A DNA stretch of 64,000 bases from the NCBI GenBank assembly GCA_964505635.1, contig CAZDIP010000001.1, forward strand, positions 222,412 to 286,411, written 5' to 3'. Positions 1-64,000 of this stretch are shown here, in pieces. Within the stretch, counting starts at the first letter, position 1. Every line of letters begins with the position of its first letter. The stretch comes from an uncultured Candidatus Saccharibacteria bacterium. GTDB lineage: Bacteria; Patescibacteriota; Doudnabacteria; UBA920. The notes under the pieces were generated by a model. That model was not told the DNA's origin and made no database searches. It saw nothing but the letters and a program-made list of their open reading frames with translations. The position numbers were made by a program, and so were the translations under genes.

Positions 1-1182
1 ATTTTAGTGCTGGCTAGTGAAGAAAGAGCAGGGGAGAAAGCACAACAAGTTGCCAATAAAATTAAACATAAGTACCAAACCGAATTTTTTAAACTTTTCA
101 TTACCGCGCACCCTGACGGATTAGAAGGTGAAATAAAAGGCAAAAGCGCTAATGCCAGCTATGCTGTAAAATCCATGCTGCCAATTTTAGATAATTTAGG
201 CATTAACCATGAGCATGTTTTGGTTTCCAATTTTGACTCCGACACAATTATTCACCCTCAATATTTTGCCAGAGTCATGTACGAATTTATATTTTCTGAC
301 AAGCCTTACCAAAAAAGCTATCAACCGATAGCAATATACAACAACAATATCTGGGACAGTCCGGCTATTGTCCGAGTCGTAAGCGTTTCTAACTCTTTTT
401 GGCAATTTACCGAAAGTTCCAGACCGGATCGGTTAAGAACTTTTTCTTCCCATACAATGACTTTAAAGGCGTTAAAAGAGGTGGGTTTTTGGAAAAAAGA
501 CATTGTTAATGAAGATGGTTATATTTATTGGCAGTGTTATTTGCATTATGAAGGCGACTACGGGGTGGTGCCGTTATTTATCCCCATAAGCCTAGATACC
601 TGTTTGGCTCAAACAACCTGGGAAACCTTAAAAAATCAATATAAACAAAAAAGACGCTGGGCTTATAATGTCGAATACTATCCCCATTTAATTATGCCTT
701 TGCTCAAAAGTAAGGCTCCTTTACACGACAGGCTCTATAAACTGTTTCAATACATGGAAGGTAATTTTAACTGGGCCACTGCCAGCTTGATGATTTCAAC
801 TTTAGGGTGGATGCCCTTGCTTATTGGTGGAAGTGATTTTAGAAACAGCGTAGTAGGTTTTAATCTGCCGCTTATGACAAAAACCCTTATGAATACTGCG
901 CTGGTTTTTTTAATCTTTAGTGTTTATATTAATATGATTCTATTGCCCCCCAGGCCAAAAAAATACGGCAAAAGCAAAACCATTGCCATGTATTTACAAT
1001 GGTTTTTGGTGCCTTTAACTTCGGTGGTTTTTGGGAGCTTACCGGCTATTGAAGCCCAAACCCGACTTATGCTAGGAAAATATTTAGAATTTTGGGTCAC
1101 TCCCAAAGCCCGCAAAGGGGAAAATACAGCGTTGTCTATGAAAGAAATGCAGTCAGCTTCAGACTTAAAAATTAGTCAATGA
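1..1182 (+). CDS. Membrane glycosyltransferase family 2 (processive, cellulose/chitin-synthase-like), 5' end cut by window edge
   Basis: Frame is open from nt 1 (track Met at 7). Has DSD (DxD) and QKRRW (QxxRW) motifs and C-terminal TM helices. TGA stop overlaps the next ATG (ATGA). Confidence 0.7.
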   Translation: MLVLASEERAGEKAQQVANKIKHKYQTEFFKLFITAHPDGLEGEIKGKSANASYAVKSMLPILDNLGINHEHVLVSNFDSDTIIHPQYFARVMYEFIFSDKPYQKSYQPIAIYNNNIWDSPAIVRVVSVSNSFWQFTESSRPDRLRTFSSHTMTLKALKEVGFWKKDIVNEDGYIYWQCYLHYEGDYGVVPLFIPISLDTCLAQTTWETLKNQYKQKRRWAYNVEYYPHLIMPLLKSKAPLHDRLYKLFQYMEGNFNWATASLMISTLGWMPLLIGGSDFRNSVVGFNLPLMTKTLMNTALVFLIFSVYINMILLPPRPKKYGKSKTIAMYLQWFLVPLTSVVFGSLPAIEAQTRLMLGKYLEFWVTPKARKGENTALSMKEMQSASDLKISQ

Positions 1183-2255
1183 GGTATCTTATTTTTTTCA
1201 CGTTAAGTTTTATTTCTTCAGCCTTACTAACCCACTGGGTCAGAAAACTGGCTTACAAATTTAATATTCTTGATCTTCCGAATGCAAACAGAAAAATCCA
1301 CAAAAAACCCATACCTTTGTTAGGAGGGTTGGGTATATTTGGATCCTTCTTTTTTATTGTATTTCTATATTTAATTTACAGTAAAGTGGATTTTTCAATT
1401 ATCCCCTTAAAATATTTTTACGGGATTTTGCTGGGGGGTGCTGTTTTAATAACCGGGGGAGCAATGGACGATAAATTTAACCTTCCCGCAAAAATCACCT
1501 GGATATTTCCAGCTCTGGCAAGCCTGATTGCCATTTATTTTGGCATAGGCGGCAATCTTACACAAATTTCTAATCCATTTGGGGGCGTGATTGATTTTAA
1601 TTTAACCCTGAACCTATTTAACTTTATAAATTTCAGTCTTGGATGGTTGGTGGTTTTTTTATGGTTAATGGGTATGATTTACACAACCAAATTCCTTGAT
1701 GGTTTAGACGGCTTAAGCAGCGGAATAAGTTTGATTGGCGGACTTACCTTGTTTGCGCTTTCATTGCTGCCGCATATCAATCAAAATATTACGGCAAGTT
1801 TAGCCATAATTTTTTGTGGAACCTTGGCAGGTTTTTTAATTTTTAACTTTCATCCAGCCTCAATTTTCTTAGGCGAAGGGGGAAGCACTTTACTGGGCTT
1901 TATTCTTGGTATACTTTCAATTATTCTAGGCGGAAAAATAGCTACCGCCCTTTTAGTAATGGGTATTCCCATACTTGATGTGGCCTGGGTTATTACAAGA
2001 CGGATTTGGTATAAAGGCAGTCCCTTTAAGGCCGACCGCAAACATTTACATTTTAGGTTACTGGATTTGGGATTTTCCCAACCTCAAGCCGTTGGAATAC
2101 TATGGTCAATATCCGGAATTTTTGGCTTTATGGCCATATTTTTACAATCTAAGGGTAAACTGATAGCTTTGGGCGGGGTTTTTGTAGTCATGCTGATTTT
2201 AGCTATTTCAGTCGTCTTGCTGTACAAACATAAGCATCCGTACATTGAAAAATAA
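1179..2255 (+). CDS. Polyprenyl-phosphate N-acetylhexosamine-1-phosphate transferase (GT4, WecA/MraY family)
   Basis: Polytopic membrane protein. MDDKFN and FLDGLDGL motifs are typical of the MraY/WecA family. Confidence 0.8.
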   Translation: MRYLIFFTLSFISSALLTHWVRKLAYKFNILDLPNANRKIHKKPIPLLGGLGIFGSFFFIVFLYLIYSKVDFSIIPLKYFYGILLGGAVLITGGAMDDKFNLPAKITWIFPALASLIAIYFGIGGNLTQISNPFGGVIDFNLTLNLFNFINFSLGWLVVFLWLMGMIYTTKFLDGLDGLSSGISLIGGLTLFALSLLPHINQNITASLAIIFCGTLAGFLIFNFHPASIFLGEGGSTLLGFILGILSIILGGKIATALLVMGIPILDVAWVITRRIWYKGSPFKADRKHLHFRLLDLGFSQPQAVGILWSISGIFGFMAIFLQSKGKLIALGGVFVVMLILAISVVLLYKHKHPYIEK

Positions 2256-2269
2256 CAATATTTATACGG

Positions 2270-2298
2270 TTGACTTAAACCTTTAAAACTGCTAAAAT
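2270..2298 (+). promoter_or_regulatory. Sigma70-type promoter upstream of rplU
   Basis: TTGACT (2270-2275), 17-nt spacer, TAAAAT (2293-2298). Confidence 0.5.
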
Positions 2299-2357
2299 AT
2301 TAAAGTTAATTATTGACTTAGGCTGTCTACAGGTTGGGCGGCATTAATTACAAAAAG

Positions 2358-2666
2358 ATGAATTTCGCTATAATTCAAACCGGCGGAAAACAATATATTG
2401 TTAAAGCTGGTGACAAAATTCAAATAGAAAAGCTTAAATTAGGCACAGGAGACAGTGTTAAATTTGACAAGGTCTTGTTTACCTTTAACGGAAAGGATGT
2501 AGAAATCGGCAAACCTTATGTTGCCGGGTCTAAAGTTGAAGGTAAAGTAATTAAGCAAGCCAGGGCAAAAAAGATCCATGTCTTAAAATACAGGGCTAAA
2601 AGCAAATATAGGCGCAAAATCGGCCAAAGACAGTATTATACAGAAGTAGAAATTACAAAAATTTAA
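2358..2666 (+). CDS. rplU: 50S ribosomal protein L21
   Basis: MNFAIIQTGGKQYIVKAGDKI is a typical L21 N-terminus. ATG at 2358 is preferred over the track TTG at 2334. Confidence 0.9.
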   Translation: MNFAIIQTGGKQYIVKAGDKIQIEKLKLGTGDSVKFDKVLFTFNGKDVEIGKPYVAGSKVEGKVIKQARAKKIHVLKYRAKSKYRRKIGQRQYYTEVEITKI

Positions 2667-2670
2667 AGTT

Positions 2671-2710
2671 TATAAACCGCCCATTACCAGGGCGGTTTAT
2701 TTTATTATTT
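2671..2710. terminator. Rho-independent terminator (bidirectional) between rplU and the convergent methyltransferase gene
   Basis: TATAAACCGCC / GGCGGTTTAT stem with a 9-nt loop, followed by a T-rich tract. Confidence 0.7.
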
Positions 2711-3354
2711 CAGAGCTTTGTAACTTCCCAAACTTCGCATCTTGGTAAAACATCAGCGACAAAATCCCATTCAGCATCTTTATAATTTAATTTTTTCGCA
2801 TTCAGCAAATCAACTCTTTTCATTTCACGTCTTAACAGCCTGACTTTATAACTTTTAGAACTTTTTAAATCATTGAGTAATTTTTTATAAGATTCCAGAC
2901 CATAAACAATTAAGTCGGTATAAATTAACATTCTGCCTCCACTTTTTAAAACCCTTAAAGCTTCTTGCAAATATTTTTTTCGCTCTGTATAAAAAACCAA
3001 TTTCGGATTTCCGCTCAGCAGTTTACGCTTTATAAAACCAGATAAATTCTTGACCAAAAGTTTTTTGCTTTCTCGATCCCATAACCAGTGCAAAGGGGCG
3101 GAAAAAAAATTTCCTACAATTATTTTATCAAATTCTCCTTGACCAAAAGGTAATTTTTTTGCATCGCAAATCTTGAAAGTACAAGAAAAAGTTTTTTTTG
3201 TATTCTTAAAATATTCCGCGATTTTTAGTTTAGCTCTAATAAGTCGCTGGTCGTTAACTTCTGCCAAAAAATATTCGTCCTCAGGTCTGAATTTAATATC
3301 ATATCTTAAAAAATACGGGTTTTCTCCGGCACCTAAGTCTAATATTTTTTCCAT
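2710..3354 (-). CDS. Class I SAM-dependent methyltransferase (substrate unknown)
   Basis: ILDLGAGEN motif I close to the N-terminus. Size fits a Rossmann-type methyltransferase. Confidence 0.5.
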   Translation of the reverse strand: MEKILDLGAGENPYFLRYDIKFRPEDEYFLAEVNDQRLIRAKLKIAEYFKNTKKTFSCTFKICDAKKLPFGQGEFDKIIVGNFFSAPLHWLWDRESKKLLVKNLSGFIKRKLLSGNPKLVFYTERKKYLQEALRVLKSGGRMLIYTDLIVYGLESYKKLLNDLKSSKSYKVRLLRREMKRVDLLNAKKLNYKDAEWDFVADVLPRCEVWEVTKL

Positions 3355-3966
3355 TTAAAATTCCCTTCGGCCTTCCATGGCTCTAGTTAGTGTTATTTCG
3401 TCCGCATATTCCAAATCACCACCCATAGGCAAACCACGGGCAATGCGCGTAATTGTAATGTTAGGGAGGTCGGATTTAATTCTTTTAGCCAAATGCATGG
3501 CCGTAGTTTCTCCTTCTAAAGAAGGGTTAGTAGCTAAAATGATTTCTTTAATTTGACTATTTTTTTCCTTCAATCTTACAATTAAGGACTCTATATTTAA
3601 TTTTTCAGGTCCGATCCCTTCAAGTGGATTTAAAACGCCTCCAAGCACATGGAATAATCCCCTAAAAGTACCCGCTTTGTCTATAGCTAACGCGTCCAAG
3701 GGCTCTTCCACCACGCATAAAATACTCTGTTCCCTGGTTTTATCTGAGCAAATCTCGCACGGGTCAGTTTCCACCATATTGTGGCAAATACCGCAAAACA
3801 CCACTCCGTTTTTTAAATTGCTTACTGCCGACGAAAGTTCTGCTAAATCTATATTGTCCCTTTTCAACAAAAAAAAGCCAAGTCTTTGAGCGGTTTTAGG
3901 GCCTATTCCAGGTAACTTGGAAAGCTCATTTATTAATTTTTGAAGAGAGCTTGGTAGTTTGGTCAT
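3355..3966 (-). CDS. recR: Recombination protein RecR
   Basis: N-terminal HhH (LPGIGPKTAQRL), C4 zinc finger (CGICHN..CEIC), Toprim-like C-terminus. Confidence 0.9.
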   Translation of the reverse strand: MTKLPSSLQKLINELSKLPGIGPKTAQRLGFFLLKRDNIDLAELSSAVSNLKNGVVFCGICHNMVETDPCEICSDKTREQSILCVVEEPLDALAIDKAGTFRGLFHVLGGVLNPLEGIGPEKLNIESLIVRLKEKNSQIKEIILATNPSLEGETTAMHLAKRIKSDLPNITITRIARGLPMGGDLEYADEITLTRAMEGRREF

Positions 3967-4001
3967 TTAAATATTTATAAATAAACCTTAATACTAATCA
4001 A

Positions 4002-5381
4002 TTATTCTGCCTGGCTCGCTGCCTGCATGACTGCTTGCGGGGAAACATCAAAAGTTTTATCCAAATTTTTAAAGGAAGTTTTATCCTGTTCAAAATATAA
4101 ATCCACCTGACCCGTAGGTCCATTTCTGTGTTTTTTTACGTGAATTTCCGCAATATTAGGACGGCGGCTGTCTTTGCCTTTATACATGTCCTCGCGGTAA
4201 ATAAACATAACAACATCTGCGTCCTGTTCAATAGAGCCAGACTCACGAAGGTCGGAAAGTTGAGGTACTTTATCGGGACGGTTTTCCACCCCGCGCGACA
4301 GCTGGGAAAGCGCCAAAACAGGAACATTTAATTCACGGGCCAAAATTTTCAAACTTCGAGAAATTTCAGAGACTTCCTGGACGCGGTTGTCAGTATTATG
4401 GCCTTCCATAAGCTGCAAATAATCAACTACAATTAGCCCCACATTATGCTCCGACTGCAGACGTCTGGCTTTGGTTCTTACTTCCATTATATTACTGCCG
4501 GCTGAGTCATCTATAAAAATTGGCGCTTCTGACAATTGCCCCATGGCTTCGCCGATTTTTTCAAAATCCTCATCGTTTAAATGGCCGGTACGTATTTTCC
4601 ACAAATTAACGTCGCTCTGTGAGGATAAAAGACGATCAACCAACTGGTCTTTGCTCATTTCCAAAGAAAAAATGCCAACCGGAATTTTTAAATTTACCCC
4701 AATATGGCGCATTATATCCAAAGCCAGGCTGGTTTTGCCCATGGAAGGACGCGCAGCCAAAACTATTAAATCGGATTTTTGCATGCCGCCAAGCAAGTTG
4801 TCCATATCAATATAGCCGGTTGACACGCCCCTCAAACTGCCCTTGTCTCTATGTAGTTCGTCTATCCTTTCAAAAGTGGAATGGAGGATTGTAGAAATTG
4901 AAATGAAATTCTGTTTTAAATGCTTTTGCGAAACACCAAATAATTTTTGTTCCGCTGCATCCAAAATATTTTCCACTTCACCCTCTTCCTTATAAGCCAG
5001 GCTGCTGATTTCCCCGGCGGTTTGTATAAGCCTTCTTAAACTGCCTTTCTTTCTTACAATAAAAGCGTAATGGACGACATTATTAGCCGAGGGCACCATA
5101 TTTACCAACTGGGTCAAATAGCTGCTGCCGCCAATAGTTTCCAAAAGTTTCTTTTCTTCAAGCAGGTTCGTAACGGTTAAAATGTCTATGGGGGTATTTT
5201 TTGAAAAAAGTTCAACTGCCGTTTCGTAAATCAGCTTATGCCTATGGTCATAAAAGTCATCTGCTGAGATTACGTCGGCAATTTTTATAATTGCGTCCCT
5301 ATCTAGCATAACGCAGCCCAAAACCGACATTTCTGCTTCGTTGTTTTGAGGAGGAACTCTCTGAACTGTAGAATTATCCAT
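4002..5381 (-). CDS. dnaB: Replicative DNA helicase DnaB
   Basis: PPQNNEAEMSVLGCVMLD N-terminal signature, Walker A ARPSMGKT, RecA-like C-terminal domain. Confidence 0.95.
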   Translation of the reverse strand: MDNSTVQRVPPQNNEAEMSVLGCVMLDRDAIIKIADVISADDFYDHRHKLIYETAVELFSKNTPIDILTVTNLLEEKKLLETIGGSSYLTQLVNMVPSANNVVHYAFIVRKKGSLRRLIQTAGEISSLAYKEEGEVENILDAAEQKLFGVSQKHLKQNFISISTILHSTFERIDELHRDKGSLRGVSTGYIDMDNLLGGMQKSDLIVLAARPSMGKTSLALDIMRHIGVNLKIPVGIFSLEMSKDQLVDRLLSSQSDVNLWKIRTGHLNDEDFEKIGEAMGQLSEAPIFIDDSAGSNIMEVRTKARRLQSEHNVGLIVVDYLQLMEGHNTDNRVQEVSEISRSLKILARELNVPVLALSQLSRGVENRPDKVPQLSDLRESGSIEQDADVVMFIYREDMYKGKDSRRPNIAEIHVKKHRNGPTGQVDLYFEQDKTSFKNLDKTFDVSPQAVMQAASQAE

Positions 5382-5548
5382 AAAAAATAACTAGAATATT
5401 TATAGTTAATTATAACTAAAGTTAAACATTTTTAAAACAGTAAAAAAGCCCTTGTTTAAGGGCTAAACTGCATAAGTTGTGCAGAAATAGGGGACAAATA
5501 AACTCATAAAATGCTAAAATAAGAAAAATTAACACTTTATTTAATTTA

Positions 5549-5863
5549 ATGTCCTCCGAAATAAAAAACGGCGAACCAGCCGAAAAACCAGAAGCCCCGT
5601 CAATTACTTGGACAAAAACCGTTTTGGATAGGTGTGAAAGGCTAATTAATGACCCGACTGAATATAAACCAAAAACATTTTATGACCCAGTTATGCAGAC
5701 TATTGAAAATGAGTTAATACCGAGGCTAAAAATTGCGCCTTACCAAAATAAAGTTATTGTAAGAAATTTGCTTTTGGAATTTCTAAGTAAATACGAAGCA
5801 AGTTTGCCGGCAAGTGTTATTGACAAATTATCTCAGCTATCTACTGAGACAATAGAAAAGTAA
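5549..5863 (+). CDS. Hypothetical protein
   Basis: 104-aa ORF with no recognisable motif. Confidence 0.35.
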   Translation: MSSEIKNGEPAEKPEAPSITWTKTVLDRCERLINDPTEYKPKTFYDPVMQTIENELIPRLKIAPYQNKVIVRNLLLEFLSKYEASLPASVIDKLSQLSTETIEK

Positions 5864-5873
5864 CAAGTAAATC

Positions 5874-7214
5874 TTACTTTTTACTTGCCTTCTGTCCTTG
5901 CGGGGTATCTTTGACTTCGTACCCCAAAGACTCGATCTTTAACCTTAATTCATCTGATTTTTGGAAGTCTTTAGCATCCCTGGCCGCCTGGCGCTCAGCT
6001 AAAAGTTTTTCAACTTTTTCTGGTAAGGGTTCTTGGACTTTTTCGTTAAAAAAATTGAGGCCAAAAACTTGATCAGGGCTAACGTTTCCATCATGCAGTT
6101 TAAAACTTAATCCAAGAGCCTTAGGTATGTTCAAATTATCATTTAACGCATCAGTAACCTCAGCGTAAACTTTATCTTCCTCATAATTATCTGTCCGTTG
6201 GGTAATCAGACGATCGGTTTTTTTAAAAGTATCTATGAGGAAGTTCATCTGCGTTTGATAGTGTGCGCCACAGAGTGTGGATCTTAATACATTTCCAGCA
6301 ATTGGATTAAATGCTTCCAGATCTTTTAAAGTATAAAAATTTCCCGCACTCTTTGCCATTTTTCTGCCATCTACCAACAAATGTTCGGAATGAAACCAAT
6401 GATGCACAAAATTACCTTTACCTAGCAAGGCTTGGCTTTGTGCTATTTCATTGGTGTGGTGGGGGAATATTAAATCTACGCCGCCTGTGTGAATGTCTGT
6501 CGGTTCGCCATTAAATGCGACTTTGTTTATAACCGAGCATTCAATATGCCAGCCCGGACGGCCTTTGCCCAAAGTTTCGTGATCCCAATATATATTTCCA
6601 TCAGTCTCTGGGTTATATGCTTTCCATAAAGCAAAATCTGACAAATTGTCTTTTTCATACTCGTCTACTGCCACACGAGCGCCAACTTTTTTGCCTTCTA
6701 TAAATTTCTCTCCAACCAGTTGGCCGTAGTCGCCAAAATCTTTTTGGTATTTTTCAATACTAAAATAAGTACTGCCGTCTTCGGCTTTATATGCATAACC
6801 CTTGTTAATTAGCTCAACAATAAACTCCTGGATTTCCGGCATCTTTTCCGTCACGCGAACAAACTCTATTTCATCTACTAACACGTTAACTTCGCGCAGG
6901 TCGCTAATAAAAGCCAAACGGTATTCTTCTGTAAAATCAAACAATTCTTTTACCCCGGCGTTTTCCCCATATTTCTCAATAGTCCCTTTTATAGTTTTGT
7001 CGTCAATATCCGTTAAATTCATAACCCAGCGTGGCTGATAGCTGTCATATTTAAGCGTACGGTAGAGCAAATCTGCCAAAATAAAACTGCGCAAATTACC
7101 AATATGGGCATAATTATATATAGTTGGACCGCAAGTATACATATTAAAATTGCGGTTTTGGGGCTTTTGAATTTCTTCGATTTCCTTTGTTAAAGTGTTG
7201 TAGAGTTTTAGCAT
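5874..7214 (-). CDS. cysS: Cysteine--tRNA ligase
   Basis: CGPTIYNYAHIGN (HIGH region) and KMAKSAGN (KMSKS). Confidence 0.95.
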   Translation of the reverse strand: MLKLYNTLTKEIEEIQKPQNRNFNMYTCGPTIYNYAHIGNLRSFILADLLYRTLKYDSYQPRWVMNLTDIDDKTIKGTIEKYGENAGVKELFDFTEEYRLAFISDLREVNVLVDEIEFVRVTEKMPEIQEFIVELINKGYAYKAEDGSTYFSIEKYQKDFGDYGQLVGEKFIEGKKVGARVAVDEYEKDNLSDFALWKAYNPETDGNIYWDHETLGKGRPGWHIECSVINKVAFNGEPTDIHTGGVDLIFPHHTNEIAQSQALLGKGNFVHHWFHSEHLLVDGRKMAKSAGNFYTLKDLEAFNPIAGNVLRSTLCGAHYQTQMNFLIDTFKKTDRLITQRTDNYEEDKVYAEVTDALNDNLNIPKALGLSFKLHDGNVSPDQVFGLNFFNEKVQEPLPEKVEKLLAERQAARDAKDFQKSDELRLKIESLGYEVKDTPQGQKASKK

Positions 7215-7304
7215 AAAAGCATTATATCAAATATCAATAAAAACAACGATGGGCATTTTCTGTTTAAGCAGAAAATGCCCATCTGATATAAAGCTAAAAA
7301 TAGG

Positions 7305-9008
7305 TTAGACGATTGCCTCTAAATGACCTTTGCGTAATTTTTTTAATGCGCTTAAGGTATTTGCTTCCTCTAAAATCTTTGCCAAATGCAGGCCGCCAAT
7401 AAAGTGAGGGGAAAGTACATAGTCAACACCGTTTTCGTACAGGTACTTGCTTTCAAAATCGTTTTGCGCTGTAAAAATTGTCTTAGGCTTTCTTGGATAT
7501 TGCTTCAAAGCTGCCAAAAGACTCAGGTTATCGTCTAAGTCAGGTACGGTAGATATAATTAATTTTGCCTTATTTAAATTGATCTGTTCTTGAATATATG
7601 GATCGGCAATATCTCCGCAAATAGTAGTTATGCCCGCAAGCTCGTGTTTTAGAGCAATGTGAGGATCAAAATCTACCACAACGAGCTTATGGCTTTTGCT
7701 GCTTAACTCGTGCAAAAATCTGCTGCCTAGACGATTAGCACCCACTAAAATAACATGGCTTTTGAATCCGTCCTCATTAAAAAATTTTTCGGCATTACCA
7801 TTCCCAAAATTAAACCATCTCAAATACGGATGTAAAAAATTATATAAAGGCTTAGTGTACAAAATCATATAGGAAGAAACAGCCATTGTAATTAGACCTA
7901 TAATGGTTATCAGCCCCAAAATATCCCCGGAAACATGGCCGAGACGGTTGGCCAAAGCAATAACCACAAAGCTAAATTCACTAATTTGAGCTGTTGTAAC
8001 AGCAGCAAAAAAAGATGTTCTGGGTGTATAGCCTAAATAACCCATAATCAACATCATTAAAAAGGGCTGAACGAGTATTACAAACAAACTGAAAATCACG
8101 GCCGGCAAAAGCATAGACAACACTCCGGCAAAAGCCAGCTTAGTACCGAATACAATAAAAAATAAGATTAAGAAAAAATCCCGCAAATACTTTATGCGAG
8201 CAGAAATCTCATAATGAACCTGTGTGCTAGCCAAGCTTAAGCCAGCAACAAAGCCCCCAACTTCCAACGAAAACCCAACGGCTGGAAAAGACATAAAAGA
8301 GGCAAGGCCCAAAGCCCAGGCCAAAGCAAAAATCATAAGTAGTTCATCTGACTGGCCGAACCTGTTTAAAAATTTAGGCATTACTTTTTTACTTATCCAT
8401 GACAAAAGTAAGACTAAAATCAAAACCTTAACGCTCATAGCGAGTAAATACTGCCATGTGGGAAGACTTCTAAAAATATCAACCCCCATTTCATGCCCAC
8501 CGGCCCCGCCCAAAAACAAAAGGATAGCCAAAGCTGCAAAATCCTGAATGATTAAAAATCCTACTGTAATTCTGGCATATAAACTTTGTAAATCCTTTTT
8601 ATCCGAAAGTAATTTAACAACAATAATTGTTGAGGAAAAAGTGAGTGCGATGGCTATGTACCAAGCCGTAACATTTGAAAAACCAAAGGCAAGGCTTATT
8701 AAATAACCCAAAGCCGCAGTTAAAACCATGTGCCCTATGCCTGTATAAATCGCCACCTTACCCAATTGGCGAATTCGTTTTATATCCAATTCCAAGCCGA
8801 CCATAAACAGCAGCAAAGTTATGCCGATTTGCCCCAGTGAATCCAATACTTCCTTATGTTCAAGCTGAATATACCCCAAAGGCCCGACTATAAGCCCGGT
8901 TAAAATAAAGGCTATAACACTGGGTTGCTTAAGCCAGCTTACCAGCACGGCAATTAAGCCGGCCAAAACTAAAACCCCGGTAATTTGATAAAAAATAGTT
9001 TGATCCAA
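7305..9008 (-). CDS. Cation:proton antiporter (CPA2/Kef-type) with C-terminal RCK/TrkA-N domain
   Basis: About 12 TM helices, then a Rossmann-like HVILVGANRLG segment. Confidence 0.8.
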   Translation of the reverse strand: MDQTIFYQITGVLVLAGLIAVLVSWLKQPSVIAFILTGLIVGPLGYIQLEHKEVLDSLGQIGITLLLFMVGLELDIKRIRQLGKVAIYTGIGHMVLTAALGYLISLAFGFSNVTAWYIAIALTFSSTIIVVKLLSDKKDLQSLYARITVGFLIIQDFAALAILLFLGGAGGHEMGVDIFRSLPTWQYLLAMSVKVLILVLLLSWISKKVMPKFLNRFGQSDELLMIFALAWALGLASFMSFPAVGFSLEVGGFVAGLSLASTQVHYEISARIKYLRDFFLILFFIVFGTKLAFAGVLSMLLPAVIFSLFVILVQPFLMMLIMGYLGYTPRTSFFAAVTTAQISEFSFVVIALANRLGHVSGDILGLITIIGLITMAVSSYMILYTKPLYNFLHPYLRWFNFGNGNAEKFFNEDGFKSHVILVGANRLGSRFLHELSSKSHKLVVVDFDPHIALKHELAGITTICGDIADPYIQEQINLNKAKLIISTVPDLDDNLSLLAALKQYPRKPKTIFTAQNDFESKYLYENGVDYVLSPHFIGGLHLAKILEEANTLSALKKLRKGHLEAIV

Positions 9009-9050
9009 TTTTGTTTCAATATGAAATATTTTTATTATTTTATCACAATC

Positions 9051-9079
9051 TTGTCAAAATCCCCAAATTATTGTAAAAT
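9051..9079 (+). promoter_or_regulatory. Sigma70-type promoter upstream of adk
   Basis: TTGTCA (9051-9056), 17-nt spacer, TAAAAT (9074-9079). The ATG lies only 9 nt downstream. Confidence 0.5.
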
Positions 9080-9088
9080 AAGACATCT

Positions 9089-9661
9089 ATGGAATTAAGT
9101 ACCATTTTTTTTATTGGTCCCCAAGGATCAGGCAAAGGCACGCAAGCGCGGGCCTTGGCAGAGCGCCTTGGGTTTTTTTATTGGGAGATGGGGGCTATTT
9201 TAAGAGCCATGCGAAACGAAAAGGGTGATTTGGCTAAGCAAGTTACAGAACTTATTGACCAAGGATTCCTACTGACCGATGACATGCTTTTGCAGGTAGT
9301 AAAACAAAAATTATCCATGATTCCAACACAAAAAGGCGTGATTTTTGACGGTATTCCAAGGCGCTTGGGCCAAGCCCAATTTTTGCTCAACGAATTAAAA
9401 AAACAGGGGAGGAAAAATTTTGTAAGTCTGTTTGTCAACTTACCAAAAAGTGAAAGTTTGAGCAGGTTGCTGCTTCGGGCTCAAAAAGAACACAGAGCGG
9501 ACGATACTAAAGAAAAAATAGAATTCCGCTTAAAGCAATACGAGAAAGACACCCTTCCAGTCTTAGATTTTTTAAAGGAAAATACTGCTTTTTTTGAAAT
9601 TGATGGCACGCCCGGTATTGAGACGGTTAAGGAAAATATTAACAAAATTTTACAATTATAA
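9089..9661 (+). CDS. adk: Adenylate kinase (short type, no zinc lid)
   Basis: P-loop GPQGSGKGTQ. adk-map order matches the end of the spc operon. Confidence 0.85.
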   Translation: MELSTIFFIGPQGSGKGTQARALAERLGFFYWEMGAILRAMRNEKGDLAKQVTELIDQGFLLTDDMLLQVVKQKLSMIPTQKGVIFDGIPRRLGQAQFLLNELKKQGRKNFVSLFVNLPKSESLSRLLLRAQKEHRADDTKEKIEFRLKQYEKDTLPVLDFLKENTAFFEIDGTPGIETVKENINKILQL

Positions 9662-9672
9662 TTTTATACCGC

Positions 9673-10287
9673 ATGCCTAAAAGCAAAACTTTAAATTTAA
9701 TTTTGTTGGGTGATCCGGCTGCGGGCAAAGCTACCCATGCCAAATATTTATGCCAGGCATTTAATATGTACGACTTGGATATGGGCAAGGAATTAAGAAA
9801 TATTAAAGACGCTAATAAAAAAAAGAGTTTGGGTTTAGACAAAACTCTAGACAAAGGAAAATTAACGCCTACGCAAGTTGTAAGAAAAATTCTGCATGAC
9901 AAAATCCATGGTACGCCAAAAACCAAAGGCATTCTTTTTGACGGGACGCCGAAAATGATAGGCGAGGCCAAGCTGGTAGTTAAGTGGCTTAAAGCAGAAC
10001 AACGGACAAAACCTCTGGTTATTTATATGTCCATTCCCATGAAAGAAACAGTCAAAAGAATGACGGAGCGCAAAGAAGACTTTAAAGGCAAATTTTCCCG
10101 CCGCGCTGACGACGATATAAAGGCTTTGCAAAATCGGGTAAAATATTACCGCGAAAATATTTCTGAAGTTGTAAAATATTTCAAAACAATATATGAATTT
10201 AAAAAAATATCTTCCAACGCCCCGGTACCAAAAGTAAGAAAAATTTTAGTGAAATTAATATCAGATCATGCCAAAAGGATTAATTAA
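9673..10287 (+). CDS. Second adenylate kinase-like NMP kinase (paralog)
   Basis: P-loop GDPAAGKAT; FDGTPK (compare FDGIPR in the first copy); RRADD LID remnant. Confidence 0.7.
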   Translation: MPKSKTLNLILLGDPAAGKATHAKYLCQAFNMYDLDMGKELRNIKDANKKKSLGLDKTLDKGKLTPTQVVRKILHDKIHGTPKTKGILFDGTPKMIGEAKLVVKWLKAEQRTKPLVIYMSIPMKETVKRMTERKEDFKGKFSRRADDDIKALQNRVKYYRENISEVVKYFKTIYEFKKISSNAPVPKVRKILVKLISDHAKRIN

Positions 10288-11029
10288 AACCCAGGAAGAA
10301 ATAGAAATTATTGCGGAGGGTGGGAAACTCATCCACAATATTTTGCATAAAACCGCCGGGCTTATTAAGCCCGGTATTTCAACCTGGGAATTAAATGAAT
10401 TCGCCGAAAGCGAAATATACAAAATAGGGGGAAGGCCGAGTTTTAAAAATTATGGCCCTAAAAAAAACCCATTTCCGGCCGGCCTTTGCACTTCGGTAAA
10501 CAACCAGGTTGTCCACGGCATTCCCTCGCGTGATGTAATTTTAAAAAACGGAGATATTATTGGCCTGGACATTGGCATGGAATATAAAGGCCTTTATACG
10601 GACACGGCTATAACCGTAGCGGTAGGAACAATTTCCGCCAAAGCGCAAAAGCTTATAGATACCACAAAAAAATGCCTTTCAGAAGCAATAAAAGCGGCCC
10701 AAAACGGCAACAAAATAGGCGATATAGCTTTTGCCACCCAAAGCACAGGGGAAAAAGCCGGCTTTAACGTAGTTAGAGATTTAGTTGGTCACGGCGTTGG
10801 CTACGACGTACACGAAGACCCGGCTGTGCCGTGTTATGGAAAAAAAGGGCAGGGAATTGAACTTAAGGAGGGCATGGTTTTAGCTATTGAACCAATGCTC
10901 ACTGAAAATGAATATTTTGTGGTCTTTGAACCCGACGGCTGGACCATTTCTACTCGCGATGGCGGCCTTTCCGCGCACTTTGAACACACCGTAGCCATAA
11001 CCAAACACGGGGCGAGGGTATTAACTTAA
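10268..11029 (+). CDS. map: Methionine aminopeptidase type I
   Basis: Pita-bread fold metal ligands in conserved context (DIGMEY.., GHGVG, LAIEPM, EHT). Confidence 0.95.
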   Translation: MPKGLIKTQEEIEIIAEGGKLIHNILHKTAGLIKPGISTWELNEFAESEIYKIGGRPSFKNYGPKKNPFPAGLCTSVNNQVVHGIPSRDVILKNGDIIGLDIGMEYKGLYTDTAITVAVGTISAKAQKLIDTTKKCLSEAIKAAQNGNKIGDIAFATQSTGEKAGFNVVRDLVGHGVGYDVHEDPAVPCYGKKGQGIELKEGMVLAIEPMLTENEYFVVFEPDGWTISTRDGGLSAHFEHTVAITKHGARVLT

Positions 11030-11065
11030 ACTCATGAGAGTGCCCTCTAACCGTCTCTAATTGAT

Positions 11066-12844
11066 TTATTTTTTACTTTTTATTTCTTGTAAAACTAAAC
11101 TAGAAAACTCCTCCGACCCCATCTGCCCCAAATCTTTTCCATCCTGAGTTCTAACAGAAATTAAATTCGAAGACACTTCTTTTTCCCCCACAATTATTTG
11201 GTAGGGGATTTTTTGCATTGTGGCTTCGCGGATTTTTTTGCCTATGCTTTCGTTTCTTTCGTCTATTTCTATTCTTAAATTTTCATCTACTGATAGCAAT
11301 TGCTCCCTCACTTTTTTGGCGTATTGTATTTGATTTTCAGAAATTGGCAAAATTACTAACTGAACAGGGGAGAGCCATAACGGAAAACTCCCGGAATAAT
11401 GTTCAATTAACAGACCTATAAACCTCTCCATAGAGCCATAGATTACTCTGTGGATAGCGACAGGTGTTTTTCTACTGCCGTCTTCTGATACGTACTCCAA
11501 ATTAAATCTTCTAGGCTGCTGAAAATCCAGCTGAATAGTACCCATTTGCCACTCCCGTCCAAGCGCGTCTTTCATTAAAATATCCACTTTAGGCCCGTAA
11601 AAAGCACCGTCACCTTCGGCCACAACGTATTCGCGGCCAGATTTTTCTAAAATTCCCCTTAAAGATTTTTCGGCTTTATTCCAAGTTTCAACATCGCCCA
11701 TAAAACTTTCCGGCCTGGTGCCAAGACGATAACGATACTCCATGCCAAAAATCCCATAAAATAATTTTGTAATTTCAAAAACTCTCTCATACTCTTCGGC
11801 TATCATTTCCTCAGTTATAAAAATATGAGCATCGTCCTGCCGAAATTCTCTCACTCGCAATAAACCGTTTAAGGTACCGGCACGCTCGTAACGGTGAAGC
11901 ATATCTGTATCCGATAATCGCAAAGGCAAATCTTTATAGCTTCTTAGCTTGCTGCCAAAAACTACCATGGCGTTCGGGCAGTTCATTGCCTTAACTCCGT
12001 ATTCTTCATGTTCTCCCATGTTGGCCACAAACATATCGCCCCAGTAGTGCTCAAAGTGACCCGAAGTAATGTATAAATCTTTTTTATTTAAAAGCGGGGA
12101 AACAATTTCATGATACTGCCTTTTTTTATGCTCTTTTCGCCAAAAATCAATTAACTCGTTATACAAAACCACGCCCTTTGGCAGCCAGTAAGGCATTCCG
12201 GGCGAAGTCGTATGGAACATAAATAATTCTAGCTGAGGTCCCAATTTTTTGTGATCCCTTTTTTCCGCTTCTTCAAGCATTTTTAAATAGCCTTCCAATT
12301 CCTCTTTAGTTTCAAAAGCATAGCCGTAAACGCGGGTTAGCATTTTATTTTTTTCATCGCCCCGCCAGTAAGCGCCGGCCACCTTAGCTAATTTAAAAGC
12401 ATCCGGATTTATTTCCTTACTGGGATTTTCCACGTGCCCGCCTTTGCATAAGTCTATAAAGTCAGGGGAGTTATGAAAGGTAATTTTTTTACCGCCTTGC
12501 GCAAATTCATTTATAAGTTCGGTTTTATATTCATTCCACTCAAATTCTTTTAAGGCCTCTTCTTTGGAAACTTCTTTTTTTTCAAAATGAGTCCATTTCG
12601 GAATTAATTTTTTTATTTGTTTTTCAATTTTGGGCAAATCTTTTTCGGTCAGAGTATGCCCGACTATTTCAAAATCCTGATAAAAACCATCTTGTATGGC
12701 CGGGCCAATAGCGTTTTTACTGCCAGGCCAAAGCTCCCGCACAGCCGCGGCGGTTAAATGAGCCAGGGTATGGCGAATATTATGAAGTTTTTGTTCTTTA
12801 TCCATATTCTTTACAATTAATTTTTTATGTGCTAACATTTTCAA
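11066..12844 (-). CDS. thrS: Threonine--tRNA ligase, lacking the N-terminal TGS domain
   Basis: Editing-domain HTLAHL motif is already at about residue 24. Class II catalytic core and anticodon-binding domain present. Track start is TTG at 12844; the first ATG is at 12838. Confidence 0.95.
   Translation of the reverse strand: MKMLAHKKLIVKNMDKEQKLHNIRHTLAHLTAAAVRELWPGSKNAIGPAIQDGFYQDFEIVGHTLTEKDLPKIEKQIKKLIPKWTHFEKKEVSKEEALKEFEWNEYKTELINEFAQGGKKITFHNSPDFIDLCKGGHVENPSKEINPDAFKLAKVAGAYWRGDEKNKMLTRVYGYAFETKEELEGYLKMLEEAEKRDHKKLGPQLELFMFHTTSPGMPYWLPKGVVLYNELIDFWRKEHKKRQYHEIVSPLLNKKDLYITSGHFEHYWGDMFVANMGEHEEYGVKAMNCPNAMVVFGSKLRSYKDLPLRLSDTDMLHRYERAGTLNGLLRVREFRQDDAHIFITEEMIAEEYERVFEITKLFYGIFGMEYRYRLGTRPESFMGDVETWNKAEKSLRGILEKSGREYVVAEGDGAFYGPKVDILMKDALGREWQMGTIQLDFQQPRRFNLEYVSEDGSRKTPVAIHRVIYGSMERFIGLLIEHYSGSFPLWLSPVQLVILPISENQIQYAKKVREQLLSVDENLRIEIDERNESIGKKIREATMQKIPYQIIVGEKEVSSNLISVRTQDGKDLGQMGSEEFSSLVLQEIKSKK
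12810..12838 (+). promoter_or_regulatory. Candidate plus-strand promoter firing into the structured element (antisense to the thrS start)
   Basis: TTTACA (12810-12815), 17-nt spacer, extended -10 TGcTAACAT (12830-12838). Confidence 0.35.
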
Positions 12845-13053
12845 ACAACCTACCGGAGGTCAAGCTGATTTTGCGATCATTTCTTTTATCATCCGCTGCC
12901 GAGAAACCGAACTTCAGGCAGCAAACGAAGCAAATTTCGCAAAATCGCGCAAACGCGGGCGAGCATTCTTCCTCGGAGTTCCGGGGGGTTATAAGACTCT
13001 TAAAGGTACCGCTACCTCCGGTAGGAATCTCAAAAATTCCTACTTTTTATTTT
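12845..13053 (+). ncRNA. Candidate structured RNA (unassigned family): plus-strand sRNA or, on the other strand, the thrS 5' leader
   Basis: Perfect 12-bp long-range helix 12849-12860/13014-13025. Internal 9-bp helix 12867-12875/12938-12946 and 6-bp helix 12895-12900/12917-12922. Terminator-like hairpin 13021-13043 plus T-run on the plus strand. GC-rich island. Confidence 0.4.
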
Positions 13054-13738
13054 CTAAATCTATTAACTGCTCTTGCCTGTCTTTCATATTATACTTATTT
13101 AAAAGTTCCAAAGCCTTAGGCTTTGCCTCCTGTATTGCCGCGAAAACTTCTGTTTGCGGCTTTTTTAAAATTTTCAGGCATTCTGCTTTTTTTAACAATA
13201 TGCCGGTTTCTAATATTAACCTATGCCATGGCCTTAGGCTAGGCGAATTACTTTGCCTCACTAGGCTTAAAGCGGAATTAAAATCTATCAATGAATCTTC
13301 AAATCCATTTGCCGCCTTGCTAAGGGCCAAATGACCTAAAAATTCAGCTTTGGTAAAATCTTCAACCCCTTTGTCAGCTAAAACTTGTGCATAGGCTTTT
13401 TTATGTTCTTCTAAGGCCTCTAAAAGCCGGCTTAACGAATAAAAAGCATCTCCTTTGCGCAAATGCATAACTGCCAACGCATGTCCGGTTATGTGTTGCT
13501 GCTTGCAAATTTGCAAAGCCTTGTCTATTTGTTCCAGGATTTGATGCAAATATGCAGGATTATTGGTGGCTTTAAAAAATTTTTTAAAAATGTGGACTTT
13601 ATGTCCTATTCCTTCTAAATAATTTTTGAAGTCGCGGCTTTTTAAAAATTCCTTAAGCTGTTGATTAATCAAACTTTCTGCGTCAGTAATTTTTCCAGTT
13701 TCGGAAAGTATTTCAAATTGCTCAAAAATAGAACTCAT
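13040..13738 (-). CDS. Hypothetical protein (helical)
   Basis: ORF extends to 13831, but the Met at 13738 (MSSIFEQFE) avoids the structured upstream segment. No recognisable motif. Confidence 0.4.
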   Translation of the reverse strand: MSSIFEQFEILSETGKITDAESLINQQLKEFLKSRDFKNYLEGIGHKVHIFKKFFKATNNPAYLHQILEQIDKALQICKQQHITGHALAVMHLRKGDAFYSLSRLLEALEEHKKAYAQVLADKGVEDFTKAEFLGHLALSKAANGFEDSLIDFNSALSLVRQSNSPSLRPWHRLILETGILLKKAECLKILKKPQTEVFAAIQEAKPKALELLNKYNMKDRQEQLIDLENKK

Positions 13739-14000
13739 AAAACCAAAAGACCCCGGGATTTTAACTGTAAGTCTACAGTAAAAACCCTGGGGTCTTGGAT
13801 ATAAGACCAAGACGTTTCCGTCCCAGTTCACTTAAGTGGCTCTAGAACACTTAAGTCTTTTTATGCTTTTGTCTCAAACTCCTTAGATTGGTTGTCTAAG
13901 TAGTAACGTTTGAAGAACTGAAAAAATTATAACATAAGCCAAAATAGCTGACAAGCTAAGATTTCCACAACTGGTAAAAAATATTGATTTATAAAAACTA

Positions 14001-14029
14001 TTGACATTTTATATATTATATGATATAAT
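14001..14029 (+). promoter_or_regulatory. Consensus sigma70 promoter with extended -10
   Basis: TTGACA (14001-14006), 17-nt spacer, TGaTATAAT (14021-14029). Confidence 0.7.
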
Positions 14030-14077
14030 ATGTAAATAGGCTGCTCCAAGGGCGGCCTAAAGAAAGGGGGGCTATTC

Positions 14078-14329
14078 ATGGCACATGGCCATGAAAACAA
14101 CCATGGCAACGGCCATGGGAATTCGCACGATGCCCACAAAGATGGGCACGGGCATAAAGAAGAATCAACAGCTTTTTTGGCAGTAAGCGCGTTTGTGCTT
14201 CTGCTGATTTGGCTGGTTGGCCGTTTGCCGGGCGACTGGCCAACCGTACTAAGATTATTTCTCGGCATAGGTTTGGCCGGCTTCTTTGCCACTCTATGGA
14301 AGGGAGGCGACGACCACGGCCACCACTAG
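14078..14329 (+). CDS. Small histidine-rich membrane protein (putative metal-binding)
   Basis: 13 His in the first 26 residues (MAHGHENNHGNGHGNSHDAHKDGHGH), two predicted TM helices, C-terminal DDHGHH. RBS GAAAGGGGGG lies upstream of the ATG. Confidence 0.6.
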   Translation: MAHGHENNHGNGHGNSHDAHKDGHGHKEESTAFLAVSAFVLLLIWLVGRLPGDWPTVLRLFLGIGLAGFFATLWKGGDDHGHH

Positions 14330-14362
14330 ACTCGCAATGCTGTACTCGCGAGTCTTTTTTTT
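14329..14362 (+). terminator. Rho-independent terminator
   Basis: GACTCGC / GCGAGTC stem followed by T8. Confidence 0.7.
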
Positions 14363-17300
14363 ATTCCACGTCAACTTTTAAAACTCCGGAAACTTCTTTA
14401 AGCTTGCTGATAAGCTCGGATGCGACATTTACCCGGCTTTGGGCTTTAATTTTTTTAGCATTAGGCCCGCTACCCAAAAGCAGATACACCTGAGCCTGGC
14501 CCGGAAAAGCCGTTAAAATTTGTTTTATTTCATTAAGCGCCGAGGAGTTGCTTAAATTCTGCATATGCAAAACCAAGTGCTTATTTTTTTCAACCTCTTT
14601 TAAAGCTACACTGTAAAGCTCGTCTGAGGGCAGGACCTTAATTTCTTCCGCAATTAACTTAAATTCTTCGTCTTTGTCGGAAAGCCGGCCTCTGACCTGC
14701 ACAATTTGGTCATTTGCCAAAAACGGCAAGGCCGCTTCCATCACTTTAGGAAAAACTAAAACTTCCACGCTGCCGGTGCCGTCTTCCAAGGTAAAAAAAG
14801 CCATGGGGTCATTTTTTTTAGTCAAAGTTTTTTTAAGACGGGAAATTATTCCGCCCATTACCACATTCTGGCCCAGCATATCCAAATGTAAATTTTTAAC
14901 TAAAATTAGGCCGTTCAGCACTTTACGATAATTGTCCAAAGGGTGGGCGGAAACATACATGCCTAAATGCTCTTTCTCCCAAACTAATTTTTCTTCTTTA
15001 CCTGCAGGGGGGAATGATTTTAAGGTTAATTTGCCGAAATGCATGTTTTTTCCAAACAAAGAATTTTGACCCGAATTTTCCGCTTTAAAATGTTCGCGTA
15101 CGAATTCCAAAACCTCATCGGTATTGTTTAGCAAGCTGCCGCGTTCGCCGAAGGCGTCCAAAGCTCCGGCTTTTACAAGCGCCTCCCAGGATTTTTTGTT
15201 AAAGTTTTTAACATGGCATTTTAAAAGAAAATCCTGAAGGGAAAGGAAAACGGGTGAACCATAGGCATTACTATGACGATAACTAAAATCCGCATCTGCA
15301 GATTTATTATTGTTATTGTCATTACTAACCTTGCCCTGCCTGGCCTCCATAATTCTTTGTATCACGTCGCTGCCTAAATTCTTTATGGCATTAAGTCCAA
15401 AACGAATGGTTTTTTCATCCACTACCGTAAAATCTCCCATAGATTCCCGAACATCCGGCGGTAAAACCGAAATACCCAATGCCTTACATTCTTCCACAGC
15501 TTCGTAAATTTTATCTTCATCGCCGCTTTCGGCGGTCATTAACGCCGCCATAAATTCTACCGGGTAATTTGCTTTCATGTAAGCCGTCTGGTAGGATACG
15601 ACCGAATAAGAAGCCGAGTGGGCTTTATTAAAACCATAGGCCGCGAAAGGTTCAATCCAGGTCCAAATCTGCTCGGCCTTTTGGTGGCTCCAGTTGCTGG
15701 TTTTCTGACAACCTTGAATAAATTTAATTTTTTGCTTAGCCATTTCTTCAGGAATTTTTTTACCCACCGCTTTGCGGAATTTATCCACCTCTTCCCAGGA
15801 ATACCCGGCCAAATCATGGGCAATGGTTAGCAAATCGTCCTGGTAAACCAAAATTCCATATGTCCTATGCAGTATCTTTTCAAATGCCGGATCCAGATAG
15901 TTAATCAACTTTGAATTATGCTTGCGTTTAATATAATCTTCTATAAACTGCATGGGCCCGGGACGGTACAAAGCTATCATGGCCATAATGTCAAAAACTG
16001 AGCTGGGTTTTAGTTCTTTTAAATACCTGGTCATTCCCGAAGATCCCATTTGAAACACCCCAAAAGTAAGTCCGTCGGACAAAAGTTTAAAGGTTTTTTG
16101 GTCAGGGTGGGGGAGATTATAAATATCAATTTTAATACCGTGTCTTTTTTCAACCAGATTAACTGCCGCTTCCAGAATAGAAAGATTGCGAATCCCTAGC
16201 AAATCCAGCTTTACAACTCCAATGGCTTTGGAGCTGGCATTAACATCCAAAGCATACATATCATACTGGGTAATAACCCTCTCGCCATCGGGTTCTTTTT
16301 GCAATGGCATGTAGTCGGTTAGTTGGGTAGGGGTAATAACAATGCCGGCCGCGTGAACGGAAGCATGGCGCGCGCAGCCCTCCAATTTTTTTGCAATCGT
16401 CAAAATCCGCCTGGTTTCCGGATCCTGATCGTAAATGGCTTTTAACTCGGGGGTTTTTTCAAGCGCAATGTCTAGCGTCATATGAAAGCCCTGTTTGCCG
16501 ATGGGAATCATTTTGGCAATCTGGTCACACTTGGAATAAGGCACGCCGAGGGCCCGGCCAACGTCCCTAACGGCAGCGCGAGCCATCATGGTTCCAAAGG
16601 TAATAATTTGCGCGACTTTGTCCGAGCCGTACTTTTGGGTAATATAAGCAATGGCTTCGTCGCGGCGGTTATCGGCAATATCAAGGTCAATATCGGGCGG
16701 AGTCGGCCGATGCATGGTTAAAAATCTTTCAAATGGCAGCTCGTAGTAAAGAGGGTCCACATTAGTAATACCTAAAATCCTGCCGACAATGCTGCCGGCA
16801 GCGCTGCCCCTGGTATTGGTAATGGCGCCGATATTGTGGGCGCCTTTCACCGCATCGGCCACCATTAAAAAATAAGTGTCGAATCCCTTTTTACAGATAA
16901 TATTTAACTCATAATTTATGCGCTCAATAATTTCTTCGGGCACCTGTCCGTTTTGTCCATAAATCTCTTTTGCACTTTCATGCACAATTTGATTCAAATA
17001 GGTTTGTGAATCTAGGCCGGAAGGAATTTCCACTTTTGGGAAGTAACGCTGGTCAATCTGGATTTCCAGGTCGCACATATCGGCTATTTTTTGCGTATTA
17101 TGCAAAGCTTCCGGGACGTCGTAAAATAGTTCGTGCATTTTTTCAGGCGACTTTAAAGACAGATCATAACCCCGCATATCCAAACGGTCTTGCTCTTCCA
17201 CAGTGCGTCCCGTGCCAATACATACCATCACATCCTGAGCTTCACTGTCTTCCGGGTATATGTAGTGGCAATCGGCGGTGGCGACCAAGTTTAAACTTCT

Positions 17301-17891
17301 GGATTTGGCCAACGAAATAAGGCGGTTGTTTAAAAGAGTTTCATTTGGATCTTCATGCCTGCTGTTGCGTTGAATTTCAATAAAAAATCTTCCCGGCCCG
17401 AATATACTTAAATACTTTTCCAGCGCCTGGTTCGCTTCATGGTCGGATTTCATGATAGCTTTTGCAATTTCACCCCGCTGGCAACCTGAAAGGCAGATTA
17501 AACCTTCGGAGTGGCTGGCTAGAAGATTTAAATCTATTCTTGGCTTATAGTAAAACCCTTCTAAATGAGCAGTTGTCGTAAGGTTTATTAAATTCCGGTA
17601 ACCTACTTGATTCTGAGCCAACAATGTTAAATGATAGTAAGCCGAATCAATTTTTGCCTCTTTTTCCAAAAGAGAGCGAGGAGCAACGTATGCCTCAAGG
17701 CCAATAATCGGCTTAATGCCGGCTTCTTTGCATTTATTAAAAAATTCAATGGTGCCGTACATAACACCGTGATCAGTAATAGCCAAAGCTTCCATATTAA
17801 GCTCTTTGACACGTTCAACCAAAGGGTCAATTTTAGAAAGACCATCTAATAAAGAATAGTGTGAATGGCAATGTAAGTGAGTAAACTTCAT
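14361..17891 (-). CDS. dnaE: DNA polymerase III alpha subunit
   Basis: PHP domain start MKFTHLHCHSHYSLLDG, polymerase core, OB fold. ATG at 17891 is preferred over the track TTG at 17912. Confidence 0.95.
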   Translation of the reverse strand: MKFTHLHCHSHYSLLDGLSKIDPLVERVKELNMEALAITDHGVMYGTIEFFNKCKEAGIKPIIGLEAYVAPRSLLEKEAKIDSAYYHLTLLAQNQVGYRNLINLTTTAHLEGFYYKPRIDLNLLASHSEGLICLSGCQRGEIAKAIMKSDHEANQALEKYLSIFGPGRFFIEIQRNSRHEDPNETLLNNRLISLAKSRSLNLVATADCHYIYPEDSEAQDVMVCIGTGRTVEEQDRLDMRGYDLSLKSPEKMHELFYDVPEALHNTQKIADMCDLEIQIDQRYFPKVEIPSGLDSQTYLNQIVHESAKEIYGQNGQVPEEIIERINYELNIICKKGFDTYFLMVADAVKGAHNIGAITNTRGSAAGSIVGRILGITNVDPLYYELPFERFLTMHRPTPPDIDLDIADNRRDEAIAYITQKYGSDKVAQIITFGTMMARAAVRDVGRALGVPYSKCDQIAKMIPIGKQGFHMTLDIALEKTPELKAIYDQDPETRRILTIAKKLEGCARHASVHAAGIVITPTQLTDYMPLQKEPDGERVITQYDMYALDVNASSKAIGVVKLDLLGIRNLSILEAAVNLVEKRHGIKIDIYNLPHPDQKTFKLLSDGLTFGVFQMGSSGMTRYLKELKPSSVFDIMAMIALYRPGPMQFIEDYIKRKHNSKLINYLDPAFEKILHRTYGILVYQDDLLTIAHDLAGYSWEEVDKFRKAVGKKIPEEMAKQKIKFIQGCQKTSNWSHQKAEQIWTWIEPFAAYGFNKAHSASYSVVSYQTAYMKANYPVEFMAALMTAESGDEDKIYEAVEECKALGISVLPPDVRESMGDFTVVDEKTIRFGLNAIKNLGSDVIQRIMEARQGKVSNDNNNNKSADADFSYRHSNAYGSPVFLSLQDFLLKCHVKNFNKKSWEALVKAGALDAFGERGSLLNNTDEVLEFVREHFKAENSGQNSLFGKNMHFGKLTLKSFPPAGKEEKLVWEKEHLGMYVSAHPLDNYRKVLNGLILVKNLHLDMLGQNVVMGGIISRLKKTLTKKNDPMAFFTLEDGTGSVEVLVFPKVMEAALPFLANDQIVQVRGRLSDKDEEFKLIAEEIKVLPSDELYSVALKEVEKNKHLVLHMQNLSNSSALNEIKQILTAFPGQAQVYLLLGSGPNAKKIKAQSRVNVASELISKLKEVSGVLKVDVE

Positions 17892-17969
17892 AGGCAAGCT
17901 TAATATTACCAAAGTGGCCGTGGTTTTGCTATACTAAAAACATACTAAACAAAAATTAGCCTTTATTGT

Positions 17970-18830
17970 ATGTCCCTTTTAAAGGAAAAAGCTTTACTGG
18001 AATTGGAAGAAGCCGAATTTTATGCCGGCCAAACATTAAACCGGTTCCCTCCTTTAATGAAATATGCGTTATACATTATTCTGCTGGGCACTATACCCGC
18101 ATATTTAATAACAAAACAGGTTTCCCGGGCCTACTGGGATAAACACTACAAGAATGCCATGGTTTCCGCTGTGCCTAGTTTTTTGGAAGCTCAGTCGCCC
18201 AAACTTTCCCCCACGACCCTAATTTCACACCAAGGCAGCTATACCGCAGTTTTGGAAATTTCAAATGAAAATATTGACCTAAGTTTGCCTGAAACTTCTT
18301 TCAAAATAGACTTTACAAATAACCTAGAACAAACTGTTTATACCTATGAGGGTAAATTATTTTTACTGCCCAATCAAAAAAAATATATAGTAGTCCCGCG
18401 CTTTCAAACCAATGAAGCTATAAAATCCGCTGATTTTAGTTTTTTACAGCAGCTTAAGTGGCAAAAGCGCCTCAGCATACCCAAAGTTAACCTGGCTGTG
18501 ATCCCGGCTACTTTTGAAAACCAAACTGAACCGGCAGCCTTTGTGATTGAAAGCGGCCTGTCTAATCAAAGTCCCTATAACATTAAACAGGCCAGATTAA
18601 CTTTTGTCGTTAAAGACGTAGATGGAAAAATTATCACAGCCAGCCAAAGGGATGAGTTTACTCTCAAGCCAAAAGAACTTAGAAGCTTCAAACAAAGCTG
18701 GCCCAACCTCTTTATACCTAACGCCTCTAAAATAGAAGTTTATGCGGAAACAAATCCGCTTGACAGAAACAATTTAGGCGTCCAAGCTCAAGATTCAACA
18801 AACGCTTCAGACCTTAGCAGGCCTAATTAA
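17970..18830 (+). CDS. Hypothetical membrane-anchored protein
   Basis: One N-terminal TM helix and a beta-rich remainder. Lies immediately upstream of rodA. Confidence 0.4.
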   Translation: MSLLKEKALLELEEAEFYAGQTLNRFPPLMKYALYIILLGTIPAYLITKQVSRAYWDKHYKNAMVSAVPSFLEAQSPKLSPTTLISHQGSYTAVLEISNENIDLSLPETSFKIDFTNNLEQTVYTYEGKLFLLPNQKKYIVVPRFQTNEAIKSADFSFLQQLKWQKRLSIPKVNLAVIPATFENQTEPAAFVIESGLSNQSPYNIKQARLTFVVKDVDGKIITASQRDEFTLKPKELRSFKQSWPNLFIPNASKIEVYAETNPLDRNNLGVQAQDSTNASDLSRPN

Positions 18831-18834
18831 AATT

Positions 18835-19935
18835 ATGCTTCATTTTTTCAGAAAATTCAGGTACGTTGATATCCCTTTGCAAATTACCACCCTGTTGCTT
18901 ATCGCAACAGGGCTTGCTGTTTTGTATAGCACTTCCCTGGCTTCCCAAAACCTGGCCTTGTTTTACAAACAACTAGTTTATGTAGGGGTTGGTCTTGGAT
19001 CTTTTATTTTTTTTAGTTTTTTTGACTACCATACTTTAGCTAAATTAAATCGCGTTATTTATCCGCTGACGATTTTGGTTTTAGCATATCTGCTGATTTT
19101 TGGAAACGTTATTCGCGGCGGTAGGCGCTGGGTAGAACTGCCGTTCTTCAACTTTCAACCGGCTGAATTTGCAAAAATTGTTGTTATCTTAGGCTTAGCT
19201 AAAATTTTGCATTTAAAACGGGGTCAAATTAATTCCTGGTCTATTTTATTATGGTCCTTGGCTTACTCTTTAATCCCTGCTGGTTTAGTAATTTTAGAAC
19301 CTGACTTAGGCTCTGCGCTGGTAATCTTAGGACTCTGGGCGAGCTTGGTAAGCATTAGCCCTATACGAAAAAAGATTATTCTTATTATTATTGCAAGCTC
19401 TCTGGTAGCCTGCGGTATTACCTGGAAATATGCTTTAAAAGACTTTCAAAAAGACAGAATCAAAGTCTTTATTAACCCCGAACTGGATCCGAGGGGGCGG
19501 GGTTATAACGTAAAACAAGCAACTATCGCGGCAGGCAGCGGTCAAATATGGGGCAGGGGACTGGGCAAGGGCTTACAAAGCCAAAATAAATTTTTGCCCG
19601 AAAGGCAAACGGATTTTATTTTTGCAGCCAGCGGCGAAGAAGTTGGTTTTGTCGGCTCAACAGCCATAGTCGGGCTCTTCGCTTTTTTATGTTTAAGGCT
19701 GCTTAATATTATGAATAAAGCGAAAGACGACCTGGGGATGTATATTGCGGGCGGGGTACTATTTCTAATTTTTATACATGCCGTTGTCAACATCGGTATG
19801 AATTTGGGTCTATTGCCGGTTACCGGCATTCCGCTGCCTTTTTTCAGCGCAGGCGGTAGTAATCTGATTATTGTATTAACTGCTCTCGGCATTGCTCAAA
19901 ATGTCAGTCTGGAATCAAAATTTTTGCGTTTTTAA
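18835..19935 (+). CDS. SEDS-family peptidoglycan glycosyltransferase (RodA/FtsW)
   Basis: 10-TM profile and conserved LPERQTDFIF and PLPFFSAGGS segments. Confidence 0.85.
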   Translation: MLHFFRKFRYVDIPLQITTLLLIATGLAVLYSTSLASQNLALFYKQLVYVGVGLGSFIFFSFFDYHTLAKLNRVIYPLTILVLAYLLIFGNVIRGGRRWVELPFFNFQPAEFAKIVVILGLAKILHLKRGQINSWSILLWSLAYSLIPAGLVILEPDLGSALVILGLWASLVSISPIRKKIILIIIASSLVACGITWKYALKDFQKDRIKVFINPELDPRGRGYNVKQATIAAGSGQIWGRGLGKGLQSQNKFLPERQTDFIFAASGEEVGFVGSTAIVGLFAFLCLRLLNIMNKAKDDLGMYIAGGVLFLIFIHAVVNIGMNLGLLPVTGIPLPFFSAGGSNLIIVLTALGIAQNVSLESKFLRF

Positions 19936-19943
19936 CAACAAGC

Positions 19944-19952
19944 TGTTATAAT
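19944..19952 (+). promoter_or_regulatory. Extended -10 box placed for a leaderless transcript
   Basis: TGtTATAAT ends 6 nt before the ATG at 19959. Confidence 0.5.
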
Positions 19953-19958
19953 TTTTAT

Positions 19959-20351
19959 ATGAACTCCAAAATACCGAATAAGAGCGGAAAAAATTTCGAT
20001 TTTAACAAAGTTATTCAATGGCTGGGCTTTATGCTCAGATGCCCGATTTGCGGATTTAAATATAATTTGGATCAAACCAAAATTATAGAAAGCGAACAAA
20101 ATGAAACCGTTGACGAAGCCAGGGTACTTATTCATTCTGACTGTATAAAATGCAAAAGTTCCGTTATATTTAACGTTGAAATTCATGGGCCGGAAGTTTT
20201 TAGTGTCGGGATGGTAACCGACCTAACCAGGCAAGACAGCCGAAAATTTAAATCCCAACCTTCAATTTCGGCCAATGATGTAATAAATATTCATAAAACG
20301 TTAAAAAAATTTAAGGGAGATTTTGTTTCGGCCTTAAATCCTAAAAAATAA
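19959..20351 (+). CDS. Hypothetical zinc-ribbon protein
   Basis: CPICG..(x39)..CIKCK cysteine pairs. Confidence 0.4.
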   Translation: MNSKIPNKSGKNFDFNKVIQWLGFMLRCPICGFKYNLDQTKIIESEQNETVDEARVLIHSDCIKCKSSVIFNVEIHGPEVFSVGMVTDLTRQDSRKFKSQPSISANDVINIHKTLKKFKGDFVSALNPKK

Positions 20352-20491
20352 ACACGCATTTATAGAACACATAGCCTTGCCAAAACAGGGCTATTTTGTT
20401 ATAATGGTCAAGATTTAAATTTAAGGATTTGTGAGTAAATAATCTTAATAACGATTATTATGGGCGAATCCAAACAAAGGATAAGCAGAAC

Positions 20492-21169
20492 ATGGATAAA
20501 TTAACTTTGTCCGCAAAACCGCGCGACATCAAATCTGTAAAAATAAATAAAGCTAGAAAGGAAGGCTTAATACCCGCAGTCCTATATGGCAATAAGCTGT
20601 CCAACGCAAACCTATTTTTAAATAAAGGCGAATTTGAAAAAATCTTTAAAAAGGCGGGGGAAAGCACCATAATAAATCTGGTAACAGAGGCAGACAAAAA
20701 AACGCACAACGTACTTATTCAAGAAGTCCAGCACAACTACTTAACCCACGATATTCAACATGTTGATTTTTATGAAGTTAGCATGACCGAAAAGCTGAGA
20801 GCCAAAGTGGCTTTAGAATTCGTCGGTGAGTCTACTGCGGTAAAAAATTTGGGAGGGGTTTTAGTAAGAATTTTAAATGAAATAGAAGTGGAATGTTTGC
20901 CGGTAGATTTACCCCACAACATTGAGGTAAATATAAGTGCTTTAGCGACCCTAACAGATTCAATTCATATAAAGGATTTAAAAGTTCCCGAAAAAGTTAA
21001 AATTTTATCCAGCGCTGACGAAATTGTGGTCAAAGTTCAGCCGCCCAGAGACGTGGAAGCTGAACTTTCAGCTCCGGTTGTTGAGGATGTTAGTAAGGTA
21101 GAAGGCGCGGCCGAAGAAAAACCTGCAACGGAAGAAACCAAGCCTGAGACAAAAGACAAAAAAGAATAA
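20492..21169 (+). CDS. rplY: 50S ribosomal protein L25 / general stress protein Ctc form
   Basis: KARKEGLIPAVLYG signature and an acidic C-terminal extension. Confidence 0.9.
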   Translation: MDKLTLSAKPRDIKSVKINKARKEGLIPAVLYGNKLSNANLFLNKGEFEKIFKKAGESTIINLVTEADKKTHNVLIQEVQHNYLTHDIQHVDFYEVSMTEKLRAKVALEFVGESTAVKNLGGVLVRILNEIEVECLPVDLPHNIEVNISALATLTDSIHIKDLKVPEKVKILSSADEIVVKVQPPRDVEAELSAPVVEDVSKVEGAAEEKPATEETKPETKDKKE

Positions 21170-21178
21170 CTATGCTAC

Positions 21179-21210
21179 AAAACCCATCCGCCTAGGCGGG
21201 TGGGTTTTTA
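21179..21210 (+). terminator. Rho-independent terminator after rplY (overlaps the prmC 3' end)
   Basis: AACCCATCCGCC / GGCGGGTGGGTT stem followed by T5. Confidence 0.7.
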
Positions 21211-22028
21211 ATTTCCACAAAGCGCCACAAATTCCCAAAATCTTTATAAAAAATTACTTTCCAACCAGGGAAAAATTTTTTTACAAGCTTGTGTAATTCG
21301 GCTTTTTGCCTCGGATCAAACTCCAGATAAATTTTAGATTCTGGATTTAAGATTTTTGATTGAGAAAGCTGTTTCAAAAATTTTTTTATTATACGCAAAC
21401 CATTTTCTTTTACAAAAATTGCATTTTTTGGCTCGTATTTCAAACCGCTCTTTAACTTTGCGTAGTCGGTAGCAGGCACATATGGTAGATTGGCGATTAA
21501 AATGTCAAATTTTCCTTTAAAATTATTTAATAAGTCCGATAAGACGAATCGGGCCTTGACTTTATGAGCCTTGGCATTTTGTTTTGCCACTTTTAATGCC
21601 GCTTTTGATATATCGCTTGCAATAATTTGAAATTTGATATCTAAAATTTGAAATTGTCTTGCAAGGGAAACTGCTATACACCCGCTGCCAGTACCCACAT
21701 CGAGAATTTTTACTGGCTTTTTACTACTCACTAACCGCTGCTCACTAACCACTTTTTCTACCATCTCTTCTGTCTCGGGCCTGGGGATAAGCACATTCCT
21801 ATTCACTTTAAACCTAAGTCCCATAAAATCTTTATAGCCTAAAATATACGCCACAGGCTCGCCATTAAGCCTTCGCTTAACCATGCTTGATAAACTTTTT
21901 ACTTGATAACTTGATAACTTGCGCTCTGGCGCCAAATACAAAAACTCCTTAGGCTTTTTTAATACATGCGCCAAAAGGAGTTCGATTTCAATATTACTAT
22001 ATTTTTTAAAAATTTTCTTTATCGTCAC
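21192..22028 (-). CDS. prmC: Release factor glutamine N5-methyltransferase
   Basis: DVGTGSGCIAV motif I and NLPYV (NPPY-type) motif. Sits downstream of prfA. Confidence 0.9.
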   Translation of the reverse strand: MTIKKIFKKYSNIEIELLLAHVLKKPKEFLYLAPERKLSSYQVKSLSSMVKRRLNGEPVAYILGYKDFMGLRFKVNRNVLIPRPETEEMVEKVVSEQRLVSSKKPVKILDVGTGSGCIAVSLARQFQILDIKFQIIASDISKAALKVAKQNAKAHKVKARFVLSDLLNNFKGKFDILIANLPYVPATDYAKLKSGLKYEPKNAIFVKENGLRIIKKFLKQLSQSKILNPESKIYLEFDPRQKAELHKLVKKFFPGWKVIFYKDFGNLWRFVEIKNPPA

Positions 22029-22296
22029 CGCGGTTAAATTTGTCTCTTAAAATATCTACGAGCTTACTTTTTTCTCTAGGCAACCCTAAATGCTTAGAAC
22101 TGTTTCCCATATTTTGCCTGAAATCCGATAAATTATACCCAGTCACATGCCTAAACCAGTTGAACGCAGCCTCTTCTCCAGGCTGAGACTTAAACCCGCC
22201 TTTAGAATAATCTTCCAAAGCCTTTCTTACATAAAAACTTAGCAATAACAACTCTTTTGTGCTTAAATCAACAATATCCGCTTTTGTAAGAAGCAT
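22006..22296 (-). CDS. Hypothetical protein
   Basis: 96-aa ORF between prfA and prmC, overlapping the prmC start by 23 nt. Confidence 0.3.
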   Translation of the reverse strand: MLLTKADIVDLSTKELLLLSFYVRKALEDYSKGGFKSQPGEEAAFNWFRHVTGYNLSDFRQNMGNSSKHLGLPREKSKLVDILRDKFNRGDDKENF

Positions 22297-22411
22297 ATTT
22301 CTTGCAAAAGCTAAATTTATTCCCTGCTTATCGCCTTTTTAAAGTTGATCAAGGCTTTTGATAATATTATCCGATAATTTATCGTAAGAATCATGATCAA
22401 ATTTAGACATT

Positions 22412-23470
22412 TTATTTCTTTAACGCTTCTTTTTTTAATTCCAAATCCGCTTTTTGCAAGGCGGTTATAATGGGGGAGAGCTTGCCTTCCATTATTAAAT
22501 TAATCTGGTTAAAATTTTGGTTTATGCGGTGGTCGGTAACGCGGTCTTGGGGGAAATTATAAGTGCGGATTTTTTCACTTCTGTCGCCGGTCCCAATTTG
22601 CGACTTTGTCATATTGCGGATTTTAGCGTTCTCAATTTCCGCGAAATGCGCGGCTACGCGGGAGCGAATAACCGCTAAAGCCTTTTCGCGATTTTGCGCC
22701 TGGCTTCTTTCGTCCTGGCATTGGGCAGTTATGCCGGTTGGAATATGCAAAATGCGGATGGCGGAATAGGTAGTGTTTACGCTTTGCCCGCCGTGGCCCG
22801 AGGAAGTAGTGGCTTCTATTTTTAAGTCTTTTTGGTCAATTTTATAATCATTTTCTTCCAGTTCCGGCAAAACTGCCACGGTAATTGTTGAAGTATGGAC
22901 TCGGCCAGACTTTTCCGTTTCCGGCACCCTCTGAACTCTATGCACGCCAGACTCGTATTTAAATGCTCCATAAGCGCCACTGCCTGAAATTTCGGCAATC
23001 ACTTCTTTAAACCCGCCCGCGTCATTGCGGTTTGAAGACACCGCGTGAAGCTTGAATCCCTGTTCTTCCGCGAATTTCCCCAGCGCCCTAAAGTATTCAG
23101 CGGCAAAAAGCCCTGCTTCGTCCCCGCCAGCACCCGCCCGGATTTCCACAAGAGCGTCTTTTTCATCGTTCGGATCTTTCGGCAATAAAAATTCCTCAAT
23201 TTGTTCTTTTGTCTTAATTATCTCCGCGTTCAGCCTTTTTATTTCTTCCTCAGCCATTTGTCTAATTTCCCCGTTCTGATCCTGCAAAAGCTTTTGGTTA
23301 TCGAGAAGTTCTTTTTCGCTTAATTCATAATTCTTAATACTCGCTACTACGGGCCCTAACGCCGCCTGCCTTTTTCCCAATTTAGCCAAATCTAAACCCG
23401 CCCGGCCGCTGGACATTTCCTCGGTCAGCTGGTTATATTCGTCTAAAATTTTTTGAAAAGCCAATTCCAT
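22412..23470 (-). CDS. prfA: Peptide chain release factor 1
   Basis: GGQ motif (SGHGGQSVNTT) and PxT-type tripeptide (RVQRVPETE). Confidence 0.95.
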   Translation of the reverse strand: MELAFQKILDEYNQLTEEMSSGRAGLDLAKLGKRQAALGPVVASIKNYELSEKELLDNQKLLQDQNGEIRQMAEEEIKRLNAEIIKTKEQIEEFLLPKDPNDEKDALVEIRAGAGGDEAGLFAAEYFRALGKFAEEQGFKLHAVSSNRNDAGGFKEVIAEISGSGAYGAFKYESGVHRVQRVPETEKSGRVHTSTITVAVLPELEENDYKIDQKDLKIEATTSSGHGGQSVNTTYSAIRILHIPTGITAQCQDERSQAQNREKALAVIRSRVAAHFAEIENAKIRNMTKSQIGTGDRSEKIRTYNFPQDRVTDHRINQNFNQINLIMEGKLSPIITALQKADLELKKEALKK

Positions 23471-23569
23471 AAAAAGACTAAAGTATTATGTATTTAGTAT
23501 AAAGTATAAAAGGATAAAACAAAACCATCCAAAAGACTGATTAGGATGGCTTGTTAAACAATACTCTAA

Positions 23570-23836
23570 CTATTTAGTTTTAGAGACCCTGGCTTTACGG
23601 GGCTTTTTTGTTTTTGCGGCTGACTTGATAGAAGCAGCGGTAGCAGCGCGTTTTTTAAATTTGTCTATGCTGCCGGCAGTATCAAGCAATTTTTGCTTGC
23701 CGGTATAAAAAGGGTGGCACTGGCTGCAAACTTCGGTACGCAGCTCTTTTAAAGTAGACCCGGTTTGAAAACTGTTTCCGCAAGCGCAGCTCACCTGGGC
23801 GGACATATTGTATTGTGGATGAATATTTTCCTTCAT
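23570..23836 (-). CDS. rpmE: 50S ribosomal protein L31 (Cys-containing type) with Lys-rich tail
   Basis: MKENIHPQY start and CxC...CxxC pattern. Confidence 0.9.
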
Positions 23837-23936
23837 AAAAACTATTTTTTGCCTGAATTATGCCAAAAATTCACAGGAATAAATTTGGAAATACTGTAAA
23901 CTCAAGGCTTTAATACTTACAGTATTTTAAGGCTTC

Positions 23937-23965
23937 TTGCCTTTTTCGTCAAGAGGTGTTATAAT
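23937..23965 (+). promoter_or_regulatory. Sigma70-type promoter upstream of rpsB
   Basis: TTGCCT (23937-23942), 17-nt spacer, TGtTATAAT (23957-23965). A leader of about 110 nt with SD AAGGAAGGA precedes the ATG. Confidence 0.55.
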
Positions 23966-24082
23966 TTTTGTAATATTAATTAAGCACACCCTAAAATCTT
24001 TCCTGTTTTAAAAGCCTGAGGGCTATTTTAAAATCAAGATGGGGTGGAAGCATCCTAAATTCTAGGATAAGGAAGGAAATTT

Positions 24083-24796
24083 ATGAAAGATATAAGTCTT
24101 TTAGACTTGCTCAAAAGCGGCGCGCATTTCGGCCATACCACTTCCAGATGGAATCCGAAAATGAAACCCTATATTTTTACTACTCGCAACAACATACATA
24201 TTCTGGACTTGGAAAAAACCCGTATCTGCCTTTTAAAAGCCATGGAGTTTGCAAAACAACTTAGCTCCAAAGGCGGCAGCGTTTTGTTTGTAGGCACTAA
24301 AAAACAGACCAAAGAGATAATAAAACAGGCTGCTTTAAACTCAAATAGCCCGTTCGTAAATGTCCGTTGGCTCGGAGGAACTTTTACCAACTTTAGGACC
24401 ATTCAAAAAACCATAAGGAAATTAGAACGTCTGGAAAATTTAAAAGCCTCGGGTGACTTAGAAAGCCGCTACACTAAAAAAGAAGCCTTAATGATAATAA
24501 GAGAGATAGAAAAACTAAAAAAGCTTTTTGAAGGCATACAAAACATGAAAAAATTGCCGGAAGCCATTTTTGTAACCGATGTCAAACATGATTCAATAGC
24601 CGTTAAAGAAGCTAAAAAAAGCGGGGTAAAAATCATAGGCATAGTAGATAGCAATTCCAGCCCCGAATATGTTGATTACCCAATACCCTGCAACGACGAC
24701 GCAACAAAAGCCATTGAACTTTTGAGCAACGCTATGTCAGAAGCCGTTACCGAAGGTAATCAAACCCAAGTGGTCGTAAAAGAAGAAACCAAATAA
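24083..24796 (+). CDS. rpsB: 30S ribosomal protein S2
   Basis: LLKSGAHFGHTTSRWNPKM signature. Confidence 0.95.
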   Translation: MKDISLLDLLKSGAHFGHTTSRWNPKMKPYIFTTRNNIHILDLEKTRICLLKAMEFAKQLSSKGGSVLFVGTKKQTKEIIKQAALNSNSPFVNVRWLGGTFTNFRTIQKTIRKLERLENLKASGDLESRYTKKEALMIIREIEKLKKLFEGIQNMKKLPEAIFVTDVKHDSIAVKEAKKSGVKIIGIVDSNSSPEYVDYPIPCNDDATKAIELLSNAMSEAVTEGNQTQVVVKEETK

Positions 24797-24828
24797 TTAA
24801 GGAGCTTGTATTTTAATTAAATAAACAT

Positions 24829-25422
24829 ATGTCTAACGATATTTTAAAAGAGATTCGGGAACTAACAGGGGCCGGGATTCTGGAAATAAAAAACGCCCTA
24901 AGCGAAAGCGGGCAAAATAAAGAAAAGGCGATTGAGCTTTTAAGAAAAAAAGGCGCGCTAAAAGCCGGAAAAAAAGCCGACAGGGTAGCCAAAGAGGGGA
25001 TTGTGGAAAGTTATATTCACCCCGGCGGAAGAGTTGGCGTGTTGCTGGAATTAAATTGCGAAACTGACTTTGTGGCCAGAACTGACGATTTTAAACAGCT
25101 TGCCAAAGACCTAGTCATTCATATTGCGGCTGCTAACCCGATTTATGTCCAAATTTCTGACGTTCCGGCTGAAGTCATAGAAAAAGAGAAAGAAATTTAT
25201 AAAGAACAAGCCAAGGCTGACGGCAAAGCTAAATCTGATGATATAATAAATAAAATGCTGGAAGGCAAGATTGCCAAATATTACGAAGAAGCCTGTTTAA
25301 TGGAGCAACCTTTCGTAAAAAACCCGGATATAAAAGTTAAAGACCTGCTTGCCCAGGCCATTTCTAAAACCGGAGAAAATTTGGTTGTTAAAAGATTTGC
25401 GAGATTTATCTTGGGTAACTAA
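24829..25422 (+). CDS. tsf: Elongation factor Ts (short form)
   Basis: N-terminal UBA-like IRELTGAGILEIKNAL. rpsB-tsf synteny. Confidence 0.9.
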   Translation: MSNDILKEIRELTGAGILEIKNALSESGQNKEKAIELLRKKGALKAGKKADRVAKEGIVESYIHPGGRVGVLLELNCETDFVARTDDFKQLAKDLVIHIAAANPIYVQISDVPAEVIEKEKEIYKEQAKADGKAKSDDIINKMLEGKIAKYYEEACLMEQPFVKNPDIKVKDLLAQAISKTGENLVVKRFARFILGN

Positions 25423-25484
25423 AAACAATTAACAAATAACTACCGCCCTTTTAGGGCTATAAGTTATTGGCCTTAGGTTGACGC

Positions 25485-26294
25485 TTGAGTTATCAAATGC
25501 TGCCAAATCTTATATTTCTGTTTTCAATTCTGGGAATTATCCTTCTGATTTTAAGGCGCTTGCCTCAAGCCGATAAAATTAACGAGCCAGAAACAGTAAC
25601 GCCCGAAAAACTCCTGTTCGCCAAGGGTTTGCCTGCCGAAGCCATCTCTAAAACCAAGGGTGCCATAAAATTATGGCTGAAAAAAATTTGGAATTTTATT
25701 TTAGAAGCAAAAGACCTAAAGCCTGCTAACCCCGTTGGGTATAGAATCAAGCAAATTTTCCACGCAAGCCGACCGGTCAAGCAACACAAGACAGATATAA
25801 GCCTTACCCAACCACAACAACAGGCACCTAGGCAAGATGAGGCATATTTTTTTGAACTGATAAAAACCCAGCCTAAAAATTTATCCAACTATAACTTGCT
25901 TGGAAAATATTATCTGGAAAATCAAAATTTTGCCGATGGTAAAGACATATACTTATACTTAAGCAACCACGAGCCCACGAATCCTGAATACTTGGGCAGG
26001 TTAGCATACAGCTGTTACAAGCTTGGGCAGTACGAACAAGCAGCGGATTACTATTCTAAATCTTTGGCTCTTGATTCAATCCAGCCAAACCGCTATTATA
26101 ACTTGGGTATTTGCATGCAGCATTTGGACAAAAACCAGGAAGCGATTGAGCCGTTTTATAAAGCCCTAGAACTGGATCCCCAAAACCCAAAATTTATAAA
26201 TACCCTGGCTAAAGCTTATGAAAAAATGAGTGAAAACGACAAAGCAGAAAAACTTTTTTTAAAGCTCAGGCAAATACAAACAAGTGAAGAATAA
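25485..26294 (+). CDS. TPR-repeat protein with N-terminal TM anchor
   Basis: Several 34-residue TPR-like repeats in the C-terminal half (..YYNLGICMQHLDKNQEAIEPFYKALELDP..). Confidence 0.6.
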   Translation: MSYQMLPNLIFLFSILGIILLILRRLPQADKINEPETVTPEKLLFAKGLPAEAISKTKGAIKLWLKKIWNFILEAKDLKPANPVGYRIKQIFHASRPVKQHKTDISLTQPQQQAPRQDEAYFFELIKTQPKNLSNYNLLGKYYLENQNFADGKDIYLYLSNHEPTNPEYLGRLAYSCYKLGQYEQAADYYSKSLALDSIQPNRYYNLGICMQHLDKNQEAIEPFYKALELDPQNPKFINTLAKAYEKMSENDKAEKLFLKLRQIQTSEE

Positions 26295-26296
26295 AT

Positions 26297-26412
26297 AAAC
26301 CCGCCAACTTTTGGTGCCGATGTAGCTCAGCTGGTAGAGCATCTCCATGGTAAGGAGAAGGTCTCCGGTTCAATCCCGGACATCGGCTCCAGAAAATTGG
26401 CGGGTTTTTGTT
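26297..26412 (+). terminator. Terminator-like helix whose loop is a whole tRNA gene
   Basis: AAACCCGCCAA (26297-26307) pairs with TTGGCGGGTTT (26397-26407), followed by a T-run. tRNA-Thr(GGT) lies between the two arms. Confidence 0.5.
26316..26391 (+). tRNA. tRNA-Thr (anticodon GGT), CCA encoded
   Basis: Manual cloverleaf: GCCGATG/CATCGGC acceptor, GCTC/GAGC D stem, TCTCC-ATGGTAA-GGAGA anticodon arm, TCCGG-TTCAATC-CCGGA T arm. Confidence 0.9.
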
Positions 26413-26471
26413 TTTGTTGTATAATTCATTCATACGGCTCGCATGCCAAATAAACTTTAATTTTATAAAAT

Positions 26472-26990
26472 ATGGAGAATAATGATTTATTTCATAAAAA
26501 ATATTTGGGTGAATTCGTATACGGCGCAATGGACGGCACAGTTACGACTTTTGCCGTTGTGGCTGGCTCCATAGGCGCTTCTTTAAGCCCGACTATTGTT
26601 TTAATTTTAGGTTTTGCGAACCTTTTCGCGGACGGCTTTTCCATGGCCGCTTCCAACTACCTTTCTACTCAATCAAAAAACGATCTGCAAAACATTCAGG
26701 AAGAAAGTCCAATAAAAACCGCTCTGGCAACTTTTGTTTCTTTTATAACAGTAGGTTTTATACCTTTGTTTTCATTTGTAGTGTCGGCTACTAACTCAAA
26801 TACTGACAAGTGGACATTTAAACTTTCCATAATTTTAACCGGTGTTGCTTTTTTGCTAATAGGATTTGTGAAAGGTAAAGTCTCCGGCCGAGGGCCGGTT
26901 CGTTCCGCTTTGGAAACGCTTTTAATTGGCATGCTCGCGGCAAGCATAGCCTATGGCGTTGGAGTTTACCTTAGAATGCTTGTTGGGTAG
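26472..26990 (+). CDS. VIT1/CCC1-family (DUF125) iron/manganese transporter-like membrane protein
   Basis: [20 protein letters not shown] signature and C-terminal TM helices. Confidence 0.65.
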
Positions 26991-27006
26991 TCATATTACC
27001 AAAATT

Positions 27007-27039
27007 AAAATACCGCAATGCTTGCGGTATTTTAATTTT
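27007..27039. terminator. Rho-independent terminator (bidirectional)
   Basis: AAAATACCGCAA / TTGCGGTATTTT stem with a 3-nt loop and flanking A/T runs. Confidence 0.7.
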
Positions 27040-27123
27040 GGTGGGCGGTGCAGGACTCGAACCTGCGAAGCCGTAAGGCACCTGATTTACAGTCAGGTGT
27101 AATTGCCGCTATACGAACCGCCC
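27039..27123 (-). tRNA. tRNA-Tyr (anticodon GTA), class II long variable arm, CCA encoded
   Basis: Reverse complement folds as GGGCGGT/ACCGCCC acceptor, CCTGA-CTGTAAA-TCAGG anticodon arm, GCC-TTAC-GGC variable arm, GCAGG-TTCGAGT-CCTGC T arm. Confidence 0.9.
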
Positions 27124-27926
27124 ATACTTGTAAATTTTTTAAGTCTCTCTTCGTGTTTTTTGTTCTTAAAACCTATCTCGGTGATATATTTATTTATGTC
27201 CGATTTTCTGGTTAAGTATACACTATGTACACTAATTTTGGAAGGGCTGAAGTTTAGGTTTAAAAATGCCTGTCTAACATCCGCGAGCAGAAGTTTTGAA
27301 AGGTTGGAAAAAGAAATTTGTACCCCTTTATGCATTTTATAGACCGATCCGTCCGTATCGATTAAACCCCTTAAAACAGATTTTAAATATACTTTCCTCT
27401 TAAAAATCCAGGCAGGTATTTTAACCTGTGATTTGGTTTTATTATGAGCCATCCCTTGCCCTAAAAGCCATTTAACCGCTACTGAAGAGCCAAAATACAC
27501 AACTTGGTCGCCCCTTTTAGTGATAATTGTTTTTGGCTTTGAATTAAATACCTTTTTCATTAATTCTGAAACATGCGGGGCATACTTATCTTTTGTGCCT
27601 AACGTAACCGTGACTTGGGTTTTAGTAATATGACCGTCTCCTAAAATTATGCCTATTAATTCAGCTAAATCGCCGGAATATTTTTTTGGCAAAATAATAT
27701 TTTTATTTATATTATTATATCCGGCTTTTTTATCACGTAAAGTTTTTATATTTAGCCTAACTAATCTGTCATAAACGCTATTCTCTGCTAAGTCTAATAT
27801 TTTTGCAATCTCGTTTATGGCTTTATTTTGTTTGACATATAGAAATACAAGCTGTTGCTTGTTTTTTAAACATTCTTGTCTTGTCCATTTTCTGGCCATA
27901 TTTAGATAATATGTAAAAATTGACAT
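27093..27926 (-). CDS. Free-standing double-motif LAGLIDADG homing endonuclease with N-terminal HTH
   Basis: Two LAGLIDADG motifs (LIGIILGDGH and LRGLIDTDGS). N-terminal HTH-like INEIAKILDLAENSVYDRL. The last 31 nt overlap the 5' part of tRNA-Tyr. Confidence 0.85.
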   Translation of the reverse strand: MSIFTYYLNMARKWTRQECLKNKQQLVFLYVKQNKAINEIAKILDLAENSVYDRLVRLNIKTLRDKKAGYNNINKNIILPKKYSGDLAELIGIILGDGHITKTQVTVTLGTKDKYAPHVSELMKKVFNSKPKTIITKRGDQVVYFGSSVAVKWLLGQGMAHNKTKSQVKIPAWIFKRKVYLKSVLRGLIDTDGSVYKMHKGVQISFSNLSKLLLADVRQAFLNLNFSPSKISVHSVYLTRKSDINKYITEIGFKNKKHEERLKKFTSMGGSYSGNYT

Positions 27927-28077
27927 TTCGTCAAATTTTTAATTAACCACTTCGGTATATTAATATCTTTCCTCTACTGACTCGTTTTGCATACAAAGAA
28001 AGCCATCCTGCCTAAAGTCCAGAGTGTGTTAAATTTTCTACAAAATATTATCTCTTACATTCTAAATCCTAAATTTT

Positions 28078-29334
28078 TTACGTTCCTTCCTGCCATGAGG
28101 CCAAATACTTTTTTTGCGCCGGGGTGAGTTCGTCTATTTTTATGTTCATAGCCACAAGCTTTAACCTTGAAACTTTCTCGTCAATTTCTTTGGGCACATC
28201 GTGCACTTTACCTTTTTCAAGTTCTTGATGATGCTTAGCCAGCCATTCGCACATTAAGGCCTGGTCGGCAAAACTTAAATCCATAACAGCGCTTGGGTGG
28301 CCTTCGGCTGCGGCCAAGTTCATTAAACGGCCTTCGCCAATAAGATAGATCTTTCGTCCATCTTTCACGGAGTATTCATGAAGATTAGGCCTTACTTCCT
28401 TATCGCTTGTCGCTAATCGCTCTAAATCTTTCTGATTTATTTCCACATTAAAATGCCCGCTATTGCCTAAAATAGCCCCGTCTTTCATAACAGCCATATG
28501 CTCTTTTACAATTACGTCCTTATTGCCCGTGACTGTAATAAAGACATCGCCCAAGCGCGCGGCTTTAAGCATTGGCATAACTTCAAAACCATCCATGGCA
28601 GCCTGGAGAGCGGGGAGAGGGTCAATTTCTGTTACTATAACTTTTGCGCCCATACCTTTAGCCCTTAAAGCAATGCCTTTTCCGCAATAACCATAACCAG
28701 CCACAACCACAGTCTTGCCGGCAAGTAAAATATTGGTTGCCCTAAATAAGCTGTCTAAGGTAGACTGGCCGGTACCGTAATAGTTGTCGAACATGTGCTT
28801 AGTCGGCGTGTCGTTTATTGCTACTACCGGAAATTTTAATTTACCGTCTTTAGCCATAGCTTTAAGGCGTATAACTCCGGTGGTAGTCTCTTCCTGGCCG
28901 GAAAAAATTTCTTTAAGCTGGCTTTTGCGTTCTTTATGAAGGACAGAAATTAAGTCCGCGCCGTCGTCTACTATAATTTGCGGGTGGAAGTTTAAAACCT
29001 TGTTCACGCACCAATAGTATTTTTCATCGCTAATGCCGCGCCAGGCAAAAACGTTTATGCCTTCTTCAGCCAAAGCCGCGGCTACATCGTCCTGGGTGGA
29101 AAGGGGATTAGAACCGCATAGCGCGACTATAGCGCCGCCTGCTTTTAGAGCTTTCATTAACACCGCGGTTTCTTTGGTTACATGCAAACAACAGGCAATT
29201 GTCAGGCCTTTGAAAGGCTGCTCTTTAGCAAATTCTTTTTTTACAATTTCTAAAACCGGCATTTCTTTTTCTGCAAGCGCGATTTTCATTTTACCCTGCT
29301 TGGCAAGAGAAGGATCTTTTACTTTAGATGACAT
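28078..29334 (-). CDS. ahcY: Adenosylhomocysteinase
   Basis: Full-length match in motif order, including NAD-binding GYGYCGKG. Confidence 0.95.
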   Translation of the reverse strand: MSSKVKDPSLAKQGKMKIALAEKEMPVLEIVKKEFAKEQPFKGLTIACCLHVTKETAVLMKALKAGGAIVALCGSNPLSTQDDVAAALAEEGINVFAWRGISDEKYYWCVNKVLNFHPQIIVDDGADLISVLHKERKSQLKEIFSGQEETTTGVIRLKAMAKDGKLKFPVVAINDTPTKHMFDNYYGTGQSTLDSLFRATNILLAGKTVVVAGYGYCGKGIALRAKGMGAKVIVTEIDPLPALQAAMDGFEVMPMLKAARLGDVFITVTGNKDVIVKEHMAVMKDGAILGNSGHFNVEINQKDLERLATSDKEVRPNLHEYSVKDGRKIYLIGEGRLMNLAAAEGHPSAVMDLSFADQALMCEWLAKHHQELEKGKVHDVPKEIDEKVSRLKLVAMNIKIDELTPAQKKYLASWQEGT

Positions 29335-29337
29335 AAA

Positions 29338-30378
29338 TTATATTTTACTATTTTTTAATGCTTGTAAATATTCTTGGGTTATACCTGGGCACAACATTCT
29401 AATTAGTGAAAAAGTTTTTTCTTCATACTCCGCCCAATCAGCCTGTTTAACTGCCGTCTGAGGCGCAGATAAAAATTCAGAAGCTTTTTTTAGCCAGACG
29501 TCATAGGGCCTCATGTAGGCCTCTTTGTCATACCACCCAAAAATACCTTCTTTACGCAAGGCTGACAGACTTAGCAAAGCAACATCCACGTTTTTTAATT
29601 CCAGCCCTTCCGCCCCCTGGCTATTGTTTGCCAAGTATACCAGACCCTTTGTTTTTTTAACATCTAGCCGGTCGGTAGGCGGCTGCCAAACTAAATAGGA
29701 AACAGACTCGCTTTTTACCGCCCCGGGATTTGTGGCAGTATTTTCGTACAGAGAATCTACAAGAATCAATTCGACGTCTTTTAAAAGATGACGGCTAACA
29801 GCTTCGGGGTACTTAAAAAGGCTATCCTTTATATCCCGCGCCCCGTCACGCAAAGCTTTAATTCCGCTAATAGGTTTAACAACGAAACTTCGACCGCTCT
29901 TTTCTTCCTTATAGGAATTCCCGGGTCTGGGAATAAGCATATCCACGCCAAACTGATTGACCAAGACCTCTGTCTCCCTTCTGACGGTTTCGTTCCACTT
30001 TTGAGAGGCTTCCATGTCTCTGCCGTAATCTAAAGCAAATTTCAAACCAGAACCGGCCGCCAAAGAAGCTGCGCCGGCAGCCAAACCTGACGCAAATCTC
30101 CTACGGTTTACCGGATTGCGTGAATGTTCTTCCGATTTTACTTCGGCAATTTGATTAGATCTTAAAAGCAAGCGCTCGGACTGCTCTGGGGTAAGACTGC
30201 CGCGGTTAGATTCAACAAATTTTTTAAAACGCCCTCTAACCTTTGACTCTATAAGCTTTCCGGATGTTGCTTTTAATATGTTGCCCAAATAATCAGACTG
30301 CGGCTTAGTGCTTGGATTTGCTTTTTTTGGCAAGTCTTCATCTGGCTCTTCATCAAGTTGATATATTTTTTCAGACAT
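29338..30378 (-). CDS. Hypothetical protein with internal RRRF + Ala/Gly-rich hydrophobic segment
   Basis: 346-aa ORF. A Tat-signal-like NRRRFASGLAAGAASLAAG sits near residue 92. No catalytic motif recognised. Confidence 0.4.
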   Translation of the reverse strand: MSEKIYQLDEEPDEDLPKKANPSTKPQSDYLGNILKATSGKLIESKVRGRFKKFVESNRGSLTPEQSERLLLRSNQIAEVKSEEHSRNPVNRRRFASGLAAGAASLAAGSGLKFALDYGRDMEASQKWNETVRRETEVLVNQFGVDMLIPRPGNSYKEEKSGRSFVVKPISGIKALRDGARDIKDSLFKYPEAVSRHLLKDVELILVDSLYENTATNPGAVKSESVSYLVWQPPTDRLDVKKTKGLVYLANNSQGAEGLELKNVDVALLSLSALRKEGIFGWYDKEAYMRPYDVWLKKASEFLSAPQTAVKQADWAEYEEKTFSLIRMLCPGITQEYLQALKNSKI

Positions 30379-30440
30379 AAATACTTAATAAATATAGCAT
30401 TTTTCATGCGAAAAACCAATTTTACACATAAATAGATATA

Positions 30441-30469
30441 TTGATTTATATTATACTTTATGTTAAAAT
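30441..30469 (+). promoter_or_regulatory. Sigma70-type promoter of the tRNA/rpmG unit
   Basis: TTGATT (30441-30446), 17-nt spacer, TGtTAAAAT (30461-30469). Confidence 0.55.
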
Positions 30470-30566
30470 ATTCAAAGTAAGCTTTCATATTTGCCTGCAT
30501 TAGCTTCCGCCAAAGCGGACAGGCATCCGGTAGGAAAAAGGTTTTGTTCGCCCCGTCACTTTTCTG

Positions 30567-30756
30567 GCCAGCTTAGCTCATCTGGTAGAGCAACGGTTTT
30601 ACCTGCCCGCCAGTCGCCGAGTGCCGATGTAGCTCAGTTGGTAGAGCAACGGTTTTGTAAACCGTAGGTCGTCGGTTCAAACCCGACCATCGGCTCCAGG
30701 CGATCGGCAGGCGGGTAAACCGTAGGTGGCCGGTTCGAGTCCGGCAGCTGGCTCCA
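30567..30756 (+). tRNA. Interrupted Thr-type tRNA (outer gene): halves 30567-30600 and about 30715-30756, separated by an insert of about 114 nt
   Basis: GCCAGCT/AGCTGGC acceptor, GCTC/GAGC D stem, ACGGT/ACCGT anticodon stem, GCCGG-TTCGAGT-CCGGC T arm, discriminator T, CCA. All stems are perfect. The anticodon loop is split after TTT. Confidence 0.6.
30623..30698 (+). tRNA. tRNA-Thr (anticodon TGT), CCA encoded, nested inside the outer Thr-type tRNA
   Basis: GCCGATG/CATCGGC acceptor, ACGGT-TTTGTAA-ACCGT anticodon arm, GTCGG-TTCAAAC-CCGAC T arm. Confidence 0.9.
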
Positions 30757-30889
30757 CTGCTTCGTCCGCCTAAGGCGGACTACGCAGTGCAAGCACATCG
30801 TTTTAAAGGATCAAGCGATGTAAATAAGACTGCCTGACGCCCAGGCAATCTGTACTAATCACTATTCACTAACAACTAATCGCTAGAAT

Positions 30890-31057
30890 ATGTCTCAAGA
30901 TCATTTACTTAACATGGAGTGCTCGGTTTGCCACAATATTAATTACCAAACCAAGCGCAACAAAAAAAGTTTGGGCGCGCAAAACAAAAAGCGCCTTGAA
31001 TTGCAAAAATATTGTAAGCACTGCAAAAAAAAGACTTTACACAAGGAAACGAAATAG
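30890..31057 (+). CDS. rpmG: 50S ribosomal protein L33 (55 aa; below the ORF-track size cutoff)
   Basis: Manual translation gives MSQDHLLNMECSVCHNINYQTKRNKKSLGAQNKKRLELQKYCKHCKKKTLHKETK. CxxC...CxxC and the LHKETK end are typical of L33. Confidence 0.85.
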   Translation: MSQDHLLNMECSVCHNINYQTKRNKKSLGAQNKKRLELQKYCKHCKKKTLHKETK

Positions 31058-31133
31058 TTTAACTAATGACCGATAATTAATAACTTATAACTGGTTGCTT
31101 GTTATAAATTATAAGTTATCGGTTTATTACTTG

Positions 31134-31418
31134 GGGGGCGTCGTATAATGGTAGTATCCGCCGACGCTAAAGCTGTAGCGGACAAGCAGCGGTCTCCGCC
31201 CCGCCTTTACAAACTTAAATATTATCTCCACGGCATCTGGTGGGGGGTTCGTATAACGGTAGTACAATGGTCTCCAAAACCATTTGCGAGGGTTCGACTC
31301 CTTCACCCCCTGCCAAACGCCGCGGAGCTATATTTCGGCCAATAAACCAAAACCGATTGCGTGCTTGCCCGACGAAGTCTTAACGAAGTCGGGGGTTCAA
31401 TTCCTACCGCCCCTGCCA
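31134..31418 (+). other. Split Trp-like tRNA halves (acceptor + D arm 31134-31157; T arm + acceptor + CCA 31391-31418) bracketing tRNA-Trp; possible pseudogene or intron-containing tRNA
   Basis: GGGGGCG pairs with CGCCCCT (G1.U72, discriminator G, as in the inner Trp). D arm is GTAT-AATGGTA-GTAT. T arm GGGGG-TTCAATT-CCTAC has one G/A mismatch. I could not reconstruct an anticodon arm. Confidence 0.45.
31242..31315 (+). tRNA. tRNA-Trp (anticodon CCA), CCA end encoded
   Basis: GGGGGGT/ACCCCCT acceptor (G1.U72), ATGGT-CTCCAAA-ACCAT anticodon arm, GAGGG-TTCGACT-CCTTC T arm, discriminator G. Confidence 0.9.
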
Positions 31419-31421
31419 AAA

Positions 31422-31449
31422 AAGTCCCGCTTAGCTGCGGGTCTTTTTT
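31422..31449 (+). terminator. Rho-independent terminator closing the tRNA/rpmG unit
   Basis: GTCCCGC / GCGGGTC stem (one T/T mismatch) followed by T6. Confidence 0.65.
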
Positions 31450-31512
31450 GTATACCCTTGTGGGTGTTCAAAACTTTTAATGTTATAATTTAATAAAGCA
31501 AATTTAACAAAA

Positions 31513-31995
31513 ATGATTAAAGCAATTTTGTCTGATTTCTCAGAGACAATTCTATTCCCAAAAAATATAAAAAATCATCATAATCTCAACGGCTTACACC
31601 ATGAACTAATGAGAGAGTATGGCGAATACAATGCTTGGGATTATTTTGTAATTAACGAGGAGTTGCTTAATTTTTACCAATCTCTTAAACCACAGTTGCC
31701 GTTATATGTTTTTACAACAGATACTGTCCAAGACCAACCACAAATAAAAGAACGGTTACTGGAAATTTTTGATGATGTTATTTCAGCTAAAGTCTATAAG
31801 ATTGACAAAAAAACACCTGAGGCTTATCAATTCATAGCACAAAAAATAAATCAAAACTCAGAGGAAATTTTATTTATTGATGATAGAGAAATTAATTTAG
31901 AACCTGCTACAAAGGCAGGGTTTCAAACACTACAATACATAGATAACGAGCAGTTGGTTAAAGATATTAAAAAACTAATTAACAGCCAAACTTAA
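31513..31995 (+). CDS. HAD-superfamily hydrolase-like protein
   Basis: 160 aa. C-terminal FIDDREINLEPATKAGF resembles HAD motif IV. The N-terminal motif I is degenerate (LSDFSET). Confidence 0.5.
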   Translation: MIKAILSDFSETILFPKNIKNHHNLNGLHHELMREYGEYNAWDYFVINEELLNFYQSLKPQLPLYVFTTDTVQDQPQIKERLLEIFDDVISAKVYKIDKKTPEAYQFIAQKINQNSEEILFIDDREINLEPATKAGFQTLQYIDNEQLVKDIKKLINSQT

Positions 31996-32146
31996 CGCTG
32001 CTAACTCGATTTCTAACTCTTCAAGGCTCACAGTTCTAACCACATCCCACAGCCCTGCCATAAAAAACCTATCGGTTACCCGCATAGGTTTTTTATGATG
32101 GAATCTTTAACAAATGCTATAATATATAAAATAATTAATAATAATT

Positions 32147-32557
32147 ATGCAAATAAATTATTGGGCAGTAATTGTTTCGGCCATTGCTTCCATGGTCATA
32201 GGCAGCATTTGGTACGGGCCTTTGTTCGGCAAAATCTTTATGCGCGCCATTGGCATGGACCAGTGGAGCAAAGAGCGGCAGGAAGCGCAAAAAAAGAAAA
32301 TGGGCGTAACCTACTTTGTGCAGTTTGTCGCCAGCATGGTTATGTTTTACGCGCTCGCGCGGTTTATGCATGCTTCCGACGGTTTGGATATTAATGGGGG
32401 GATAAACGTGGCGCTGTGGACATGGGTTGGATTTGTAGCCCCGGTTAAACTCGGGGATGCTATTTGGGGCGGTAAAATGGTCATGTTTTGGCTCGGAGCC
32501 GGCAATATGCTTTTAACCCTTTTGGCCGCTGGCGTTATTTTAGGCGCCTGGCAATAA
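32147..32557 (+). CDS. DUF1761-family membrane protein
   Basis: INYWAVIVSAIASMVIGSIWYGPLFGK is a typical DUF1761 N-terminus. Four TM helices. Confidence 0.6.
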   Translation: MQINYWAVIVSAIASMVIGSIWYGPLFGKIFMRAIGMDQWSKERQEAQKKKMGVTYFVQFVASMVMFYALARFMHASDGLDINGGINVALWTWVGFVAPVKLGDAIWGGKMVMFWLGAGNMLLTLLAAGVILGAWQ

Positions 32558-32569
32558 AAAGAGGCGTTA

Positions 32570-32603
32570 TTTTAAAGGCTCACACGGAGTGAGCCTTTAA
32601 AAA
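32570..32603. terminator. Bidirectional terminator hairpin, copy 1 of a 33-nt repeat
   Basis: TTTTAAAGGCTCAC-ACGGA-GTGAGCCTTTAAAA. Near-identical to 61328-61360. Confidence 0.7.
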
Positions 32604-32613
32604 TGCCTTAAAT

Positions 32614-32642
32614 TTGGCTGTTTTTTAAGCAAGGGTTATAAT
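32614..32642 (+). promoter_or_regulatory. Promoter placed for a leaderless transcript
   Basis: TTGGCT (32614-32619), 17-nt spacer, TATAAT (32637-32642). ATG at 32649 lies 6 nt downstream. Confidence 0.5.
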
Positions 32643-32648
32643 GCCGAT

Positions 32649-32897
32649 ATGGGAAAAATGAAAAAAAGCAAAGGTTTTATCCTTTTGGCTCTTTTACTTG
32701 CAGTCTTAATTTTAGCCGTGTTTTTTAGTTTGTATTTTAGGCCTAAAGATAAAATAAAAAATCAGGGGTCGGCGGCAAAAAAAGCGCAAGAAAATCTCCA
32801 GGAAAGCAAAAAAGACCTTGACCAATATCAAACTAAAATTAACGAGGAATTAAAAACTCAGGATTCAGAAAGCAAATTTAATTCAGCTCAATATTAA
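32649..32897 (+). CDS. Small membrane-anchored protein (Lys/Gln-rich)
   Basis: N-terminal KKSKGFILLALLLAVLILAV anchor. It is pilin-like but lacks Glu5. Confidence 0.35.
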   Translation: MGKMKKSKGFILLALLLAVLILAVFFSLYFRPKDKIKNQGSAAKKAQENLQESKKDLDQYQTKINEELKTQDSESKFNSAQY

Positions 32898-32900
32898 ATT

Positions 32901-33542
32901 ATGAAAGAAACAGGGTTATACCAAACAATTGGCAGAGAAAGTTTGGCGGAAAAAGTTCGTGATATGAACTTAGAAGACTATTACGCCTGCCAATATTTTG
33001 GCCGTCATTTGCCGGAATGGGAAAAATTAAAGCCAGAGGCCATAATTATAGCTCCGCAAGCAGCAACTGTTTACCAACCGCTAATAAAAAAAATGTGGCA
33101 AGGTCTTTATAATTTTAAAACTGTTCCTAAATTTTTTAATATTGACCCAAATGCGCTGGTAAAAAATTTACAACTGCCGAAACATCCCGGATTAAAAAAT
33201 ATTTACAGGGCTTTAATATTTGATGACAGCAGTAAATTAAAGAAACAAAATGAACTGCCAACACAATTCCAACCTAATGATAATTTAAGAATATCGTTAG
33301 ACAACCCTTCACTGATTAATATTGCTTTATTTTTACATCAAAACGGGGTAAAAGAAATATGGATGGACTGGGGAAAAAATTTATGGCACCCTGGTTCCCA
33401 AGCAATTTTACAAAGAAAAGTAAACAAAGATCAACTTGAGTTAGTACCTAACAGTAATAGACCTGAAGCTTTAAGGACATCAAAAAAAATGAGAGAACTG
33501 GCGGATCTTACAATAAAAATGCTTAATAACAAAATAATTTAA
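32901..33542 (+). CDS. Hypothetical protein
   Basis: 213-aa ORF with no motif recognised. Confidence 0.35.
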   Translation: MKETGLYQTIGRESLAEKVRDMNLEDYYACQYFGRHLPEWEKLKPEAIIIAPQAATVYQPLIKKMWQGLYNFKTVPKFFNIDPNALVKNLQLPKHPGLKNIYRALIFDDSSKLKKQNELPTQFQPNDNLRISLDNPSLINIALFLHQNGVKEIWMDWGKNLWHPGSQAILQRKVNKDQLELVPNSNRPEALRTSKKMRELADLTIKMLNNKII

Positions 33543-33579
33543 TAATAATGCTTCTGTATTTTTATACTATCAATATTTT

Positions 33580-35325
33580 ATGCAGCCCTTGACTAAAGAA
33601 ACATTTAAAATATTTACAAAGCACGCGGATAAATACCGGCGGTTTTTTGTGTTAACCGCGTTGGGAATAATGCTGGCCAGTTTGGCGGCTTTGGCACAGC
33701 CAATAATATATAAAGAATTTTTTGACCAGTTAAACGCGGGAGCGGAAAAAACAATTCTAATTAAGCTGCTTATTTACATTTTTTTGGCCGCTTGGGTGGA
33801 ATGGTCTTTTTGGCGCGTGGGAACCTTTATTTTTGCCAAAAGCCAGTCAAAAGTAAAGGCGGATTTAGCGGTTACGTGTTTTAACTATTTACAAAACCAT
33901 TCTTTGAGTTTTTTTAGCAGTAAATTTGTGGGCAGTTTGGTCAGGAAGGTAAATAAATACGACCGGGCTTTTGAGGACATTACCGACAACTTTTTTTGGA
34001 ATATCGGCAATACGGCCTTTAATATTTTGGCCCTTACGGCAATTACCGCTTACTATTATCCGAGCATTGGTTTAATGATATTTATTTGGAGCGTAATTTA
34101 CGTTTATGCGATACAGAAGTTAAATAAAAAAATCCTGCCCATGCGGATAGAACGGTCGGAAGCCGACACTAAACAAACCGGATTTTTAGCCGATGTAACC
34201 ACGAATAATATTAATTTAAAATTATTTAACTCCCAAAAAACCGAGGGCGTGGCTTTTTCAAAATTGCAAAACGTGCTTCATGAATTGCGCTGGAGAGTAT
34301 GGCGGTTTGCTCTTTCTATTGAGGCTTTGCAGGGAGCCCTAATGATTATTTTAGAATTTGTGGTTATGTATTACGCTATTTCTTTATGGTCAAAAGGCGG
34401 GATGTCAGTCGGCGGATTTGTGCTAATTAATTCCTACCTGTTTGTTATTTACAGAAGGCTTTGGGAATTAGGCAGGCAAAGCATGAGAGTCTACGAGCAT
34501 ATTGCCGATGCCAACGAAATGACGGAAATTTTGCTGACCCCGCACGAGACTACAGACATAACCGGCGCGGCAGAACTTAAAACCAAAACAGGGGAGATTG
34601 AATTCAAAAAGGTGGGTTTTACCTACCACAAGGGCCTTTCAGTTTTGGAAAATTTTAATCTTAAAATAGCGGGCAGGGAAAGAGTTGCTTTGGTGGGCCC
34701 TTCAGGCGGGGGAAAATCCACCATTACCAAACTGCTTTTTAGATTTTACGACATAAACCGGGGCGAAATCAACATTGACCGACAAAATATTTCCACAGTA
34801 ACCCAAAATTCTTTAAGGCAAGCTATTGCTTTGGTCCCCCAAGAACCGATTTTATTTCACAGAAGCCTTATGGAAAATATTCGCTATGGCAACCCCGGTG
34901 CTTCTGATAACGAAGTTTTAGAAGCCGCCAAAATGGCTCATGCCCACGAATTTATTTCCCAATTCCCCGAAGGCTACCACACCCTAGTTGGAGAAAGAGG
35001 AGTAAAACTTTCAGGTGGCGAACGCCAACGGGTTGCCATAGCCCGGGCAATTTTAAAAAATTCCCCGATTTTAGTGTTGGACGAAGCGACTTCGTCTTTA
35101 GACAGCGAAAGCGAACAACTAATACAAGAAGCCTTAAAAACCTTAATGCAGAAAAAAACCGTGGTAGTTATCGCGCATAGACTTTCCACTATCATGCAAA
35201 TGGATAGGATTGTGGTTATAGAAAACGGAAGAATTTTGGAACAGGGCAAGCACGAAGAACTTTTAAAAATTAAGCAAGGCTTATACCAAAAACTTTGGGA
35301 AATCCAGGCAGGCAGTTTCAACTAA
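33580..35325 (+). CDS. ABC exporter, fused permease/ATPase (MsbA-like)
   Basis: Six N-terminal TM helices, Walker A GPSGGGKST, signature LSGGERQR, Walker B ILVLDEATS. Confidence 0.9.
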   Translation: MQPLTKETFKIFTKHADKYRRFFVLTALGIMLASLAALAQPIIYKEFFDQLNAGAEKTILIKLLIYIFLAAWVEWSFWRVGTFIFAKSQSKVKADLAVTCFNYLQNHSLSFFSSKFVGSLVRKVNKYDRAFEDITDNFFWNIGNTAFNILALTAITAYYYPSIGLMIFIWSVIYVYAIQKLNKKILPMRIERSEADTKQTGFLADVTTNNINLKLFNSQKTEGVAFSKLQNVLHELRWRVWRFALSIEALQGALMIILEFVVMYYAISLWSKGGMSVGGFVLINSYLFVIYRRLWELGRQSMRVYEHIADANEMTEILLTPHETTDITGAAELKTKTGEIEFKKVGFTYHKGLSVLENFNLKIAGRERVALVGPSGGGKSTITKLLFRFYDINRGEINIDRQNISTVTQNSLRQAIALVPQEPILFHRSLMENIRYGNPGASDNEVLEAAKMAHAHEFISQFPEGYHTLVGERGVKLSGGERQRVAIARAILKNSPILVLDEATSSLDSESEQLIQEALKTLMQKKTVVVIAHRLSTIMQMDRIVVIENGRILEQGKHEELLKIKQGLYQKLWEIQAGSFN

Positions 35326-35376
35326 TATTTCAAGTTGTAAAAATTTATGTTATAATAAATTAATAATAAGATCCCA

Positions 35377-35865
35377 TTGAAAAAAAATTTCATCAAAAAT
35401 CAATCAGGCTTTACTTTAATTGAATTGCTTATTGTCATAGCCATTATTGGTGTACTAATCGGCATTATTGCGGTAGCCTTAAACAACGCGCGTATTCGTT
35501 CCCGTGACGCGAAAAGAGCAGGGGACATGAGGCAAATGATTACGGCGCTGGAACAATACTATATTCAAAACGGTACGTATCCAACGGGTACAGGCTCAGT
35601 GTCTGTGGATGGGGTCATGTTAAGCGACCCTTTAGCCATGGATTCGGCGCTTGAACCATTTATACCGAACTACACCCCGATTATGCCCATAGCCCCTTCC
35701 CCGGCTGACGAAAATTGCTCGGCAGATCAAATTAGGGGTGGCAATAGCTACTGGTACGATGCGGCAATAGACGGCTTAACTTATACCTTAACTTTTTGCT
35801 TGGGCAAAGAAAGCGGAAGCTGGCAGGCAGGCATTAGAGTAGCCACACCAAGCGGAGTTCAATAA
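35377..35865 (+). CDS. Type IV pilin-like protein (prepilin N-terminal cleavage/methylation domain)
   Basis: QSGFTLIELLIVIAIIGVL class III signal. TTG start per the track. Confidence 0.75.
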   Translation: MKKNFIKNQSGFTLIELLIVIAIIGVLIGIIAVALNNARIRSRDAKRAGDMRQMITALEQYYIQNGTYPTGTGSVSVDGVMLSDPLAMDSALEPFIPNYTPIMPIAPSPADENCSADQIRGGNSYWYDAAIDGLTYTLTFCLGKESGSWQAGIRVATPSGVQ

Positions 35866-36008
35866 CGTTCAAATTTATTAAATCCGGTAAATAATGTCTT
35901 ACCGACAGTTTTTGTAATGCTATTGATTTATTGGCAATAATTTAATAAAATAATACCTGGTTAACAAAAAAAATTTTAGTCTAGTAATGTATTCCTTCAT
36001 GTTCTTTT

Positions 36009-37475
36009 ATGTCTAATGACTCCGTGATTTTACGTTTTTCAAATGTTAGCTTTGAATACGACATCCACAAGCAAACTTTGGACGCCGTAAGTTTTTCTGT
36101 GCGCTCAGGTAGCAAATTCGCGCTTATGGGGCAGAATGGGGCGGGAAAGTCTACGCTCTTTAGCTTAATTACCAAAGAAAAAGCTCCCACCGAAGGGGAA
36201 ATCCACATAACCCCGCGCGACGTAAGCATAGCCATAGCCAGGCAGGTTATGCCGGAAGAAATGAAGGAATTAACAGTCCGCGACTATTTTGCTACTGCTT
36301 TTTCCGAAAAAAGATACAATTTAGACAAGCTAATTGCCGAAATTTTGGAGGTAGTTAACTTAAAAGCTCCTTTGGACAAAATAGTAAAAGCCTTTTCCGG
36401 CGGTCAGCAAGCCAGGCTTTTACTTGCCCACGCGCTCATTCAAAACCCGGACATTTTACTGCTTGACGAACCGACAAACAATTTAGACCAAGCGGGAATA
36501 GAGCATTTAACCGCGTTTTTAATAATGTATGAAAAAACGGTTTTAGTAATTTCCCACGACGCGGACTTTTTAAACGCGTTTACCGACGGGGTTTTGTATT
36601 TAGACGTACATACCCACAAAGTAGAACAATACGCCGGCAATTACTTTGACGTGGTTGAAGAAATAAAAGCCAGGGTAGAACGCGAAAATTTGCAAAACGC
36701 CCGTATGCAGGCGCAAATAAAAGAAAAGCGCGAGCAGGCCGAAGTTTTTGCCCACAAGGGCGGAAAACTTAGAGCGGTTGCAAAAAGAATGCGCGAGTCA
36801 GCCGAAGAAGCGGAAGAAAATATTATTGAGGTCAGACGCGAAGACAAAACCATCCGCGAATTTGAAATCCCAGTTCAGGAATATGACCCGTTCTTTGACG
36901 GAAAAATTCTTACCCTAACTTCGGTAACCGCGTTTGTAGACCACGAACCGGCGGAAAAAGAAATAGAAATGGTTATTAGAAAAAACCAGCATTTGTTAAT
37001 TGAAGGACCAAACGGGATAGGAAAAAGTACTTTTATAAATAACTTAGCAACAGGGCAAGCAAAAGGCGCCACTATCGCCAAAGACATTGTGGTAGGTTAC
37101 TACAGACAGGACTTTTCCGGATTAAACTACGAGCAAACCGCTTTTGACGCACTTTTGGAAGTGATGCAAAAAAAAGACGAGCATTTATTGCGCTCAACCG
37201 CGGCCGGGTTTTTGCTGGACGGCAAACTGTTAGGCCAGCAAATTAAATTTTTGTCTGAAGGACAAAAAGGACTTTTAGCCTTTTGTCAGTTAGTGCTCAT
37301 GAAACCAGGTCTGCTAATTTTAGACGAGCCAACTAACCACATAAATTTCCGCCACTTGCCAATAATTGCCAAAGCGCTTAACAATTACCAAGGCGCTATG
37401 GTAATGGTCAGCCACATCCCTGACTTTGTCAACCAAATACGCATAGACACCAACCTAGACCTAAGCTCGCTGTAA
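36009..37475 (+). CDS. ABC-F family ATPase (two ABC domains, no TM)
   Basis: Two Walker A sites (GQNGAGKST, GPNGIGKST), two signature/Walker B sets, and a charged linker between them. Confidence 0.9.
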   Translation: MSNDSVILRFSNVSFEYDIHKQTLDAVSFSVRSGSKFALMGQNGAGKSTLFSLITKEKAPTEGEIHITPRDVSIAIARQVMPEEMKELTVRDYFATAFSEKRYNLDKLIAEILEVVNLKAPLDKIVKAFSGGQQARLLLAHALIQNPDILLLDEPTNNLDQAGIEHLTAFLIMYEKTVLVISHDADFLNAFTDGVLYLDVHTHKVEQYAGNYFDVVEEIKARVERENLQNARMQAQIKEKREQAEVFAHKGGKLRAVAKRMRESAEEAEENIIEVRREDKTIREFEIPVQEYDPFFDGKILTLTSVTAFVDHEPAEKEIEMVIRKNQHLLIEGPNGIGKSTFINNLATGQAKGATIAKDIVVGYYRQDFSGLNYEQTAFDALLEVMQKKDEHLLRSTAAGFLLDGKLLGQQIKFLSEGQKGLLAFCQLVLMKPGLLILDEPTNHINFRHLPIIAKALNNYQGAMVMVSHIPDFVNQIRIDTNLDLSSL

Positions 37476-37618
37476 ACCCCGCACCACTTTTATCAAATTT
37501 CAGCTACCGTCAAATTTAACATTTGATAAATTTTTGATAGTAAACAGCTCTGTTTAAAAGTGCGAGGGGTAAAGCGGGCTTTTTCGTAGATCCTCCGTAG
37601 CTTTAGCAAAGGAGGATT

Positions 37619-37627
37619 TGTTATACT
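37619..37627 (+). promoter_or_regulatory. Extended -10 box placed for a leaderless transcript
   Basis: TGtTATACT ends 7 nt before the ATG at 37635. Confidence 0.45.
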
Positions 37628-37634
37628 AAATAAT

Positions 37635-38327
37635 ATGAAATACAAAAATGTCTTAGCGGCTCTTGCTATACCTATCGGGCTACTTAGCATGACTTTGCTT
37701 TACTCTTTAATTTGGCGCTTATTTAATTTACCCAAAGAACAGGAGCTGATTCAAATAATCACCGAATTTTTTAACCGCTACGGTCTGTGGGTGGTTTTAA
37801 TATCTAGTATTATTGAAGGCGCGTTAATTGTTGGTAACTATTTCCCCGGAGGGGTTGTTGTATTTTTAGGTGTAATTGCAGCAGGGCATAATATATCAAA
37901 AATAGTTCTAACAGTTGCCGTTGTTGTTATAGGGTTTTTTATTGGCTACCTGCTTGATTATTTTATGGGAAAATACGGATGGTACAAAATGCTGATTAAG
38001 TTTGGTTTGAAAGAGCAACTGGAAAAAGCAAAATTAAAACTTTCCAAACAAAGCTTTAGCGCAATTTTTTTAAGTTATTGGGAACCAAATTTAGGCTCTG
38101 TTACTGCCACTGCCGCGGGTATTTTAAATATTCCTTTGCCAAAATTTCTTTTTCAATCTCTAATTGGTCTGGTTGTGTGGGATGCTTTTTGGGGAACCTT
38201 AGTCGCGTCTTTAGGAAAGCAAGCACTAAATTTAGTTACCAATTTATCCTATATTATCCCAATCGTGGCAATTTGGATACTTTTAATTTTAGTAAAGCAG
38301 CGTTTTTTTAAAAAAGTTGACACTTAG
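37635..38327 (+). CDS. DedA/SNARE-associated family membrane protein
   Basis: Multi-TM with an IIEGALIVGNYFPGG segment typical of DedA. Confidence 0.6.
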   Translation: MKYKNVLAALAIPIGLLSMTLLYSLIWRLFNLPKEQELIQIITEFFNRYGLWVVLISSIIEGALIVGNYFPGGVVVFLGVIAAGHNISKIVLTVAVVVIGFFIGYLLDYFMGKYGWYKMLIKFGLKEQLEKAKLKLSKQSFSAIFLSYWEPNLGSVTATAAGILNIPLPKFLFQSLIGLVVWDAFWGTLVASLGKQALNLVTNLSYIIPIVAIWILLILVKQRFFKKVDT

Positions 38328-38384
38328 TGTACATTCGTTTACTCTAATATTAAGAATGTATTTTTAATTCTTTTCATTATTACT

Positions 38385-39521
38385 ATGCAGCCGCTTGCCA
38401 ATAAAATCCGTCCCACATCACTGGATACTTACATTGGCCAGGAACATTTAGTGGGGGGAGGGAAACCTTTAAAGCTTGCTATAGAAAACAAGCATCTTTT
38501 TTCATTTATTTTGTGGGGACCTCCGGGGGTAGGTAAGACCACTTTGGCTAGAATATATGCTAAGGCGGTTAATGCGGAGTATCACGAACTTTCTGCGGTT
38601 TCAGCGGGCAAAGATGATATTAGAAAAATTGTGGAAAAACCGCCTATGCTGAGTCAGCCAAAGATTTTGTTTTTAGACGAAATCCACCGCTTCAACAAAG
38701 CCCAGCAGGATTTTTTACTACCCTTTGTGGAAAAAGGGGACTTGTATTTAATTGGCGCGACCACTGAAAACCCAAGCTTCGAAGTTATTCCGGCTCTGCT
38801 TTCCCGTTGCCGTGTGTTTGTGTTAAATGAGCTAAATGATGAAGAAATAAAAAAAGTCATAGAGTCCGCAAATCTAAAGATTAATAAACAATCAAAGGAA
38901 TGGCTTATTGCCATGGCAAATGGCGACGCCCGTCAGGCGCTGACAGTTATTGATAATTGCCAAGAGCTGTACGGCGAAATAAATTTAGACAATTTAAAAA
39001 ATACCCTTCAGTCTAAATTTCTGCGCTACGACAAGGCCGGGGAAGAACACCATAATACCATTAGCGCGTTTATAAAATCTATGCGCGCCAGCCAACCCGA
39101 CGCGGCGCTTTACTATTTGGCTCGTATGGTAGAGGCGGGGGAAGACCCTTTGTTTATAGCCAGGCGTATGGTGGTGTTTGCCTCAGAAGATATAGGCCTT
39201 ATTCAGCCAACGGCTTTGGTAGTGGCTAATGCGGTATTTGAAGCGTGTCAAAAAATTGGCTATCCCGAGTGCGCCATAAATTTAGCTCACGGCGCAGCCT
39301 ACCTGGCAAGCTGTAAAAAAGACCGCTCCAGTTACGAGGCTTATTTAAAAGCCTTAGATGATGTTAAACAATACGGCAACTTACCGGTACCTCTAAACAT
39401 AAGAAACGCGCCCACCAAGCTTATGAAGGAATTAGGTTATGGCAAGGGCTATGAAAAATACCCCGAAAACAATAATTATCTCCCCGAAAAACTTAAAGGG
39501 GAAAAATATTTAAAACCTTAA
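38385..39521 (+). CDS. rarA: Replication-associated recombination protein A (AAA+, MgsA/RarA), short form
   Basis: [19 protein letters not shown] start, Walker [21 protein letters not shown]-terminal MgsA domain ([13 protein letters not shown]). Confidence 0.9.
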
Positions 39522-39527
39522 GCTTAA

Positions 39528-39563
39528 TTCGACTGGACAATTCGCGCGAATTGTCCAGTCGAA
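39528..39563. repeat. Perfect 36-bp palindrome
   Basis: TTCGACTGGACAATTCGC|GCGAATTGTCCAGTCGAA, starting 7 nt after the rarA stop. Confidence 0.9.
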
Positions 39564-39576
39564 AATCCATAAAATT

Positions 39577-39616
39577 AAAACGCCCGATTTATACTCTAGA
39601 CATAACGGGCGTTTTA
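39577..39616. terminator. Terminator-like hairpin (large loop)
   Basis: AAAACGCCCG / CGGGCGTTTT 10-bp stem with a 19-nt loop and A/T runs on both sides. Confidence 0.5.
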
Positions 39617-39636
39617 ATCAGGTTTACTCTGGATTC

Positions 39637-39664
39637 CGGCCTTCCGCCGGTTGGCGGAAGGCCG
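39637..39664. repeat. GC-rich 12-bp hairpin
   Basis: CGGCCTTCCGCC-GGTT-GGCGGAAGGCCG. Confidence 0.8.
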
Positions 39665-39815
39665 CGGGATGACATGTTGGCCTTGAATTACGAAACTCAA
39701 TATTGTTCGACTTTCCGCCAAAGGCGGACAGGTAAGGAGAATGATATCGAGTAATTAAGCCAAAATTTTAGATTCTCCACAAGTTCGAAAACTAAAATTT
39801 TTCTGTTTCGTGTAT

Positions 39816-41306
39816 TTAACCCCTAGGCTGACTTAAAGGCATTGGCTGGCCCGGGTCTATAACAGAGGGTTCTTTAATTAATTCTTTAATTAAAGGTACA
39901 ACAACCGAGGAGCGGTAAGAAGGAAAGTCAGTAGGTGCATCTAAAATAGGGAAGACTAAAGCCGGCACTAAAATTTCATAGCCCTCTTTACCCGGTTCAT
40001 TTTTCCACATTTTCATTAACTCTCTTTTGGGCGTGCCTAGTTTTAGTGTCGTCCCAGGCGCGGAATTTTCGTAATACGGGTAATAAATATTATTGCCGCC
40101 GGCTTCCGCGATTTTTAGAATTCTTTCCCAGTTAGTTTCAGCCGGATATTCGGAAGATTCGTAAACCTGGTTATAAAGTTCGTAAACCCCGGAAACTTTT
40201 TTTACTCTGGCATTTACGCTCACCATAAGCCCGCTTATGTTGCCTGACTGGTCGTAAGCGGTTTGGCCGTTTATAACAACCGGGTAAATAACCGTTAAGA
40301 CATCGGGTATCCAGGCTACAGATTTGTCCGGCGCAATTTGGTAATCCCTAAACCACTGTTTTTGCACCACAGATTTGCCGTAACCGCTTTTGTTAATGCC
40401 GTATTGGCTTAAGAAGCCATCGGCAATCGCAATTGTTTCTTCGTCGGAAGGTAGCTCGGAAATATTCAGTCGGTAGCGGTTATAGCAAGCTTCGTCCTGG
40501 CACATTCTGTCCGGTGTCTGCCATCTAAACCAATTTTCGTTTATATTAACACTACCTTCCTTAAAATTGAGGTTAACCATATACCCGAAATCCCTGTCCT
40601 CGGTTAAAGTCAGCATTTCTATATAAGGATTTTGCAAATTTTTAAGGTTAAATGCCGGTACAGAAAAATTCTTTACTATAGAAGCTAAATTTGGGTTTGA
40701 ACCAAAACCTTTTACGCGGCGCATAACTGCCAAATTCTCGTCCTCAAGTTCAACTTTTTCGCCCGCGTACGCAAATTTAAAATTATCGTACACCGGCAAA
40801 ATAGACATATCACCCCCGCCGCCGCTTTGCGGTCTGGCCTTTAAAGCTCCGTCAGATACGGCCGCTGTATTTTGCGCAAAACCGCCTCCGCCTCCTACGC
40901 CCCCTCCGCCCAGACCTTCACGCCCTCCGCCCGGGACTAATTCAGCCAATGAACCAAAAGCTAAAGGTTGTAATTTTGCACCTTTCTCTGCCGCGTACTC
41001 ATAACCGATATTTTTATTTTGTAAGTAGTTTACCCCGGCAATAACCGCTATAGCCAGTACGGCAAAAGCCGGTACTAAAAATTTAAAGCTAAAACGGCTG
41101 GTATTTGCCGCCCTTTCGCCAGAAAGCTGTTCGGCTTTAAGTAAAATTTTCCTGCGCAGAATTTCCGCGAAAATTGGGTCAAACTTTGTATCAGGTGCGC
41201 TTTTAAGCATTTGGCTTAACAGATCTTTTAATTCATTTTCATGTTTCATAAATTCAGAATCGTAATTATACAATTCCTGTAAGATTTGATTAACTTTCTC
41301 GTTCAT
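39816..41306 (-). CDS. Putative anti-sigma factor-like membrane protein with Gly-rich linker and large extracytoplasmic domain
   Basis: Lies downstream of the ECF sigma gene. One TM helix near residue 75 and a GGGREGLGGGGVGGGGG tract. No catalytic motif. Confidence 0.4.
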   Translation of the reverse strand: MNEKVNQILQELYNYDSEFMKHENELKDLLSQMLKSAPDTKFDPIFAEILRRKILLKAEQLSGERAANTSRFSFKFLVPAFAVLAIAVIAGVNYLQNKNIGYEYAAEKGAKLQPLAFGSLAELVPGGGREGLGGGGVGGGGGFAQNTAAVSDGALKARPQSGGGGDMSILPVYDNFKFAYAGEKVELEDENLAVMRRVKGFGSNPNLASIVKNFSVPAFNLKNLQNPYIEMLTLTEDRDFGYMVNLNFKEGSVNINENWFRWQTPDRMCQDEACYNRYRLNISELPSDEETIAIADGFLSQYGINKSGYGKSVVQKQWFRDYQIAPDKSVAWIPDVLTVIYPVVINGQTAYDQSGNISGLMVSVNARVKKVSGVYELYNQVYESSEYPAETNWERILKIAEAGGNNIYYPYYENSAPGTTLKLGTPKRELMKMWKNEPGKEGYEILVPALVFPILDAPTDFPSYRSSVVVPLIKELIKEPSVIDPGQPMPLSQPRG

Positions 41307-41443
41307 AAAATTATTTAGTTATTTTGAATTATAAAACCTATGACTTCTTGATTTTAACCACTCCGAACGGAGTGAGGAGTCTCTTGCAAAAGCAATTCTT
41401 CGCTTCGCTCTGAATGGTTTTATGATTCAATTTAAATTAATAT

Positions 41444-42010
41444 TTAGGTTATCGGTTTTACTAGCAACAAATAAAGTAAAGCCATGGGCACTTTAGACTG
41501 TAAAAATTTTAAACTTCGACCAAACTGCATTTTACTCGCCGCTTCGCTCTTGCCCAAAATTTCGGCAATTTCCTTAAAGCTTAAGCCGTCCCACACACGC
41601 ATTATAATTAAATCCCTTTGTTCGCTGTCTAACGTGTCGAGCAATTTTTGCACCTTTTCCATTTCCATTTTAATACCAACCTCTTTGGAAATATTTTGGG
41701 AAGACGGATGACCTAACGCATCATCAATAGGGGATTGGTCCTTATTGGAGCGAAAATGATCAAATAGGGTGTTTCTGGCAATGGTGTAAAGCCAGGTGTT
41801 AAAAGCGCTTTTTTTTGGATTATAGCTTTGAATTCTTTCCAAAGCCTTCATAAACACCACGCTTGTTAAGTCTTCGACGGTTTGCTTATGCTGGGTGCGA
41901 TAATAAAGAAAGTCATAAATTTTCTTTACATAAGCGTCATAAATAACCTCAAATTGCCCTAACTGCCCCTTTTGGCAGCTAATAATTGCCTCATTTATAC
42001 TGGAATTCAT
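41444..42010 (-). CDS. ECF-type RNA polymerase sigma-70 family factor
   Basis: Region 2 (FNTWLYTIARNTLFDHFR) and region 4 HTH (LSFKEIAEILGKSEAASKMQ). Confidence 0.85.
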   Translation of the reverse strand: MNSSINEAIISCQKGQLGQFEVIYDAYVKKIYDFLYYRTQHKQTVEDLTSVVFMKALERIQSYNPKKSAFNTWLYTIARNTLFDHFRSNKDQSPIDDALGHPSSQNISKEVGIKMEMEKVQKLLDTLDSEQRDLIIMRVWDGLSFKEIAEILGKSEAASKMQFGRSLKFLQSKVPMALLYLLLVKPIT

Positions 42011-42126
42011 ATTTTTTTAGACTTATAATCTTGCAAGTATTATAGCTCATTTTCTTGTGTTAACAGTAATTTATACGCTAAAATTAGTAAAAAGTAACAT
42101 TTTTATTAGCATCCGTTTAGAGCCAT

Positions 42127-42600
42127 ATGAATGAGGTTTTAAAATTTCTTGCCATAAATAAAATTAGCTACAAGCTTTTTGAACACCAAGCGGTATTCAC
42201 CAATGAAGAATCGGGTAAAATAAATATTCCAGAAGTTAAAGACAATGCCAAAAACTTATTTTTACGCAACAACAATAAAACCCAATATTATCTGGTAACC
42301 TTAAGGCACAATAAGCGCGCGGACTTAAAAAATTTTGCCTTAAAATTGGGCGAGAAAAAATTAAGTTTTGGCTCGCCCGAGGACTTAAGAAACATTTTAG
42401 GCCTTACTCCCGGCTCGGTTTCCCCTTTTGGGCTTTTAAATGATCGGAAAAAGCGCGTTAAATTTTATTTTGATAAAGACTTTTTTGAAAAAGAAAAAAT
42501 TTGCGTACATCCTAACATAAACACCGGGACTATTATACTTAATATAGCTGATTTTAATAAAATAATTGAGATTTTGGGATATGAGATTTATGAATTTTAA
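42127..42600 (+). CDS. YbaK/ProX-family aminoacyl-tRNA deacylase domain protein
   Basis: 157 aa. NLFLRNNN..YYLVTL and GSVSPFGL segments are typical of YbaK/EbsC. Confidence 0.65.
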   Translation: MNEVLKFLAINKISYKLFEHQAVFTNEESGKINIPEVKDNAKNLFLRNNNKTQYYLVTLRHNKRADLKNFALKLGEKKLSFGSPEDLRNILGLTPGSVSPFGLLNDRKKRVKFYFDKDFFEKEKICVHPNINTGTIILNIADFNKIIEILGYEIYEF

Positions 42601-43618
42601 AAATAAAAAAATTTTGTTTAGTCTGCTTGCGAGCTTACTTTTAGCCGCTTCCTGCGCAAATGATAGTGAACCGGTTAATAAGGAAAACCTGGAAATAAAA
42701 TCGGATATTTTAGAGACCAAACAGGAACAGTTAAAAACTGTTAATATGGTTTCTCTGGAATTTTTAATGTCAAAAACCTTTGACGGCAGGGATTTAACTT
42801 TGGGCGAAGTTTTAAGCGACAATCAATATTACACCCGCTATTATATAACTTACAAAAGCGGGGAGCTGACCATTTCCGGCATAATGAATGTGCCAAAAGG
42901 CACGCCTCCAAAAGGAGGCTGGCCAATTTTGTTTTTAAACCACGGGCATATAGATACAAAAATCTACACAAACGGTCGCGGCCTTAAGCGCGAGCAGGAC
43001 TATTTGGCAAAACAAGGGTTTGCGGTACTTCACAGCGACTACAGAAACCACGCCCAAAGCGACAAAGACCCTAACGAAGAATACAACTTTAGGCTTGGCT
43101 ATACCGAAGACGTAATTAACGCGGTTTTGGCGGTTAAAAACAGCACCCTAGAAAACATCAACAAAGAAAAAATCGGGATGCTCGGCCATAGCATGGGTGG
43201 AGGGATAACTCAAAATATTTTAGTAACAAAACCCGGCTTAATAAAAGCCGCCGTACTTTACGCGCCGGTTAGCGGCAAAGCGGCCGACAGTTTCGAGCGC
43301 TGGACAGTAAAAAGGCCGGAAATTGCCCAAACCATAAAAGAAAAATATGAGGCACCGGAGGAAAACCCCGAATTTTGGGAAAAAATTTCCGCCGAAACTT
43401 ATTTTAAAAATATAACCGAACCTATGTTATATTTTCACGGAACTTCCGACAAAGACGTACCCATTGAATGGAGCCAAAAAACGGTTAGTTTGCTGGAGTC
43501 TTTGAAAAAAAATGTTAAGCTGGTAAAATATCAAAATCAGCCCCACGAATTTACCCCGCCAACTTGGAATGATTTTATGGAAAAAACTGCTAATTTTTTT
43601 AAAAATAATTTAAACTAA
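42590..43618 (+). CDS. Lipoprotein alpha/beta hydrolase (S9/dienelactone-hydrolase-like)
   Basis: Lipobox LLAASC, nucleophile elbow GHSMGG, late D and H residues. ATG at 42590 is preferred over the track TTG at 42566. Confidence 0.7.
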   Translation: MNFKNKKILFSLLASLLLAASCANDSEPVNKENLEIKSDILETKQEQLKTVNMVSLEFLMSKTFDGRDLTLGEVLSDNQYYTRYYITYKSGELTISGIMNVPKGTPPKGGWPILFLNHGHIDTKIYTNGRGLKREQDYLAKQGFAVLHSDYRNHAQSDKDPNEEYNFRLGYTEDVINAVLAVKNSTLENINKEKIGMLGHSMGGGITQNILVTKPGLIKAAVLYAPVSGKAADSFERWTVKRPEIAQTIKEKYEAPEENPEFWEKISAETYFKNITEPMLYFHGTSDKDVPIEWSQKTVSLLESLKKNVKLVKYQNQPHEFTPPTWNDFMEKTANFFKNNLN

Positions 43619-43634
43619 TTCTTAAACCAATATT

Positions 43635-45050
43635 ATGGAAATGGAAAACCAAGTATTAATTAATAAACCATCTAAGTTATGGCTGCTAGCGTTATTACTG
43701 CCCGCTCTGGCTATATATTTTATTTTTTACTCAAACTCAAACAAACCTTTGGGATATTTAAGCAGCGACATAAAGCTTAATGCCTACATTAAGTCAGGAA
43801 AATTAGCCGGCGTAGCGGCAACTATACCTTTCATAAAATCGGCCAGCGAAAATTACTACTTAAGCTTGGCAGTAGACTTAAGCCGAAACGACAAATTTTC
43901 GCCTGAAGAATGGGTGATAAAAAATATCCCCGTAAAACCTCAGAAAGATTGGTTTTCCAACCTGGCTTTTAAAACCAACGCTGAGCTAAAAAGCCCTCAA
44001 AAAGTCAGGGTGGTTTTAAGTAAAAAGCTAATTTCCGACAATTCCTATAACGAATTTATAAAGGGAGATGACGCGGTGGAAACAAATGTCTCGATGACTG
44101 AGCAACCACTTGATGAAATTTTTGGCAGTGAAAATACAAACTTGCCGGAAGAGTCAATGAAACAGGGGACAGGGGATTTAAGCCCCCAAAATGCCCAGTC
44201 GGCATTAAGTTCGGTGCCGGATTTTAGGCAAAGACCGGCTGAATGCGCGCCAACTGTGGCGGCAAACGGCCTTTACAGCCTGGCTTTTAAGAACGGCGCG
44301 GCAGACAAGCTACCCCAAAACCCCCAGGACATGATAGACGGGCTGAAAGAGGACTTAAAGTGGACTTTTAAAAACGGGGTTTTGCCGGACGATTTTGTAG
44401 CCGGCAAAAACAAATACGCTGTAACCCACGGCCTGCCCATTAAGACTGAAAAAATTGGCGACAAAGATGGCCGGGGGACTTTGGAGGACATAAAAAAGGC
44501 TTTACAAAACCAGGCGGCCGTGGAAATGCGCATAAGATTCGCGGACGAAAATTTAAAAGCTGTCGGCGGCCATATAGTTTCCATAGTCTCAGTCAGGGAA
44601 GTAAACAGGAACACTTTTATTGACATCCACGACCCGGCCAGTCCCACAGGCACGGATACTTACGAAGTTTCGGCCAATGAAATTTTAAATTACCCATACC
44701 ACGACGGAAGTACGGTTATAGGCTGGGGCTTTTCCCAAGTATGGGAAGGCGCGCCTATGGGCGGGCAGTTAGAGCCAATGACAGAAGCAGAATTGCGCGC
44801 GATACGCGAATTTGCCGGAGAGAAAAAAACCATTAAGGCGCTTAACGTAAACGGCAAATATATCCCTTTAACCGAGGTAAGGATAGGCAAGGGCGAACAC
44901 TGCGACGGGCCAAAAGAGCAGTATCCTCACTGGCACTCTACAAACGGGATCGGCGTGACTGCCACTGACGGTACCAAACTGCCTGACAACGACGGCTGCG
45001 GCTATGGTAAAGAAAAGGACGTGCCGGTGGTAGACGTACAAGTCCCTTAA
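43635..45050 (+). CDS. Hypothetical membrane-anchored/secreted protein, possible papain-like cysteine peptidase
   Basis: N-terminal TM helix. QRPAECAPT (Gln then Cys) followed later by GGHIVSI and IHDPA. Weak, motif-level evidence only. Confidence 0.3.
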   Translation: MEMENQVLINKPSKLWLLALLLPALAIYFIFYSNSNKPLGYLSSDIKLNAYIKSGKLAGVAATIPFIKSASENYYLSLAVDLSRNDKFSPEEWVIKNIPVKPQKDWFSNLAFKTNAELKSPQKVRVVLSKKLISDNSYNEFIKGDDAVETNVSMTEQPLDEIFGSENTNLPEESMKQGTGDLSPQNAQSALSSVPDFRQRPAECAPTVAANGLYSLAFKNGAADKLPQNPQDMIDGLKEDLKWTFKNGVLPDDFVAGKNKYAVTHGLPIKTEKIGDKDGRGTLEDIKKALQNQAAVEMRIRFADENLKAVGGHIVSIVSVREVNRNTFIDIHDPASPTGTDTYEVSANEILNYPYHDGSTVIGWGFSQVWEGAPMGGQLEPMTEAELRAIREFAGEKKTIKALNVNGKYIPLTEVRIGKGEHCDGPKEQYPHWHSTNGIGVTATDGTKLPDNDGCGYGKEKDVPVVDVQVP

Positions 45051-45059
45051 AGTCCAGTT

Positions 45060-46088
45060 ATGAAAAAATTAAAAAAGCTATTGGAAACCTTTAACTATCA
45101 ATTACCAAAACAGTTAATTGCCCAAAAACCGACTGACCCACGCGACAGCGCAAGGCTTTTGGTATATAACAGATCGCTAAATACAATACAGTTCGATACT
45201 TTTTTTAACCTGCATAAATATTTACCAAAGGGTGCGGTTTTGGTATTTAACCAAACCAGAGTAATACCGGCCCGCTTGCCTTTATACAAACAAACCGGGG
45301 GCAGGGTAGACACTCTATATATAGGTCATGATAAAAAATACCTAAAAGTTTTAGCCAACAAAAATTTACCCATTAAAACAAAACTTCACATAGCTCGCGG
45401 CCGCGAGCTATGTGAAGTGGTAAAAAAACATAAAGGCACTTATTTCCTAAAGCCGAGTTTAAAAATTTCTGATTTTAAGATTATAATTTCTAAATATGGG
45501 CTTACCCCGCTGCCGCCGTATATAAAAAACTCACCCTTAACGGAAAAACAAAGGCGTAGCGCTTACCAAACAATGTTTGCTAAATCAGGGGCGTCTGTAG
45601 CAGCCCCGACTGCCAGCCTGCACTTCACTCCCAGAGTAGTTAAAAAACTTAAACAAGCAAAAATTGACCTTAAATTCGTAAGGCTGGACGTTAATTTAGG
45701 AACTTTCGCGCCGCTTAAAGAAAGCCAAATAAAAAACAAAAAACTTCATTCAGAAAACTATTTTATAGACTTAAAAACCGCAAAATTTATTACAAAGGCA
45801 AAAAAGCAGGGACGGCCTATAATTGCGGCAGGTACGACTGTAGCCAGAACTTTGGAAACCTACACTTTAAACAAACAACTTTCCGGCTCAACAGAACTTT
45901 TCATTCGTCCTCCTTACCAATTTAAAATAGTTGACGGGCTTATAACCAATTTTCATGTACCCCAAAGCAGCTTACTAATGTTAGTCGGAGCATTAATAGG
46001 AAAAGATAAACTACTGGAAATTTATGGGTTGGCAATAAAAAATAGATTTAGATTTTTTTCTTTTGGTGATGGTATGTTAATAATTTAA
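45060..46088 (+). CDS. queA: S-adenosylmethionine:tRNA ribosyltransferase-isomerase
   Basis: YQLPKQLIAQKPTDPRDSARLLVY start and C-terminal FFSFGDGML. Confidence 0.9.
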   Translation: MKKLKKLLETFNYQLPKQLIAQKPTDPRDSARLLVYNRSLNTIQFDTFFNLHKYLPKGAVLVFNQTRVIPARLPLYKQTGGRVDTLYIGHDKKYLKVLANKNLPIKTKLHIARGRELCEVVKKHKGTYFLKPSLKISDFKIIISKYGLTPLPPYIKNSPLTEKQRRSAYQTMFAKSGASVAAPTASLHFTPRVVKKLKQAKIDLKFVRLDVNLGTFAPLKESQIKNKKLHSENYFIDLKTAKFITKAKKQGRPIIAAGTTVARTLETYTLNKQLSGSTELFIRPPYQFKIVDGLITNFHVPQSSLLMLVGALIGKDKLLEIYGLAIKNRFRFFSFGDGMLII

Positions 46089-46169
46089 GCTTAAATAAGC
46101 CAAAAAGTACGCTGTTTTACACAATTTAAACTAAATTATTAAAAACCCTTGACACTTTATAAAAAAAGC

Positions 46170-46197
46170 CTTGATTTTATTGGGTTTTTTGTTAAAA
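46170..46197 (+). promoter_or_regulatory. Sigma70-type promoter upstream of hup
   Basis: TTGATT (46170-46175), 16-nt spacer, TGtTAAAAT (46189-46197). Confidence 0.5.
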
Positions 46198-46276
46198 TAA
46201 AACTAGATTTAAATAAAACAACTAATTTATCCCATTTGACCAAGTCGTTAAATTGGGGGAAAAAGGAAACCAAACA

Positions 46277-46549
46277 ATGACCAAGTCAGAAATTTTGCAA
46301 GGTTTAGCCGACAAATTAGGCAAAACCCGCAAAGAAGTCAGTGAATTTATGGACGCCATGGTAGATATGGCTTATACAGTAACCAAGAAAGAAGGCGAAT
46401 TTACCATCCCCGGCTTAGGCAAACTCTTAAAAAAACACCGCCTGGCTAGAATGGGTCGCAATCCTGCAACAGGCCAGCAAATCCAAATTCCCGCTAAGAC
46501 TGTCATTAAATTTAGAGTACTTAAGGCTGCCAAAGACGCCATATTATAA
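46277..46549 (+). CDS. hup: DNA-binding protein HU
   Basis: MTKSEILQGLADKLG start and RMGRNPATGQQIQIPAKTVIKFR arm. ATG at 46277 is preferred over the TTG at 46253. Confidence 0.9.
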   Translation: MTKSEILQGLADKLGKTRKEVSEFMDAMVDMAYTVTKKEGEFTIPGLGKLLKKHRLARMGRNPATGQQIQIPAKTVIKFRVLKAAKDAIL

Positions 46550-46564
46550 TATATAGCTTTTTGC

Positions 46565-46600
46565 AAAACCCTGTCCCAATTTATCGGGACAGGGTTTTTT
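46565..46600 (+). terminator. Rho-independent terminator
   Basis: AAAACCCTGTCCC / GGGACAGGGTTTT 13-bp stem plus a T-run. Confidence 0.8.
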
Positions 46601-46644
46601 GTGGTATAATGAATTACGACAGAAAACAAAAATGAAAAAATATC

Positions 46645-47085
46645 ATGAAAACAACTTTAAAAAAACTGCAATTGGAAACTAAAAAGCAGTTTGAGTTGGT
46701 TGATTTAACTTCCCACATTCAAATTGAGGTGGTTGAATCTGGTATTAACAACGGTATAGTGACCGTTTTTTCACCGCATACCACCGCTGGTATTAGGCTT
46801 AACCATAACGAACCGCTTTTAATTCAAGATTTCATGAAAACCCTTTACAGACTGGTGCCGGTTGACGTCAGCTATAGCCATGACTTGTTTGAGGTTAGAC
46901 AAAACGTCGCAGCCAACGAAAGAAGCAACGGACACGCTCATGTAAAAACTTTTTTAATAGGCAGCTCAGAAAGCTTGATCATTGACAAGGGCCATATTCT
47001 TCTCGGACAAAAACAAAGTATATTTTTTGTAGAAATGGACGGGGGCAGGGACAGGGAAGTATATATACGGCTTTTAGGAATATAA
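46645..47085 (+). CDS. YjbQ/UPF0047 family protein (secondary thiamine-phosphate synthase-like)
   Basis: SPHTTAGIRLNHNE and GHAHVKTFLIGSSE segments. Confidence 0.8.
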   Translation: MKTTLKKLQLETKKQFELVDLTSHIQIEVVESGINNGIVTVFSPHTTAGIRLNHNEPLLIQDFMKTLYRLVPVDVSYSHDLFEVRQNVAANERSNGHAHVKTFLIGSSESLIIDKGHILLGQKQSIFFVEMDGGRDREVYIRLLGI

Positions 47086-47091
47086 ATTTTT

Positions 47092-47119
47092 TAAACAGAG
47101 CGCTAAGGCTCTGTTTTTT
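47092..47119 (+). terminator. Rho-independent terminator
   Basis: AAACAGAGC / GCTCTGTTT stem followed by T7. Confidence 0.75.
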
Positions 47120-47133
47120 TGTGTCATTTTTTC

Positions 47134-47142
47134 TGCTATTAT
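47134..47142 (+). promoter_or_regulatory. Extended -10 box placed for a leaderless transcript
   Basis: TGcTATTAT ends 7 nt before the ATG at 47150. Confidence 0.45.
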
Positions 47143-47149
47143 ATATACT

Positions 47150-48001
47150 ATGCGAAAAAAGATTATAATTTTACTTTTTATAATCCTGGCAATTTTTTTA
47201 ACTGCTAGGCTAAATAAATATTTAATCCAAAAGCGGGCTAGACAAGAGGCTTATAATGCGGCTTTAAATAAAAAAGCTGAGGAAATTTCGCTAAAATTTC
47301 TGGAAGGGTGGAATAATACAGATATGGCTGAATATTTGGAACAGCAGGGTGTTTTAAAAAAAGACGAATTTTTAAAAAGCATCAGAGATTTTAACAACCT
47401 CAGCGATTGGGCTTTTTTACCAAAACAGGCGCAAGGCAATTTACAAGGTTTCCTATACCCCGATACCTACCGTTTTTTTAAAAATATTACCGACCGCTCG
47501 CAAACAACCGCCCAGGAAGCAGGAGAGGACGTAATAAAAAAACTTTTAAATAATTTTAAGGCAAAACTTCCGTCTAATGCCGAAATTAAAGCCAAAGAAC
47601 AGGGTTTAAGCCTTTACCAAGCCGTTATTTTGGCCTCCATTGTGGAAAAAGAAGCGAATAATTTCCCTAACGAAAAAGCCACCATTGCCGGAATATTTTA
47701 TAACAGGCTTAATATTGGCATGCCGCTGCAAAGCGACGCGACCGTAAATTATGCGACAGGCAAAAGCGAAGCCAGTCCCAGTTTGGTTGATTTAGAAATA
47801 AATTCGCCGTATAATACTTATAAGCACAAGGGTCTGCCGCCAACACCCATTTGCAACCCTTCCACAGCCTCTATAAACGCGGTTCTAAATCCTATTGATT
47901 CAGAATTTTTATATTATCTCCACGACCAAAAAACCGGCGAGCCGTATTACGCCCAAACCCACGAAGAGCATATACAAAATAAGTTTAAATATTTAAAATA
48001 A
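47150..48001 (+). CDS. mltG: Endolytic murein transglycosylase MltG (YceG family)
   Basis: N-terminal TM helix. ASIVEKEA and GIFYNRLNIGMPLQSDATVNY signatures. Confidence 0.9.
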   Translation: MRKKIIILLFIILAIFLTARLNKYLIQKRARQEAYNAALNKKAEEISLKFLEGWNNTDMAEYLEQQGVLKKDEFLKSIRDFNNLSDWAFLPKQAQGNLQGFLYPDTYRFFKNITDRSQTTAQEAGEDVIKKLLNNFKAKLPSNAEIKAKEQGLSLYQAVILASIVEKEANNFPNEKATIAGIFYNRLNIGMPLQSDATVNYATGKSEASPSLVDLEINSPYNTYKHKGLPPTPICNPSTASINAVLNPIDSEFLYYLHDQKTGEPYYAQTHEEHIQNKFKYLK

Positions 48002-48006
48002 ATTAT

Positions 48007-48381
48007 ATGAACAGGGAAAAAGAAACAGGCTTTGTTAACGATTGTGAATTTTTTTTTGAATTTCCTAACGCGCAAATTAAAGCAAGCGCGGAAGACTTCC
48101 TTAAAAATCAGCTTAAACAAAGTATAGAAACTTTAGCTCATGGGGTAGATAATCACCAAGATATAATATTACATGCTTCAAACGTGGTCATACAACAAGA
48201 CCCAAAAAGGCCTGAGGGTTTAAAAATTGCTTTTAGAGTTAAACCAAACCACCTTAATCCTAAACAGCTCGAAAGCACATTGCTTGATATGCTTCATTCC
48301 CAAGGCTTTGAACTAAACAAGCTTAGCGGAACGGAAGAAACCTACGAAGTTGTTAACGGTGAAATCACAAACCTAAATTAG
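48007..48381 (+). CDS. Hypothetical protein
   Basis: 124-aa ORF. Its 3' end overlaps convergent fmt by 9 nt. Confidence 0.35.
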   Translation: MNREKETGFVNDCEFFFEFPNAQIKASAEDFLKNQLKQSIETLAHGVDNHQDIILHASNVVIQQDPKRPEGLKIAFRVKPNHLNPKQLESTLLDMLHSQGFELNKLSGTEETYEVVNGEITNLN

Positions 48382-49305
48382 TAAAGAACTGATAAAATTT
48401 CTGTTTCCATTCAAAAAATCTAAAATAGGCATTTCTTTTTTACCCTCCAAGTGGAGGGTTTTTATTTTTAGTGCCGTGTTTTTTCCGCACACCACAAAAC
48501 CGTCTTCCATAACACCGCCGCTTGTTTGTATAAGCGAGGACTGGTGGGGATTGTACTGAATGGACATATCGGTAATTTTTAAAGTTTTACCCTGCCAGGT
48601 AGTCCAAACTCCGGGCCAGGGGTAAAAAGCGCGAAACTGATTATAAATTTCCTGGGCGGTTTTTTGCCAGTTTATTCTGCCGTCAGCCTTGGCAATAATT
48701 TTTGTGTAAGTCGCGGCTCCTTCGTCCTGGGGCAGGGGAGTAATTTTACCTGAAGTGTAATCTTCAATAACTTTGTTAATAACGTTTGCGGATTTGTAGG
48801 CAAGTTTTTCAGAAAGCGTTATAAAATTATCATCAGCTTCTATAGGCAGGGTTTCCGAAAAAAGCCAGGGTCCGTGGTCAACTTTTTCGTCCAAAATAAA
48901 TATGGAGGTGCCGGTTTCCATATCTCCATTTAATAAAGCGTACTGAATAGGGGAGGGACCGCGATACTTTGGCAAAACCGAAAAATGTACATTAATGGTT
49001 TTATATTTTGGCAAGTTAATTATTTCGAGAGGCAAAATTTGGCCGTAAGAAACCACCACAAAAATATCCGCCCCAAAATTTAGCAATTCATTGTAAAACT
49101 GCTTATTACCCTTAACCTTCTCCGGTTTTAATATTTTTAACTTTATTTCATTGGCTAAAACGCTGACAGGGGACTCCTGAATTTCCTGCTTCCTGCCAAC
49201 TTTTCCATCCGGCTGCGTAACCACTGCCAAAATTTCGTGCTGTTTTGCAAGCGCTTCTAGTATAGGCAACGCTACATTAGACGTACCAAAAAATACTATT
49301 TTCAT
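48373..49305 (-). CDS. fmt: Methionyl-tRNA formyltransferase
   Basis: MKIVFFGTS start, NVHFSVLPKYRG (HxSLLPxxRG), C-terminal OB-like domain. Confidence 0.95.
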   Translation of the reverse strand: MKIVFFGTSNVALPILEALAKQHEILAVVTQPDGKVGRKQEIQESPVSVLANEIKLKILKPEKVKGNKQFYNELLNFGADIFVVVSYGQILPLEIINLPKYKTINVHFSVLPKYRGPSPIQYALLNGDMETGTSIFILDEKVDHGPWLFSETLPIEADDNFITLSEKLAYKSANVINKVIEDYTSGKITPLPQDEGAATYTKIIAKADGRINWQKTAQEIYNQFRAFYPWPGVWTTWQGKTLKITDMSIQYNPHQSSLIQTSGGVMEDGFVVCGKNTALKIKTLHLEGKKEMPILDFLNGNRNFISSLLI

Positions 49306-49528
49306 ATGAATCGCTGATTACTCACTGATAGCAAAGCGGATGTTACGATAACTTAACACAACCCTGTCATTCCGGAATTTTTATATTGTTATTAAAAATG
49401 TCCGAAATCTATTTAATACTCGGTGCTGGATCCCGGACATTTTTTGCTACGATAAATCTCAATTCAAAAAATTCCGATATACCAGAGTGTTTATTCATTA
49501 CTCTCTAACTATAACAAAAATCCTGATA

Positions 49529-49557
49529 TTGACAAAACCGCTTATTTATAATAAAAT
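49529..49557 (+). promoter_or_regulatory. Sigma70-type promoter for the small plus-strand ORF
   Basis: TTGACA (49529-49534), 17-nt spacer, TAAAAT (49552-49557). Confidence 0.5.
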
Positions 49558-49647
49558 ATTGCGACCTATAGAAAAAAATTGGTGTATGATTGGGGTTTGC
49601 TGGTGGTGATTCCTAGAGGACCTTGAACAAAAAAACAAGGAGATTTT

Positions 49648-49809
49648 ATGTTTAACTTCACTAGGACCGGTTGGTACCGACGGGAGGCTTGGCTGATAAA
49701 GAAAATGGATCGACTGTCATTAGAAGGATGGGTATTTATATCTTTCCTGTGGACTGACGGTCAAATCGAGGCCTACTTCCGGCGCAAAGCAACCAAAAAA
49801 CCCAAGTAA
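49648..49809 (+). CDS. Small protein (53 aa), possibly DUF4177-like
   Basis: Manual translation gives MFNFTRTGWYRREAWLIKKMDRLSLEGWVFISFLWTDGQIEAYFRRKATKKPK. Strong SD AAGGAG 6 nt upstream, with its own promoter and terminator. The EGW..(x12)..FRRK pattern is reminiscent of DUF4177. Confidence 0.45.
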   Translation: MFNFTRTGWYRREAWLIKKMDRLSLEGWVFISFLWTDGQIEAYFRRKATKKPK

Positions 49810-49816
49810 CCCCATC

Positions 49817-49847
49817 GCGGGAGCATATGCTCCCGCTTCTTTTTTTA
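49817..49847. terminator. Terminator shared by the small ORF and the convergent exonuclease gene
   Basis: GCGGGAGC-ATAT-GCTCCCGC stem followed by TTCTTTTTTT. Confidence 0.75.
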
Positions 49848-50399
49848 TTTCACAATCTTTCTTAAAATTTCCGCCTCAATCCTGCAGTCGGTAAGACCGT
49901 CGTGGCGGCTTTGGGACTTAATTTTAAACTTCCGCATTAAATCTTCCAAACTAAATCCGGTAAATTTTTTATTATTTTTAAGCTGGTTTTTTAAAGCCAA
50001 ATGCGCATAAAAAAACGCCCAAAGGTTAAAGTAGTGGTAATCAAACTGCCATTTTAAATTATGTTTATAGTAGGCGGCCCGTAAAAAATCCATATCCACG
50101 GGCCCGCCGTAATAGCTTAAAATTACCCGCTGGGGATTAAACTGTTTGTTAAATTCTTTTAGTACATCTTTAAGCGGGGGAGCGGCATTTAGCCATTCTT
50201 TTTTTACGCCATTTATCCGCATAGACTCCCTGTCTCTTAACTGCCATTTAAGAGGTTTTATGTAAGCATTAAAAACCGCTTTTTCGTTTAAAGTCTTTTT
50301 GTCTAAAAGCACGGCCGAAAGCTGAATTATTTCCTGCCGAAAAGAGTCCAGGCCTGTGGTTTCCAGATCTACCAGTAATAAATCTTTATAAAAATTCAT
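49845..50399 (-). CDS. DEDDh 3'-5' exonuclease (DnaQ/epsilon-like)
   Basis: ExoI VDLETTG and ExoIII HDGLTD (Hx4D). Confidence 0.8.
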   Translation of the reverse strand: MNFYKDLLLVDLETTGLDSFRQEIIQLSAVLLDKKTLNEKAVFNAYIKPLKWQLRDRESMRINGVKKEWLNAAPPLKDVLKEFNKQFNPQRVILSYYGGPVDMDFLRAAYYKHNLKWQFDYHYFNLWAFFYAHLALKNQLKNNKKFTGFSLEDLMRKFKIKSQSRHDGLTDCRIEAEILRKIVK

Positions 50400-50400
50400 A

Positions 50401-50937
50401 TCAAGCTTCTTTAATTATTTTTCTAAATATTTCGGCCTCAAGGCGCACTTTTTCCATTGCATCGTTTGGATGTTTTTGCTTTAAATTAAAATGGTCTAAA
50501 AATGTATTAAAGGTAGGCATTTTTTTTAAACCGTAATTTAATGTGTAAATATACCCCAAGGTCCATAGCTCTATAACATGGGAACCATAGTCAAACGGCA
50601 CCAAGGCTTTTTTAAATGCGGCCTTTAAAAACAAGATATTGGCCACATTATGGGTTGCCAATAAAAAATTACTGCCCAATTTATTGTGAAATTGTTTTAC
50701 TACATCGTAGACTTTTGCGCTTTTTTTTAAAACATTATATTCAATTCCAAGCAATTTGGAATGCTGATTTATAACGGCATCCAAATAACTTACTCGCACA
50801 AACGAATTGAAGTTGGCCTTTTCCAAAAGATTGTCTTTATCAAGCAGAACTGCTGAAAGCTGGATAACCGAATCCTTATCGGTGTCCTGTCCGGTTGTGG
50901 TAACTTCAAAAAATAATAGATCTTTAATAAATTTCAT
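50401..50937 (-). CDS. DnaQ-like exonuclease paralog with degenerate catalytic motifs
   Basis: Same length and N-terminus (MKFIKDLLFF vs MNFYKDLLLV). ExoI is FFEVTTTG (first Asp lost) and ExoIII is HPNDAM (no Hx4D). ATG at 50937 preferred. Confidence 0.6.
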   Translation of the reverse strand: MKFIKDLLFFEVTTTGQDTDKDSVIQLSAVLLDKDNLLEKANFNSFVRVSYLDAVINQHSKLLGIEYNVLKKSAKVYDVVKQFHNKLGSNFLLATHNVANILFLKAAFKKALVPFDYGSHVIELWTLGYIYTLNYGLKKMPTFNTFLDHFNLKQKHPNDAMEKVRLEAEIFRKIIKEA

Positions 50938-51015
50938 AAGCAGTAATCTCAAATATACAAATCTTTCCAAATATACAAATTTAAATGCATTGCCTGATTT
51001 GTATATTTGCGAACA

Positions 51016-51495
51016 CTACTTTATCAACTCTTCACCCTGAGTATATTTTTTTATCAAATCAATAATTAAAATTCCGTTAATATGGTCAATTTCATGCTGC
51101 GCCACTCTGGAAACCCAGCCGTCGTCGGTTATGGTTATTTTTTCCCCTAAGTTGTTCTGCCCTTCAATAGTTACTTTTTTTGGCCTTTTAACCATGCCGT
51201 ATACTCCGGGAATAGAAAGGCAGCCTTCTTCGATTTCTACCCTTTTGAAACTTTTGGATTTAATTTTAGGGTTGTAAAGCGCAAAAGTAGGGATTCCCGA
51301 TTTTTCCAGGTTAATAATTACCAGTTTGACTGGTTTTCCAACCTGTGGCGCTGCCAAGCCAATACCATCTGAGTTACGCACCGTGTCTATCATGTCTTTG
51401 GTTAATTTCTTGATTTCCGAAGACAAAGGAAAAACCACAGGCTCTGTTTTAGCCCGTAGCACCGGATCCGGGTATTTTTTAATTGGTAAAGTCAT
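51016..51495 (-). CDS. def: Peptide deformylase
   Basis: GIGLAAPQVG, EGCLSIPG and QHEIDH motifs. Confidence 0.95.
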   Translation of the reverse strand: MTLPIKKYPDPVLRAKTEPVVFPLSSEIKKLTKDMIDTVRNSDGIGLAAPQVGKPVKLVIINLEKSGIPTFALYNPKIKSKSFKRVEIEEGCLSIPGVYGMVKRPKKVTIEGQNNLGEKITITDDGWVSRVAQHEIDHINGILIIDLIKKYTQGEELIK

Positions 51496-51509
51496 AACAC
51501 AAAAGATTA

Positions 51510-51932
51510 TTATACTATTTGCGGATCAGACGGTTCATCCTCAACTTCAACACCGCCTAAAAAAGTAATATCTCCTTCTTGTATTTGATCTGCCGCCCCT
51601 GAATTCCAACCAGGCGGATTTTCAAAATTCGATTCTTTTTTTTCTTTCTCATTAATTTTTTTTTCCATATTATTTTTCTTAATTAAATAAGCAAAAAGTT
51701 TACCTGGGGTTTGGGCATTTTTATTTTCCAAAATTTCTCCCATCAATTTTCTTAAAAAATTATGATCGTAAGTTACTGCCATTTTTAAATAAAAACCAAA
51801 ATGTTTTTTGTCATTCAACTTAACGCTAAGCTCTTCGGCCAGTAAATGAGCAGGGGAGTGGAGATATTTATTTGCCTTAGATTTTTTTTGTACTCTTTCC
51901 GAGGCTTTGGCAATTTTACCTAGAGATTCCAT
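51510..51932 (-). CDS. Hypothetical protein
   Basis: 140-aa ORF upstream of def with a Lys/Glu-rich middle. Confidence 0.35.
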   Translation of the reverse strand: MESLGKIAKASERVQKKSKANKYLHSPAHLLAEELSVKLNDKKHFGFYLKMAVTYDHNFLRKLMGEILENKNAQTPGKLFAYLIKKNNMEKKINEKEKKESNFENPPGWNSGAADQIQEGDITFLGGVEVEDEPSDPQIV

Positions 51933-51988
51933 AATCGGATTATATACGATTTAATTAAAAAAAGCTATTAAAACCCGCGGTTTTAAGC

Positions 51989-51994
51989 TATAAT
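51989..51994 (+). promoter_or_regulatory. -10 box placed for a leaderless transcript
   Basis: TATAAT ends 6 nt before the ATG at 52001. Confidence 0.4.
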
Positions 51995-52000
51995 TGCTTT

Positions 52001-53311
52001 ATGACCACATTTGAAGTTGCCGAACTTAAAATTACCGCGATAACAAAAGCAGAATTTCTTACAACAGTTTTGCGGCGAATTAAAAATAACCAAAAAACCT
52101 GGGTTACCACTTTATACTCTGAATTTTTATATGCATCTATAAAAGACAAAAAAAATCTTGAGATGCTAAATAAAGCAGATATAGCCCTGCCTGACGGCAT
52201 TGGTATTTTTTGGGCACATAAATTTTTAAGCTTGTCCTTAAGTGCAAAGTCACGTTACGGCAAAATTTTACAAGGCCTGTGGCAGGTATTGGTTACTCTA
52301 TATAAATTTTCGCTTCCCGAAGCTTTTGGAGGAACCAAGGGAGAAATTAGCGGATCAAGAGAACGGATCCCCGGCTCAGAACTTATTTGGGATTTGGCAA
52401 GACTTGCGCAAGAAAATAACCTTTCAATTTATCTATTAGGGGGATTTGGCAATACGCCGAAGCTTGCGGCAAATACTCTAATATCTAAATATCCCGATAT
52501 TCAAATTGCCGGATATTCTACTAAAAACCCTGATGATAAAGATATTATTGCAGATCTAAAATCGGCAAATCCCGACATTCTCCTTGTTGCCTACGGCCCT
52601 ATAAGGCAAGAGGCCTGGATATATGCAAATCTAAACAATTTGCCCGCTAAACTGGTTATTGGCCTTGGAGGCACTTTTGATTATTTGGCCAAAAAACGCC
52701 TAAAAGCGGCCAAATTTATAAGCCATGCGGGCTTTGAATGGCTATTTAGATTAATTACCCAGCCTTACAGGCTGAAACGGATTTTCCAGGCCACCTTAGG
52801 TTTAATAGCACTCTTAGCGGAATACAAACTTTTTAACAGCTTGCCCTACAGGCAAAACGCGGTAGCTGTAATTATTAACAAGCAACGTAAAATTTTCGTC
52901 GGACTAAGGAATGAAAAAAATAAACAAGACGACAAACAACCTCACTGGCAATTGCCGCAGGGAGGAATTGAGGAAGGCGAGGATTTCATGCAGGCGGCAA
53001 AAAGAGAAGCTTTGGAGGAAACCGGCATAACTTCTTTAAAATTTATTTTTAAATCAGCCAGTCAAAATTCTTACCTCTGGCCTTTAGGCCATAGCAAAAA
53101 ATATAAAGGCCAGAATCAGCATATTTTTTACTTTTTGTTTACCGGACAGGAAACGGAAGTTAATTTGCATTACCACGACTCGCATGAATTTATGAGTTAT
53201 AAGTGGATCGGACCGGATAAACTATACGAGACTATCCATGACTACAGAAAAAACTTGATAAAAATAGTATTAAACGATTTGAAGGAAATGTCACAAAAAG
53301 CTATAATATAA
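52001..53311 (+). CDS. Fusion protein: WecG/TagA/CpsF (GT26) glycosyltransferase + C-terminal Nudix hydrolase
   Basis: N-terminal ~270 aa has GT26 landmarks (ALPDGIGIFW, YLLGG, VGLGGTFDY, GFEWLFRL). The C-terminus has the Nudix box GGIEEGEDFMQAAKREALEETGI. Confidence 0.75.
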   Translation: MTTFEVAELKITAITKAEFLTTVLRRIKNNQKTWVTTLYSEFLYASIKDKKNLEMLNKADIALPDGIGIFWAHKFLSLSLSAKSRYGKILQGLWQVLVTLYKFSLPEAFGGTKGEISGSRERIPGSELIWDLARLAQENNLSIYLLGGFGNTPKLAANTLISKYPDIQIAGYSTKNPDDKDIIADLKSANPDILLVAYGPIRQEAWIYANLNNLPAKLVIGLGGTFDYLAKKRLKAAKFISHAGFEWLFRLITQPYRLKRIFQATLGLIALLAEYKLFNSLPYRQNAVAVIINKQRKIFVGLRNEKNKQDDKQPHWQLPQGGIEEGEDFMQAAKREALEETGITSLKFIFKSASQNSYLWPLGHSKKYKGQNQHIFYFLFTGQETEVNLHYHDSHEFMSYKWIGPDKLYETIHDYRKNLIKIVLNDLKEMSQKAII

Positions 53312-53357
53312 AGGAAATCATCTGCAAAACTTTTTTTAACTATTCTTGTCAATTTTT

Positions 53358-54875
53358 ATGGTTCGTACCCGCTTCGCTCCCTCACCAACCGGTTTCGTAC
53401 ACATTGGCAGCTTAAGAACTGCCTTATTTTCCTATTTATTTGCTAGGCATAACCATGGCAAACACCTGTTGCGGATTGAGGACACTGACCAAAATCGCTA
53501 CGTTAAGGGTGCGGTGGAAAATTTACTCAAGGTAATGAGCCGGGTGGGTATTGAATTTGATGAGGGTTATTATTTAAACTCAAAAGGAGAACTGGAAGAA
53601 AAAGGGGGATATGCCCCTTATTTGCAATCCAAACGTCTAAGCATTTACCAAACAGCCGCCCAAAAATTAATTGCTGAAAAGAAGGCTTATTATTGCTTTT
53701 GCAGCCAAGAACGCCTAGATGAATTGCGCAAAGAACAGATGGCTTTAAAAAAACCAGCCATGTATGACCGCCTTTGCCGTAATTTAACCCCTGCTCAGAT
53801 AGAATCCAAGCTTAAAGAAATGCGAGATCAAAAAAAATCTCCGGTAATCCGTTTTGCCATTCCTTTGGAGGGCGAAACTACAGTAAATGATCTGATTTAT
53901 GGAAAAATTACCTATGATCACAAAGTTTTGGATGACCAAGTAATTATAAAATCAGACGGCTTTCCAACCTATCACTTAGCAGTAGTAGTAGACGACCACG
54001 AAATGCAAATTTCCCATGTTATCCGCGGCGAAGAATGGTTGCCCTCTACCCCCAAACACATTTTAATTTACAAGGCTTTTGGCTGGCAGCCCACAGCCTT
54101 TGCCCACTTGCCTTTAATTTTAAACTCTGACAAGTCCAAACTTTCCAAAAGACAGGGTGATGTAGCGGTTGAAGATTTTTTAGCCGACGGTTATTTAAAA
54201 GAAGCCTTAATAAACTTTGTCGCTTTTTTGGGTTGGAACCCAAAAACTTCGCAGGAAATTTTTAGCATTGAGCAGCTGGTTGAAGAATTTGACTTAAGCA
54301 AGGTTAACAAATCTGGGGCAGTATTTGATACAAACAAACTGGACTGGCTAAACAGCCAATACATTAGACAAATGGGTATTGCCGAGCTCACGAATTTGCT
54401 TCTGCCTTTTTGGCAAAAATATTGGACTGAAAAAAATATTATTTTTGATAAAACAGCCTTAACGCACAAATATTTTGAAAAGATTGCGGAATTAGAAAAA
54501 GACAGATTAAAAAAACTTTCTGAAATAGGGGAGAGTACCGAGTATTTTTTTGTTTTGCCTGATTATTTAAACGAGCTTCTGGTTTGGAAAAAATCAAACC
54601 GTGAAAAAACAAAAGAAATTTTAGATCAACTAATTAAAATGTTTAGCGGTTTTGAATTAAAAAATTTTAATAAGAAAGTTTTGGAGCCAAAATTAAAAGA
54701 ATTTATTGTTGAAAAAAATTTAGATAACGGTTCGGTTTTGTGGCCTCTCAGAGTCGCCCTTACGGGCCTAGAAAAAAGTCCGGGTCCTTTTGAAGTGGCG
54801 GAGGTTTTAGCCTTTGGTTTGGGAAAAGAAGAAATACTTTCCCGCTTAAATATGGCCATAAAAAAATTACAATAA
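53358..54875 (+). CDS. gltX: Glutamate--tRNA ligase
   Basis: RTRFAPSPTGFVHIGSLRTALF (HIGH) and KLSKR (KMSKS). ATG at 53358 is preferred over the TTG at 53346. Confidence 0.95.
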   Translation: MVRTRFAPSPTGFVHIGSLRTALFSYLFARHNHGKHLLRIEDTDQNRYVKGAVENLLKVMSRVGIEFDEGYYLNSKGELEEKGGYAPYLQSKRLSIYQTAAQKLIAEKKAYYCFCSQERLDELRKEQMALKKPAMYDRLCRNLTPAQIESKLKEMRDQKKSPVIRFAIPLEGETTVNDLIYGKITYDHKVLDDQVIIKSDGFPTYHLAVVVDDHEMQISHVIRGEEWLPSTPKHILIYKAFGWQPTAFAHLPLILNSDKSKLSKRQGDVAVEDFLADGYLKEALINFVAFLGWNPKTSQEIFSIEQLVEEFDLSKVNKSGAVFDTNKLDWLNSQYIRQMGIAELTNLLLPFWQKYWTEKNIIFDKTALTHKYFEKIAELEKDRLKKLSEIGESTEYFFVLPDYLNELLVWKKSNREKTKEILDQLIKMFSGFELKNFNKKVLEPKLKEFIVEKNLDNGSVLWPLRVALTGLEKSPGPFEVAEVLAFGLGKEEILSRLNMAIKKLQ

Positions 54876-54935
54876 CTTGCGAAGTTGCTGAGTTAAATAA
54901 TCGCGTAGAAATTTTTGCATAAAAACCCCGAATTA

Positions 54936-54944
54936 TGGTATAAT
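54936..54944 (+). promoter_or_regulatory. Extended -10 box placed for a leaderless transcript
   Basis: TGgTATAAT ends 7 nt before the ATG at 54952. Confidence 0.5.
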
Positions 54945-54951
54945 TTTTGTA

Positions 54952-56322
54952 ATGTTTTCTTTTTCTGAAACAAAAATTTTAAGACAAAAGCCCGAGTCCG
55001 ACAAAAAAAAACTTTTGGGCGTGCTTTTGTTTTTTATAATGATATTCTTTGGCTCCAACCTGCTGGTTTTAGCTCAACAAGAATCGCCGACAGCGGAAAA
55101 AAATACGCCTGATCCCAATGTAGAAAAGCTTAACAGCCAAAGGGATCAAAACCAAAAAAAGTTGGAAGAGCTGAACAAACAAATTAAAAATTTTACCCAG
55201 CAAATTCAGGAAACTCAAAAAAAATCCAGCTCCCTGCAAAATGAATTGTTTATTTATGAAAGACAGATAGCCACCACACAATTGCAAATTGAAGCTAAAC
55301 AAACCCAAATAGAAGACACCGGATTGCAAATTACTGAGCTACAAAAACTTATAGAACAACGCTCCAGCGACATAGCGGAAAACAAAAAAATTCTGGCTCA
55401 ACTAATAATCCAATTAAACGAGTTTGATGCGGCTTATGGACTTAAAGCCACGATCGGTTCAGATAATTTGTCAGATTTCCTGGATCAAATACAATATACA
55501 CAAAACTTTCAGGAAAAAATTTACCAGCTTGTCCAGCGAATCAAAGAAATAAAAGCGCGCCTGGAAAAACAACAAGCTGAACTTAAAATTCATTTAGAAA
55601 ATTTAAAGGAGCTGCAAAATCAGCTGGAGATCGCCAAGGAATCTTTAAACGTTCAAAGAAGTCAAAAGCAACAGCTTTTAAACCAAACACGCGGGGTGGA
55701 ACGTAACTTTCAAAAACTTTTGGCTGCAAGCAAAAAAGAACAGGACGACCTGCAGAAAGAAATTGCGGATTTGGACGCCCAAATCAGAGAAAAGCTGGGT
55801 AAAAAAACTATTGCTGCTCAAAAAGGAGTCTTAGCCTGGCCAATGGATGGTATTCTTACTCAAAAATACGGAAATACCGGATTTACTGCTTTAGGCTATA
55901 ACTTTCATAATGGAATTGACGTAGCGGCCCCGGCGGCTCAGCCTATATACGCCGCTGCGGATGGTGAAATTATTAACACAGACTCCAGTAACCAATCATT
56001 CGGCAATTGGGTAGCTATTATACACTATATTTCCACAAAAAAAGGCTCAAGTCAAATTATAACTATGTATGCTCAAATGCGAAGCTTTAGAGTCATGGTT
56101 GGACAAGAGGTATCCCAGGGTGACTTAATTGGCTACGAAGGCAATACCGGAAATACCACGCGTAAATTATACGGCCCAGAAAGAGGGTATCATATTCATT
56201 TCGGCGTGTACGATGCGGAGGGTTTCGGCGTAAATCCCGGTAAATATTCAAACATTTACGGGGCCTATAAAGTGCCTTATGGCTATACTTATAACCCCAT
56301 GGACTTTCTGGGCAGCGAATAA
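54952..56322 (+). CDS. M23 (LytM) peptidase with long N-terminal coiled coil (EnvC-like)
   Basis: TM anchor, about 250 aa of Gln/Glu/Lys heptad-rich sequence, then HNGIDVAAP..D and HIHFGVY metal ligands. Confidence 0.85.
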   Translation: MFSFSETKILRQKPESDKKKLLGVLLFFIMIFFGSNLLVLAQQESPTAEKNTPDPNVEKLNSQRDQNQKKLEELNKQIKNFTQQIQETQKKSSSLQNELFIYERQIATTQLQIEAKQTQIEDTGLQITELQKLIEQRSSDIAENKKILAQLIIQLNEFDAAYGLKATIGSDNLSDFLDQIQYTQNFQEKIYQLVQRIKEIKARLEKQQAELKIHLENLKELQNQLEIAKESLNVQRSQKQQLLNQTRGVERNFQKLLAASKKEQDDLQKEIADLDAQIREKLGKKTIAAQKGVLAWPMDGILTQKYGNTGFTALGYNFHNGIDVAAPAAQPIYAAADGEIINTDSSNQSFGNWVAIIHYISTKKGSSQIITMYAQMRSFRVMVGQEVSQGDLIGYEGNTGNTTRKLYGPERGYHIHFGVYDAEGFGVNPGKYSNIYGAYKVPYGYTYNPMDFLGSE

Positions 56323-56327
56323 AAAAC

Positions 56328-57386
56328 ATGAAAACTAAAATAAAAAAATATTTTCTTATTATCAGTCTTTTGCAACTTTGTTTGGTTTGGGCTAATTTTG
56401 CCTTCGCTCAAACAGGCGCCACGGACGATGCCGACTCACCCGACTACCGTCAATTTAAAGTGGAAGAGAGCATAAAAAAATATTTATGCACCCCTTCGGA
56501 AGCCAACGTAACACAACCCGGTTATAACGATTTATACCCCGATAACGCCCAAAACCAAGCCAGCGGAGATTTATACAACTGTATTAATCGTCTATATAAA
56601 TTTGCCATTGCCATTGGCACGAGCATTGGGGTATTTTTTATAGTTTTAGCAGGCTATGTTTATATTGATGCGGGCGGAAACGAAGAATCAATAACAAAAG
56701 CTAAAAGTATCTTAACCAGTACTATTGCGGCCATGGTTATTTTATTTTCAGGTTATATTTTACTTAAAGCTATTAACCCTGAGTTAGTACAATTTAAACC
56801 TATCCAACCTAAAAGCATTCTAAACCTTACCGTGCCGACGGAAAGCCAAAATACAAACAACCAATACTCCACGCCGCTTAGCAATAACTTAAAAGAAGCG
56901 GCTCAAAAAATTTTAAACTTAGATGGCAAAGGCATAAATATAAATAAAACATCATGCGATTGTACAAACAACTGCCCAATTAACACCCTTCAAAGCATAG
57001 CAGCCGGCAATCTACCGCAAAAAGACGGCAGTGGCAGCAGTTGCAATACAGGAAAAGTTTCTGACGTAAGCCTAAGCATGCTAAATGCTATTTTATACGC
57101 CCAAAGCCTGGGTTCTAATTTTAATTTAGGTTCCATAACCGGTGGGCACCACAGTCAAGACAGTCTTCATTACCAGGGCAAAGCTTTGGACGTTACCCCA
57201 ATACCGCAAGTTAGTAATGAGCAATCAAAATTAGTTGCAGCCCTCAGATCCAGCGGAGCAAAAATAATAGCTTTGGAATGCTTGTTAAATGGTTCTAACC
57301 AATATTTAATTTTTGGTAAAGACGTAAATGATTCAGACCCAAGATGCATGGGCAAACCAAATTACCATATACACGCCTCTTGGTAA
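56328..57386 (+). CDS. Secreted/membrane protein: VirB2/TrbC-pilin-like two-TM hairpin + C-terminal M15 (VanY-like, LAS) zinc peptidase motifs
   Basis: Signal peptide ending AFAQ. TM hairpin (FAIAIGTSIGVFFIVLAGYVYI / TIAAMVILFSGYILLKAI). SLHYQGKALD matches SxHxxGxAxD, and HIH matches HxH. Confidence 0.5.
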   Translation: MKTKIKKYFLIISLLQLCLVWANFAFAQTGATDDADSPDYRQFKVEESIKKYLCTPSEANVTQPGYNDLYPDNAQNQASGDLYNCINRLYKFAIAIGTSIGVFFIVLAGYVYIDAGGNEESITKAKSILTSTIAAMVILFSGYILLKAINPELVQFKPIQPKSILNLTVPTESQNTNNQYSTPLSNNLKEAAQKILNLDGKGININKTSCDCTNNCPINTLQSIAAGNLPQKDGSGSSCNTGKVSDVSLSMLNAILYAQSLGSNFNLGSITGGHHSQDSLHYQGKALDVTPIPQVSNEQSKLVAALRSSGAKIIALECLLNGSNQYLIFGKDVNDSDPRCMGKPNYHIHASW

Positions 57387-57430
57387 CAAGCTAATCTCAT
57401 TTACCCATATAGCTTTAATGTTAAATATAT

Positions 57431-57454
57431 ACCGACCCTTTTAGGGTCGGTTTT
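57431..57454 (+). terminator. Rho-independent terminator
   Basis: ACCGACCC-TTTTA-GGGTCGGT stem followed by TTTT. Confidence 0.7.
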
Positions 57455-57838
57455 AATTTAAAAGAAAACTCCCCTGTTTAATCTACCAAAAAGGGGAGAG
57501 CAATACACATATGCGATTATTTATTTAATTTGTACTTTTAAATTTGCACGATAAAGAATTTTAAAAAGTAAATACTTATTATTTACTTTAATAACTAAAA
57601 CTAAAATAGGTGGTATTCATAAAACTGATAAATAATAATATCAATTAAAAAAGTTTAAGTTGCTTAATAGGCGAATGCTTATCTTAATTATAAGCACATT
57701 GATACCAGTTAATATGACAAGAGTAAAATCTTTATATTATATTCTATGTCGCACAAGGTACATTGTGCGACATAATAGATATTTCAAAATTTGCTTTTCC
57801 CCACCCAGCTTTGTTTAGCTGGACTTTACTTCACCTTA

Positions 57839-59038
57839 TTAAATACTTCTAAAATTTCTGAGTTTTATAACCAACTCCCTTAAAACTAAAAGCACATAAT
57901 CCAGTTCAGCTTTTTTTGTAAATCTACCTAAAGTAATCCTGATTGAAGAATTAGCTTGCTGCGTAGTTTTTCCAATTGCTGTTAAAACGTGAGATGGATC
58001 CTTAGATTCAGAATCGCAAGCGCTTTTAGTACCAATGCTTATTCCGCTTGCATCAAAATATATCTGCAAGGCCTCCCCTTCAACACCTACTATGCTAAAA
58101 TTTATATTATTTGGAAGCCTTAAAACTCCAGGCCCATTTAAACTCACTCCGTTAATGCCTGAAATTTGTTTTATAAAATAATCCCGCAACTTGTACAAAC
58201 GGTAATTTTCTTTATCGCGGTTTATTTGAGCCAATCTAAGGGCTTCAACAAGTCCCACAATACCCGCCACGTTTTCAGTACCGCTGCGAAAACCTCTTTC
58301 CTGTCCCCCTCCAAAAATTATAGGATTTAAATTTAATCCGTTCCTTACAAATAAAAAGCCAGATTGTTTTGGACCATAAATTTTGCTCCCATTGACTGAC
58401 ATTAAATCAACATTGAGCTTTTGGGCATTTAAATCCAAATACCCTGCCGCCTGACATGCATCGGTATGAAAAGCCACAGGAATCATTTTATTTTTATTAC
58501 GACGGCTGTTCTCTATATTAATTATTTTTCCTATTTCAAGAATCGGTAAAATAGTTCCGATCTCATTATTTGCATACATGACTGACACCAAAAAGGTGTC
58601 TTTTCGCAAAGCGTTTTTTACCTGTAAGGCGCTGACAAAACCAAATTTATCAGGTTGCAAATAAGTAACCTTTAAACCCTGTCTCTCCAACTCTTCGCAA
58701 GGCTCTAAAACCGAGCTATGTTCAGTTTTAGTAGTTACAATGTGTCCCCCTTTCCCGCCAAGGAAATTTTTAGCCAGTCCAAATATTGCCAAGTTATTAC
58801 TCTCTGTTCCGCCCGCGGTAAAAATTATTTCTTCCGACCTGCAGTTTAAAATTTTTGAGGTTTTTTCACGCGCTAAATTTATCGCGTCCCTGGCCTCTCT
58901 CCCCTGCGCATATAAAGCGGAAGGGTTCCCATACTGCTTTTTTAAGAATGGAAGCATGGTTTTAAAAACATTTTCATCCAGTGGCGTCGCAGCAGCGTTG
59001 TCTAAATAAATCTCTCTTTTTATATTACTTAGTTTCAT
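57839..59038 (-). CDS. Cysteine desulfurase (class V aminotransferase, NifS/IscS-like)
   Basis: YLDNAATTPLD start, PLP-Lys context SVNGSKIYGP, active-site loop GTKSACDS. Confidence 0.9.
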   Translation of the reverse strand: MKLSNIKREIYLDNAAATPLDENVFKTMLPFLKKQYGNPSALYAQGREARDAINLAREKTSKILNCRSEEIIFTAGGTESNNLAIFGLAKNFLGGKGGHIVTTKTEHSSVLEPCEELERQGLKVTYLQPDKFGFVSALQVKNALRKDTFLVSVMYANNEIGTILPILEIGKIINIENSRRNKNKMIPVAFHTDACQAAGYLDLNAQKLNVDLMSVNGSKIYGPKQSGFLFVRNGLNLNPIIFGGGQERGFRSGTENVAGIVGLVEALRLAQINRDKENYRLYKLRDYFIKQISGINGVSLNGPGVLRLPNNINFSIVGVEGEALQIYFDASGISIGTKSACDSESKDPSHVLTAIGKTTQQANSSIRITLGRFTKKAELDYVLLVLRELVIKLRNFRSI

Positions 59039-59128
59039 GTTATTTAAAATGCGCCGAATAAATAAGGCGCGAAGGTAAGTTTTTAATACTAACTTATATA
59101 ACCGATCCAGTCAACCTCATTTGACCAG

Positions 59129-59542
59129 TTAGCGGCCGGATTTACGGAATCCGGCAGCCACAGCCTCTGTCTCAGTTTTAAAACACTGTTCCGGCTTAAC
59201 TGTTTTATAAAATGCCCCTCCCTGCACATGATATATTTTTCCCCCGGAAGATGAAATATTGCCCTTAACAACACATTCGGTTCCCGAAGTTATTAAAGAT
59301 TCCATGCTGCTGGAAGCTGTACCTAAAACCTTATTATCTACTGTTGTTTCTTGCTGTTCTGAAGTTTTTGCCTTTAAGCTTTGATTTGTGTTATAATTAT
59401 TAAGTAAAGAAGGTTTGTTCCGTCTTGTTTTTTCATAGCTGCCGACCCCGTAACCGACTAAAAAAACTACTACAAAACCGGCAATTATCGCCGCTTTGTT
59501 TTTATTTTCAATTATCCACTCTCTACATTCCAAATAAGTCAT
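59129..59542 (-). CDS. Hypothetical membrane-anchored protein
   Basis: One TM helix. C-terminal GKIYHVQGGAFY...CFKTETEAVAAGFRKS motif recurs in secreted bacterial proteins; I could not name the family. Confidence 0.35.
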   Translation of the reverse strand: MTYLECREWIIENKNKAAIIAGFVVVFLVGYGVGSYEKTRRNKPSLLNNYNTNQSLKAKTSEQQETTVDNKVLGTASSSMESLITSGTECVVKGNISSSGGKIYHVQGGAFYKTVKPEQCFKTETEAVAAGFRKSGR

Positions 59543-59590
59543 CGCTGATATTATATCACTTATTTATATCAAAAAGCTAAAACATAAATA

Positions 59591-60931
59591 ATGCAATACG
59601 CTTTTATTTTAGGGAGGGTTTACACATTATCCGTTGCCGAAATTATTGCGGTAATGGAAAAAACAGATCCGACTTTAGGTTTGGATGGTTCGCCTATTCA
59701 AATAATTGAGGCTTCAGAAGAAGTGCTAATTATAGAAACACAGAAGCCTCTACAAGCAGAGAAAATACAAAAAAGGCTTGGAGGCGTTATTAAAATTCTA
59801 GAAGTTGTTGATGTTTTAAAAAAACGCGACGGCGACTCAATTAATTTTACCCTTAAACACTATTTCAAACCCAGTGTTTTAAAAAAAAGTTTTCTTAAAG
59901 AATATAAAGGAAAAATTCAAATCGGGCTAAGCGTTTACCTGCTGGACATGGATTTGGCCAAACGCTCCCCTATCCTAAAATTTGAACAAAATAAAAAAGA
60001 AGTTACTGCTTTTGGCGAACCAAAACGCATTGGCATGATGATAAAAAAAACCTTAACCGAAGGGGGTTTTAGCGTAAGACTGGTTTTGCCAGAATTTAAT
60101 TCCCTGTCCTTAGCCTCCGTATCTGTAACAAAAAATTTACTTTTACAAAAGGGGGCGGAAATTTGTATTTTAGCCGGAAAAGATAAAGTCTACACGGCCA
60201 AGACATTAATAGTTCAAGATTTTGAAGACTATGGCCGCAGAGATTACCAGAGGCCAGCCAGGGACGAAAAACAAGGCATGATTCCACCAAAAGTCGCTCA
60301 AATTATGATTAATCTTTCCGGTTGCAAAAATTCAGATACCATCTTAGATCCTTTCTGCGGTATTGGCACAATTATTCAGGAAGGTTTGCTGTTGGGTTTT
60401 CGCATGATTGGTTCGGACATTAACAAAAAGGCAATTAAAGGAAGCGAACAAAATCTGGAATGGTTCCGTAATCGCTATAAGATTGCCCCAGGAAAATACG
60501 GAGTGGAAACTTGCGATGCCACTGAGGTAGCGGCACTTATTGAAAAATCCGGGACCTTTGTAAACGCAATAGTTACCGAATGCACTTTAGGTCCGCTATA
60601 TAGCGAGTACCCATCAAAAACCGAAGTTGAACATAATTTTGTTAGCTTAACAGAACTTTACAAAAAAAGCTTTGTGGAATTTTCAAAGTTCCTTCCCCAA
60701 AAAGCCAGGATAGTCATGTGCATACCGGCTTACAAAAAAACCCGCACAGATTACGAGATGATAAATAATCTTGACTTTTTCGAAGAATTAGGTTATACTT
60801 TTATAGATTTAATTCCTCAAAAATTCTCCAAGCAATTTAAATTTTTGCGTTTAACGGAAAGGCAAACCGCCGTTTATGACCGCAAAGACCAGATTGTTGC
60901 CAGGGAAATAGTAATTTTAGAAAAGAATTAA
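59591..60931 (+). CDS. Putative RNA (guanine-N2)-methyltransferase-like SAM enzyme (UPF0020/Trm11/RlmL-type)
   Basis: ILDPFCGIGTIIQEG motif I preceded by IPPKVAQIMINLSG. The N-terminal domain is unassigned. Confidence 0.55.
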   Translation: MQYAFILGRVYTLSVAEIIAVMEKTDPTLGLDGSPIQIIEASEEVLIIETQKPLQAEKIQKRLGGVIKILEVVDVLKKRDGDSINFTLKHYFKPSVLKKSFLKEYKGKIQIGLSVYLLDMDLAKRSPILKFEQNKKEVTAFGEPKRIGMMIKKTLTEGGFSVRLVLPEFNSLSLASVSVTKNLLLQKGAEICILAGKDKVYTAKTLIVQDFEDYGRRDYQRPARDEKQGMIPPKVAQIMINLSGCKNSDTILDPFCGIGTIIQEGLLLGFRMIGSDINKKAIKGSEQNLEWFRNRYKIAPGKYGVETCDATEVAALIEKSGTFVNAIVTECTLGPLYSEYPSKTEVEHNFVSLTELYKKSFVEFSKFLPQKARIVMCIPAYKKTRTDYEMINNLDFFEELGYTFIDLIPQKFSKQFKFLRLTERQTAVYDRKDQIVAREIVILEKN

Positions 60932-61026
60932 ATCTGTTTAAAAGATATACAAATAACAAGTAATGTATAACTAATAACGGTTATAAATTATCACTTATAG
61001 GTTATTAGTTTTTAACGGAGTAAACA

Positions 61027-61308
61027 ATGGCTCATAAAAAAGCAGGCGGTAGTACTAGTTTAGGCCGCGACTCAGTTTCCAAACGCCTGGGTGTAAAAAT
61101 TTTCGGCAACCAGGTTATAAAAAAAGGCCAAATTATCGTTCGTCAACACGGTAGCAAATTCCATGCCGGTAAGAACGTAAAAATGGGCGGCGATTCAACG
61201 CTTTATGCGTTAACCGATGGCAAAGTCAGTTTTCAAAAAAAACAAGTCAAAAAATTCCATGGCAACCTCAGAACAACTCGCATAGTCAATATTGTTCCTC
61301 AGAAGTAA
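61027..61308 (+). CDS. rpmA: 50S ribosomal protein L27
   Basis: [16 protein letters not shown] start. SD GGAG upstream. Confidence 0.95.
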
Positions 61309-61327
61309 AGATTGCCTATATCAACAA

Positions 61328-61360
61328 TTTTAAAGGCTCACATGGAGTGAGCCTTTAAAA
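61328..61360. terminator. Bidirectional terminator hairpin, copy 2 of the 33-nt repeat
   Basis: TTTTAAAGGCTCAC-ATGGA-GTGAGCCTTTAAAA between convergent rpmA and pyrG. Confidence 0.75.
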
Positions 61361-63043
61361 TTACTTTGATTTTTGCAATTTTGATATTGCCTTTATGAAT
61401 CCGTTAAAAAGCGGATGCGGATTCAGAGGCCGGGACTGAAATTCTGGATGAAACTGGCTCCCAACAAAAAATGGATGATTTTGAATTTCAATTATTTCCA
61501 CCAACTTACCGTCCGGCGTAGTACCGGCGATTATTAACCCGGCTTTTACCATACGCTCCCGGTAAGCATTATTAAATTCATAACGATGGCGATGCCGTTC
61601 AGAAATTTTGGCTTTGCCGGTTTTTTGTATTAAGCCGGAATGCAGATAAAGTTTTTCTGTCAAAGTCCCCCTGCCAATCACACAGTCCCAGGCTCCAAGG
61701 CGCATGGTTGCCCCATATTCCCTGTTTAAAAGCTTTTTTTCCTGATCAGGCATAATGTGGATTACCGGATGCGGATTATCGTCGTCCACTTCCGTGGTAT
61801 TCGCGCCTTTAAGGCCCGCCACATTTCTGGCAAATTCTATAGTCGCCATCTGCATCCCATAACATAAACCTAAATATGGGACTTTATTCTCCCTAGCATA
61901 TTTTATGGTTTCCACCATCCCTTCCGTTCCCCTTTTGCCAAAGCCTCCTGGTACTACAATGCCGTCATAACCTTTTAAAATGGCTTTAGCGCCCTGTTTT
62001 TCCACCTTTACCGAGTCTATCCAGGTTAAAACCGGCTTCACCTTATTGGCCCAAGCCGCGTGCTTTATGGATTCTATAACCGAAACATAGGAATCAGACA
62101 ATTGAAATTTTCCTACACCAAAATATTTCCCAACCACCGCTATTTTTACTTCCTTCTTTACTGTTTTTATTGTCCTGACCAATTTTTTCCAATCTTTTAA
62201 ATCTTTTTTCCTGGGCTTAAACCCAAATTTTTCCAAAATCAACTCCCCTGCCCTTTGATTTTCCAAAATAACCGGTACTTCGTATATGCTAAAGACGTCG
62301 GGATTAGAAAGGACGTATTTTTTATCCACGTTGCAAAACAAAGCCACGCGCTCTTTACGCCTGTCGTCAATTGGAACGCTGCTGCGGCCGACAATTATGT
62401 CCGGCTCAATTCCCATACTGTTTAAAACTCTCACTGACTGCTGCACGGGCTTGGACTTCATTTCACCCAAATAAGAAGGAATTGGCAAATAAGCCACATG
62501 AATGTGCACAACCGCGTTTGGATCTCTTAGCTTCATAATTCTAGTCGCTTCAAAAAATATTCCGTTCTGGTACTCCCCTACCGTACCGCCCAGTTCCACT
62601 AAGCAAAAATCATACCCCTTGCCCGCGGCCTGCCAACGTCGGATAATCTCATCTGTAACATGAGGGATGGCTTCCACATCTTCCCCGCCGTATTCAAAAG
62701 CCCTCTCTTTACGCAAGACTTCAGCATAAATCTGCCCTGTGGTCACATAATTAGCACGTTTTATGGGTTCGCCAATAAAACGCTCATAATGCCCTAAGTC
62801 CTGGTCGGTTTCAATCCCGTCGGTGGTTACAAACACCTCCCCGTGTTCCTGAGGCCGTATAGTGCCGGCATCCTGATTTAAATACATATCTACCTTTACC
62901 GCGCTAACCCTGTAGCCCTTAGCTTTTAAAATCGCGCCCATAGAGGCTGAGGTAATGCCTTTGCCAATGCCGGAAATAACCCCGCCGGAGATAAAAATAA
63001 ATTTGGTGTTTTGATTTTTTTTTGATTGTACTTGGTGAGGCAT
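61361..63043 (-). CDS. pyrG: CTP synthase
   Basis: KFIFISGGVISGIGKGITSASMG start and C-terminal glutaminase (GLCYGMQ, HRHRYE). Confidence 0.95.
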   Translation of the reverse strand: MPHQVQSKKNQNTKFIFISGGVISGIGKGITSASMGAILKAKGYRVSAVKVDMYLNQDAGTIRPQEHGEVFVTTDGIETDQDLGHYERFIGEPIKRANYVTTGQIYAEVLRKERAFEYGGEDVEAIPHVTDEIIRRWQAAGKGYDFCLVELGGTVGEYQNGIFFEATRIMKLRDPNAVVHIHVAYLPIPSYLGEMKSKPVQQSVRVLNSMGIEPDIIVGRSSVPIDDRRKERVALFCNVDKKYVLSNPDVFSIYEVPVILENQRAGELILEKFGFKPRKKDLKDWKKLVRTIKTVKKEVKIAVVGKYFGVGKFQLSDSYVSVIESIKHAAWANKVKPVLTWIDSVKVEKQGAKAILKGYDGIVVPGGFGKRGTEGMVETIKYARENKVPYLGLCYGMQMATIEFARNVAGLKGANTTEVDDDNPHPVIHIMPDQEKKLLNREYGATMRLGAWDCVIGRGTLTEKLYLHSGLIQKTGKAKISERHRHRYEFNNAYRERMVKAGLIIAGTTPDGKLVEIIEIQNHPFFVGSQFHPEFQSRPLNPHPLFNGFIKAISKLQKSK

Positions 63044-63132
63044 AAAACTCTTTAATATTCGAGCTTGTCGAGAATCTAAAAATTTTAAACTTCCCGACTC
63101 TCCGCTCAGGCGGATCGCTTGAAAAATAATAA

Positions 63133-63987
63133 TTATTTTGTAAATTTAAAAGTTGAAAGTATTTTTTTCCATTCCAAATGAGGTGGAAAAATTTCACCGT
63201 TAAAATCAGGATTAGTCCAGTCAACACCGTTAGATCTAAAATAAAACCAAAATAAGTCCTGCTTATTGATTAAAAAATACTCATATGAAAGAATTCCTTC
63301 AAATAATCCTGATTGGATAAAATAAAATTTATTTTCACCCAAAGAAATAATCTTAAACATATCTAATGACTTAGGATGAAGTCCGCTCCCATCAAAAATA
63401 ACACTGTCCAAAATTATTTCTTTAAATGATTGATCTGTGGGAATAACCTTATGCCTTACAGTCAAAAACAAGTCGTTATTTGGCTCCAAGCTTAACAAGG
63501 TAATAATTGGCACAGAAGGTTGATTGGAATTTTCCAAATCAATAAATTCTTGATATTTACTTGGGTATTTAAACTCAAACCCCAGTTCCTCATTTCTATA
63601 AGTTTTCCAGTCTTTTACGTCTTTTTCATCCGTCAGATTGGCCATATCTGTCCTATTAATTTCCCAATTTTGCTGAGTTTTACTTTCAAAATCCATTACT
63701 TCAAAACCATAAGTGTCAGTGCCTTCAAGATTGCTTGTTTTAAGCAAAACAAATTGGTTGTTATTAAGCCAAAAGCCGTTGTCAAAGCCGCAAGCCGTGC
63801 CGCAAAACCTAAGCCTGCCTTGTTCCGCTTTTATATTGGAAAACAAAATCACGTAAGAATCCGGCTCCCCAAAACTGCTTAAACATACGCCGCGCTCCCC
63901 ATTCGGGCTATTAGCCAGCACGCCCGGGTAGCCATTAAAAGCTTTTTTACAACTATTTGAGTCTGTAAAAATGGTTTTCCCGGCCAA
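63133..63987 (-). CDS. Hypothetical protein (N-terminus close to the window edge)
   Basis: 284-aa ORF with no motif recognised. Confidence 0.35.
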   Translation of the reverse strand: MAGKTIFTDSNSCKKAFNGYPGVLANSPNGERGVCLSSFGEPDSYVILFSNIKAEQGRLRFCGTACGFDNGFWLNNNQFVLLKTSNLEGTDTYGFEVMDFESKTQQNWEINRTDMANLTDEKDVKDWKTYRNEELGFEFKYPSKYQEFIDLENSNQPSVPIITLLSLEPNNDLFLTVRHKVIPTDQSFKEIILDSVIFDGSGLHPKSLDMFKIISLGENKFYFIQSGLFEGILSYEYFLINKQDLFWFYFRSNGVDWTNPDFNGEIFPPHLEWKKILSTFKFTK

Positions 63988-64000
63988 ATCATATTTTAAA

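Follow-up and report, generated by a model that had tools for sequence, protein, structure and literature searches.

The 177-nt structure at 12849-13025, on the minus strand just upstream of the threonyl-tRNA synthetase gene thrS in the window analyzed here (a stretch of 64,000 nt), is, we hold with moderate confidence, an orphan insert: an ORF-less element closed by an inverted repeat and lodged in a permissive part of the thrS transcription unit. Its classification as a passenger insert is drawn from analogy of place and architecture and is the most likely one. We do not regard it as a switch responding to a ligand, tRNA, or ThrRS. The predicted control RNA of thrS is instead an attenuator-type leader at 13919→13745, also on the minus strand, about 0.9 kb further upstream. 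The original prediction had read the element either as a small RNA on the plus strand or as part of the thrS 5′ leader on the minus strand, and the element does lie within the 5′ UTR of thrS on that strand.

The thrS gene (11066..12805, minus strand) encodes a ThrRS of 579 aa that begins at ATG 12805 and not, as had been proposed, at an ATG at 12838: MDKEQ/MNNEE is where the protein begins in the database entry (579 aa, 100% identical) and in all close homologs. With the start at 12805, the element does not abut it as first described; its 12-bp helix stops 43 nt upstream and thus covers no ribosome-binding site. In the predicted folds no helix reaches past 12837 toward the gene, and the last 31 nt before the ATG (12806-12836) are unpaired.

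The element itself is largely as first described. The perfect 12-bp helix CCTACCGGAGGT/ACCTCCGGTAGG (12849-12860/13014-13025, enclosing 153 nt) is present, with a predicted pair probability of ~0.99, and the inverted repeat exceeds chance: no perfect inverted repeat in 500 dinucleotide-preserving shuffles of 12806-13045 exceeded 11 bp, so none reached 12 bp. The whole region also folds far better than shuffles on either strand (z = -4.5 on plus and -4.0 on minus; 0/200 shuffles as good). Its GC content, 0.51 as compared with ~0.39 in the flanks, is elevated as claimed, but the excess is only modest. Within the closing helix lies a long irregular hairpin (12867..12946, minus strand) that exists as proposed, with the apical helix GCTGCC/GGCAGC (12895-12900/12917-12922), except that its base (12867-12876/12937-12946) is a perfect 10 bp instead of the nine given. 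This hairpin reaches -32.4 kcal/mol on the minus strand versus -24.5 on the plus strand, and its inner helix gains three G-U pairs on minus. The second, weaker domain (12947..13013) leans the other way (-16.5 on plus versus -12.4 on minus); it includes the hairpin CCTCGG-AGTT-CCGGGG, found where it had been reported (12971-12986) and favored on the plus strand by three G-U pairs. One domain favors minus and the other plus, and neither folding energy nor G-U asymmetry settles the strand. In the minus-strand minimum-free-energy fold, the closing stem is extended beyond a 3×3 internal loop by nine pairs, three of them G-U, between 13029..13037 (5′ strand) and 12837..12845 (3′ strand), for a total of ~21 bp; this extension is specific to the minus strand. 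A small hairpin, GTAGGAAT-7-ATTCCTAC at 13021..13043, followed on the plus strand by TTTTTATTTT, was also found as described; it has GTAGG in common with the long helix and overlaps the stop codon (13040-13042) of the upstream ORF232. A 25-codon minus-strand ORF, its ATG preceded by GAGGAAGA, lies within the element, and an 11-codon ORF lies within the corresponding insert of the closest relative (L081); neither is conserved, and both are taken as chance. The stretch 12570-14264 recurs at 100% identity in an independent assembly, the Logan assembly of run SRR16481187 (L104), which rules out an assembly artifact.

The conserved RNA of this region lies elsewhere. A promoter with 11/12 matches (TTGTCA-17-TGtTATAAT, 13926..13954, minus strand) precedes a leader comprising stem P1, stem P1b with the loop ACCAA (13892-13888), stem P2 with the loop TTCTAGAG (within 13919-13745), the motif CTGGGACGGAAACGTC (13826-13811), and a terminator (about 13796-13739), all on the minus strand. 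The stems covary, and in the loop ACCA, which holds the Thr codon ACC, is invariant. All relatives in this Patescibacteria clade have the leader ahead of thrS, and its motif is found upstream of the gene in 18/18 informative loci, at distances of 98 to 1021 nt. Rfam has no entry for the leader, and its T-box model does not match it; scans of the leader region and nine related loci returned chance hairpin matches only. Its ACC loop and terminator could point to sensing of tRNA-Thr, and this T-box-like logic is a property of the leader and not of the element. The latter does resemble T-box RNAs (RF00230) and the Escherichia coli thrS operator in its location upstream of an aminoacyl-tRNA synthetase gene and in its competing helices, but unlike them it has no covariance-model match, T-box sequence, specifier, or anticodon-like loop, leaves the ribosome-binding site untouched, and is not conserved. 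Whereas an E. coli-type operator presents mimics of the tRNA-Thr anticodon arm by the ribosome-binding site, the element lies 32-43 nt from the start, and among its minus-strand hairpin loops (UUCGG, GGAACU, and others) there is no NGU-A anticodon-like heptaloop.

Between the leader terminator and the element lies ORF232 (13040..13738, minus strand), an orphan co-oriented with thrS. A search among 5.8 billion proteins found only ORF232 itself, Pfam and NCBIfam assign it to no family, and its single-sequence AlphaFold model is all-helical at a pLDDT of 52, too poor for a fold search.

Comparison with related loci shows that the whole stretch from the leader terminator to the thrS ATG, which we call the slot, is variable. 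Its length ranges from 38 nt to about 0.9 kb, and in four relatives (L086, L091, L088, and L099) it is almost or wholly empty. A perfect inverted repeat of at least 11 bp bounds the slot insert in 8 of the 21 distinct loci, the window included (12 bp in the window, 15 in L001, 18 in L083, 11 in L093, 12 in L096, 18 in L097, and 12 each in L100 and L101), and three further loci (L081, L082, and L084) have inverted repeats of 8-9 bp. The inserts of different relatives, with bounding repeats spanning 8-18 bp, are unrelated in sequence. Five of them carry ORFs typical of intervening sequences (IVSs), as identified with Pfam and NCBIfam: GxxExxY/PDDEXK_3 in L001, L097, and L100, the four-helix-bundle protein of 23S rRNA IVSs in L093, and GIY-YIG in L096. 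All five, like ORF232, are co-oriented with thrS. The ORF-less inserts in L083, L101, and L081 enclose 97-134 nt and resemble the element of the window. The distance from the 3′ arm of the insert to the ATG varies among loci from 2 to 43 nt, which argues for tolerance of insertion and does not amount to demonstrated targeting. The window departs from the ORF-bearing loci in that the relatives' repeats enclose their ORFs, whereas its own repeat leaves ORF232 outside; tblastn found none of the cassette protein families encoded in the window, and the element has neither termini nor sequence in common with the ORF-bearing cassettes.

The element has no detectable kin among the sequences searched. 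Rfam at gathering thresholds reported four tRNAs and nothing else in the whole window, and at E≤10 over 12700-13200, both strands, it gave a single chance lncRNA match outside the element, bearing out the initial remark that no known family could be assigned. A nested tRNA, a candidate spliced or split tRNA-Thr(GGU), lies at 30567-30756. The suggested T-box model RF00230 produced no match either in the window at its gathering score or in 12700-13200 on both strands at E≤10. Identities as 6S RNA or SRP RNA were dropped because neither matched in Rfam, and a retron msr/msd because no reverse transcriptase lies nearby. No homolog of the element occurs in 80 + 23 thrS loci, including that of a relative whose ThrRS is 87% identical: nhmmer with the element against the 80 loci gave no match, and a blastn search of the closest relatives with the dnaE-thrS gap returned the leader as the sole match, not the element. 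A MAFFT alignment of the element with the L081 and L083 inserts yielded no credible homology. Smith-Waterman comparisons with the contents of 10 slots, controlled by shuffles, gave nothing significant, the best score (L082, p = 0.017) being lost after correction for ten tests. An exact 21-mer from the element had no match in viral contigs, nor did blastn of the element match phage genomes. The original prediction had named a lack of conservation or covariation of the 12-bp helix in relatives as an observation that would refute it; across ~100 thrS loci, the locus with the 87%-identical ThrRS among them, neither the helix nor any other part of the element is conserved. Considered by itself, the element is an orphan structure without sign of conserved function.

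The closest parallel is with IVSs, inserts with complementary termini whose stem is cut by RNase III and whose ORFs are under reductive evolution; in Coxiella, where cleavage by RNase III was assayed in vitro, the IVS stem is 28 bp long (PMC4990558). Like the IVSs in the 23S rRNA of Salmonella, Leptospira, Coxiella, and others, the element is a lineage-patchy insert at one place of a transcribed RNA; the near-empty slots of four relatives and the different contents of the others mark it as an insertion. As in IVSs, which come with or without an ORF, its termini are complementary, the 12-bp repeat forming the stem. Furthermore, the slot cassettes of its relatives share the proteins of IVSs: the four-helix bundle, GxxExxY (PD-(D/E)XK), and GIY-YIG. 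There are also differences. IVSs reside in a helix of 23S or 16S rRNA, whereas the element sits in an mRNA leader or intergenic spacer, with ORF232 on one side and thrS on the other; its stem of 12 bp (~21 bp with the extension) is shorter than those of characterized IVSs, such as the one in Coxiella; an ORF of IVS type (S23p four-helix bundle or GxxExxY) is present in the relatives' inserts but in neither the element nor the window; and RNase III excision, a trait of IVSs, is putative for the element.

We posit that minus-strand transcription begins at the strong promoter at 13954-13926 and first crosses the Thr-codon-bearing attenuator leader (13919-13745), where the terminator would take the regulatory decision. 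Read-through would then cover ORF232, the element, and thrS, and because regulation would already be complete upstream, the sequence of the slot would be unconstrained. On this transcript the element would form a closed domain that loops out ~150 nt and leaves the ribosome-binding region of thrS free. Its likeliest fate, by analogy with rRNA IVSs, would be simple tolerance of the stem or its cleavage by RNase III, which would detach the thrS message from the leader and ORF232 in front of it. A broader proposal, which we offer tentatively and consider possible rather than probable, is that the thrS 5′ region is an undescribed two-part system in which a non-T-box ACC-loop leader is joined to an mRNA stretch repeatedly colonized by selfish IVS-type cassettes, the element being an ORF-less member that is excised or clipped by RNase III.

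Among the alternatives, a cis-acting mRNA domain whose architecture is kept without its sequence has the most in its favor but is still unlikely. It supposes that most clade members hold a closed stem-loop just upstream of the thrS ribosome-binding site, which could be (i) an RNase III processing site, (ii) a 5′ stabilizer of the processed thrS message, or (iii) an insulator against pairing of the leader or ORF232 with the start region. The element does recall the RNase III processing stems of polycistronic bacterial mRNAs: it is flanked by two cistrons, ORF232 and thrS, and its long-range stem loops out the RNA in between. A stem of the element's length is about as short as RNase III substrates get, and the G-U extension available only on the minus strand takes it to ~21 bp. 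Where the slot of a relative exceeds ~60 nt, it contains in most cases a stable stem-loop or inverted-repeat-closed domain. In the closest relative (L081, ThrRS 87%), a 115-nt domain of -52.9 kcal/mol is closed by a 9-bp helix that, like that of the window, ends 43 nt before the ATG, and the arm cores are similar (CTGGAGG/CCTCCAG versus CCGGAGG/CCTCCGG). Yet the two slots align no better than shuffles (p = 0.24), and the domains vary in size between 18 nt and 480 nt and in part contain ORFs, unlike what one conserved function would predict. The four relatives with near-empty slots have no such domain, which is therefore dispensable.

A stand-alone plus-strand sRNA of ~205 nt, antisense to the thrS 5′ UTR, is a decidedly weak prospect. 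It would start near 12845 from TTTACA-17-TGcTAACAT and end near 13050 at the hairpin 13021-13043 and its T-run. Promoter-like and terminator-like sites are indeed present on the plus strand, the plus-strand fold has the z of -4.5 given above, and the G-U pairs of the hairpin at 12971-12986 are available on that strand only. But the promoter, although the site exists, matches at 9/12 positions, and such sites occur at chance frequency (3 found, 2.1 expected in shuffles). The hairpin put forward as a canonical terminator has a plus-strand pair probability of 0.01-0.02, and forcing it costs +2.9 kcal/mol; it is outcompeted by the 12-bp helix, which forms first and sequesters its 5′ arm. The long hairpin gains 8 kcal/mol when folded on the minus strand, the insert ORFs of relatives at this position all run in the thrS sense orientation, and no homolog of such an sRNA was found anywhere searched or matched in Rfam. 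The positive support for this reading is limited to consensus matches.

A MITE-like non-autonomous transposon, in which the 12-bp repeats would be terminal repeats bound by a transposase, is very improbable. The element is small, intergenic, without an ORF, and bounded by perfect inverted repeats, as are MITEs and REP-type palindromic elements, and close relatives have no element at the same place. Unlike these, however, it has no target-site duplication (the flanks, ...AAACAAC / element / AATCTCA..., contain no common direct repeat). Neither arm nor the element has a second copy in the 64-kb window, no transposase lies nearby, and no related copies or family members were found in ~1.5 Mb of related loci. 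Its internal secondary structure also goes far beyond what the simple terminal repeats of such elements need. Least credible of all is a minus-strand switch, operator, or riboswitch whose long-range helix would by turns mask and expose the thrS ribosome-binding site: a location in the thrS 5′ UTR and two mutually exclusive helices, the alternative just +2.9 kcal/mol away in the plus-strand computation, speak for it, but the sequestration of a Shine-Dalgarno site was built on the wrong start codon, the region 12806-12836 is predicted to be open, the element is not conserved even at a ThrRS identity of 87%, neither T-box nor any other Rfam model matches at E≤10, no hairpin loop resembles the tRNA-Thr anticodon loop in sequence or fold, and thrS is already served by the separate, conserved, covarying attenuator upstream.

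The riboswitch and sRNA readings of the element can be set aside as improbable, and the surrounding context matters more than the element. For annotation, the case counsels caution: next to an aminoacyl-tRNA synthetase gene, even strong local folding combined with a long perfect helix is insufficient for a riboswitch call. For this lineage of the candidate phyla radiation, thrS control is predicted to lie in a covarying leader that presents a Thr codon in a loop and has no Rfam entry. Cassettes of the type known from 23S rRNA IVSs also occupy an mRNA leader, in every case in the orientation of the host gene, and in doing so they bear on the long-open question of what IVSs are and how they spread. 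If true, the proposed two-part organization would be the first instance of IVS biology on a messenger RNA leader instead of rRNA.

The element at 12849-13025 on the minus strand (177 nt) is best read as an insert bounded by a palindrome in the non-coding, presumably transcribed 5′ leader of thrS; inserts of this kind are known, and any function would be putative. Its 12-nt arms, CCTACCGGAGGT (12849-12860) and ACCTCCGGTAGG (13014-13025), are perfect complements enclosing 153 nt, and none of 500 dinucleotide-preserving shuffles of 12806-13045 contains a perfect inverted repeat longer than 11, versus 12 in the element. The long hairpin, the hairpin at 12971-12986, and the hairpin at 13021-13043 followed by a T-run all lie where the original prediction placed them; the long hairpin has a base of 10 bp (12867-12876/12937-12946) and an apical helix GCTGCC/GGCAGC. 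The description as GC-rich holds in part, G+C being raised but only moderately (0.51 versus ~0.39). The fold is far better than that of shuffles on both strands (z = -4.5 plus, -4.0 minus), and a Logan assembly of sequencing run SRR16481187 matches the 1,695 nt around and including the element at 100% identity, which excludes a palindromic assembly artefact. Across a 3x3 loop, 9 further pairs (13037-13029 with 12845-12837) can lengthen the closing stem to ~21 bp; this extension is confined to the minus strand because 3 of its 9 pairs are G-U. The energy of the long hairpin favors the minus strand (-32.4 versus -24.5 kcal/mol), that of the second domain favors the plus strand (-16.5 versus -12.4), and the full closed element reaches -71.4 on the minus and -66.9 on the plus strand; folding energies do not settle which strand is transcribed.

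The genome belongs to the Patescibacteria (candidate phyla radiation [CPR]), and its best ThrRS matches carry the annotation “Patescibacteria group” or “Candidatus Doudnabacteria.” Relatives keep the gene order, in which thrS follows dnaE on the minus strand and map, adk, and adk converge with it from the plus strand. The start codon of thrS is the ATG at 12805 (MDKEQKLHNIRH...): a 579-aa database protein is identical (100%) from end to end, and homologues 576-585 aa long begin at the equivalent residue, so that the ATG at 12838, previously taken as the start, is an in-frame upstream codon. This places the end of the 12-bp helix 43 nt upstream of the true start, and the 31 nt directly 5′ of the ATG are unpaired in predicted folds.

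The conserved part of the leader lies upstream of the element, as minus-strand RNA running from 13919 to 13745. It is preceded by a promoter, TTGTCA-17-TGtTATAAT (13954-13926, minus, 11/12 matches), and comprises P1, with the stem UUCAAAC/GUUUGAA; an inner stem, P1b, whose loop invariably contains ACCA (13892-13888); P2, a stem capped by the invariant loop UUCUAGAG; an optional hairpin that some relatives have and the window lacks; an invariant motif, CTGGGACGGAAACGTC (13826-13811); and a terminator, a long hairpin followed by a U-run. An exact-pattern scan of a metagenome collection for the leader motif gave 15 loci, to which the loci with the closest ThrRS were added; in this set the motif stands 5′ of thrS in 18/18 informative loci, at ThrRS identities of 44-87%. 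The sole exception, in L090, is a chance match within a high-GC coding region. Compensatory changes occur in P1, P1b, and the terminator (RNAalifold), and all 9 pairs of P2 have changed on both sides; P2 cells are paired in 89.7% of cases versus 52.9% in shuffles (0/500 as high) and 32-48% with the partner strand slid. A P1-P2 covariance model recovers six held-out loci (L085, L092, L098, L100, L101, and L102), each 5′ of thrS, and has no match in a further 79 thrS loci, drawn from different CPR lineages and from other phyla. Together these observations support a real, thrS-linked RNA.

Neither the window nor nine relatives yielded an Rfam family match for this leader, and a full-text literature search found no paper tying T-box riboswitches to Patescibacteria. 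The ACC of the P1b loop is a Thr codon, followed in the window by A, and the window encodes tRNA-Thr(GGU) with discriminator U73. We infer that the leader follows a T-box-like logic and is a candidate new tRNA-Thr-sensing attenuator, in which the tRNA-Thr(GGU) anticodon could base-pair with the ACC loop, with the terminator further downstream as the putative expression platform. Just 5′ of the -35 hexamer of the leader promoter, nearly all relatives carry a conserved box, TGTGGAAA(AC) (13962-13969, minus), which may serve as an UP element or bind a protein. A perfect 12/12 sigma-70-type promoter (TTGACA-17-TATAAT with TG; 14001-14029, plus) diverges from that of the leader and faces an ORF of 83 codons that is rich in His and has a hydrophobic tail (14078-14329, plus; MAHGHENNHGNGHG...); an overlapping 121-codon minus-strand ORF (13927-14292) is probably spurious.

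The element itself is conserved in none of the relatives searched, an outcome that the original prediction had named as refuting it. Across the whole window, Rfam 15 at gathering thresholds reports four tRNAs only, and at E<=10 nothing matches in or overlaps the element; T-box, 6S RNA, SRP RNA, and the other curated families are therefore not represented, in keeping with the earlier failure to assign it by eye. No homologue was found by nhmmer in 80 thrS loci (one genome per species). When the whole dnaE-thrS gap was compared by blastn with the closest relatives by ThrRS identity (L081, 87%; L082 and L083, ~75%; L001, 71%), the conserved block fell at 13782-13978, outside the element. Pairwise local alignment with the equivalent region of 10 relatives revealed no convincing similarity: the best case, L082 (z = 2.5, p = 0.017), fails correction for 10 tests, and L081, the closest relative, gives p = 0.24.

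A slot of variable content separates the leader terminator from the thrS ATG, the distance from leader motif to ATG ranging from 98 to 1021 nt. In L086, L091, L088, and L099 it is empty or nearly so, with the terminator U-run almost directly 5′ of the ATG. The contents of the other slots are unrelated to one another, and each is enclosed by a perfect inverted repeat of 18 bp (L083 and L097), 15 bp (L001), 12 bp (L100, L101, the window, and L096, where it is extendable to ~40-nt arms), 11 bp (L093), or fewer (9 bp in L081, 8 bp in L082 and L084). Five inserts contain an ORF, encoding GxxExxY/PDDEXK_3 proteins in L001 (3520-3990), L097 (minus), and L100 (995-1500), the four-helix-bundle protein 23S_rRNA_IVP in L093 (minus), and GIY-YIG in L096 (minus); inserts lacking one enclose 134 (L083), 86 (L101), 97 (L081), and, in the window, 153 nt. 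In the window, the minus-strand order is ORF232, the 177-nt element, 43 nt, and thrS. ORF232 (13738-13040, minus; 232 aa, all-helical) begins directly after the leader terminator U-run, at the site where thrS itself begins in empty-slot relatives, and its stop codon is overlapped by the 13021-13043 hairpin. It has no Pfam or NCBIfam match, finds only itself among 5.8 billion proteins, and has an AlphaFold model of pLDDT 52. All five insert ORFs and ORF232 are co-oriented with thrS, and the 3′ arm of the inserts ends anywhere from 2 to 43 nt from the ATG; this resembles a co-transcribed region permissive to insertion more than a homing site at a fixed position.

Palindromic termini of the type GTCATT(G/C)CGAGG...CCTCG(C/G)AATGAC recur in the slots of L084, L088/L095, L091, L096, and L101, with GIY-YIG cargo in L096, without cargo in L101 and L084, and as a bare hairpin in L088 (TGTCATTCCGGGATGACA), which suggests one palindromic element family with and without cargo; the window has a weak look-alike, ACCCTGTCATTCCGGAATT, at 49361-49382. 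It also contains perfect or near-perfect 18-bp loopless palindromes (7248-7283, 39528-39563, and 45383-45418) and, adjoining tRNA-Tyr, a palindrome with a 21-bp stem and a 3-nt loop (26998-27042). A complete tRNA-Thr(TGT) (30623-30698, plus), together with the imperfectly complementary arms on either side of it, makes up a 114-nt insert (30600-30713) between nt 33 and 34 of an otherwise perfect tRNA-Thr(GGT) (30567-30756, plus), so that one tRNA gene sits within another's anticodon loop; ARAGORN calls the joined 76-nt sequence tRNA-Thr(ggt). A second, uninterrupted tRNA-Thr(GGT) (26316-26391) lies between the arms of a 22-nt imperfect inverted repeat, AATAAATAAACCCGCCAACTTT/AAAATTGGCGGGTTTTTGTTTT (26290-26414), which could be a processing stem.

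We give about an even chance to the element being an orphan, ORF-less, inverted-repeat-closed insert of an intervening-sequence-like class carried in the thrS mRNA. The GxxExxY/PDDEXK_3, 23S_rRNA_IVP, and GIY-YIG families are those known from 23S rRNA intervening sequences (IVSs). The four-helix-bundle S23p, the bordering complementary termini, and the excision of IVSs by RNase III are documented (PMC4990558), and the closing stem of the element may likewise be an RNase III site. Such an insert would be tolerated, we propose, because the regulatory decision on thrS has by then been taken, at the terminator upstream. A functional processing or insulating domain of conserved architecture is unlikely: the closed domain of L081 is a different one (115 nt), likewise ending 43 nt before the ATG, with arms resembling those of the window in their GGAGG/CCTCC cores, but four loci lack any such domain. 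The stand-alone plus-strand sRNA of the original prediction is quite improbable, since its promoter-like site matches at chance level and the hairpin of its supposed canonical terminator is outcompeted (pair probability 0.01-0.02; +2.9 kcal/mol if forced). A MITE is very doubtful, there being no target-site duplication and no second copy within the 64-kb window. The proposed switch sequestering the thrS Shine-Dalgarno sequence, built on the wrong start codon and on an element without conservation, scarcely merits belief.

Beyond the element itself, the inserts in relatives point to recurrent colonization of an mRNA leader by cassettes of the rRNA-intervening-sequence type, and the conserved RNA that precedes them is a covarying, hitherto undescribed leader of thrS whose loop presents a Thr codon.

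Follow-up and report, generated by a model that had tools for sequence, protein, structure and literature searches.

A tRNA-Thr gene enclosed by a terminator-like leader-trailer helix in an uncultured Saccharibacteria bacterium

In an uncultured Candidatus Saccharibacteria bacterium, a small-genome member of the Patescibacteria, a complete gene for tRNA-Thr(GGU) lies between two complementary segments of DNA, and a run of T's follows the second of them. This arrangement raises the question of what the predicted helix does: whether it may end transcription with a tRNA in the place of the usual small loop, serve the maturation of the tRNA, belong to a mobile tRNA cassette, act as a repeat in the DNA or be due to chance. 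Here, we examine the locus in the window, i.e. the whole stretch of 64,000 nucleotides that was analysed, and at the orthologous position in related genomes.

The locus and its predicted fold

The features on which the analysis is based are the following:

25485-26294, plus strand: TPR-repeat gene, last protein gene of the rpsB-tsf-TPR row (ORF list; Pfam TPR families)
26297-26307, plus strand: 5' arm of the leader-trailer helix, AAACCCGCCAA; the A-run in it pairs with the start of the T-run
26309-26314, plus strand: leader segment UUUUGG, whose partner is CCAGAA in the MFE and centroid structures
26316-26391, plus strand: tRNA-Thr(GGU), 76 nt, CCA encoded (ARAGORN; Rfam RF00005, 67.3 bits)
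26397-26407, plus strand: 3' arm of the leader-trailer helix, TTGGCGGGTTT
26397-26425, plus strand: promoter-like site TTGGCG-17 nt-TATAAT (consensus scan, 10/12 matches; a consensus match only)
26405-26416, plus strand: T-run TTTTTGTTTTTG (U-tract in the RNA), its first three T's within the 3' arm
26472-26990, plus strand: VIT1 family gene (iron/manganese transporter family), which starts the next transcription unit (ORF list, Pfam)

The genes stand in the row rpsB (24083), a short tsf (24829), the TPR gene, tRNA-Thr(GGU) and the VIT1-family gene (26472). The TPR gene ends with the stop codon TAA at 26292-26294, and in the protein-database call for it (P0001, 100% identical, 244 aa) the start lies, by arithmetic, near 25560. 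The promoter-like site, with its TATAAT at 26420-26425, overlaps both the 3' arm and the T-run. Since a consensus scan gave no terminator-like site on the plus strand between 24000 and 26300, and the promoter-like site lies downstream, the helix is found where the terminator of the rpsB-tsf-TPR-tRNA unit would be expected.

The 5' arm AAACCCGCCAA begins two bases past the TPR stop codon and is the perfect 11-bp complement of TTGGCGGGTTT, with the tRNA-Thr(GGU) gene enclosed between them; the core of the arms is CCCGCC/GGCGGG, then UUUUUGUUUUUG, and the arm duplex amounts to -17.7 kcal/mol. The coordinates that the preliminary description had given for the arms, the tRNA and the T-run all proved correct on re-examination, and so did the lengths of its two spacers, CTTTTGGT (8 nt) on the 5' side and GAAAA (5 nt) on the 3' side of the tRNA. 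These spacers, however, are not simply unpaired. In the MFE fold the leader segment UUUUGG pairs with CCAGAA (26389-26394), composed of the tRNA's own CCA end and three bases of the trailer, in a helix with one U-G wobble that connects the arm duplex to the acceptor stem. Arm duplex (11 bp), connecting helix (6 bp) and acceptor stem (7 bp) thus make up one nearly continuous hairpin of ~24 bp, interrupted by a U-U mismatch and a C/AA internal loop and bearing the remainder of the tRNA at its tip, so that the 89 nt between the arms are bridged by the folded tRNA and the 6-bp extension. The MFE fold of 26290-26420 reaches -57.2 kcal/mol (z = -6.3), and none of 200 shuffled sequences folded equally well. 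Searches of Rfam with curated thresholds gave only tRNA matches in the window; with E-values up to 1, they gave for 26200-26500 nothing but the tRNA and one weak, sub-threshold match on the opposite strand, and in ten related loci only the tRNA was found.

The orthologous position in related genomes

Relatives were reached via EF-Ts and the TPR protein and were ranked by the identity of their EF-Ts to that of the window. In all of the related contigs that extend far enough (12/12) a tRNA-Thr(GGU) follows tsf-TPR, whether the helix is present or absent, and its occurrence at one position throughout indicates a resident gene rather than an insert.

In L162, the closest relative (EF-Ts identity 83%), the tRNA-Thr(GGU) is the same except for one base, and the arms read AACACCGCCAA(A)TATTT... 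and ...AAATATTGGCGGTGTT, followed by TTTTAATTT and TGATATAAT. Compared with the window, the core helix AACACCGCCAA/TTGGCGGTGTT keeps 11 of its 11 pairs, two of them with both partners exchanged (C-G for A-U in one, A-U for C-G in the other), compensatory changes that come from two sequences only and have no statistical power alone. The entire leader and trailer of L162 form a helix of ~45 bp with two U-G wobbles (z = -7.9); it stacks on the acceptor stem, and a T-run comes after it. The 5' arm of L163 (82%) is AACACCGCCAA, as in L162, and the contig stops inside the tRNA. In L166 (78%) the order is AAAAATCTTTTTTCC, ccgg, tRNA, GGAAAAAAGATTTTT and TG, with 15 perfect base pairs in an A+U-rich stem (z = -6.1), while in L169 (75%) it is AAAACCCCTTTTGTAT, tttgg, tRNA, g, ATACAAAAGGGGTTTT and TGTTTG, with 16 perfect base pairs (z = -8.5). 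The three helix sequences, namely the core common to the window and L162, that of L166 and that of L169, are mutually unrelated, and what they have in common is the pairing, an initial A-run and a final T-run; all four of the full orthologous helices start with the one and end with the other. A matching layout is present in an unrelated case, the rpmG-tRNA-Trp locus of a member of the Berkelbacteria (L027), where AAAAAGTCATCC...tRNA...GGATGATTTTTTGATATAAT is followed by a T-run and TGATATAAT. Both in L162 and in L027, TGATATAAT stands at the relative position of the promoter-like site of the window.

In 7 of the 12 orthologous loci (L164, L085, L083, L167, L086, L168 and L082) there is no leader-trailer helix, and an ordinary short hairpin with a T-run is found 1 to ~45 nt past the tRNA or tRNA pair. 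This terminator hairpin lies 1 nt past the CCA in L164 (77%), 4 nt past it in L085 (69%) and ~30-45 nt downstream in L168 (79%) and L082 (72%); in L086 (67%) the hairpin and T-run come after an added tRNA-Tyr, and in L083 (77%) and L167 (72%) after a tRNA-Thr(GGU) that bears a group-I-like intron after T36. Two of these loci keep what appear to be leftover arms: the leader of L168 resembles the 5' arm of L166, whereas its DNA past the tRNA differs, and L164 retains the TTTTAACACC start of the arm of L162 and L163, with no 3' arm. These remnants suggest that the helix arms are gained and lost in place.

The leader and trailer flanks of other Patescibacteria tRNAs were used as an empirical background. 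A perfect leader/trailer complement of at least 11 nt occurs in 4 of 176 Patescibacteria tRNAs, the others having at most 9 nt with a mode of 4-5. When G-U pairs and one mismatch were allowed, helices of at least 15 pairs were found in 9 of 194 tRNAs, against 2.4 expected from pairing each leader with the trailers of other tRNAs, and helices of at least 18 pairs in 5 against 0.25. The limit of at least 15 pairs was the only threshold separating real flanks from controls. Two looser measures were discarded as too permissive: at least 10 pairs (G-U and one mismatch allowed) in 60-nt flanks, a figure reached by about half of the tRNAs and of the controls, and counts of pairs between flanks in constrained MFE folds, for which the controls were equal. 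The excess at 15 pairs or more indicates that flanking helices are genuine yet rare, at about 5% of the sampled Patescibacteria tRNAs. Nor is the pairing of a TGGT leader with the CCA end general, GG being found at -3/-2 in 15 of 198 tRNAs. The alignment of tRNA flanks that had been proposed as a check has two outcomes, i.e. a helix with compensatory change in L162, from two sequences, and a feature that is confined to a small minority of tRNAs rather than general.

Possible roles in transcription termination and tRNA processing

On the strength of sequence comparison and predicted folds, the helix is probably the stem of an intrinsic (Rho-independent) terminator ending the rpsB-tsf-TPR-tRNA-Thr(GGU) unit. 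Directly past the stop codon of the last ORF come an A-run, a stable G+C-rich stem and a U-tract with which the A-run is able to pair, as in ordinary intrinsic terminators, and like these the structure stands at the end of an operon, before the next promoter-like site. The energy of the arm duplex (-17.7 kcal/mol) falls within the range of the two ordinary terminators of the window (-14.1 and -21.9 kcal/mol). Furthermore, ordinary terminator hairpins take the place of the helix in the seven orthologous loci described above, and for a helix that ends in a U-tract and is exchanged for such hairpins at a single site among close relatives, the simplest reading is that of a terminator hairpin built around the tRNA. 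The tRNA had been described at the outset as enclosed by a terminator-like helix; the perfect pairing of the arms is confirmed, and a terminator is the best reading after the comparison of relatives.

The structure departs from the usual form of intrinsic terminators in its architecture. Their hairpin is compact, with a loop of usually 3-8 nt, whereas here the arms are 89 nt apart, a whole tRNA gene is enclosed, the stem continues into the acceptor stem and the 'loop' is a gene product that needs to be excised. Standard searches (loop 3-8 nt) miss a helix of this kind, and our own consensus scan gave no call on it. A further point against the terminator reading is the A+U-rich stem of L166, which is weak for a terminator.

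The following order of events may be proposed. The 5' arm lies in the leader of the tRNA and the 3' arm in its trailer, the tRNA itself taking the place of the loop of the proposed terminator. The tRNA would fold during its synthesis; once the 3' strand of the acceptor stem had paired, the helix could zip outward through the acceptor stem, CCA-GAA/UUUUGG and UUGGCGGGUUU/AAACCCGCCAA, and with the acceptor stem as a nucleus a slow long-range search would be unnecessary. The G+C-rich base of the ~24-bp hairpin would then shut while the U-tract is in the polymerase, which is the condition for release. Afterward, RNase P and a 3' nuclease would excise the tRNA, and the arms may remain annealed and cap the 3' end of the mRNA, possibly protecting it. 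The pairing of a leader with the CCA end should hinder RNase P, so that an extra processing step is implied, which also speaks against the terminator reading.

Should this reading be confirmed, intrinsic terminators would need no compact hairpin, a folded tRNA being able to bridge the arms, and a terminator and the last gene of its operon could be one structure. Terminator-finding programs would miss such sites and the operon maps of bacteria with small genomes would be wrong there. For the maturation of tRNAs, the question would arise how RNase P cuts a leader engaged in pairing with both the trailer and the CCA end. Moreover, the exchange of local hairpins and leader-trailer helices for one another at a single spot in close relatives would offer a simple model of terminator remodelling.

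Alternatively, the helix could be mainly a processing or insulating stem, clamping the ends of the tRNA and offering a double-stranded site to RNase III or another nuclease, with the T-run as a secondary feature. Helices of this type are familiar from rRNA precursors, whose leader-trailer pairing has been reported across bacterial and archaeal phyla and which in E. coli are cut by RNase III, with ~17 bp or more needed (PMC11404451). Long-range pairing between leader and trailer of a stable RNA is indeed what the folds of the window, L162, L166 and L169 contain, and the composite helix reaches a considerable length, with ~24 bp in the window and ~45 bp in L162. Compensatory change, as around rRNAs, may maintain the pairing at this locus, where two pairs are affected in a comparison of two sequences, and it is present in helices that flank nested tRNAs and have no clear U-tract (tRNA-Trp in the window and L011, tRNA-Thr(UGU) in L031 and L032), which indicates that such helices can persist for a reason other than termination. 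On the other hand, the tRNA helix is optional even among close relatives, being absent from the seven loci with a plain hairpin terminator and replaced by unrelated sequences in L166 and L169, and it is present in only ~5% of the sampled tRNAs. It can be as short as 11 + 6 bp, and in the window it is interrupted by the mismatch and internal loop mentioned above, making it a poor substrate for RNase III, whose signature motif is absent from the 64-kb window, a result that applies to this part of the genome only. In addition, rRNA leader-trailer helices are not terminators, whereas the helix around this tRNA is always followed by a U-tract; every non-nested case begins with an A-run and ends with a T-run, needless for a pure processing stem. 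The analogy with rRNA processing stems that was drawn in the preliminary description has support only in part. A role mainly in processing, the main rival of the terminator reading, appears unlikely by this analysis, and it would not be exclusive of termination, the two readings being mutually compatible.

Other known systems share single aspects of the proposed terminator. The pre-tRNAs made by eukaryotic RNA polymerase III end in oligo-U and have a leader paired with the trailer, and a leader-trailer interaction is also said to exist in MALAT1-mascRNA; these eukaryotic cases differ in the polymerase and in that a hairpin is unnecessary, the polymerase needing none. In E. coli tRNA operons, hairpin terminators reportedly hinder RNase P until they are removed, as Mohanty and Kushner (Nucleic Acids Res 2008) are said to have described. 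There too a terminator structure lies beside a tRNA and is removed before or during maturation, but it is local and downstream, whereas here one arm is itself the leader for RNase P and the leader pairs with the CCA end. In a literature search of incomplete coverage, we found no description of acceptor-stem or leader-trailer terminators, nor of nested tRNAs in Patescibacteria; the only related paper found deals with group I introns in the tRNAs of Patescibacteria (PMC13011429).

Nested tRNA genes and other tRNA-associated features

Located 4 kb downstream of the locus are two tRNA genes, each interrupted by another, complete gene for a tRNA of like type; these nested genes are a more surprising feature of the window than the leader-trailer helix. 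In the first, an outer tRNA-Thr (30567-30756; GCCAGCT...AGCTGGCTCCA) has its anticodon loop split by a helix arm, a tRNA-Thr(UGU) gene (30623-30698) and the second arm. Removal of the ~115-nt insert by hand leaves a perfect cloverleaf, the ortholog of an intact tRNA-Thr(UGU) gene adjoining rpmG in L086 (10260-10335), from which it differs by compensatory changes in the acceptor and T stems. In the second, an outer tRNA-Trp-like gene (~31137-31419; GGGGGCG...CGCCCCTGCCA) is split by an insert with a tRNA-Trp (31242-31315), and an ordinary terminator follows at 31426-31441; the orthologous nested arrangement is present in L011 (~4900-5130). ARAGORN, with introns allowed, did not find the outer tRNAs. 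A group I intron was rejected for the nested Thr insert, which is too short and in which Rfam finds nothing, and Rfam recognises none of the short inserts of the nested loci as such an intron. An archaeal bulge-helix-bulge at the nested inserts was likewise rejected, since by eye their helices have, apart from single mismatches, just one bulge, of 1 nt, and lack bulges of 3 nt.

The preliminary description saw the same helix-tRNA-helix module at both nested loci, rightly so, as the flanking helices are present and covary. That of the inner tRNA-Trp is CTCCACGGC/GCCGCGGAG in the window and ATCCGCCGCT/AGCGGCGGAT in L011, and the tRNA-Thr(UGU) genes of L031 and L032 have flanking helices of 18-19 bp that differ by paired changes. 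The flanking helices of the window Thr(UGU) and Trp genes and those of L031/L032 have no clear U-tract.

Nested or partly duplicated tRNA genes were observed in many related loci. In L031 (around 4247-4322, minus strand), L032, L075, L079 and L013 the position of the inner tRNA-Thr within the outer tRNA varies by lineage (D-loop region, anticodon loop, after the anticodon stem, variable region), and the outer genes have further hairpin inserts or have lost one half. L013, from the Saccharibacteria, has two nested Thr genes.

It may be imagined that the helix-tRNA-helix arrangement is a general way to embed a tRNA gene in the hairpin of another RNA, possibly spread by insertion. The hosts would be an mRNA terminator hairpin at the present locus and the anticodon arm of a resident tRNA at 30567-30756 and ~31137-31419. 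Excision by RNase P and a 3' nuclease would treat the tRNA much as an intron with the content of a gene, and the arms would stay paired, with the host hairpin still working, for example as a two-piece mRNA 3' cap or a two-piece outer tRNA. If true, bacteria would possess a gene-within-RNA arrangement of a new kind; we consider it quite unlikely.

Another reading is that of a duplicated or mobile tRNA cassette landing in hairpin loops, i.e. in the loop of a TPR terminator here, where the empty hairpin after TPR would read AAACCCGCC-loop-GGCGGGTTT, and in the anticodon loop of the resident tRNA-Thr at 30600-30715. The shared words from which a duplicated, helix-flanked tRNA-Thr cassette had been suggested are real: CCCGCCA occurs at 26300 and 30606 and GGCGGGT at 26399 and 30710, at similar offsets from both Thr genes. 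As the two words are complementary within each helix, however, they are one coincidence and not two; the probability of any shared 7-mer at similar offsets can be roughly estimated at about 0.01-0.05, CCCGCCA is not over-represented in the window (9 sites, 7.1 expected), and in L162 it is not conserved, CACCGCCA standing in its place. The common acceptor stem GCCGATG/CATCGGC, likewise real, is a phylum-wide feature of tRNA-Thr genes. A degenerate tRNA-Thr pattern with TTCAANCCC as an obligatory T-loop motif had matches at 81 species-level loci, nearly all from Patescibacteria, and this acceptor stem is present in them with each of the three Thr anticodons; throughout the phylum, tRNA-Thr genes of the GGU, UGU and CGU types have the acceptor stem and the D arm in common. 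The same scan returned no close ortholog of the GGU gene, and L162, with TTCGATC in the T loop, was missed on account of the required motif.

A mobile cassette would be consistent with CCCGCCAAC preceding Thr(UGU) in L011, with the short hairpin TTTCCGCCgaaGGCGGAAA between TPR and the tRNA in L083, with the integrase genes adjoining the tRNA in L167 (Pfam) and apparently in L083 (ORF sequence by eye) and with the outer tRNA of 30567-30756, the split ortholog of an intact gene. Nevertheless, at the present locus there is no presence/absence variation, tRNA-Thr(GGU) holding the same position in all 12 relatives. The TTTTAACACC... 5' arm region, which is found in L164 without a 3' arm, favours evolution in place, and in their anticodon and T stems the two Thr genes of the window differ at nearly every pair. 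Beyond the tRNA, the two copies share only a single 7-mer with its complement. Positional orthology of the GGU gene in all relatives gives no support to a recent duplication of a helix-flanked cassette; a cassette is improbable, and so is a remote shared ancestry of the sequences flanking both Thr genes.

That the arms act as an inverted repeat at the DNA level, for instance in recombination, inversion or cruciform formation, rather than as RNA structure is highly improbable. The 11-bp inverted repeat is perfect, and compensatory change is expected of a DNA repeat as much as of an RNA helix, but the U-G wobbles, one in the window and two in L162, can pair only as RNA with the sense of the tRNA and so point to an RNA rather than a DNA structure. 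In every case the helix keeps register with the acceptor stem and the T-run comes next, and no recombinase gene is present among the neighbouring ORFs of the window (ORF list, Pfam). Finally, chance complementarity of the arms beside a T-run of A+T-rich intergenic DNA, which the low G+C content of the window (39%) and the frequent short complementarities between 60-nt flanks might have suggested, is already refuted by the comparative data, namely the rarity of perfect complements of 11 nt or more, the z-score of the fold, the helix kept with compensatory change in L162 and the perfect 15- and 16-bp helices recurring at the orthologous locus in L166 and L169.

Several further observations concern tRNA genes of the window and of the related loci. 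Partial 5' copies of tRNA-Thr(GGU), of 12-38 nt, lie upstream of the intact gene in L009 (~6200-6310, with three tandem 37-nt units), L063, L039, L085 (6558-6576), L083 (~5428-5465) and L167 (~2261-2298). A phage-type integrase gene is located just past the tRNA in L167 (2757-3653, Pfam), and by eye an integrase-like ORF is found past it in L083; together, the partial copies and adjoining integrases would suggest that the tRNA-Thr(GGU) gene is an integration site.

In L083 (~5616-5902) and L167 (2448-2719), the tRNA-Thr(GGU) gene is split after T36 by what is, by eye, a group-I-like intron of ~200-250 nt with the motif ...GCGTAAGATACAGTCTACTCC.... ARAGORN by default misses these intron-bearing genes and mistypes them when introns are allowed (as His in L167). 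For Patescibacteria, Table 1 of PMC13011429 lists introns called by tools at 36/37 of Thr(GGU). The tRNA-Tyr gene of the window (27039-27123, minus strand) has no flanking helix, and an ordinary terminator hairpin lies downstream of it; the end of a free-standing LAGLIDADG-type ORF (Pfam LAGLIDADG_3; 27093-27926, minus strand) reaches 31 nt into its 5' part.

A recurring motif, CTTCG-hairpin-C(T)ACG(C/A)AGTGCAAGC, often within a long palindrome and giving no Rfam match, follows or separates tRNA genes; it is present in the window at 30757-30800 and beside tRNAs in L031, L011, L002, L039 and L047, i.e. in distant lineages of Patescibacteria.

Lastly, a T-run immediately after the CCA, with no extra helix, was found in 27 of 201 sampled Patescibacteria tRNAs, mostly Thr(CGU) genes of Saccharibacteria. 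These resemble the locus studied here in that an acceptor stem, or its leader-trailer extension, comes right before a U-run that would end the transcript. Among L001-L081, again mostly Thr(CGU) of Saccharibacteria, there are many minimal units in which TATAAT lies ~7 nt before the tRNA and the T-run directly past the CCA, and in these the acceptor stem itself may act as the terminator stem.

Follow-up and report, generated by a model that had tools for sequence, protein, structure and literature searches.

What does a homing endonuclease gene do when it stands, outside any intron, directly in front of a bacterial tRNA gene and runs into it? Enzymes of this kind have been described in introns and inteins, and a few are encoded by free-standing genes of phages or organelles. 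The 64,000-nucleotide stretch of Candidatus Saccharibacteria DNA analyzed here (the window) contains such a gene between ahcY and tRNA-Tyr. An initial annotation, made from the sequence alone, proposed either that it drives the mobility of a tRNA-associated cassette or that it has been domesticated, for instance as a maturase-like RNA-processing factor. Here, we describe the gene, its junction with the tRNA and its relatives in other genomes, and we weigh the explanations that these features permit.

Table 1. Features of the endonuclease/tRNA-Tyr locus, in window coordinates.
Feature	Position	Strand	Details
LAGLIDADG homing endonuclease gene	27093..27899	minus	268 aa from probable start; longest ORF reaches 27926
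HTH-like region of the ORF	~27756-27881	minus	Pfam below threshold; structure model
LAGLIDADG motif 1	27630-27665 (LIGIILGDGH, 27630-27659)	minus	catalytic D97
LAGLIDADG motif 2	27345-27377 (LRGLIDTDGS, 27345-27374)	minus	catalytic D192
Putative sigma-70-type ORF promoter	27906..27934	minus	-35 TTGACG (27929-27934), 17-nt spacer, -10 TATTAT (27906-27911)
Degenerate tRNA-Tyr D-arm copy	27937..27957	minus	tRNA nt 8-28 (linear numbering); core AAGTGGTTAATTA at 27940-27952
tRNA-Tyr(GTA), class II, intact	27039..27123	minus	ARAGORN; Rfam, 57.7 bits
Perfect 21-bp hairpin directly 3' of tRNA-Tyr	26998..27042	minus	-27.4 kcal/mol, z = -8.4

The open reading frame is intact, and both LAGLIDADG motifs lie where they had been annotated (Table 1). 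Its product matches Pfam LAGLIDADG_3 (PF14528) over two stretches (E=1.8e-12, 47.8 bits, cut-off 22.5), and the aspartates D97 (in GDG) and D192 (in DTDGS) are invariant in an alignment of 23 family sequences. The 277-aa frame of the initial annotation is present at 27093..27926; its stop codon is the TGA at 27093-27095 rather than at 27090-27092, and the protein itself is probably shorter. The true start is most likely the ATG at 27899 (M10 of the longer frame), because homologues begin at MARKW and the -10 box of the promoter ends 6 nt 5' of this ATG, and because the upstream ATG at 27926 falls within the promoter spacer and the first ten residues are disordered in the structure model.

A phmmer comparison of the product with PDB chains gave no match, so a fold search was needed; an exact-protein look-up returned no record for the window ORF. 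The AlphaFold2 model (pLDDT 88.1, pTM 0.77; residues 269-277 below 50) has the tandem alpha-beta-beta-alpha-beta-beta-alpha fold, and Foldseek found 96 PDB matches at E<=0.001, all of those listed being LAGLIDADG proteins. The closest solved folds, at E 4e-10 to 1e-6 and a sequence identity of only 17-20%, include I-Tsp061I (TM 0.72 on the target), I-DmoI (~0.65) and the endonuclease domains of PI-SceI/TliVMA. These share with the window protein two LAGLIDADG motifs per chain and conserved acidic residues; unlike them, the present family is neither intron- nor intein-borne and carries an extra N-terminal three-helix region. The initial annotation had called this region a helix-turn-helix (HTH). 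Three helices do occupy residues 16-57 of the model, whereas the Pfam HTH matches remain below threshold (E 0.02-0.1), and an N-terminal HTH is plausible from the predicted structure. We predict that the product is an active, single-chain, two-motif LAGLIDADG endonuclease.

The gene stands alone, as had been recognized. Rfam at gathering score detected no Intron_gpI or other intron in the whole window, and a search for a group I intron core in 26900-28400, relaxed to E<=10, returned only the tRNA, ruling out a group I intron or intein as the habitat of the gene. The tRNA is uninterrupted, and the region holds no intron in which a maturase could reside or which it could assist.

ARAGORN and Rfam both place tRNA-Tyr on the strand of the ORF and bear out the annotated 31-nt overlap (27093-27123): the first 31 nucleotides of the tRNA are the 3' end of the ORF, whose last 10 codons are thus read from tRNA sequence. 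The overlap is not a product of chance, since the same junction was found in every relative examined. Between ORF and tRNA there is neither a terminator nor a fixed -10 box, and the absence of the latter rules out a tRNA promoter within the 3' end of the ORF. The hairpin that follows the tRNA was matched in stability by 0 of 200 shuffled sequences and is a probable bidirectional terminator closing the transcription unit. Because nothing separates the two genes and this strong hairpin comes after the second, co-transcription of the ORF with tRNA-Tyr, which the initial annotation had assumed, is very probable.

The ORF product has 452 homologues; at a clustering identity of 50%, 469 clusters reach E<=1e-30. 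Copies within the family share about 50% identity and 47 invariant positions, and most are intact. All 64 Patescibacteria loci have a homologue immediately 5' of tRNA-Tyr and in the same orientation (in L044 by Rfam); in 14 of 14 archaeal loci it adjoins the 5' side of tRNA-Gln, and at two further loci (L070 and L079) it precedes tRNA-Ser. The junction is conserved, with the last conserved motif (KH) 23-36 nt before tRNA +1 in most loci, while the stop codon falls anywhere from -17 to +38 relative to the tRNA and in all three frames; in L052 it lies 8 nt before the tRNA. The homologues are not intron-encoded, nor is the gene an ordinary chromosomal gene without ties to tRNA loci. Carriage by phages was considered and rejected: the LAGLIDADG genes on viral contigs are all distant (<=39% identity), and these 17 loci are devoid of tRNA genes.

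Comparison with relatives that lack the ORF, which the initial annotation had recommended, indicates that it belongs to an optional, discrete block. Between L037 and each of L131, L180 and L117, which share the same clpB (88% amino acid identity) and the same downstream flank, the difference is 819-871 nt; for the syntenic pairs L196/L014, L149/L017 and L158/L040 it is 837, 787 and 861 nt, respectively. The block of ~787-871 nt is thus present or absent at otherwise syntenic sites, as expected of a mobile element, and its compact content is the same in about 80 loci. In a sample anchored on clpB, 0 of 7 loci were occupied, as against 14 occupied species genomes with the same neighbor. A metagenome scan for the D-arm pattern of the window tRNA-Tyr yielded 120 loci, mostly Thr-Tyr-Gly-Thr operons or phage tRNA arrays; since the pattern is not specific for Patescibacteria, the raw occupancy of 2/86 is not meaningful, and only ~32 loci with Patescibacteria-like flanks were used together with the syntenic pairs. 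About 5-7 of the 64 copies are pseudogenes or truncated, and decay is seen in L061, L074, L062, L064 and L152. The GC content of the ORF is 33.6%, compared with 39.1% for the window and 41-44% for its neighbors. Finally, over the narrow range of identity that could be compared (63-88%), clpB and ORF identities are uncorrelated (Spearman -0.14, 91 pairs), a phylogeny incongruent with that of the host. The mobility suggested in the initial annotation is therefore favored by presence or absence at syntenic sites, by pseudogenes and clpB incongruence, and by a displaced piece of tRNA upstream of the ORF.

This piece is a degenerate copy of the tRNA-Tyr D-arm. Its core, GAGTGGTCAATTG, allowing up to 3 mismatches (the number in the window copy), occurs within 90 nt 5' of the start codon in 42 of 61 family loci, where chance would give 0.009 per 90 nt. 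Compared column by column with genuine tRNA-Tyr, the copy is 95% identical at T8 and 54-100% identical across the core; past nt 28, where the anticodon stem begins, identity falls sharply from 73% to 4%. An nhmmer search with a tRNA-Tyr profile matched 31 of 61 real upstream regions and 14 of 1220 shuffled ones, although ~9-11 of the 31 are neighboring tRNA-Thr genes; the motif count and column-wise comparison were added because nhmmer is insensitive to remnants of ~20 nt. The profile matches run from tRNA positions ~1-10 through 24-30. Identity of the acceptor-strand part does not rise above background, in contrast to the strong conservation of nt 8-27; full 5' segments (nt 1-25) including the acceptor strand are kept in L017, L027, L035 and L062. 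At the archaeal loci L075-L078 the fragment derives from the 5' part of tRNA-Gln, acceptor strand included (z 4.9-7.1), and the similarity to the tRNA breaks off at the position where it does in bacteria. The ORF is thus flanked by two copies of its cognate tRNA gene, one functional and one partial and displaced.

The D-arm copy always overlaps the promoter of the ORF, as -35 box, spacer or -10 box. Taken alone, the window promoter is weak, with a 10/12 match (6 such sites against 4.9 in shuffles). Its position recurs across the family: the -10 hexamer lies exactly 6 nt before the start codon in 26 of 57 loci and 5-8 nt before it in 48 of 57 (control offsets, 2-14), and a Shine-Dalgarno-like tetramer is found in 1 of 57. 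Archaeal copies carry a TATA-like box. A -10 box this close to the ATG implies a leaderless mRNA. Conservation of nt 8-27 alongside an acceptor strand at background indicates, in turn, that the D-arm copy is under selection as part of the element; it would serve as promoter or operator rather than persist as a passive scar, and in principle it could have another origin.

The order of elements is therefore a tRNA D-arm copy (nt 8-27), a promoter, an ORF without a Shine-Dalgarno sequence and an intact cognate tRNA, which the ORF adjoins or enters. Patescibacteria, with tRNA-Tyr, and archaea, with tRNA-Gln, share this order. We consider it probable, although well short of certain, that the ORF is a mobile homing-endonuclease cassette that invades the tRNA gene at the junction of D-arm and anticodon stem and supplies a replacement. 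The enzyme would cut cassette-free tRNA alleles near the D-stem/anticodon-stem junction (canonical position ~27/28), within a predicted target spanning the D-loop (AGTGGTCAA) and the anticodon stem-loop; target and cut position are deduced only from where tRNA similarity ends. LAGLIDADG homing endonucleases characteristically make site-specific double-strand cuts in a long target (~22 bp). When the break is repaired from an occupied allele, promoter and ORF would be copied in together with a functional tRNA, or the 5' part of one, bearing a different and presumably uncleavable D-arm. The old D-arm would be left upstream, overlapping the ORF promoter and often providing a -35 TTGCAA, where it may act as a homology arm, an operator or both. 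As the native tRNA promoter is missing at occupied sites, the tRNA would be made by read-through from the cassette and freed by RNase P, whose cut would remove the stop codon of the ORF in about three quarters of copies. The tRNA thus appears to depend on the cassette's own promoter. One point against this scheme is that recombination would have to work with homology arms of ~20 nt, which is short.

The D-arms of intact tRNAs and fragments agree with this scheme only in part. They differ within ~90% of loci, and the fragment-type core is present in only 6 of 57 intact tRNAs of family loci; the window tRNA-Tyr has a short-D-loop "type A" D-arm (TCGTATAGCGGCAATTAC), unlike its upstream fragment. 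Furthermore, one cassette-free locus, L207, contains an intact tRNA-Tyr with exactly the fragment-type D-arm (GGCAGAGCGGTCAATTGCA; allele GCGTAGGTGGCAGAGCGGTCAATTGCATCAGACTGTAAATC...). A clean division into sensitive and resistant alleles is ruled out, however, by ~6-8 occupied loci that keep a fragment-like D-arm in the intact tRNA, in L009, L023 and L028 together with an intact ORF. Since the intact tRNA rebuilds a contiguous D-arm/anticodon-stem junction, only sequence differences could confer resistance. Cassette-free relatives of the L037 lineage have the same tRNA type as its intact tRNA, and it is the fragment that deviates, so that a simple displacement of the native gene by a foreign one would require additional events, for example that the ORF was lost or that resistant alleles spread.

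The strongest competitor, which we nevertheless regard as rather unlikely, is an endonuclease residing in the spacer 5' of the tRNA that spreads by intronless homing in the manner of T4 Seg/Mob, cutting a nearby site in genomes that lack the cassette and being copied together with flanking markers. The D-arm motif would then be a promoter or operator, perhaps an old partial duplication, and not the mark of an insertion. Such an origin would explain why the D-arm is conserved better than a scar should be, why it invariably coincides with the promoter and why the L037 lineage retains its usual tRNA type. It is also favored by L201, in which another ORF lies 5' of a native tRNA promoter that has been left undisturbed (208 aa; hhalign probability of only 57% against the family, no Pfam match). 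Against it, the fragment corresponds to the cognate tRNA of each branch, Tyr in bacteria and Gln, acceptor strand included, in archaea, so that a tRNA piece must have been made anew at each change of target. Neither the four complete 5' segments, nor the common end point of similarity in bacteria and archaea, nor the absence of the native promoter at occupied sites fits a spacer insertion, and these observations favor invasion of the tRNA gene itself.

Domestication would make the position of the gene a matter of operon membership rather than of mobility, with the protein serving as a WhiA-like regulator of a tRNA operon or an RNA-processing helper linked to tRNA-Tyr. The synteny is strict across very divergent lineages, most copies are intact and well conserved, the promoter motif could be an operator, and, like WhiA, the protein combines a LAGLIDADG scaffold with an HTH-like region; WhiA is among its fold matches, and there is a weak Pfam LAGLIDADG_WhiA match (21.3 bits, under the 23.2 cut-off). 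WhiA, however, has lost the catalytic Asp residues, both of which are invariant here; its HTH is C-terminal instead of N-terminal, and its distribution is near-universal instead of patchy. Absence from the same locus in most close relatives, the decayed copies, the low GC content, the incongruence with clpB and the lack of an intron to assist all speak against a host role, and the domesticated or maturase-like function of the initial annotation is improbable. Less probable by far, the ORF could be what erosion has left of an endonuclease once carried by an intron or intein, or of an integrase-type island directed at the tRNA gene. Integrative elements classically insert at tRNA genes, and their islands are flanked by partial tRNA copies; in the cassette-free relative L204, a serine recombinase adjoins the same tRNA-Tyr. 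Integrases usually duplicate the 3' part of a tRNA, though, and the duplicated piece here is the 5' part; no integrase is found in the ~870-nt block of any occupied locus, the search for group I introns came back empty even at E<=10, the ORF does not continue the reading frame of a host protein, and the compact make-up of the block is shared by about 80 loci.

Among known systems, phage T4 Seg/Mob enzymes are free-standing homing endonucleases, one of which, the GIY-YIG enzyme SegB, is encoded in the T4 tRNA gene cluster and spreads without an intron. SegB and its tRNA surroundings also appear in PMC13096335 and PMC2988022. The cassette resembles SegB in being a stand-alone endonuclease gene among tRNA genes with intron-independent spread. 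SegB, in contrast, has no fixed junction with one specific tRNA and no duplicated tRNA fragment, and we know of no report that ascribes a family-wide tRNA specificity to it. The cassette also parallels the mORFs of fungal mitochondria, which make gene hybrids in Allomyces macrogynus atp6 and in Glomus atp6, atp9, cox2 and nad3 (PMC3630166). In both cases a free-standing endonuclease ORF lies in a host gene without an intron, a carried gene terminus keeps the gene functional, a displaced partial copy remains beside the ORF, and ORF and carried piece overlap or form a fusion (PMC3630166). The two are mirror images: mORFs duplicate the C-terminal part and displace it downstream, whereas here the 5' part is duplicated and the displaced copy lies upstream. 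The present target is, moreover, a tRNA gene in bacterial and archaeal chromosomes rather than a mitochondrial protein gene, and the displaced piece seems to have been co-opted into the promoter of the element. In CPR bacteria, LAGLIDADG endonucleases sit within rRNA insertions and introns, with no mention of tRNA (PMC11270868); these share host phylum, superfamily and the targeting of conserved RNA genes with the cassette. A survey of homing endonuclease genes in tRNA group I introns found Patescibacteria tRNA introns only with HNH genes and none with LAGLIDADG (PMC13011429). The genes of both studies are intron- or insertion-borne, unlike the cassette, and a free-standing gene upstream of tRNA-Tyr is described in neither. 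We found no published description of a tRNA-adjacent LAGLIDADG cassette, and the family, widespread in ultra-small bacteria and archaea, is apparently undescribed.

If the cassette interpretation is correct, it adds a new habitat for homing endonucleases, in which harmlessness is achieved by restoring the interrupted RNA gene rather than by splicing, and in which a selfish gene captures the transcription of an essential tRNA. It would also account for the recurrent "hypothetical protein" beside tRNA-Tyr in many candidate-phyla genomes, and would provide a natural set of enzymes with long tRNA-gene targets, whose co-varying enzyme-target pairs could be useful for specificity engineering. More speculatively, and with considerable doubt, we suggest that recurrent attack by this endonuclease family may shape tRNA genes, through wholesale replacement of tRNA-Tyr D-arm alleles between close relatives, through archaeal D-arm introns that break the target and through the dependence of an essential tRNA on transcription through a selfish gene. 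This would offer a testable cause for the turnover of tRNA-Tyr alleles and for D-arm introns in archaeal tRNA-Gln, and a selective agent for non-canonical archaeal tRNA introns, perhaps even for fragmented tRNA genes.

The initial annotation had also attached significance to the nearness of other tRNA loci. That proximity is ordinary: relatives have tRNA-Thr(TGT), tRNA-Tyr, tRNA-Thr(GGT) and tRNA-Trp together in a conserved cluster, and in the window this cluster is rearranged.

The 277-aa LAGLIDADG homing endonuclease ORF of the window is intact and shares 31 nt with the tRNA-Tyr(GTA) gene that it adjoins, as the initial annotation had described; the size of the overlap stands, and the TGA stop codon lies at 27093-27095, 3 nt from the position then assigned. 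Both LAGLIDADG motifs noted at that stage were recovered, the Pfam LAGLIDADG_3 profile matching in two stretches (E 1.8e-12), and neither of their acidic residues, D97 and D192, varies across the family alignment. A confident structure model of the 277-aa product (pLDDT 88.1) confines disorder to residues 1-10 and 269-277, and its closest solved folds, I-Tsp061I, I-DmoI and intein endonuclease domains, are all single-chain LAGLIDADG nucleases. The real start is probably the ATG at 27899, giving 268 aa, because homologues start at the equivalent MARKW, because a TTGACG-17-TATTAT promoter ends 6 nt upstream and has the ATG at 27926 in its spacer, and because residues 1-10 are among the only disordered parts of the model. 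The gene occurs once in the window and has a GC content (33.6%) below that of its surroundings; consistent with its annotation as free-standing, no intron-like RNA was detectable around the ORF and tRNA-Tyr or in the window.

Features of the window and of loci from relatives (L-numbers denote individual loci)
Feature	Locus	Position	Strand	Remarks
Intact ORF, LAGLIDADG_3	window	27093..27926	minus	277 aa, longest reading frame
tRNA-Tyr(GTA)	window	27039..27123	minus	same strand as ORF
Degenerate D-arm copy	window	27937-27957		upstream of ORF
Perfect 21-bp hairpin	window	26998-27042		3' of tRNA-Tyr, between it and convergent VIT gene; -27.4 kcal/mol, z -8.4
VIT-family gene	window	26472-26990		downstream, convergent
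S-adenosylhomocysteine hydrolase gene (ahcY)	window	28078-29334		upstream of ORF
Unannotated 346-aa ORF	window	29338-30378		with ahcY, between endonuclease ORF and tRNA-Thr(TGT)
tRNA-Gln with D-arm intron	L063	4616-4719
tRNA-Gln with D-arm intron	L067	2496-2603
tRNA-Gln with D-arm intron	L068	1330-1457
tRNA-Gln with D-arm intron	L071	4832-4947
tRNA-Gln with D-arm intron	L073	4814-4916
208-aa ORF	L201	5240-5866		between clpB and tRNA-Tyr; tRNA overlap 6 nt

The window protein has 452 homologues at approximately 50% identity, all from Patescibacteria, and with each species represented by a single genome, relatives turned up in more than 408 genomes, from which 80 loci were kept. In 64/64 Patescibacteria loci (L044 via Rfam) tRNA-Tyr(GTA) immediately follows the ORF in the same orientation, and in all 14 archaeal loci the relative (~35% identity, ~300 aa) sits immediately upstream of tRNA-Gln; in two further loci the ORF is 5' of tRNA-Ser. 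This arrangement occurs in both bacteria and archaea and involves three tRNA species, and the mechanism proposed for it is testable. Distant LAGLIDADG genes on viral contigs never adjoin tRNAs, and the tRNA association is therefore specific to this family. In most loci the final conserved protein motif stops 23-36 nt upstream of tRNA +1, and the stop codon falls wherever the tRNA sequence offers one (peaks at +15 and +37/38, in all three frames) or a few nucleotides upstream of the tRNA; many homologues end in GGSYSGNY or GRFV, the tRNA-Tyr 5' end translated in two different frames. The protein tail is therefore incidental, which fits its disorder in the model.

The usual layout in relatives is tRNA-Thr(TGT), ORF, tRNA-Tyr, tRNA-Thr(GGT) and, further on, tRNA-Trp; the cluster is rearranged in the window, yet the ORF-tRNA-Tyr pair is retained. 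These four tRNAs, one co-oriented cluster in many relatives, are split and mutually inverted in the window (the three besides tRNA-Tyr at 26316-26391, 30623-30698 and 31242-31315), with the VIT-family gene separating tRNA-Tyr from tRNA-Thr(GGT). The hairpin 3' of tRNA-Tyr is bordered by A- and T-runs and is absent from the output of the consensus terminator scan.

Comparison of loci with the ORF (occupied) and without it (empty, or cassette-free) bears on mobility. Among metagenome loci picked by a tRNA-Tyr pattern, some contigs have flanks matching occupied loci: L131, L180 and L117 share with L037 the same clpB (88% aa identity) and downstream flank, with an 819-871-nt block missing just upstream of the tRNA; the missing block measures 837 nt in L196 relative to L014, 787 nt in L149 relative to L017 and 861 nt in L158 relative to L040. 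Sampling by clpB orthologues, independent of tRNA and ORF, yielded seven clpB-tRNA-Tyr loci, none of which carries the ORF; among the 14 occupied loci with a clpB neighbour in the species-genome scan, ORF identity does not track clpB identity (Spearman -0.14, 91 pairs). Decayed copies also occur, with mixed stop codons or frameshifts (L061, L074), truncation (L062, L064) or an internal deletion (L152). The in-frame TGAs of the L006 (4001-4798), L022 (3079-3876) and L025 (4001-4729) ORFs all fall at family-invariant Trp positions (W14, W153, W173), and these apparent stops are therefore not decay; in the three lineages UGA apparently specifies Trp, not stop or Gly. These comparisons support the initial suggestion of a mobile tRNA-associated cassette, and it is likely that the element is an endonuclease cassette, optional and mobile, that is linked to a tRNA gene.

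Several of these loci have further peculiarities. L025 has a tRNA with anticodon UCA (5134-5207) at the site of tRNA-Trp(CCA) in other loci. L152 (930-1794 of the oriented copy) has two different tRNA-Tyr alleles side by side: after a decayed cassette, consisting of a D-arm fragment, a -10 box and an internally deleted, frameshifted ORF, come a long-D-loop tRNA-Tyr, tRNA-Thr(TGT) and a second, short-D-loop (type A) tRNA-Tyr. The clpB frame of L037 (1230-3944) extends ~38 codons past the end of ClpB similarity and stops 57 nt upstream of the endonuclease ATG; the 3' end of this neighbouring gene was apparently changed by the insertion. In cassette-free L204 (5252-7639) the immediate neighbours of the same tRNA-Tyr are genes for a serine recombinase (Resolvase/Recombinase domains) and a rolling-circle Rep-like protein; a second, unrelated type of mobile element appears to use the locus.

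A partial tRNA D-arm copy, GAGTGGTCAATTG (≤3 mismatches), is found no more than 90 nt upstream of the start codon in 42 of 61 bacterial loci, against an expectation of 0.009 per 90 nt in the same loci, and tRNA-Tyr profile matches to these upstream regions span model positions ~1-10 through 24-30. When the fragments were measured against genuine tRNA-Tyr genes with this D-arm, column identity was at background (21-42%) for nt 1-7, 95% at T8, 54-100% over the D-stem and D-loop, 50-73% up to linear nt 28 (canonical ~27) and 2-4% thereafter. Some loci keep the whole 5' segment including the acceptor strand (L017, GCGTCGGTACTCAAGCGGTCAACGA; L027, L035 and L062 are similar). At the equivalent place, archaeal L075-L078 have a tRNA-Gln 5' fragment (nt 1 to 22-28; z 4.9-7.1, 0-1 of 200 shuffles as good), and L079 a weak tRNA-Ser fragment (z 2.0). 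With tRNA-Tyr pieces in bacteria and tRNA-Gln pieces in archaea, the fragment therefore matches the cognate tRNA of each branch. The intact tRNA has the fragment-type D-arm in 6/57 occupied loci, and exactly this D-arm is found in the intact tRNA-Tyr of L207, a cassette-free clpB locus.

Downstream of clpB (75-89% identical) in the close relatives L201-L207, two very different tRNA-Tyr alleles occur (e.g. L207 5253-5337, L202 5236-5318), type A with acceptor GCGCCGG and a long-D-loop allele with acceptor GCGTAGG. The type-A alleles of L202-L206 and the long-D-loop allele of L201 share one native promoter, CTGATAGACT...AAATAT, the L207 upstream sequence being different; the tRNA-Tyr gene body seems to have been exchanged at this locus. 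In 5 of the 14 archaeal loci, all of them occupied, the D-arm of the tRNA-Gln beside the ORF is interrupted by one or two non-canonical introns, located behind TAG (~15/16), behind GGYCAA (~21/22 to 26) or at both sites, and the intron-bearing stretch corresponds to the displaced fragment. Such introns might render the DNA allele uncleavable.

The -10 hexamer ends exactly 6 nt upstream of the start codon in 26 of 57 loci and 5-8 nt upstream in 48 (control offsets, 2-14), and Shine-Dalgarno-like tetramers occur in one of the 57; the mRNA is probably leaderless. In the commonest arrangement (20 loci) the D-arm core stops 31-33 nt upstream of the ATG, so that its TTGCAA falls at the position of the -35 box; elsewhere the motif sits within the promoter spacer or provides the -10 box. 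Archaeal fragments are followed by tatataaa, which resembles a TATA box. Empty clpB-lineage sites have the conserved native promoter 17-21 nt before tRNA +1, and at occupied sites no -10 box recurs at a set distance from tRNA +1. From this promoter layout we infer that the tRNA at occupied sites is transcribed through the ORF and then released by RNase P. The cut would remove the ORF stop codon in about three quarters of copies, those with the stop inside the tRNA, and one may speculate that non-stop decay keeps enzyme levels low.

The best-supported overall explanation, which we consider somewhat favored, is a homing cassette with a tRNA-gene target. We put the chances at about even that the cassette inserts within the tRNA at position ~27/28 and carries a replacement: it would enter at the D-stem/anticodon-stem junction, and the gene would stay functional through the replacement brought along. 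In fragment-type alleles the predicted target comprises the D-loop/D-stem and anticodon stem-loop, an example being GAGTGGTCAATTGC followed by ANNNNNCTGTAAA; the D-loop AGTGGTCAA, common to tRNA-Tyr, tRNA-Gln and tRNA-Ser, may ease target switching, with the anticodon region giving specificity. This reading meets difficulties in the persistence of fragment-type intact tRNAs in some occupied loci, in an L037-lineage intact tRNA of the type found in cassette-free relatives, in conservation of the D-arm copy as a working promoter part rather than as a scar, and in homology arms that would be short. The main rival is therefore an endonuclease resident in the spacer, the D-arm-like motif being a promoter or operator element. 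A maturase-like or domesticated host role, also raised initially, is unlikely because the distribution is patchy, pseudogenes exist and catalytic residues are retained; the initial interpretation as a whole is partly supported.

Phage T4 also has a stand-alone endonuclease among clustered tRNA genes, SegB, which is a member of a different enzyme family and is not known to have a fixed junction with a tRNA or an accompanying tRNA fragment. The closest described parallel to the tRNA cassette is the fungal mitochondrial mORF, in which an endonuclease ORF comes with a foreign version of the host gene's C-terminal part, the native C-terminus being displaced (PMC3630166); the cassette is its mirror image, with an RNA gene as target. 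The ORF-tRNA arrangement is described neither in the work on LAGLIDADG endonucleases in rRNA insertions and introns of CPR bacteria (PMC11270868) nor in that on endonuclease genes in group I introns of tRNAs (PMC13011429), and a full-text literature search found no closer published description. For this reason, and given the differences from SegB, we rate the element as one of the homing endonuclease type whose target class and architecture are new.

The 208-aa ORF of L201, with an HTH-like N-terminus and one LAGLIDADG-like motif (YWGEGFKGH), is weakly related to the cassette family (hhalign probability 57%, no Pfam match). It has its own TTGACT-17-TATTAT-6-GTG promoter, and the native tRNA promoter lies within its 3' end.
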